A stretch of 64,000 nucleotides of DNA, from assembly GCA_051362555.1 (NCBI GenBank), contig CM120642.1:6200001-6264000 (forward strand), in the 5' to 3' direction. The position numbers and the translations under genes were made by a program. This stretch comes from Lingula anatina. Lineage: Eukaryota > Animalia > Brachiopoda. Below the pieces are notes generated by a model. That model saw only the letters and a program-made list of their open reading frames with translations, was not told the DNA's origin and did no database searches. Below, one piece after another: positions 1-64,000 of this stretch (position 1 is the stretch's first letter; every line of letters starts with the position of its first letter).

Positions 1-187
1 CCCAGGTGTCACAAAGTGTGTTAAAACTCACATTCATGCATGGTACACCACATCTGGGTCTTTTGTTCTAGCCATCTACCATGGTTTTAAAAACATATAA
101 ATATACTAAAAAATGACCAACATTAAATTTTACTGTTTTCGTTTTACAAAACTTGTCATTCAGTGAGATGTATCTCTATTGTTTCAG

Positions 188-256
188 GTCTCTCCATTGT
201 GCACGGGGCGTGCAGGTGCGTGTGTGGTTCACATACGGCACACACAGCTCATTTGA
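188..256 (+). CDS. KLHL5: Terminal coding exon of a kelch-like (BTB-BACK-Kelch) protein of the KLHL1/4/5 group; upstream exons lie outside the window
   Basis: Acceptor ...tattgtttcag|G at 187/188. The phase-0 reading VSPLCTGRAGACVVHIRHTQLI* closely matches the last kelch repeat/C-terminus I recall for KLHL5 (VAPLCLGRAGACVVTVKL*) and KLHL1 (GRAGACVVVIK). This frame is absent from the supplied ORF track. Confidence 0.85.
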   Translation, partial: VSPLCTGRAGACVVHIRHTQLI

Positions 257-484
257 CAGGAGGCTTGCGGGTCACGGTACGGGGCCTCGCTGTGGCCCGC
301 AGATGGAAAATGCAGGATCTCCCCGGCTCAGAGACGCAGCCCCCGTCTCACCCCCGCGCTACCTCTAAATTCCATATTCCTGGCCAATGAGAGTGACTCT
401 TCTGGATCAGAGGGGGAGCTGTTCAAGAGGTCTTTACAAATTATAAAAGAAGAACAGCCCCCACCTTTGGAGACGGCACTTTGA
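257..484 (+). CDS. Putative in-frame C-terminal extension (75 aa) of the KLHL5-like protein beyond the TGA stop (readthrough or alternative acceptor isoform)
   Basis: Open in the same frame from 257 to TGA 482-484: QEACGSRYGASLWPADGKCRISPAQRRSPRLTPALPLNSIFLANESDSSGSEGELFKRSLQIIKEEQPPPLETAL*. GC-rich compared with the downstream UTR. Contains LxxIxE and C-terminal E-T-A-L motifs. Confidence 0.6.
   Translation, partial: QEACGSRYGASLWPADGKCRISPAQRRSPRLTPALPLNSIFLANESDSSGSEGELFKRSLQIIKEEQPPPLETAL
265..302 (+). promoter_or_regulatory. RNA stem-loop 8 nt 3' of the TGA stop; candidate readthrough-stimulating element
   Basis: UUGCGGGUCACGGU (265-278) pairs uninterrupted with GCUGUGGCCCGCAG (289-302): 10 Watson-Crick and 4 G-U pairs. 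Loop ACGGGGCCUC. Confidence 0.6.
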
Positions 485-2299
485 AGAAGAAGTGTATCTT
501 AGAGACGCTGCTCTCATTTCCACAGTGTTAACATGGCTTCCAAACTTGCACACTCAGAGGAAAATTTCCTTCGAAAAATTCTCACACAGCTTGCTATGTG
601 ATCCAAAAGTCTTTTGCTGTAGTGGGAAGATGTTGCCAGCTTCCATTTTGATTGGCTGTGAATGGCCTTTTAGAAGTGTATCAGGCTGTCATTTATAGTG
701 GAACTGTGCTGCCATCTATATTTGAAAACTGGTTTCACTTTACCATTAGTGTGCATTATGGTCTTTCAGAGAATTGAAGATGGCCCTGGTAAAACTGCAG
801 TTTACATTCAGCTGTTATGTCTTATCTTTTAGTACTTTCCAACTGACATCATAGAAGGGTTCATGTTGAAGATATTTCTTTTCCGTCAAACATTGTTAAC
901 ATCTGAAGCTGTGCTTCGTTGTTGAAGTATGCACCCATGCACCTGTTCTGAAATATGCAATCAATTTTTAAGAGTGCCTTTCTTGAATGCACGGCGTTTC
1001 CACACTCGTCTTCTCAATACTGACAGAGTCAGTTTATACACGCTTTTCTGATTGTGATCTCAATCTTAATTGTTTGAGTGATATGGTTTACAGGTGAAGA
1101 AAAGTGAAGGGGAGAGGGGAAAAATGATGCAGTGGGCAGTAATGATGAAGAATGTGATTTATATTGATATCATGTTCTAATGAGGATGAAATACTCTCTT
1201 GTTATTATATTTATTAGCGTCTGATTTTGCAGCATAATTAGATCTGTCCATGAAGCTTGGGAAGAACTAAGTACAGGAGAGCTGGTATCTTCTAAAATAT
1301 TCACATATTTTTTAAAAATCTCATAGTGAAACTCTAGTGAAAGAATATTTGTATGTATTATGAAAGATCAGTCAGACGACATTTGGCTGCATTTTGGCAA
1401 TAATTTAATGACCTTTGTTCAAGTAGTCTGCTATGGGACAGAGTAGAAAATATTTTATTTCAAACTTTGAACATAAGCCCAGCAAATCAGAGCAGTCATG
1501 ATAGTCTTATGCGTTTGATGATTGTTTGGCATATTTGTAGCATTAAATGTGCTGAAGAATCTAGACTCAGCAGCTAGTTTTTTCGTTACCCATGCTTTTT
1601 TGATTTAGCTTACTAACAATTGGTAGGGTGTAATCCACTTAAGTGAAGTAGCCAATTTTGATGTATGCCTGAATCCTTCTGTGAAGGAAAAGTTTCAAAA
1701 CATGTCATCTGTAAATACTGCAAGGTCATCCTTGCCATCTTGTTATAGTTAATATCAACAGGTTATGGCTTCTTTTGTAAATATGTATTATACTTCATCA
1801 AGCAATAAGTGGTGAAAGCAGGTGTTTTTTATTCTGGAGAATGTAAGGGAGTTTTAATTTCCAAGGTGATCTGATGAAGAGAAAAAAAATTGAAAAAGGT
1901 CAAGCAAAGGCAGCTTCAGTTAAGTAAGGGAACATTTTAGGCTCAACAGATTTAACCTAGGGAAGTATAAGATTTTGAACTTAGTACCCAAAGATGTGAC
2001 AGTAGAGACAGGTAATTAGTGATGTTATTTTCATCCCCAAACATTTCAGAATATATCCTCTTTTTGGTCAGTAAACCCCAGTTGCTGTGAAATGGAGAAC
2101 CATTCTGCACCGCGGGCTAGAGAAGAGCAGTTTCACCAGTGATATTGGGGTATATTTCTTTGTTTTTCATTTTATGATAGTTTAAAATTCAGTTTCAATC
2201 ATGGACAGAACGGACAGGCTGCTTTTGGTGGCTTTTTGACATATAACTAGGACAAAGCGCAAGTTTACTGCAACTTTTGTCTTCATTGTTATGATGCAG

Positions 2300-2583
2300 G
2301 GACCTGTATCACACAAAAAGTTTTTGAACTTAAGTTTTACTGCTAAAGTTGGACAGCAGTGCAGTCCACTTTCCCGTATTGACTTAGGAGCTTTACGAAA
2401 GATGGTCCACAATAAATGTATTTGAAATTCCTAAATGGGCTAAAGTTGCCACTGAGACCATCACAATGCATGTATGAGGCTAAGAAAAAAGACCAAAAAT
2501 AAATTGAGCAGCCTTTGTGTAACACGATTTGGGCTAAGATTTCAGTCTAAAAGCTGACTTGAGACTTTTTGTGAAATGGGTTC
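2300..2583. mobile_element. Degenerate MITE (PIF/Harbinger-like, CWG target site) in the KLHL5-like 3'UTR
   Basis: Imperfect terminal inverted repeats GGACCTGTATCACACAAAAAG ... CTTTTTGTGAAATGGGTTC flanked by CAG/CTG. Similar termini occur at 24500-24769. Confidence 0.5.
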
Positions 2584-2877
2584 CTGCTGTCATACCAAGT
2601 TGATTTAAGAAATCCATCAAAAGTCACTAGGCAGCCAGAATAGAGGCACCGTTGCTCCTTAAGATATCTGGTCATGTGCTAACACATTTAAGACCTCTTT
2701 GCAGTCAAGAATATTTCTTGTCTAAACACATGATGTCAAGAGGTCATATCAGTATTTCATTGGTCTATATGTTGTGTCAAGTGCAACAAATGCTTTGACC
2801 CCCTCAGTCGTGTTTCTCACAAGTGCAATTGTATTTGTAAACTGTTATAACATTATATGAACACAGTTAAATTTAGT

Positions 2878-2920
2878 AATAAAGTTTCAAAATATATTAC
2901 GTTTTTGTTTGTGTTTGTTT
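2878..2920 (+). terminator. Polyadenylation signal of the KLHL5-like gene
   Basis: AATAAA at 2878-2883 followed by a GU/U-rich downstream element GTTTTTGTTTGTGTTTGTTT at 2901-2920. Confidence 0.65.
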
Positions 2921-3909
2921 AAAGAATGCAATCATATCTATATAACAGTAAAACTATCACGTGGCTTTCACTAAATTTTGCAGTTTATCAGTTGTCTGAA
3001 ATATCTAGGTCCATCAGCAAATGATTAACATGTTCCAAATTGATATAAGTTGATGGAAAGGACATCAACATTTGAAAATGAATAGATTTGCCTGCAAAAT
3101 AAAAAATGAGACCTGTCATGTTCACTTTGTAATAATACTAAGCATGAATGTGTGTTTAGAATTGGATATTGTAAATGGCACAGCTCTCTCTGGCCATTAT
3201 GCTACAGTACGTGTCCATCAATTTAAATTACATATCAAAACTTACCTGTCATCTAAACATCCTGGTATTTATATCTCTTTAATGAGAATTTTGCAATGTG
3301 CAATGATGGTACAAAAAGTCTGGCAATATATGGTAGTTGTGACAGCTACTACATATCCCCTTGCTTTGAAAGAGCCATGGATACGTTAAGGTTTATATTA
3401 AACTATAATACTTAGTAGAAATGAACATAACAATAGCTCCAGTCAAGCATGTATTTATGCTACAAATACAGCAACGTACATATATACAATAAGTATGTAC
3501 ACTTTTAAAAATAAATTTAAACTTTATAACATAAAGAAACATCAATGTAAAACTGTACAAAATCACAGCATTTTAAGTTTGGTGTTTTGGCTCCTTTTAA
3601 GTGTCTCTCTCCAGCCTCCCTTCCTCCCCCCCAAAAGAAAAAAAAGTTTTTAGTATACTATTCATTGGTCCCAAACTATGACAATGTTCTCAACTCTCTT
3701 TTTAAAAAACCTGGTCATTTCACCTTTAAAATATGTATTTATAATAATGATTGGACTTTTCATTACAATTGTATTAAATGGATTTCTGAGATCATATCAC
3801 AGATTAATGTCAGTACAGTGCATGTGGCCACAGGGTAATTGTCTTTGTTAAGAAATCTTGGAAAATTTCTGCATGTAGCCCTGTAAATCGTAGGCCTGGA
3901 ATTCAGAAG

Positions 3910-3915
3910 TTTATT
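3910..3915 (-). terminator. Candidate polyadenylation signal of TTC6
   Basis: TTTATT on + (AATAAA on -) about 45 nt after the TTC6 stop codon. More distal sites are possible. Confidence 0.4.
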
Positions 3916-3957
3916 AAATTAAATGCAGTTTGTTAACAAAACCAGCAACTCTTCCAT

Positions 3958-41702
<37,745 letters not shown>

Positions 41703-42096
41703 CTTGGTTATTTTAATCTGAAGTAAGCAGATTTATCAATAGTAAATGGTCTTTACAATTATTTGCAAAATTGAAAAAATAAAATGCCCCATCATTATAG
41801 CATCGGGTCATCATTTCAAACATTTGATGTACTTATTATGCAAATTGAAATAACATGTAAGGAATCCGTTCCACACGCAGAAAAAAGCAATGAAAAATCA
41901 CTGGTGCATCATCATTCTGTTTAATTTTTGCGGTAAGCAGGGGGCCAAAATTGAAAATGCAGCCAGGCTGGCAAATTGACCATATCTGAGAGCAGAGATG
42001 TGGAATAATTGCCACTATGGTTGTATTCTGATTTATCTACCCATTTCCGTTATCTTGCACGTATATTTTCTAAACACTTCTGAAATGGCTACTCAC

Positions 42097-42440
42097 CTTA
42101 TAACCCCAATAAAAATATATTCACCAAAACATCGGCAGACTTGTTTCAAAGTTTTATTTTGGCCGCCATGTTGTTGGTGTGTTGCTCTGGAAATTCTCAG
42201 AAAATCTCGTTTGTATTTTGGCCTTATTTCTCGGTTCATGAATGGCGAGGGAAGTCATGTAAATCAAGGTTGATTATGCATTATCATATCTTACAGATAA
42301 AGAGGTAATTCTTCTATCCTTTGGGAAACGAAAGAAAATAAAGTCCAAAGTAATGTTACTCTCGTTCTTAGTGCGAGATTTGAATATTCCCGTCTCCATT
42401 TACTAAAGATAAAGGTGTACCTCCATGCGCGACGACAACA
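42097..42440. promoter_or_regulatory. Bidirectional TTC6/MRPL28 promoter with non-coding first exons, a YY1-like motif and an RFX X-box-like motif
   Basis: Donor AAG|GTGAGT on - at 42097/42096 (TTC6 5'UTR exon; acceptor at 41718). Donor ACA|GTAAGT on + at 42440/42441 (MRPL28 5' exon; acceptor at 42710). CAACATGGCGGCC on - at 42161-42173. GTTGCTCTGGAAAT at 42181-42194. The region is locally CpG-rich. Confidence 0.65.
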
Positions 42441-42710
42441 GTAAGTAAAAAAACAAATGTTGACACTAAACGTCATGATCAAATTGAAGCGACGTCGTAT
42501 GTGAAGTAATAATAATATTTTGTTACTTGTGACCTGTGGCCGTTACTTATATAAATTTTGTGTAATTACCCTGTGCTATTTAAACGTAACGTATCCCCCC
42601 GTCTCTCTACTCTTGATAAATTAGGTCTAGATTTTACTCTCCAGGCTCAAGCACTTAGCCCCAGATTTCAGCCTTTACATTAATGCAGTCTTTTTTGCTG
42701 ACCACCATAG

Positions 42711-44356
42711 ATGTGTGCCTCCTGGAAGAAGCTAGTCCCTCATTGGGCCCGGAGCCCCGTCTACTACCGCCCTCCTCCTTGGGTTCGTAACTGGGAAGCT
42801 CATCACATCAAGCCATGGAAGTTTGTGGGGCCTGGTGTGGTCTCTCGGCTACCCGAGCACTACATCAAGAGGAAGATAGAGCTGATATCAGAAGAACCAC
42901 ATCCAGTCCACTGGGAACCAATCAACAAGAAGTATTCAGTCAGGGATGTCACCACAGGATTGGCAGAAAGGTGAGAGATCACAGGCAGGATGAAAGTTTA
43001 AATTTCTGTCAGATTACAGCTTATTGTAAAACGCTTGGTTTGTATGTCTCTTTTGTATTGCTTTCTAAGACTGAATTGATGGTTTATATGTTGCCATCTT
43101 TATCACTGAAAAGTTATCCCTACCTCACATGGACTCTTGCATGTTTTCTAACCTCACATCACTCAGCTTTGTTTTAGGCTCAGTTTATTTCCATGGTGAA
43201 TAAGAATTCCCGAGTGCCACACATGCAAATTCATCAATACAGGCATAAAATTGTAATGTTGTAAAGTTGAGCATCTCCGGGCCATAGGCAAGTAAATTTT
43301 ATATTTACCATATTTTTAATTTCAATAAATACAGGTTAATAAATAAATAAATACACCCAACCTTTACCTTTCATTTTTCACAGGGTTCAAATCCAGAACA
43401 TAGCTATACCTGTGTTTTACCCAGAGCAAGCTGATCAAGGCCTCTGGGGAGGAGAAGGAATTGTACAAGGATATTACAGGAAAAAGTTGAGAAGGAGAAG
43501 GTAATTCAAGTTAAAATAACTGTATCACATGGATATGCTTAACCCATTGTTGAAGAGTCAGATAATATGCATTTAAGAACCTTCAGACAAAGGGTGTACA
43601 TATTGGAAATTTCTGCCACAGTGTTTTGTTAACTTAGCTATGTGATAGTCCTGTGCATTTTCTACAAGCTCATTCTTTTTTGTAAATTAAGAAGTTTTAA
43701 AATTGAGAATTTTATTTGAAAATATGCAGCATTGACTTGGATAATAGACTTTACATAGAGATGATAGAGGTGTTCTAATATCAAGTTTATAGTGACTGTA
43801 TATTGATATTTTTAAACTTTTATTCCAGCTCTCCTAAACTGTGGAAACCAAAGGTCTTCAATTTTTTTCTGTACAGTGAAATTTTGGATCGCTGGATGGA
43901 AATTGCCATCACCCAAAGAACACTTGATCTTATAGATGAAGCATTAGGGTTTGATAATTATATTCTAAAGGTTTGTTTTTAGATTTGGTATTTTTGCCTG
44001 ATGTAGGTCTTTATGAGTAAACGGAATTATACGTAGTTTCTTGTAACCAAGTATTTAATAGATTATTTTCATCTTCATTTTTGGCTGACTATTCTTAATT
44101 ATTGAAGTTGAAGGAAGTTTCCCTGTGACTGCTTTTGTAATTTTAATTTTTAATTAAAAAATTGCTTTTCCTCCAACCATAAATACAGATCATTTTTATT
44201 TGATATTTTCAGACCCATGAAAGGGACCTGAAATCTCAACTAGGAAATAAGCTGAAGAGGGAGATGTTACTGGCATTGGTTAGAAAATCATTACATCCCA
44301 GTAATCCAAAAAAGAGGGAAGAGCTTCTGGAGAAATACAAGGAGTTTATAATACCA
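42711..44356 (+). CDS. MRPL28: Mitochondrial large-subunit ribosomal protein bL28m; first four coding exons (221 codons), last exon not found in window
   Basis: Exons 42711-42970, 43384-43500, 43829-43970 and 44213-44356 are phase-consistent GT-AG. Diagnostic motifs: [77 protein letters not shown]. Confidence 0.93.
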
Positions 44357-46044
44357 GTGAGTTCTTTTCCTTTCTTACCTTGACACTGATTTGATCTTTT
44401 TTCAGGTATTCTGAAGACTATTACACAAGTGAGAGAGTCTCCTCACCCCCCCCCACCCCAGTATTATATTACAAATAAATCCAAAGTTTTATGTGTATCT
44501 TTTTTTTTTTTTTTACCAAAAAAGAAGAAAGAAAGACATAAGAAATGAAAATTGAACAAAGTAATATTGTACTGTAACAAAAAGTTAGATTTAAAAGCAA
44601 ACTTTGGGAAAATTTGATATTAGCTGTACTAAAAAAATTGAAAAGCTGGAAATAAAACTTTGTAATGGGGTTACTTTATTTTTAACATTATACATGATTA
44701 AATGATGAAACATCAATATAAAGTTAGGTATTGAAAATCGGATGCAATGGTGTGACCAAGTGCTGAAATTGCAAATGTGATAGTTGAGACAGGAGCATAA
44801 TAATATGTAATTGCTGCAGCTCAAATTGATTGGAAACTCCACCTGACTGTCAGCTTGACCTGTTAATAAATCAAAAAAGCGCATAAAACAATTTTAGAAT
44901 TTAATGTACCATAGTGGAAAAATAATCCAAATTTGTTTAACTTTTTAAAAAGAATTTGAAAAACTTGACACAATTGGGATACTGTGTAAGTTCCATACAT
45001 GTTTATACATATATCATTTAATATTTTAGAAAAAATATGCTCCATGAGATTTGTTTGAGATAAATAACATAACTGCTGTGTTAATAGGTAAAGATTTTCA
45101 ATACCTAAGGAGTCGGAGGATATAGCTCATTGGGGATGTGGAAGAAAGCTTAATTATAGAGAGTTGATTCTTTCTAATGAGATTTTTAGTCTTCATGAAC
45201 TCAAAATTTGATAAATAGTCTTAAAGATATGTTCTTTAATATTTAGCATCATATTTTATTAGGTACAAAAATATATACAAGCTTGTTTGTTTTCCCTAAG
45301 TAAAGAAAGAACAGCACAATATATATTTCAGTAGTGAATTTTATTGTACACAACACAGCTTGATTGGCAGAAAAGAGATATATTACATTGAAGAGTAAAA
45401 TGATACCATCCCTGCAGTCTAATGATCTAGCTATTGCTCATTTATAAAATGGCAAGCACGAGTCTTGGACTGAGAATTTACACATGTATATTACTACAAA
45501 TCAGCATTTATTTACTTTACTGTGAGATTCATCAATCAAGTGGCATAATATTGCAACAAACAAAAAACTCAATCTCAACATTGACATAAAAGAGTTTAGG
45601 ACTGTTTTTGTTTCAGAATTATACTTTATAGATTATTTTGGAATGTTTGGATCCCTGTATGAGTGTTCTAATGTCAGCACCTTTTGATAGGTAAATTTTG
45701 TGTTACTTTTTTGGGTACAAATATGCTGTTGATTTATATCCAACAGGTCCTTCCATTACTACAAGGTATAACTTGCTCAACTTTTAATAAGCCATTGAGT
45801 CATGTGGCTAATGTAGAATTATATCCTATCAGTTTTTACTATGGTATTTGTGAAATGTTTACCGTGTTATTAATTAACTTTTAACAAGCCATCCTATGTC
45901 TCTGTTCAAACCCTCCTGAAAAGATTTTCTGCAATATCTTTCTTTTTAGGGAGTTTCAGTGATAGCTTCTATAAAAAATAAATAATATTTTTTCACTTTC
46001 TTCACAAAACCACTTGACATTTCTGTGTTCTAAATATGCTTCAT

Positions 46045-48936
46045 TCAAACAGTACCTAGAGTTTTGATTTCCATATCGTGGGAAGACTTCTTGTAAAAAG
46101 TATTTGTGAAATGCTTGAATTTCTTTCTGAGGGATTTTTTCTTCTCTCTCAACAACGATTGGTCATTTGCAGCATTTCTAGCCACATTAGTAATGCTAGC
46201 AGATGGCTTTGCAACATCTCTGTAAGCCACTTCTCTGATATCCTTCACGGAAGAGGCTCTACCATTTGGTATCGAGGAGGAGTCCTCTGGGCTGGTAATC
46301 CCAGAATCCCCATCATTTCCTTGAATTAACGGCTGGCGGAACCCATTTGTCCCGTTTGGCTGCTGTCCAAGGTATTTGAGGTTTTCAGCACTGTATGACA
46401 TTTGATGAATTTGAAACTGTTTGAATCTCTTTGGCATCTGGTATTGGTCCCAAGGCGGGAAGTCTGAGTACTCGTCAGTACTGGCCATGGCGTAACTTAG
46501 GCGTGATCCACTCGAATCAGTTGTCACGTAGCTAAACCTGGATGCGTAGCTGAGTCTGGACCCCGTAGAGTCTGTGATATTAGAGTAGCTGAGCCTGGAA
46601 CCACTGAAACTGAGTCTGGAGGCATAACTGAGTCTGGAACCCGTGGAATCCGTCATAGCCGAGTAACTGGAGTAGCTGTAACGCGATCCACCAGAGTCCG
46701 TCATTATTGGAGAATTAACTGGGACAGGCAGCCCAGAGCTGTCAACACTGAAGGGGCTTGCTGTGCCTGCAGAGGGAGGGGGTGCCAGCAACATCCCACT
46801 GTCTAAGATGGATGTAGGCGAAGAAAGTTTATCTGCTATATCCTGAAACTCGTTGTATGAAGATCGCGAGGAAGGGGACGACAACAGGCTTGTGTCTGGG
46901 AGAGAATCCCTTGTAGCATCCATGGATGATACACTTCCACAGTCAGATAGATCCCCAGGGTTGGTTCCATGCCCATCAGTCAGAGTCCCTGATTGATAGT
47001 CATTGTCAATATCTGATTGGTCAGTTGTTGATGGGAGGGTGGAGCCTCCTTGGATTGTTGATCCTGATTGGAAGGAGGTGCGGCTTATTCCACGTCTAAA
47101 GTCACTGTCAATAGTTCTTGTCACCGAGGTTGTGTCTGAAATATCTGAACCTTCTGACGACGCATCTGAGCCATTGGAACCCTCAGAGTCAGAAAGATCA
47201 GAGCTCCCATACTCATACCATTCTCCACTACCTATAAGAGACATCCTGTCTTGAAGGTAGTAGGAGCAGGGTTCTCCCAGAGCAACATGAAGGGCGTGAT
47301 CTGGGCAGCGGTAGTGCTTGGGATGAATTTCCTTCAAGAAACCACTCCTCCTGTTGATGTGGTTGCGTCTGTTTGGATGAATAAGTTGCTTTTCAACCTG
47401 GTCAAACAACCTGGAATTGTCACTGTATGTGTCATCTGAGTCGGCATTCCGTGCCCAGTTGTTGCCACCATCATCAATTGATGATATTTCGGACAGAGAA
47501 TCATCAGCTGCATCAGGGTGTATCTGTCCATTGTTAAGTCTATAGCTCCCAGGGGATGCTAGTGGTGCTTTCTCGTTGTTATAAATTATATGTTTGGGAG
47601 GCCTTTTAGGGGGAGTGCTGGTATCTGAGATCTGAACAGGGAACCTTCTTGGTGGCAGTGGAGGAGGAATGTCTTGATTAACAACTCCATCTGATGGCAA
47701 ATGCCCGGAGTGATTTGTATGGTAGGCTGTATCAGGGACAAAAGTGTTCTCATGAAAACTCAGTCTACCTGTACTGTGAGTGTTTGTGCTCTCAGACGAG
47801 GATTTGCGCAGCAGTGGCGGCTTATGGGCATGGATGCTATCCAGTATATTATCCATGGCTTCAGAGATACCATCGGTAATGGAAGATTTACGCTGATCTG
47901 GAGACCTCCCAACTTTGCTTTGGTTTGTGGAGTCGACAGAATGTGGTGGTGGGGGTACATCTCTGTACTGCACTGAGGTGCTATCTTTCAAGCATGCTTT
48001 GAGATGAGAAGGCTTGGGGGGTCTAGGTGGCTGGGGTGGAATGGGTTTGGCTGCAACTGGGTTCCTGGGTGGACGGGGAGGAGGGGAAGAAGAGGAAGAT
48101 GAAGAAAGTTTGGGGGGCCTTGGGGGAGGGGTGCAGGAAGTTGATTTTGGAGGGCGTGGTGGTGGCTTTTCTGCACTGAAAACCTCATCTTGCGATAAGT
48201 TATTGAGTTCATGGTTAGCCACAAGTGTTTCATCCTTGCTTCCAGATCCATATGGAAGTAGTTTAGGTTTGGGTGGTCTTTCAGGTTTGGCATCTAATAC
48301 CACTAAATGTCCTGATCCCTGTGATTGAAAGTCATTATGGGAATCTGCCATATTGTCATTCACAGTGTCTGCAGAGTGGGAATGAGAACGCTGTCTACCA
48401 GAGACGTGTTTGCGATGATGCTTTGAATGTTTTTTATTCACAGGGTAATATTCCTTGTCCAGGTCATAACACTCTAAACCAGGCTCAAAATCATTGTCAA
48501 TATCCATCTCCGAGTCAGAGTCATAATATTTCATTCCTGGCTGGTAGTTCTCTTTTTGTTCGGTACCTGAGCTTTCGTGGCCAATTAAATCGGAGTCTGA
48601 TTTGGCAGATGTATTTCTCACTCTAGGTCTCGGCCTAGGTGAATCTTTGGTATAGACTCTCAGTTTTTCCCGAGGATGTTTGTAATTGGAATTCATGTCT
48701 CTCTGAAGTCTCAGTGTGTTCCTCCAGGCACGTGCTTCAAGTTCACTGTCACTTCCACACTCTTCACGAGATTCTTTGATTCTTTCCAGGGGCTTTTTGG
48801 AGTTTGAATCAGTATTCATGTTGGCCATTTTCTGGAATTCTGTGCTTTTCTCACACTCTTTCAAAAGTTCTAAGAATTGTTCTTTGATTGAACGGATTTC
48901 AAGACGCAGGGCTAGCTCATCACGGATGTTTCTCAG
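46045..48936 (-). CDS. Large terminal exon (963 codons + stop) of an uncharacterised, mostly disordered Ser/Pro-rich protein
   Basis: 2.9-kb uninterrupted ORF in AT-rich DNA with acceptor tttcctttcag|CTG at 48937. No recognisable globular or transposon domain. Confidence 0.88.
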   Translation of the reverse strand: MRNIRDELALRLEIRSIKEQFLELLKECEKSTEFQKMANMNTDSNSKKPLERIKESREECGSDSELEARAWRNTLRLQRDMNSNYKHPREKLRVYTKDSPRPRPRVRNTSAKSDSDLIGHESSGTEQKENYQPGMKYYDSDSEMDIDNDFEPGLECYDLDKEYYPVNKKHSKHHRKHVSGRQRSHSHSADTVNDNMADSHNDFQSQGSGHLVVLDAKPERPPKPKLLPYGSGSKDETLVANHELNNLSQDEVFSAEKPPPRPPKSTSCTPPPRPPKLSSSSSSSPPPRPPRNPVAAKPIPPQPPRPPKPSHLKACLKDSTSVQYRDVPPPPHSVDSTNQSKVGRSPDQRKSSITDGISEAMDNILDSIHAHKPPLLRKSSSESTNTHSTGRLSFHENTFVPDTAYHTNHSGHLPSDGVVNQDIPPPLPPRRFPVQISDTSTPPKRPPKHIIYNNEKAPLASPGSYRLNNGQIHPDAADDSLSEISSIDDGGNNWARNADSDDTYSDNSRLFDQVEKQLIHPNRRNHINRRSGFLKEIHPKHYRCPDHALHVALGEPCSYYLQDRMSLIGSGEWYEYGSSDLSDSEGSNGSDASSEGSDISDTTSVTRTIDSDFRRGISRTSFQSGSTIQGGSTLPSTTDQSDIDNDYQSGTLTDGHGTNPGDLSDCGSVSSMDATRDSLPDTSLLSSPSSRSSYNEFQDIADKLSSPTSILDSGMLLAPPPSAGTASPFSVDSSGLPVPVNSPIMTDSGGSRYSYSSYSAMTDSTGSRLSYASRLSFSGSRLSYSNITDSTGSRLSYASRFSYVTTDSSGSRLSYAMASTDEYSDFPPWDQYQMPKRFKQFQIHQMSYSAENLKYLGQQPNGTNGFRQPLIQGNDGDSGITSPEDSSSIPNGRASSVKDIREVAYRDVAKPSASITNVARNAANDQSLLREKKKSLRKKFKHFTNTFYKKSSHDMEIKTLGTV

Positions 48937-50244
48937 CTGAAAGGAAAAATTATAATAATTAGTCAAGATATAAATCTCTACAAACATCAGATGGATCCAG
49001 TAAGGATATTTGTAATTTTTTTAAAAATAAAATTAGAAAAAAATTTGATGTGAATTTGATCTTTATCCCTTGATTTATCTTCGACTTCATTTATAACTTT
49101 CTTTGATGAGGCTAAAGTAATGTAGTTATTTGACTAGAAAAAAATTACCCAAAGCAAACCCAGAAATTCATGAATTACCTTCATTTTCACTCAAACAATC
49201 TCGAAAAAATCTGCATCAGAACACTAGTGAGATACAAACTCAGAGTGCTAGACGCTACTCCACAACTGATCTGTTCACTCATAAGTTATTCATAGTTTTA
49301 AAACAGGCCCAGTATGCCTGGGCGTAGATCAATAAATAGTTAGAGGTTTGTACAATGGTAATATGTCAATGGCCCCAATTGTTTAACATTACTCTCACGC
49401 TTGTGTCCCAAAGACTTGTGTATTATAAGTAGCTCCATTAGGCAAGAAACCAGTGGAAATATTGACCCTAGCCCTATGACATGTTATTATAAAGTTTTCG
49501 CCCATTGATATTTTACCACAGTTATGCATAATGAATAAGAACACATTTATTTTCTTGGCTATAATAATTTCTATCTAAGAAGAGTGGAATGGCGTGAATG
49601 TTAGTGTAATTGATTTTGGGAATTAGTTAAAATATCTGAGGTAAATATTAGGACAAATGATCAAAGAATAATTGGGCCAACCTTCTGTGTGAACAAAGTT
49701 TCCTTTCCATTATTTCTTTTGCCACAGAACTGCTTATTCATATTTTTAATTGATAGAAGTTTTTCATTTGCGTGGCAAAAACAACCATCGTTATTTTCAT
49801 TCATGGATTTAAAAATGTAACAATTATTTACCCAAGTTGGAATATCTATTTTGAGATCCGTTTGGCAAATATTATTTTGGGTTCTATAGATACACATCCG
49901 TTTGATGATTGTTTGTAAAGGAAATGAGTTCATTTCTCTAGAAATAGTCCCGTTTATTGAAAAAAGCGAAACTGTGCAGACATAACAAGCACATTGTTAG
50001 TTTTGTTACATGTATACTTAGAGCAAAAGGATCAGAAATTAGTGACCAAATGCTGAGACTTAAGACTTGTGATTTGGGCAATTTTTCAATCATATACTAA
50101 TGTTTATCAATTCGTCATCATGCATGACAGATATATATATTTCAGTTCTCTTTTCAATCTTTTTAAAATATCAAGGGTCAAATTGATAACTATCAGAAGA
50201 CAGAGCAAGGTTTTGTTGCTTCCAAAATGATCACTGCATCATTC

Positions 50245-51156
50245 CAGCCTGTAAGAGCGCATTCTCAACGAATTAAGCCAGGCTTTACAAAGCCGGTGAC
50301 CTAAAAATGGCGGACGTACATGAAAGAAAAACCGCCTAATCTTTTAATAGTCTCTCCGCCTCTCACACGCCTCCCCACACGTCGTCCCTGCGGGGTACAG
50401 TAATTAAATCTCGGCTCCGAACATTAATATTTCCGTGAATATCTCTGGTGATATTATCTCCTTAGATAGTCGATTCATTGCTGCTCTACGGGCCAAATTA
50501 TTCCTTTTTCGTCTCTGTTTTCAAAGATAATAGAACAGAAGAGCTTTTTTTTTTTTCGATCGCGTTCAGCCGCTATGCCTTCTTCACCACGAGTTTAACT
50601 GATGAGCATGCGCACTTAATATTTCTCAGGTAGCTTCCGCATGGCGAACGGAGCCGAGTTTTAATTACTGTACCCCGCAGGGACGACGTGTGGGGAGGCG
50701 GAGAGACTATTAAAAGATTAGGCGGTTTTTCTTTCATGTACGTCCGCCATTTTTAGGTCACCGGCTTTGTAAAGCCTGGCTTAATTCGTTGAGAATGCGC
50801 TCTAATACTGGGGAGGTGGAAGGGGGAGAGGGTTCAAAAGAACTTCCCTGTAGGCTATAAAAGGTCTCTGGATCAAAGTTTAATCTAGGATCTTTGCTAT
50901 TTGTTAGATTGGGTGAACCAAAGAAAAAAGAAGGTTCACTCTTCAGGCTCATAGCCAGTATTTTCAAAAGTGGGGTAATTTTTCTGAAAAAGTGGACCTT
51001 TTACCATGAAACCTCCTTATACCTTGAAAAAATTTTACTGAGAGGGGACCTTTTTCCACCAAAAAGTTTGTTTTTTTTTTCGAACCCCCCAATTCCCTGG
51101 GCTACAGAAAAAGACCCTCCCCCCCCCCCCACCCCCCGAAACTGGCTACAGGCCTG
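50245..51156. mobile_element. Older CAGGCCTGTA-type MITE interrupted by the Harbinger MITE
   Basis: Left end CAGCCTGTA, right end CTGGCTACAGGCCTG. Flanks GCATCATT/GCATCAAG resemble a decayed 8-bp TSD. Internal motif shared with 29974-30159. Confidence 0.5.
50255..50802. mobile_element. Young PIF/Harbinger (Tourist-like) MITE, 548 bp, with 154-bp terminal inverted repeats and TAA target-site duplication
   Basis: TAA|GAGCGCATTCTCAACGAATT...AATTCGTTGAGAATGCGCTC|TAA. Arms 50255-50419 and 50649-50802 differ by one substitution and an 11-bp insertion in the left arm. No transposase ORF. Confidence 0.9.
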
Positions 51157-52149
51157 GCATCAAGGATTTCAGCTACCATAACTTGGTAAAGCCGAAATAT
51201 ACTGTACAAAATGTTCAAAGGTAATGTACAACTGAAATGTACAAGCGTAATGTACAAATGTGATGTGCAGCTGTAAATGCAGTAGAATGTGCAACAACAA
51301 TTGTGTTAGGTGACCCATAGCTTAATGCAATTGGACAAACTCTTTAAACCTCCAAGTGACCTCCTTCACTTCATTACACTTAGCGGCAAGTTGTATCTAA
51401 TTGAATTGAGTTTCCATGACGATTGCAGGATGGGGGAAAAGCAGTGATTGTCATTGAGCAATTCATGGAATCTATATATCTTTTACAGAATTTATACAAA
51501 ATACAGGTTCAGTGGCTTAATCTTGATGGTGTTTGCCCATATCAGGGTCTTCTTATGATAATGATTATTTATAATCTACCATACTTACTTGGGGCACATT
51601 AAATGTCAACTTTGGCCCTTAAATATGAGTGGAGAACTTTTTTCCACAGTGGCACTTTTTGCTTGACATATAGAGAATAAGAAGCTTGATTAGGTTGTAT
51701 TAGAGTAAACACCAGCCTCCTCGGAGAATCCCAGAAGTATAAGATGTGCATTTAAGGCTTAGCAAGCCTCAAGCTATCTTTGAGTAATGACATTTTTAAT
51801 ATCACAGATCTGTATAGACCTCTGTTAAATTCTCCTTTTTTGTGATTTTATCTAAACCAAAAATGAAGCAATGTTTAGATGAGCAGTAATTCTAATTGAA
51901 ATGTTTAGTGCACCTTGTCTTAGTGTGATTTTTATCTTGTAGCATTATATTGGTGATGATTATATGAGGCCTTTCTGCTTTTTTTTTAATTAGGAAAATT
52001 ATTAATTTATCCCTTGATTTGAAAGTAAGTATTTTGATTTTTAAAATATATTTCATATTTTTAAGATTATATTTAGATTCATAATTCAAAACAATGCTTT
52101 TCTAGCTGGCGTTTACTAATGCAGCTATGACAGAAAAAAAAAGATTTAC

Positions 52150-52285
52150 CATGTCTGTCTTGACAGCCAAAAAGAGGTCGTTAAGTGAGACGTCTTCATC
52201 GGCATCTTGGTTTGTCCCATCAGTGTTGTCCCCTCCATTCTCCCTTGTGGGAGACTCCTCCGGGATGGATTCCGTCATCATAGGC
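52150..52285 (-). CDS. Internal coding exon of the uncharacterised gene (PMMTESIPEESPTRENGGDNTDGTNQDADEDVSLNDLFLAVKTDM)
   Basis: tttctag|G acceptor and ATG|gtaaat donor. 136 nt; ends in phase 0 and joins LRNIRDEL at 48936 in frame. Confidence 0.8.
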
Positions 52286-53658
52286 CTAGAAATACAGAGG
52301 AAAAACTAGCAGTTAAACTGATTGTCATACCTATAATTTTTTCCACAAGAAGCTAATTTTATTTTGCAGTTAACATAGCTTTATTTCTTCCCAGTGAGTT
52401 GCAACTTGGAAAAACCTTTGCAGCGTACAACTGTTTGTAGAATTGATGTCCACATTATGGTACATTCTGTTGGTTAGCATACCGCCAGTATGGTGTATGC
52501 AATACTGTGGATTTTGGTACATTCCCTGATATGTCTATACATGAGTCTGTAAGTGATGCGTGTTGTCGCATACTATAGACCCTGAGACGAAGTGATTCTG
52601 CAGCCAGATTTAAGTGAATAACTGATATCCGCTGTAGCCAGCCTAAAACTTTTCTCTTTTTGATTTCATTTTGTAGAACAAGTCTTCACGGCCATATTAT
52701 GCTATTTTCAAAGTACCTTAGTAAATGTTAGGGTCTTTTTATCATTAAGATTAAGAAGCATACAAAAAACATGACAGGCATTCATACACCATCAATTCAT
52801 AGAGCTTCTGAAAAATGCTCGTCTTTTCTCAGGTTCGGATCATGCAAAGTTTCCAACATTACACTAATATTGTGATTAAATAAGTCTTTGCTACAGATGA
52901 GAATTCAGCTTACTTTTGTTGACCAGGTGTTATTTTTGACAGCCTGTGATTCCAAGTGTTTGTAAATGTTACAGTCTTTCCAATCCAGTGCTTGAATCCT
53001 TATTATTGAGTCACATATTGTAGAGAAGTGTCTAGCAAACTGTTCGTAGAAGACCTCAGTTAGCTTGTAAAAATGATCATGAATACTTCTAAGAGTTTTC
53101 TCATTTCTTTCCATTTGTTTCTTATAGTGCCTTTCCAATTTCCAAAATTCCCATCTCCCTGTCTTAACTTGTGGGTGTCAAAAGTAACTGACCTCTCTCG
53201 GTTTTCCTCTCTCATAATTATATGACTCGAGGACCATTTCACTTTGTGTAGCGACTTATTTTGTCACGGGCATGTAACATTTGTTGATTGAAGGTTTATG
53301 AGGAAAGTAACTCTTTAATGTCGCCATAGTGCAGATCATCCAAACCTTCCTTTGTTGGGCCAAAGATAATCCCTCATGATGGGGCAGGGTCAAGGGGTCA
53401 ACAACTTGCAAATCAAAGGAGTTCATACCTCGGCTGGTTTCCCTGGAGTATTTGGAAGTGAACAAGCTTAAGATTGTTGATGTACAATGTTTTATTATCG
53501 TATTGATATTGAAATTCTTATTGGTTGTTGGAATGTTGAGGAACTAATGGTGGAATAGGAAAATATTTCTTGGACTTGTGATGCAAAGTACAGAATGCAG
53601 ACATCTCTTATTGCAATATAATTTTCAAGATTTAACTGTTAATGATAATATTACCTCC

Positions 53659-53691
<33 letters not shown>
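53659..53691. repeat. (TTA)n microsatellite
   Basis: Direct reading. Confidence 0.9.
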
Positions 53692-55438
53692 TTGTTTTCA
53701 CATTATGTTCATTTTACATCCAGACTTCCATCAAATTGATTCCATTCCAATAATTATAACACAATTAATCTGCCATTACAGCATTTTAATACCTGATGAA
53801 ACAATCATCTTCGTTGTTTTGCTCAGGTTGCTAAGTTAAAGCCCTGTGTTATGAATATGATCCATAATAAACCCTTCACTCCATTTTACCAAGGTTTTGT
53901 GATTTAATCTCTCAATCTATAAGATTTATCCATTTACCAATATGGAATTATTGTTGAAATGCGAATGTTTGAAGTTGCACTGTTTGTGTGAATGAAAGAA
54001 ATGTGGCTGATTGAAAGGAAATGGCAAAGGAAATAAAAAATATTGAAAATTTTCTTTCTGGACATTCAATGAGTGAATTGTACCTGGTAGTTCTTTGTTG
54101 TTGCAAATGAATGTAAAGGCCTTGGATACTGAATGATGACTAATGAAATATTTTGGCTCCTAACTTACCAATTAAAGTGTGCTCATTTTGCTTCAAAACA
54201 TAAAATCCAAGGCAATCAAGACATTGATGCACATATTACAAACACTACTTGAAATACTTTGTGAATGTCAATATCCAAATCTATTAGTCAAGTGTAGATG
54301 TTAAGTTTCCAGATTACACGTACCTTAGATGAAGTGTTTCAGTCACTAGTATTTTTACAATTTTTTTTTCGTGTATCGTGTGCTGTCATTTTGGGAAAGA
54401 TATCAGTAACTGTTGTAATATGAAACAGATCAAGATACTGCCTACTTTTTGGGATCATCTGCCCCTCATTTCCTTAAAACATTATGCTATATAGTTTTGC
54501 ACTTATTCAACTGTTTTACTGTAACCCAGTATTCCATGAAAGATATCAAGTACATTCTTGCTTTTCTCCTCTAACTCATTTGTCACAAGTTTTGGACATA
54601 AACAGTAAAAGGTGATCTTATATACCCTAACGGTTGTACAATACAACATGGGATATTGATGTGCTTTTGGTCCTACAAGCATGTTAGGACCTTATATATT
54701 AGAGAAATATGGGATACGCCCCAAGAGGCATTAACAGCTGAGTTGTGGCAGTGTAGCCTTACATTTTTCTAGTCCAAGATGGTATAAACAGTGACATGAC
54801 TTGAAATTTTAAAGTGCTATCATTAGATGAATGCTCAATGGTATTTAAACTTTACTAAGTCCTTTACAAATGTGAAATTTTACTCTTTCAATTACAAAAT
54901 TATTCCAATGTATGCTTCAGTGTTCTTGAATGAAATTTATTATATAATAAGTACATGACTACATTTCTAAAACTCACTCAGTATTTTTTTTTTACCAAGC
55001 TTACTCAACTCAATCAAATTGGCTTAAATTTACATCTGACAAGGTAGAATGAATTCAGAATAGTAACTAAAATCAAATTTTTTTTTCTATCAGTGCTGGG
55101 CACGAACTTGGACCATTCTCCTTGACTGTCTAATTGGTTACTGTGTCTTTCTTCTGTGTAATATTTTACTTAACTTATTTACAGATAGCATGCTGACTTA
55201 AGAATTTGATAAATCATAGTATACATTTTGAGTATTTTTCAGTTGTCCCAGTACAGAATTTCTTAAAAATATTATCTAAGTTAGCATCCAGATAATACAG
55301 CTTTGCCAAAGATTTTAGCAACCTTATAAACTATAATTTAGAAGATTTCAATAAAGGAAGAAATTCCAATCACTCAACTCTAAACTCATAAAATATCCTC
55401 AAATATTGCCCAAATCTTATTTATCTTCTAGTACATAC

Positions 55439-55553
55439 CTCCAAAGTATGGATCTCCAGTACGGGTCCTTCGGCAGAAGATATGTTTTGATACGTTTTGA
55501 TCTTCTAGTCTTGTATATCATTTTCATTTTCCACAAAGCAACTTGATAGAGCT
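55439..55553 (-). CDS. Probable upstream coding exon of the uncharacterised gene (LYQVALWKMKMIYKTRRSKRIKTYLLPKDPYWRSILW)
   Basis: aaatag| acceptor and AG|gtatgt donor. 115 nt; phase 1 in, phase 2 out, matching both neighbours. Confidence 0.55.
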
Positions 55554-58500
55554 CTATTTAAAAATCTTTGAAAAAGCCCAAGACCATCTCAGTTTTTGTC
55601 CTGTCACTCTTTTTTACGAATTGGAAGTTGATGTGTCTGCAGTCGGTGGTCACTTTCTTCAGAGTGAAGTATTGCTACCTTTACCTTATGATTGAACCAG
55701 GTACAATACAAGCAGGTGAAACAATTTTAAAGCTGCTGTCAAAATTACCTAGTTTGTCCTCAATAGCCACTCAGTTGGCTCTATTGTTTTCAAAACTTCA
55801 AAGACTTACAACATCATAAACTCTCATTAAGAAGAGCCCACTCCTTGGTCAGAAAGCCTGATAGACTGTGAAGTCTACAAACTGTAGCAAACTTCAGAGC
55901 CCACATTTTAATATTGCCTTTGATCTTTTGAGAGCTTTTGTCTTTGAGGAGCAGACGACACCCTGGAAGTATGGTAGACATGGGTGTAGATGTAGACAGC
56001 AGAAGACATGCTACCTTCAGGGCACTGTGTTTAAACCTTTGTATTTAGCAAAGGGGAGGTGTGATTGGGGTGTGGGGATAGTATGAAATAGAGTTATGCC
56101 TATATAAATTATTATGCAGTAGTCATATACTATGCTTTGGGGTTCATTGTCAATGTTATACTCCTCAAAATGCACATGAAAAAAATACAGTGAAAGGAGA
56201 ACACTAACTGTTTAAGACATAAAGACTAGATTTTCTACCCATGCCTACTGGTGTAATATTTATATTTAAGACCAAATGAAAATTATGCTAGAAATAAAAG
56301 CTATGGGATCTTCATGAAGGTGATCTCTCTCCTGCATTATCAAGCTAGATGCTTTCACATGAAGATTTTCTCTTTTCAGTAATCATTCTCAAAAGAGCAC
56401 TTGCACCATGTTACATTTACACCACACCTAGGGGTAGCCTGAGAACCAGGAACTTATAGAAATTTTGAACTCCTTATATAGGTCCCAAATCTCCTTATTA
56501 TCACATAAGCCCCACAGTCTTCAGAGATGGTACAGAACGACTTATTTTATGTCAGTTGAAGTGTCCCTTATTATGAGATTAATCTTCAGTAATGAATGTC
56601 ATTGACAGTTGAGTCTTCACAGAGAGCCCTGCTGCTCAAGGGTAATAGGCAGTTCGTCTGCAGTAACGTTGGGGTTTACACAGCAGGGAGCAGGGGGGAC
56701 CCACCCACAAGACAGAGACAGCCCTGATGTGGAGTGATAAGATCAAGAAGTCTGCAACTTTGTGACCCATAAAATTGTCACTTGTGCAAGGAGCTGAGAA
56801 TTACTGTTATTATGGAAGATCACAAGAGATCAGTTGCTCTTAACAACAGGGACTATTATATATATAATTTATTATGCGCGCTAGTGCATTTTACAATGAC
56901 TATGATAAAATATTAATATATGAATTAATCACCTTAAACATAGAAGTTTTTGATGTAAATTTTCTGAAACATACAGCACAGACAAGATTGTAAGAATTAA
57001 TACATCTCAATAAATGGGCGCTCTACAGAAATGCAGTTTTATTTTCTGTATGTCAGCTTTTCTTAGAGTTGCATTTATACATCTGTTATAATTTCTCACT
57101 TTTTCTTGACACAAGTTGCCATTTTTGAGACAAATAGATCAGTTAACAAAACAAAAACATTTATAGTTGAATGAAAAAAGTATTTTTGTTTTACTGGTAC
57201 CATAATATATGCACACTTCTGCATATTTTCCCAAAGTGTATAAAAAAGGTTATAATCTCCAAAATAAATGTGTCACAGAACATCAATGAGCTCATTGAGG
57301 CAAATCTCTAAATCTCTTATCAAATCAGAATCCCTAAATTGTCCTTGTAAGCTAATGCACTGTTTGGATATCTTGCCTTGTGTACTCAGAAGAGGAACCA
57401 CAATCTGAAGGTTTATCACTTAACGTCAAATTTGCTGTTATATTTCCATTTTGAAATGAAAATGTGATTCAAAACCAAAGAACGTGACCCTTTTTATGTC
57501 AATTTGAATATGCTTTGTATGTGTTTTGAGTGATTTCTTGATAGTTTTTTTTTAGATATTAACAAGTTTTTTGTAATTTATTTTTGTACTGTGTTTCCAT
57601 TGCATCATTGTTTATATTGGTACATGGATAAAGATATTATTTAAAAAAATTATTGAATTCAAAGATAAAATTTGATTATTTTATACAGAATGCCCATTTT
57701 TTATTAATTCCCAAATGTTTTATAGGTAATGCAGTGTGTAGTCCATGATATTTTAGTTAAAGAAAAATCAGCGTTTACCACAGAATATTGTCCTCTCGCT
57801 CATATGAGGTTTACATTTACCTCTCATTGATTTTCTATAGTTAACAGATGAGGTGAGTTCATTAATTAGTCAAAGAGAAAAGAGAGGGAGTCAACACCTA
57901 TATGATCTTGCCTTCGATACTTGTCCTGTCGATATTTATCACTACAGGAAACAAAAGCTCCTCCATGAATGATTAATAAGAAGTAGAGTTGTGGCCTCGA
58001 ACAAGTGATATATTTTAGAAACTTTCACCAGACACAACTCAATAAGCTGTAAGTGATGGCAGATATTGAGGTGAAATGCTCGACTTATAACAAAAGTTTT
58101 TTTTGGGGTGTTTTAAAAGTAAATACAAGTTACAGTGCAACACGTCCTCTTTAATCTTTAGGTCTTTGTGGATACCAAGGCCATACAATACCTGTCAATT
58201 TTTAATAAGTTTAACACCTACGAGTAAACAATGCTAATCAAACATGTCAACATAACTTCAAAGAGAATGCCATTGAGCTGTCATTTATACCTTTAACAAT
58301 AACATGTCTCTGTTCTTCTGATTGCATCAAAAGAGTCTCTTCATAGGAGTGATAATATTTACATTCTCCAGTTCATGAAGCGTATATTTATACCAAAATT
58401 AAAGCCATAGCAAAATGTATATACTTTAGATTAAAATACAAAAGTTTAAGTATTTGAGATGCATTTAAATGAATTTTTTTTAAATCTGGAATACATTCTG

Positions 58501-60464
58501 CAGTTATAACCTGTGCTGACCGAATTTATTGTCACCAGGGGCAAAAAATAACTTAAGAGTCTGACTGAATGAAACATTTCACCTGTTAGAAAAATAATAA
58601 AAAAAAGTTGATACTGTTTTAGACCAATTATTTCTCTATTTCAATGGAAAACTACACAAAAAAAATCCTAAATTCAAGTTGACCAGATTTTTTTTTTTTG
58701 TATAAAGTTAAACCATGTAGTCTCAGTTTGGACCTACCCACAGATCAGAGCAAAATGAAATGCCTTGGTCTGAGGTTACCATATATCTAAAAGACATCTC
58801 CATCTTCCAAAATGACAGGTATTCAGACATTTAGTCAATGATATTTATGTGACAGTTAGCCATTTGTCATTCCTGTCAATTTTCTGATATTGCATTTCAT
58901 ATATAACGCAGACAGACTGTACTTAAGGAACGTCACTAAGGTTTTGATAATAAAGTTAAAGTAGAATGAGATTCTTTGGAGTAATCCTAACTGACATTTG
59001 AACCAGAAGCCACTGTTGGGCATCACTGAAATTCACCTGTACTTCAATCTTTTGATTCATATTGTGGTGGACTTACTGTCATAAATTATATATTATAGTA
59101 TATTTTAGTGCATTTGCTTTGAGTAGTACCCTGGAGTATAGTTCAATATACTTATAAACCTTCATATCCGTACAGTATTCCCTGCAGAGAAAGACTTACC
59201 ACTCAAGAAGCATTGGCTCCTTCAAGCTGCCAACTCCTTTGAATAGCTCTCAATTTAAAACTACATGTAGGTGAATAAATGAAGGAAACTTAATCAGAAC
59301 TCATTTTTATAACGGTCCAATCCTTACTGCTCACAATCTTTGATCAGGCTTTTCATCCCTGTTGCCTTCCTGTATTGATTCTTAATTATACACAATAGAC
59401 TATAGGAACTGAGATTGGATTTTCTTGTTGGATGAAGAGTGAACTGCTGATCTGTTAATTTTCACACATTATTTATACATATCGAAGGCTGTGTTCTTCA
59501 ACACAGGGGCCACACCTTGAATATAATGACAGGCAGATTCAAAAATTCATGTTTGGGGCCTGTGGGTTCAGCAATGGGGCCAATGTAGAGTTATAAAGGT
59601 CTAAAAGTGAGAATGGAGAAGTTGTGATGATAAAGTTCTTTGCACTTGAGTCTCTTTATCTGTGTTGCCTTGATATCCTGAAGTATAGGTTGCAGTATCT
59701 TTTTACAGCCGTTTTGTTTGGTATTCATTCTGTTCAAGAGGCAGACATTGGAATGTGTGAATTAATTCATAATTTAGGATTTTTCTATTTATTTATGGTG
59801 GTTCAAATCCCGACATTTTCCTTTTCACTGAAAATAGGCAAGGTTTTTCCCCACATACCAGAAAAATGGAAATGTCTTTGAAATTGGATTCGTGAAATAA
59901 AAATAGACATGGTGATGCAACATGGGGCAAACTTTTCTGATAGCAGAAGTATTTTGTTCTCTTAGTACGTTTTTTTAGCCTCAACAATCTGCTATCTATA
60001 GAAATTTGAGATATGAATAGTAGCATACACAGTTTGAAAGGATTTTGTTGTACTTTCCCCGCATTTAACACTTTCCGTTATATGTGCAAGCTTGTCCATG
60101 GATAGTATAAAATTTAGCTTTTCTGTGGAGAAACTAGGCTAAAATTGTGCTTAAAGTTGTAGTGGTATAGCATCCCATATTACAGAAACATTTTGCTAAA
60201 AATATTTCCATTAATATTATTTATTACTAAGACTTGAGTACTTATTACAACTAAACAAAGAGGATGTAATATATGTCTTTAACTTTTGGACGCCATGGTA
60301 GGATGAACTGGGGGTCTTTATCATTTGATCTAATAATGATATCTTCATACTTACTATCAAATTTGGACAATTCTGAGAAGTGGTGACTCATATGGTGATT
60401 AAATCTTGTCCTGATTCAGTTTTTACATACGTATGATAGAGACACATCAAACATTCGAACTTAC

Positions 60465-60507
60465 CGTTAAGTTTTCGCCAGTTCCTATAACTAAATGGTA
60501 CGGCCAT
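60465..60507 (-). CDS. Probable first coding exon of the uncharacterised gene (MAVPFSYRNWRKLN)
   Basis: ATGG start at 60507 and a consensus G|gtaagt donor. Phase 1 fits exon 55553-55439, giving a 1061-aa product. Locally CpG-richer. Confidence 0.45.
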
Positions 60508-61424
60508 CGAAAAACAACACGTGTACCATAATGGCACTACCAAACACATCTCCCTGGTTCAACATGCTAATCAAATTTAGATGGCCACAACTTCAAACAC
60601 TCCACCTTTCTTGTTGCAGCAGTGAAGGTAAATCTCAAACTGTTTATATAAAATGGCCCAATAGAAAGAGACCACAAGTCTAATCCCATAATATTTGTTC
60701 GTTCAGTGTTAATCCAGAATAATGCCGGGTCTTTTCTGAGGGTGGCCCCTACATGAAGGGTCCTGTTTAGATACACCGCTTGCTTTACAGCTTGCCTTAT
60801 TACAAGAACAATAGCTGGAGAGAAATCACACAGTGGAAGTGCTTTGAAGAAACCAGGTATTGCAACTGTAGGGAAAGCCATTGAATGAAACCGTGCCCTA
60901 CTGTCGCCTGTTTAGAGAGAAAATACGCTGAACCAAAGAGGTTAAACTTTTAATTATGCATGAGTTAAATCTCAAGCAGTCCGTCTGTTGAATTTAGTGG
61001 GTCTGATGGAAGGGATGAAACTGAACCCCAGTGGAGTGTGTTATTGAATTTTTCTGCGTGTGCGTGATTGACTATAGTTGTGTATAATTATATCATTTGT
61101 TGTAAGTTTGGGTCCTGAGTCAATCCAAACATGGTTTACGTGCTGCTGAATGTGAGAATTGTTTGTGGCAGTTTTTCCAAAATAAAAACAAGCTTTCTTT
61201 AGAATTGGAGCAGTTAGCAGCATGGTGGTCTGATTTCATGAGGTTCATATTCAGTTGTTCTTTTAAATTAACTTACTACTGTCCCAAGTTAAATTTTTCT
61301 TTAAATATTTTGAATTTTTAATGCATTTTATATATTAGGATGAAAAATTGTATTGATTTATAGTCATAAAACTGTTTTTGCATGCATGTATGCACAAACA
61401 TAAACTGACCCACTCTGCATCCCC

Positions 61425-61429
<5 letters not shown>

Positions 61430-61463
<34 letters not shown>
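61430..61463. repeat. (CT)n microsatellite (further CT/CA runs at 61620-61678)
   Basis: Direct reading. Confidence 0.92.
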
Positions 61464-61466
<3 letters not shown>

Positions 61467-64000
61467 TGTAAGTTAGAGTATAGGTACTTTTAGACAAACC
61501 TTTAGAGGAAAGGATCCTTGCCTCACAAACACATGCATGCATGTCGATGCATGCACATATAGCCATCATGCATACACAAACTCCCCATCCCGCTGTCCCT
61601 TCTCCCCCTCCCCCCTCCCCTCTCTCTCTCTCTCTCATACACACACACCCACACACACGCACACACACACACACACACTAATAAATAAGGCCAGGCATTG
61701 TTTGAACTGTTATTGTGTTTCAAGCTTTCTCTGCAGACCCATTGTTTCCTGAGATTGACAGGAAAAGGACCATAATTCCAGATAACTTTGTGCAATGTAA
61801 CTTGTTAACCACACTAATTAGGATGCAGACTATGGTGATTATTCAATGAATCTGAACAAATGAATCAATAATTTACCAGTGCACATTGTTTTAGTGAAAC
61901 TTATTAGTTCAAAAGTTCAAATATAAGTTTTATGTCAGAAATCTATTGTTGTGAGTGACAACTTGAAAACTTGACAATGGTAAATCTTGAAACTGTTAGA
62001 TATCAAAATAAGTAAGGTATTTTGGAATTCAGAGTAATCGCCATAACCCAGTGTCCTTGATGAAGTGCACCAGTGATTATAGCATGCAAAGCTATTATAG
62101 CTCTGCTACTAGTAAAGTAATTCTACAGATAAATCAATAGACTTTGTGAGGACATACATGTCCTTTTTTGTAAGCAAAATTGCTAACATAATTTGTAATT
62201 TATGATTAATTGTCAGTAACAATCTTTTTAAATTTTTATTTACAAAGGTACTATATAATGGAATGATCATAGATTTTTGACAGGTATTACTTTTTCAAAG
62301 CTTAAACGCAAGTAAAATATATGTCTGATTTTTTTCACAAGATCAACAAGTGATCAGGAATTTCTTATTGTCAAACATCTATTTTAGTCCACTTACAAAA
62401 GAAAACAACAATTGATTCATCACTATAAGGCCAGTGGGCTCAGAACTCTGTCAAACTCAAAATGAAAATGTAATAATGAAGATTGACACCAAAATTGATT
62501 CAAAAGACCCCACCAGCAATGAATTGTTACTATCAAAGCGTTTCACTTTTGAACCCATAGATTCCTATTCTTAAGCAGGTTCTTATTAAAGAAAAATGGA
62601 TCATACTTCAAAGGCGTTTTTTCTACTTTGTAACTGCTCCTTAAGTATTACCCTGTGACACCTTGGTGTGCATAGAGACACAGGAAAGACCAGGTGAGGC
62701 AAGATACGGGGACATTGAGAGAAAAATAATGGAAAAAGGTTCTGTAAAAAATTGAATCCAGGTGTGCTTTTTTTTTTTTTTTTTGGGGGGGGGGGGGTGC
62801 TGAATGCAAAAACGTGCATGGGCTTTAATGGTATTGAATACTGTTTTTAATATATTTTAAAAATTCTTTTTCTTGCTGTTATTATTATTATTATTGTTAT
62901 GGTTGCTGTGGTGGTGGTGTTGTGAGAATGAAAGCAATATATCTGGGCAGACTGTTCTTTTTTATGTGCCAACATGCATATATTCAGTAACAGAAAAAGT
63001 GCTCTTTGTGAATATATCATTTGATATGGAATTGGTATTTAAGAATAAGTTTTAAGTTCACCACAATGCTTATAATTTTGTTTGTGTATTTTGCAATAAA
63101 AGAGCAGTTTAGAGTCAATCAGCATTTTCGTAAAAGAAAGTGTGTCCTACTAAGTTTGGCTTGATCCTATGTAGAAGGATTATTATTGGATAACTCGACA
63201 GTTTTGGCATGATAATTGTGCATGTACTCTTCCAGTGAGGCTAATTTTCCTTAAGACCGAAAAGTAAAGTGACTTGCACTAGAAGACATCTTGACAGACC
63301 CGCATTTTTGACCATAAGGATTTGTTTACTTTGATTCCTTTGGATTAACAGAAAGTTTTAAGAAAACTTACTTGGGGTTAAATCCATGATCTTCATATTA
63401 ATATAAGTTTTATGTACTACTTAAAATTCTTCATTTAAACATGCAAGTTTCTCAGTCTTGACTTGACAATTTTTCATGTCCATGTCATATTCTACCAAAT
63501 ATAGCATCTTTTCTTAAAACTTGCCCCTCATTTGTGATTTATTTATATTGGTCACTGGCTGGTTGACAAGCCATCTGCTGGTTTGTGGACACATGGAACA
63601 TGTCCACCCATTCAAATCATGTGTCATCTTTAAGTGAAGGCGTGTTCAGACAAATCTGGACAAGGAACAATTTAGGTCCATATTAAGCCACCAGTTACAC
63701 AAATAACTTAACTGGTCAGTAAGTTCTCTTCAGCCCAACTGTGCTCCAACAATTTAAAAGAGAGTGTTCTCAACAGAGCTCAGGTTGTCCAGTTTTTTTT
63801 TTTTTTTTTTTTTTTTTCAGTTAATGACATGTTTTAGGCCAAAACCGATACAGGTGGGTATTTAGATGTGAGCACATGTATATTGGCAGGGGGAGATATG
63901 TACTAATACCTGTATGTCAAAACCACCTGTCACTGGGCCAGACTGGGCTCCTCTCAGACTGGTGACAAGGAGGAATGACAGCTGGCACTGAGAAATATGC

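Follow-up and report, generated by a model that had tools for sequence, protein, structure and literature searches.

Probable stop-codon readthrough of KLHL5 in the brachiopod Lingula anatina, with annelid-type orthologues that would open a different and longer tail

The annotated reading frame of Lingula anatina KLHL5 ends at a UGA-C stop that is probably subject to structure-assisted readthrough, giving an isoform 76 residues longer. The gene displays the sequence-level hallmarks of programmed readthrough, namely a leaky stop context, a transcript in which the stop is not spliced out and in-frame constraint behind it. Orthologues that group with annelids have TGA-CT followed by a long coding frame, and as judged from their sequences these very likely use readthrough; they are a stronger case than the Lingula gene itself. 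All positions below refer to the window, the 64,000-nucleotide stretch of Lingula anatina DNA that was analysed, unless a locus is named; the features are collected in Table 1.

Table 1. Positions of the features discussed, in the window or in the locus named.
Feature	Position	Strand	Basis or remark
KLHL5 last-exon splice acceptor AG	186..187	+	upstream exon joined there in 103 RNA reads
Last 22 codons of KLHL5, end of kelch repeat 6	188..253	+	identity to P0003
CAG CTC (Gln-Leu), aligned with TGA CTN (stop-Leu) of 11 annelid-type loci	245..250	+	
First stop TGA with C at +4; annotated protein end, likely readthrough site	254..257	+	sequence
Spacer of 8 nt between stop and stem	257..264	+	predicted fold
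Predicted hairpin: 14-bp stem 265-278/289-302, four G-U pairs, 10-nt loop	265..302	+	fold prediction
Weak larger fold around hairpin (257-262 with 377-382; 303-308 with 370-375)	257..382	+	prediction
In-frame 75-codon extension, Ser/Pro/Glu-rich, ends SLQIIKEEQPPPLETAL	257..481	+	ORF reading
Tail region IIKEEQPPPLETAL			part of the window's extension
L-Q-I-I-K-E-E, fits PP2A-B56 docking consensus LxxIxE	434..454	+	sequence
C-terminal E-T-A-L, class I PDZ-ligand pattern	470..481	+	sequence
Synonymous third-position variants in tail	367, 388, 391, 394, 454, 460, 469		
Amino-acid-changing variants in tail, both mild	374 Ile->Val; 438 Gln->Arg (free motif position)		
Second stop, TGA-A	482..484	+	sequence
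3' UTR; AATAAA at 2878-2883	485..2890	+	RNA depth ends just behind AATAAA
Annelid-grouping second frames	L001:2184-3863; L018:5429-7255; L041:2630-4369; L033:3751-5055	+	
Annelid-grouping second frames	L060:3310-4611; L062:4485-5807; L071:12174-13472; L072:6965-8236	+	

The window starts within an intron, and behind the AG at 186-187 the exon frame VSPLCTGRAGACVVHIRHTQLI can be read up to the TGA at 254-256. Its residues are all identical (22/22, 100%) to the C-terminus of P0003, which carries the NCBI name Lingula anatina kelch-like protein 5. The kelch region is 77-87% identical to at least 119 other matches listed, the named ones being KLHL5, KLHL4 and KLHL1, and in a quick version of a tree the parent protein groups with vertebrate KLHL4/5. 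An initial sequence-only reading had proposed a kelch gene of the KLHL1/4/5 group; from the identity to P0003 and the tree placement we assign 188-256 as the final coding exon of KLHL5, one of the BTB-BACK-kelch proteins of that group. The HTQLI-TGA in a UGA-C context described in that reading is indeed present. Five of the six members of the P0003 cluster terminate at this TGA, and the sixth model enters another frame. Counted from the start of GRAGA, 16 residues remain to the protein end in the window, compared to 12-15 in most of the 120 best-listed relatives. Since orthologues end near the same place, the protein normally ends at the TGA of 254-256, which on the same grounds is no recent nonsense mutation. 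No variant falls in 254-257 among the differences listed for the RNA and contig runs of the species. GC makes up 0.56 of 257-481, against 0.58 of the kelch exon and 0.40 of 485-760.

Variation within the species supports translation of the frame behind the stop. Nine differences are listed in 257-481, seven of which are synonymous, against 29.5% expected from the transition bias of the UTR (P 0.004), a test that rests on few sites (n=9), all within one species label. By this measure, the interval is under protein-coding constraint in this frame. The other two plus-strand frames over the same interval have one synonymous change in nine each, and in a control in which the frame was extended over 485-760, 9 of 27 variants lie at third positions. 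If only those contig runs are used for which the list is complete (three), 6/8 are synonymous (P 0.010); in the worst case, with ten further X18 differences beyond those listed all amino-acid-changing and all located in the tail, P would be 0.32. The three variants in the kelch exon are all synonymous. Variant sites are also sparser in the tail (9 in 225 nt) than downstream of it (26 in 276 nt; P 0.02), with no indels in the tail versus four in the next 276 bases, and nine variant sites crowd into the 36 bases (487-520) right behind the second stop. Frameshifts or stops across 257-481 in orthologues had been named at the outset as what would speak against readthrough; within the species, the differences listed for eight runs include neither an indel nor a new stop in this interval. 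At 438 the window reads A, but every run with depth reads G, which points to a rare allele or an assembly error.

The frame remains open for 75 codons up to the TGA at 482-484, and the tail length of 76 residues given in the sequence-only reading is correct if the recoded stop is counted. There is no in-frame ATG in 257-481, so a downstream open reading frame with its own start was rejected. Frames of this length are not rare: 75 codons stay open in 211/3000 shuffles of 257-481, in 73/3000 of 257-760 and in 15/3000 of the UTR, and 4 of 26 control KLHL5 loci (three distinct) have a frame of more than 75 codons behind their stop. Since shuffles and control loci are open too, length alone is weak evidence, and the case rests on the variants and the orthologues. 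Two of the open controls (L002:2013 and L003:2100) are arthropod-like KLHL5 genes with TAA-CTG, 102 open codons, a GC content of 0.33 and a UTR-like appearance; the others are L012 (121 codons, repeat) and L020 (128 codons, GC 0.50).

Two short motifs can be recognized in the tail. Its last four residues fit the class I PDZ-ligand pattern (S/T-x-hydrophobic), an end found in 2.9% of residue shuffles. Further upstream, a match to LxxIxE, described as the PP2A-B56 docking consensus in the accessible text of PMC7108865, is followed by acidic residues and occurs in 4.3% of residue shuffles; its second position reads Arg in all eight runs with depth, which keeps the consensus match. A loose B56 match together with a PDZ end is found in 0.6% of shuffles, for motifs that were chosen after seeing the sequence, and loose LxxIxE matches by themselves in 20%. 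No relatives of the tail were detected: a protein search returned P0003 alone, via its kelch part, a search of 1.84 billion representatives gave four matches, all to unrelated repeat proteins, and Pfam assigned no family.

To the orthologues we applied a profile scan with 29 aligned KLHL5 proteins, which kept 80 of 103 confirmed metagenome loci; 37 of these 80 reach the kelch end, and the other 43 were left out. In 11 of the 37 (nine distinct), a TGA-CT precedes 422-607 open codons, two of these frames running off the contig, so the TGA-C that the sequence-only reading had proposed to look for in orthologues is kept there together with a coding frame. Among the remaining 26 loci, 24 end in TAA or TAG and two in TGA-T or TGA-A, with 2 and 4 open codons. 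The quick tree, which included eight of the 11 long-tail loci, puts these in a clade (99) with molluscs, nemerteans and Lingula, within which a weakly supported group (83) joins them with Lamellibrachia and Helobdella, both annelids; five of the eight join Helobdella with a support of 96, three of these rows being less than half filled. The placed loci include no brachiopod, phoronid, nemertean or mollusc DNA. KLHL5 was absent from the prokaryote and viral contig collections.

The annelid-type tails can be aligned from first to last codon, sharing Leu at +1, CxC, K..R..T.T, NP.Y, SW.G and RCPTPPR.LS and ending in ADI, GDI or ADV. All ten pairs among five of these loci have dN/dS values of 0.19-0.29. 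Conservation starts at codon +1, and the first Met lies at 14-146, in a position that is not shared. L001 is an intron-free contig with the whole KLHL5 frame and the tail, and its stop is unspliced. Two proteins, P0133 and P0140, have been gene-called with Trp at the stop, GACVVH continuing straight into the tail. The tail profile matched ten database proteins, one of them L001's own, none of which is named or has a Pfam family (a Pfam search of three of the ten likewise gave no family); for P0137, the ESM Atlas returned only matches under 0.8, which are uninformative. At the N-termini of P0135, P0139 and P0141 there is an apparent translated splice acceptor just before GC[TI]ExEY, a hint that some species may have an intron about 10 codons behind the leaky stop. 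The P0139 model does not stop at the usual ADI but adds a Trp and about 55 more residues, with a hydrophobic stretch among them; in this gene call a second TGA was probably taken for Trp. The KLHL5 models P0100 (Helobdella) and P0118 (Diretmus) overrun the usual end by 16 and 24 residues, through a lost stop or a model error.

The Lingula tail does not resemble these long tails. Against a profile of 17 annelid-type tails it scores -2.7 bits, which places it at 381 of the 407 rows scored when ranked with shuffles of itself, and homology was rejected on that result; no copy of an annelid-type tail occurs elsewhere in the 64 kb window. A shared LxxIxE was dropped as well, the loose matches being at different places and missing from several tails. 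The idea that conservation would extend up to the ETAL end thus failed in the orthologues reached by the profile test. With no homology between the tails, the orthologues support the readthrough site and not the window peptide. In the alignment, the window stop lies three codons later than the annelid-type stop, and 245-250, where the latter would fall, is possibly the site of an older leaky stop. On one reading, the old leaky stop would have mutated to sense, and just behind it another UGA-C would have arisen along with a hairpin of its own; the other reading is an independent origin of the window stop, accompanied by a three-residue insertion. Tentatively, readthrough of the KLHL5 stop may be ancestral to lophotrochozoans and kept since the brachiopod/annelid split, the stop having moved by three codons and the tail having been wholly replaced. 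That split dates to the Cambrian. If this were true, selection would keep making a second, tailed adaptor pool, independently of fly kelch, and a conserved annelid region of 420-610 residues would be missing from KLHL5 gene models.

The alternative that survives best is that the 75 codons are the untranslated, GC-rich start of the 3' UTR, retained for a function at the RNA level or as a relic of an older tail, with the frame and its motifs due to chance. The open frames among composition-matched shuffles and control loci, the loose LxxIxE matches among shuffles and the lack of homology to the annelid-type tail would all agree with it. We nevertheless regard it as unlikely, because an RNA element or relic would not give such a preponderance of synonymous variants in one frame, because variants and indels crowd directly behind the second stop, and because in the annelid-grouping relatives a coding tail follows a leaky-type stop of the same gene.

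Translation of the tail by readthrough requires that the mRNA retains the stop. Of nine RNA runs under the species label, five were mapped, using 6-26% of each, and of eleven contig runs three. Read depth runs unbroken from 188 to about 2890, and no joints are reported, so the transcript crosses the stop unspliced. In three stranded runs nearly all first mates map to the minus strand, which in most libraries corresponds to plus-strand RNA. The reads that carry the upstream exon as a loose end at 186/188 come from X11 (36), X12 (46), X17 (7) and X18 (14). It is very improbable that the tail is coding but is reached through an acceptor at 258-259 joining the previous exon in frame to 260 and skipping the stop, an option that had been raised from the sequence. 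The TTGACAG/G there does offer a CAG/G consensus in phase with the acceptor at 187. However, among the joints and loose ends listed for the five RNA runs, for which at least three reads are needed, there is none at 258-260, compared to 103 reads spliced to 188; the pyrimidine tract is weak, with 4 T in the 19 upstream bases versus 10 T for acceptor 187; the product would have no conserved GRAGACVV segment to close the propeller; and the relatives are conserved from the first codon after the stop. The contig of run X8 over 186-416 is spliced at 188 and is transcript-derived, although labelled DNA with a question mark. Opposite-strand RNA is present at low depth at about 2355-2570 and 2780-3200.

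Recoding of the UGA to a Trp codon by A-to-I editing, or insertion of selenocysteine, would suit the use of UGA in every case and the double-stranded RNA adjoining the stop, but is highly improbable, given that X18 has no A-to-G change at 256 at the 5% level and its five A-to-G sites are all elsewhere, that none at 256 is among the 40 of 272 difference rows listed for other runs, that the 3' UTR SECIS element of a selenoprotein was not found by Rfam models, which may miss divergent elements, in window 1-3200 or in 5 of the 11 long-tail loci, and that the stop at 254-256 is unpaired in the predicted fold.

Readthrough of the UGA as such may be assisted by the RNA immediately downstream. The sequence-only reading had described a stem of 14 bp after an 8-nt spacer, and fold prediction reproduces it with 14 stacked pairs, so that the stem is predicted to start within the 7-12 nt after the stop seen in structure-stimulated readthrough. 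Folded in a 300-nt context, the 11 core pairs form with a probability of 0.89-0.9 and the three end pairs with 0.52-0.80. A helix of at least 14 stacked pairs arises in 1/2000 dinucleotide shuffles of 257-316, whereas the energy is matched or beaten in 114/1000 shuffles and, separately, in 12/200 (z -1.88); the length of the hairpin is thus rare, but its energy is not. None of 234 60-mers from the downstream UTR folds as well as the hairpin region. A larger fold around the hairpin has pair probabilities mostly of 0.7-0.8 (one 0.44) and an energy no better than that of shuffles (z -0.42); the variant at 374 would preserve its pair there as U-G. The stem contains no variant among the differences listed. 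From the stop to the end of the stem (254-304, fixed beforehand), variants are found in 0/17 codons compared to 10/81, which is not significant (P 0.13); a wider variant-free stretch, 224-366 (0/47 codons, P 0.001), has borders picked post hoc and is not counted as evidence. Among the relatives, 4 of the 7 folded have a stem at the expected spacing. These are the four folded loci of an eight-locus annelid-type group with TGA-CTA, in each of which a long stem starts at most 12 nt after the stop (z -2.4 to -5.8); covariation across the eight-locus group is thin, 3 of 45 pairs being changed on both sides. L001, L018 and L041 have no unusual stem (z 0.23, 1.36 and -0.17).

The variant pattern in this frame and the annelid-type orthologues support the readthrough that had been proposed from the sequence, which we consider probable. 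Ribosomes would pass the KLHL5 UGA-C part of the time. By analogy with fly kelch and viral precedents, a hairpin at the mRNA entry channel would hinder release-factor action, and a near-cognate tRNA would be inserted at the UGA; near-cognate tRNAs at UGA are those for Trp, Cys or Arg. The efficiency may depend on the tissue and would probably be highest in neurons. In the weakest step of this scheme, the tail would be disordered and carry its motifs behind the kelch propeller. Through ETAL it might tether this share of the Cullin-3 adaptor to PDZ scaffolds, and through LxxIxE to PP2A-B56, both putative ligands by pattern match, and it might alter the location or stability of the adaptor rather than its fold; such a tethering or stability role is doubtful on present evidence. 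In annelid-type genes the same stop would open a different tail of 422-607 codons, and the conserved hydrophobic last residue of these tails would fit binding of a terminal motif.

The window gene groups with KLHL5 and KLHL4 in a tree that does not include fly kelch, which we take to belong to a separate KLHL subfamily. In vertebrate genes, readthrough reportedly occurs at a UGA-CUAG motif. The eight-locus group shares TGA-CTA with it, whereas the window has TGA-CAG-G, and the full CTAG occurs in none of the loci; the vertebrate tails are also far shorter than those of the annelid type. As far as the accessible text of PMC3159437 goes, fly kelch (ORF1/ORF2) resembles the window gene in being a BTB-kelch Cullin-3 adaptor with a UGA right after the last kelch repeat and a 14-bp stem after an 8-nt spacer, and it shares a long second frame with the annelid-type loci. 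The two differ in that fly kelch has UGA-AUG and a 268-nt loop and the window UGA-CAG and a 10-nt loop (PMC3159437; 10.1101/2020.06.22.165522, accessible parts), and in that readthrough of fly kelch has been measured, at about 30-70% in the CNS, whereas that of the window gene is predicted from its sequence. According to the accessible parts of the same two sources, neurons can show readthrough of tens of percent, with levels near zero elsewhere. For fly kelch and for stem-stimulated viral UGA-C readthrough, a stem about 8 bases behind the stop is described to hinder termination (PMC3159437, in part). The MuLV pseudoknot has the same 8-nt spacing as the window stem, and alphaviruses and tobraviruses/furoviruses share with the window the layout of UGA-C and a 3' stem after a 7-12-nt spacer; the viral UGA-C stems enclose loops of about 100-150 nt, whereas the window has a predicted compact local hairpin in a cellular animal gene (PMC3159437, in part).

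According to the accessible part of PMC5100048, abundant readthrough was found only in Pancrustacea among 52 species tested, a Platynereis neuropeptide being the one proposed lophotrochozoan case. The insect and crustacean cases there rest on the same type of evidence as ours, namely leaky context, coding signature and variant bias, the last having likewise been applied to mosquito readthrough regions; in contrast to the abundant readthrough within Pancrustacea, the window is a single-gene case outside that group. Neither KLHL nor mollusc or annelid is mentioned in the main text of PMC13278127. In the open-licence literature, among the top-ranked papers and with fly candidate tables outside the coverage, we found no report of readthrough of KLHL1/4/5. 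The fly orthologue of KLHL5 is presumably CG17754. It was not found in two of the three supplementary files of PMC5100048 or in two short ones of PMC3840789. As far as these searches reach, the mechanism is known from fly kelch, and the gene group and the phyla are new.

In the literature covered, readthrough is barely documented in lophotrochozoans, and KLHL5, a conserved Cullin-3 adaptor, provides a concrete and probable example from two phyla. The annelid-grouping tail roughly matches the annotated protein in length and is absent from the listed KLHL5 models. Two separate kelch adaptors with readthrough directly behind the propeller would suggest a recurring route to a second, motif-bearing ligase pool. 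With 76 residues and two recognizable motifs, the Lingula tail is an easier test case than that of fly kelch.

Elsewhere in the window, an exon of a tetratricopeptide-repeat gene (TPR_1, E 6.7e-9) lies at 7510-7947 on the minus strand, tail to tail with KLHL5. Also on the minus strand, 46045-49020 holds a 991-codon open frame that is rich in Pro and Ser, with repeated SRLSY units, a basic end and no Pfam match, and is probably the large last exon of some gene. Long perfect or near-perfect microsatellites of an ordinary kind occupy 23173-23327 (AG x77), 30416-30521 (CT/CA), 32423-32564 (CA x71) and 39547-39644 (AAAT x24).
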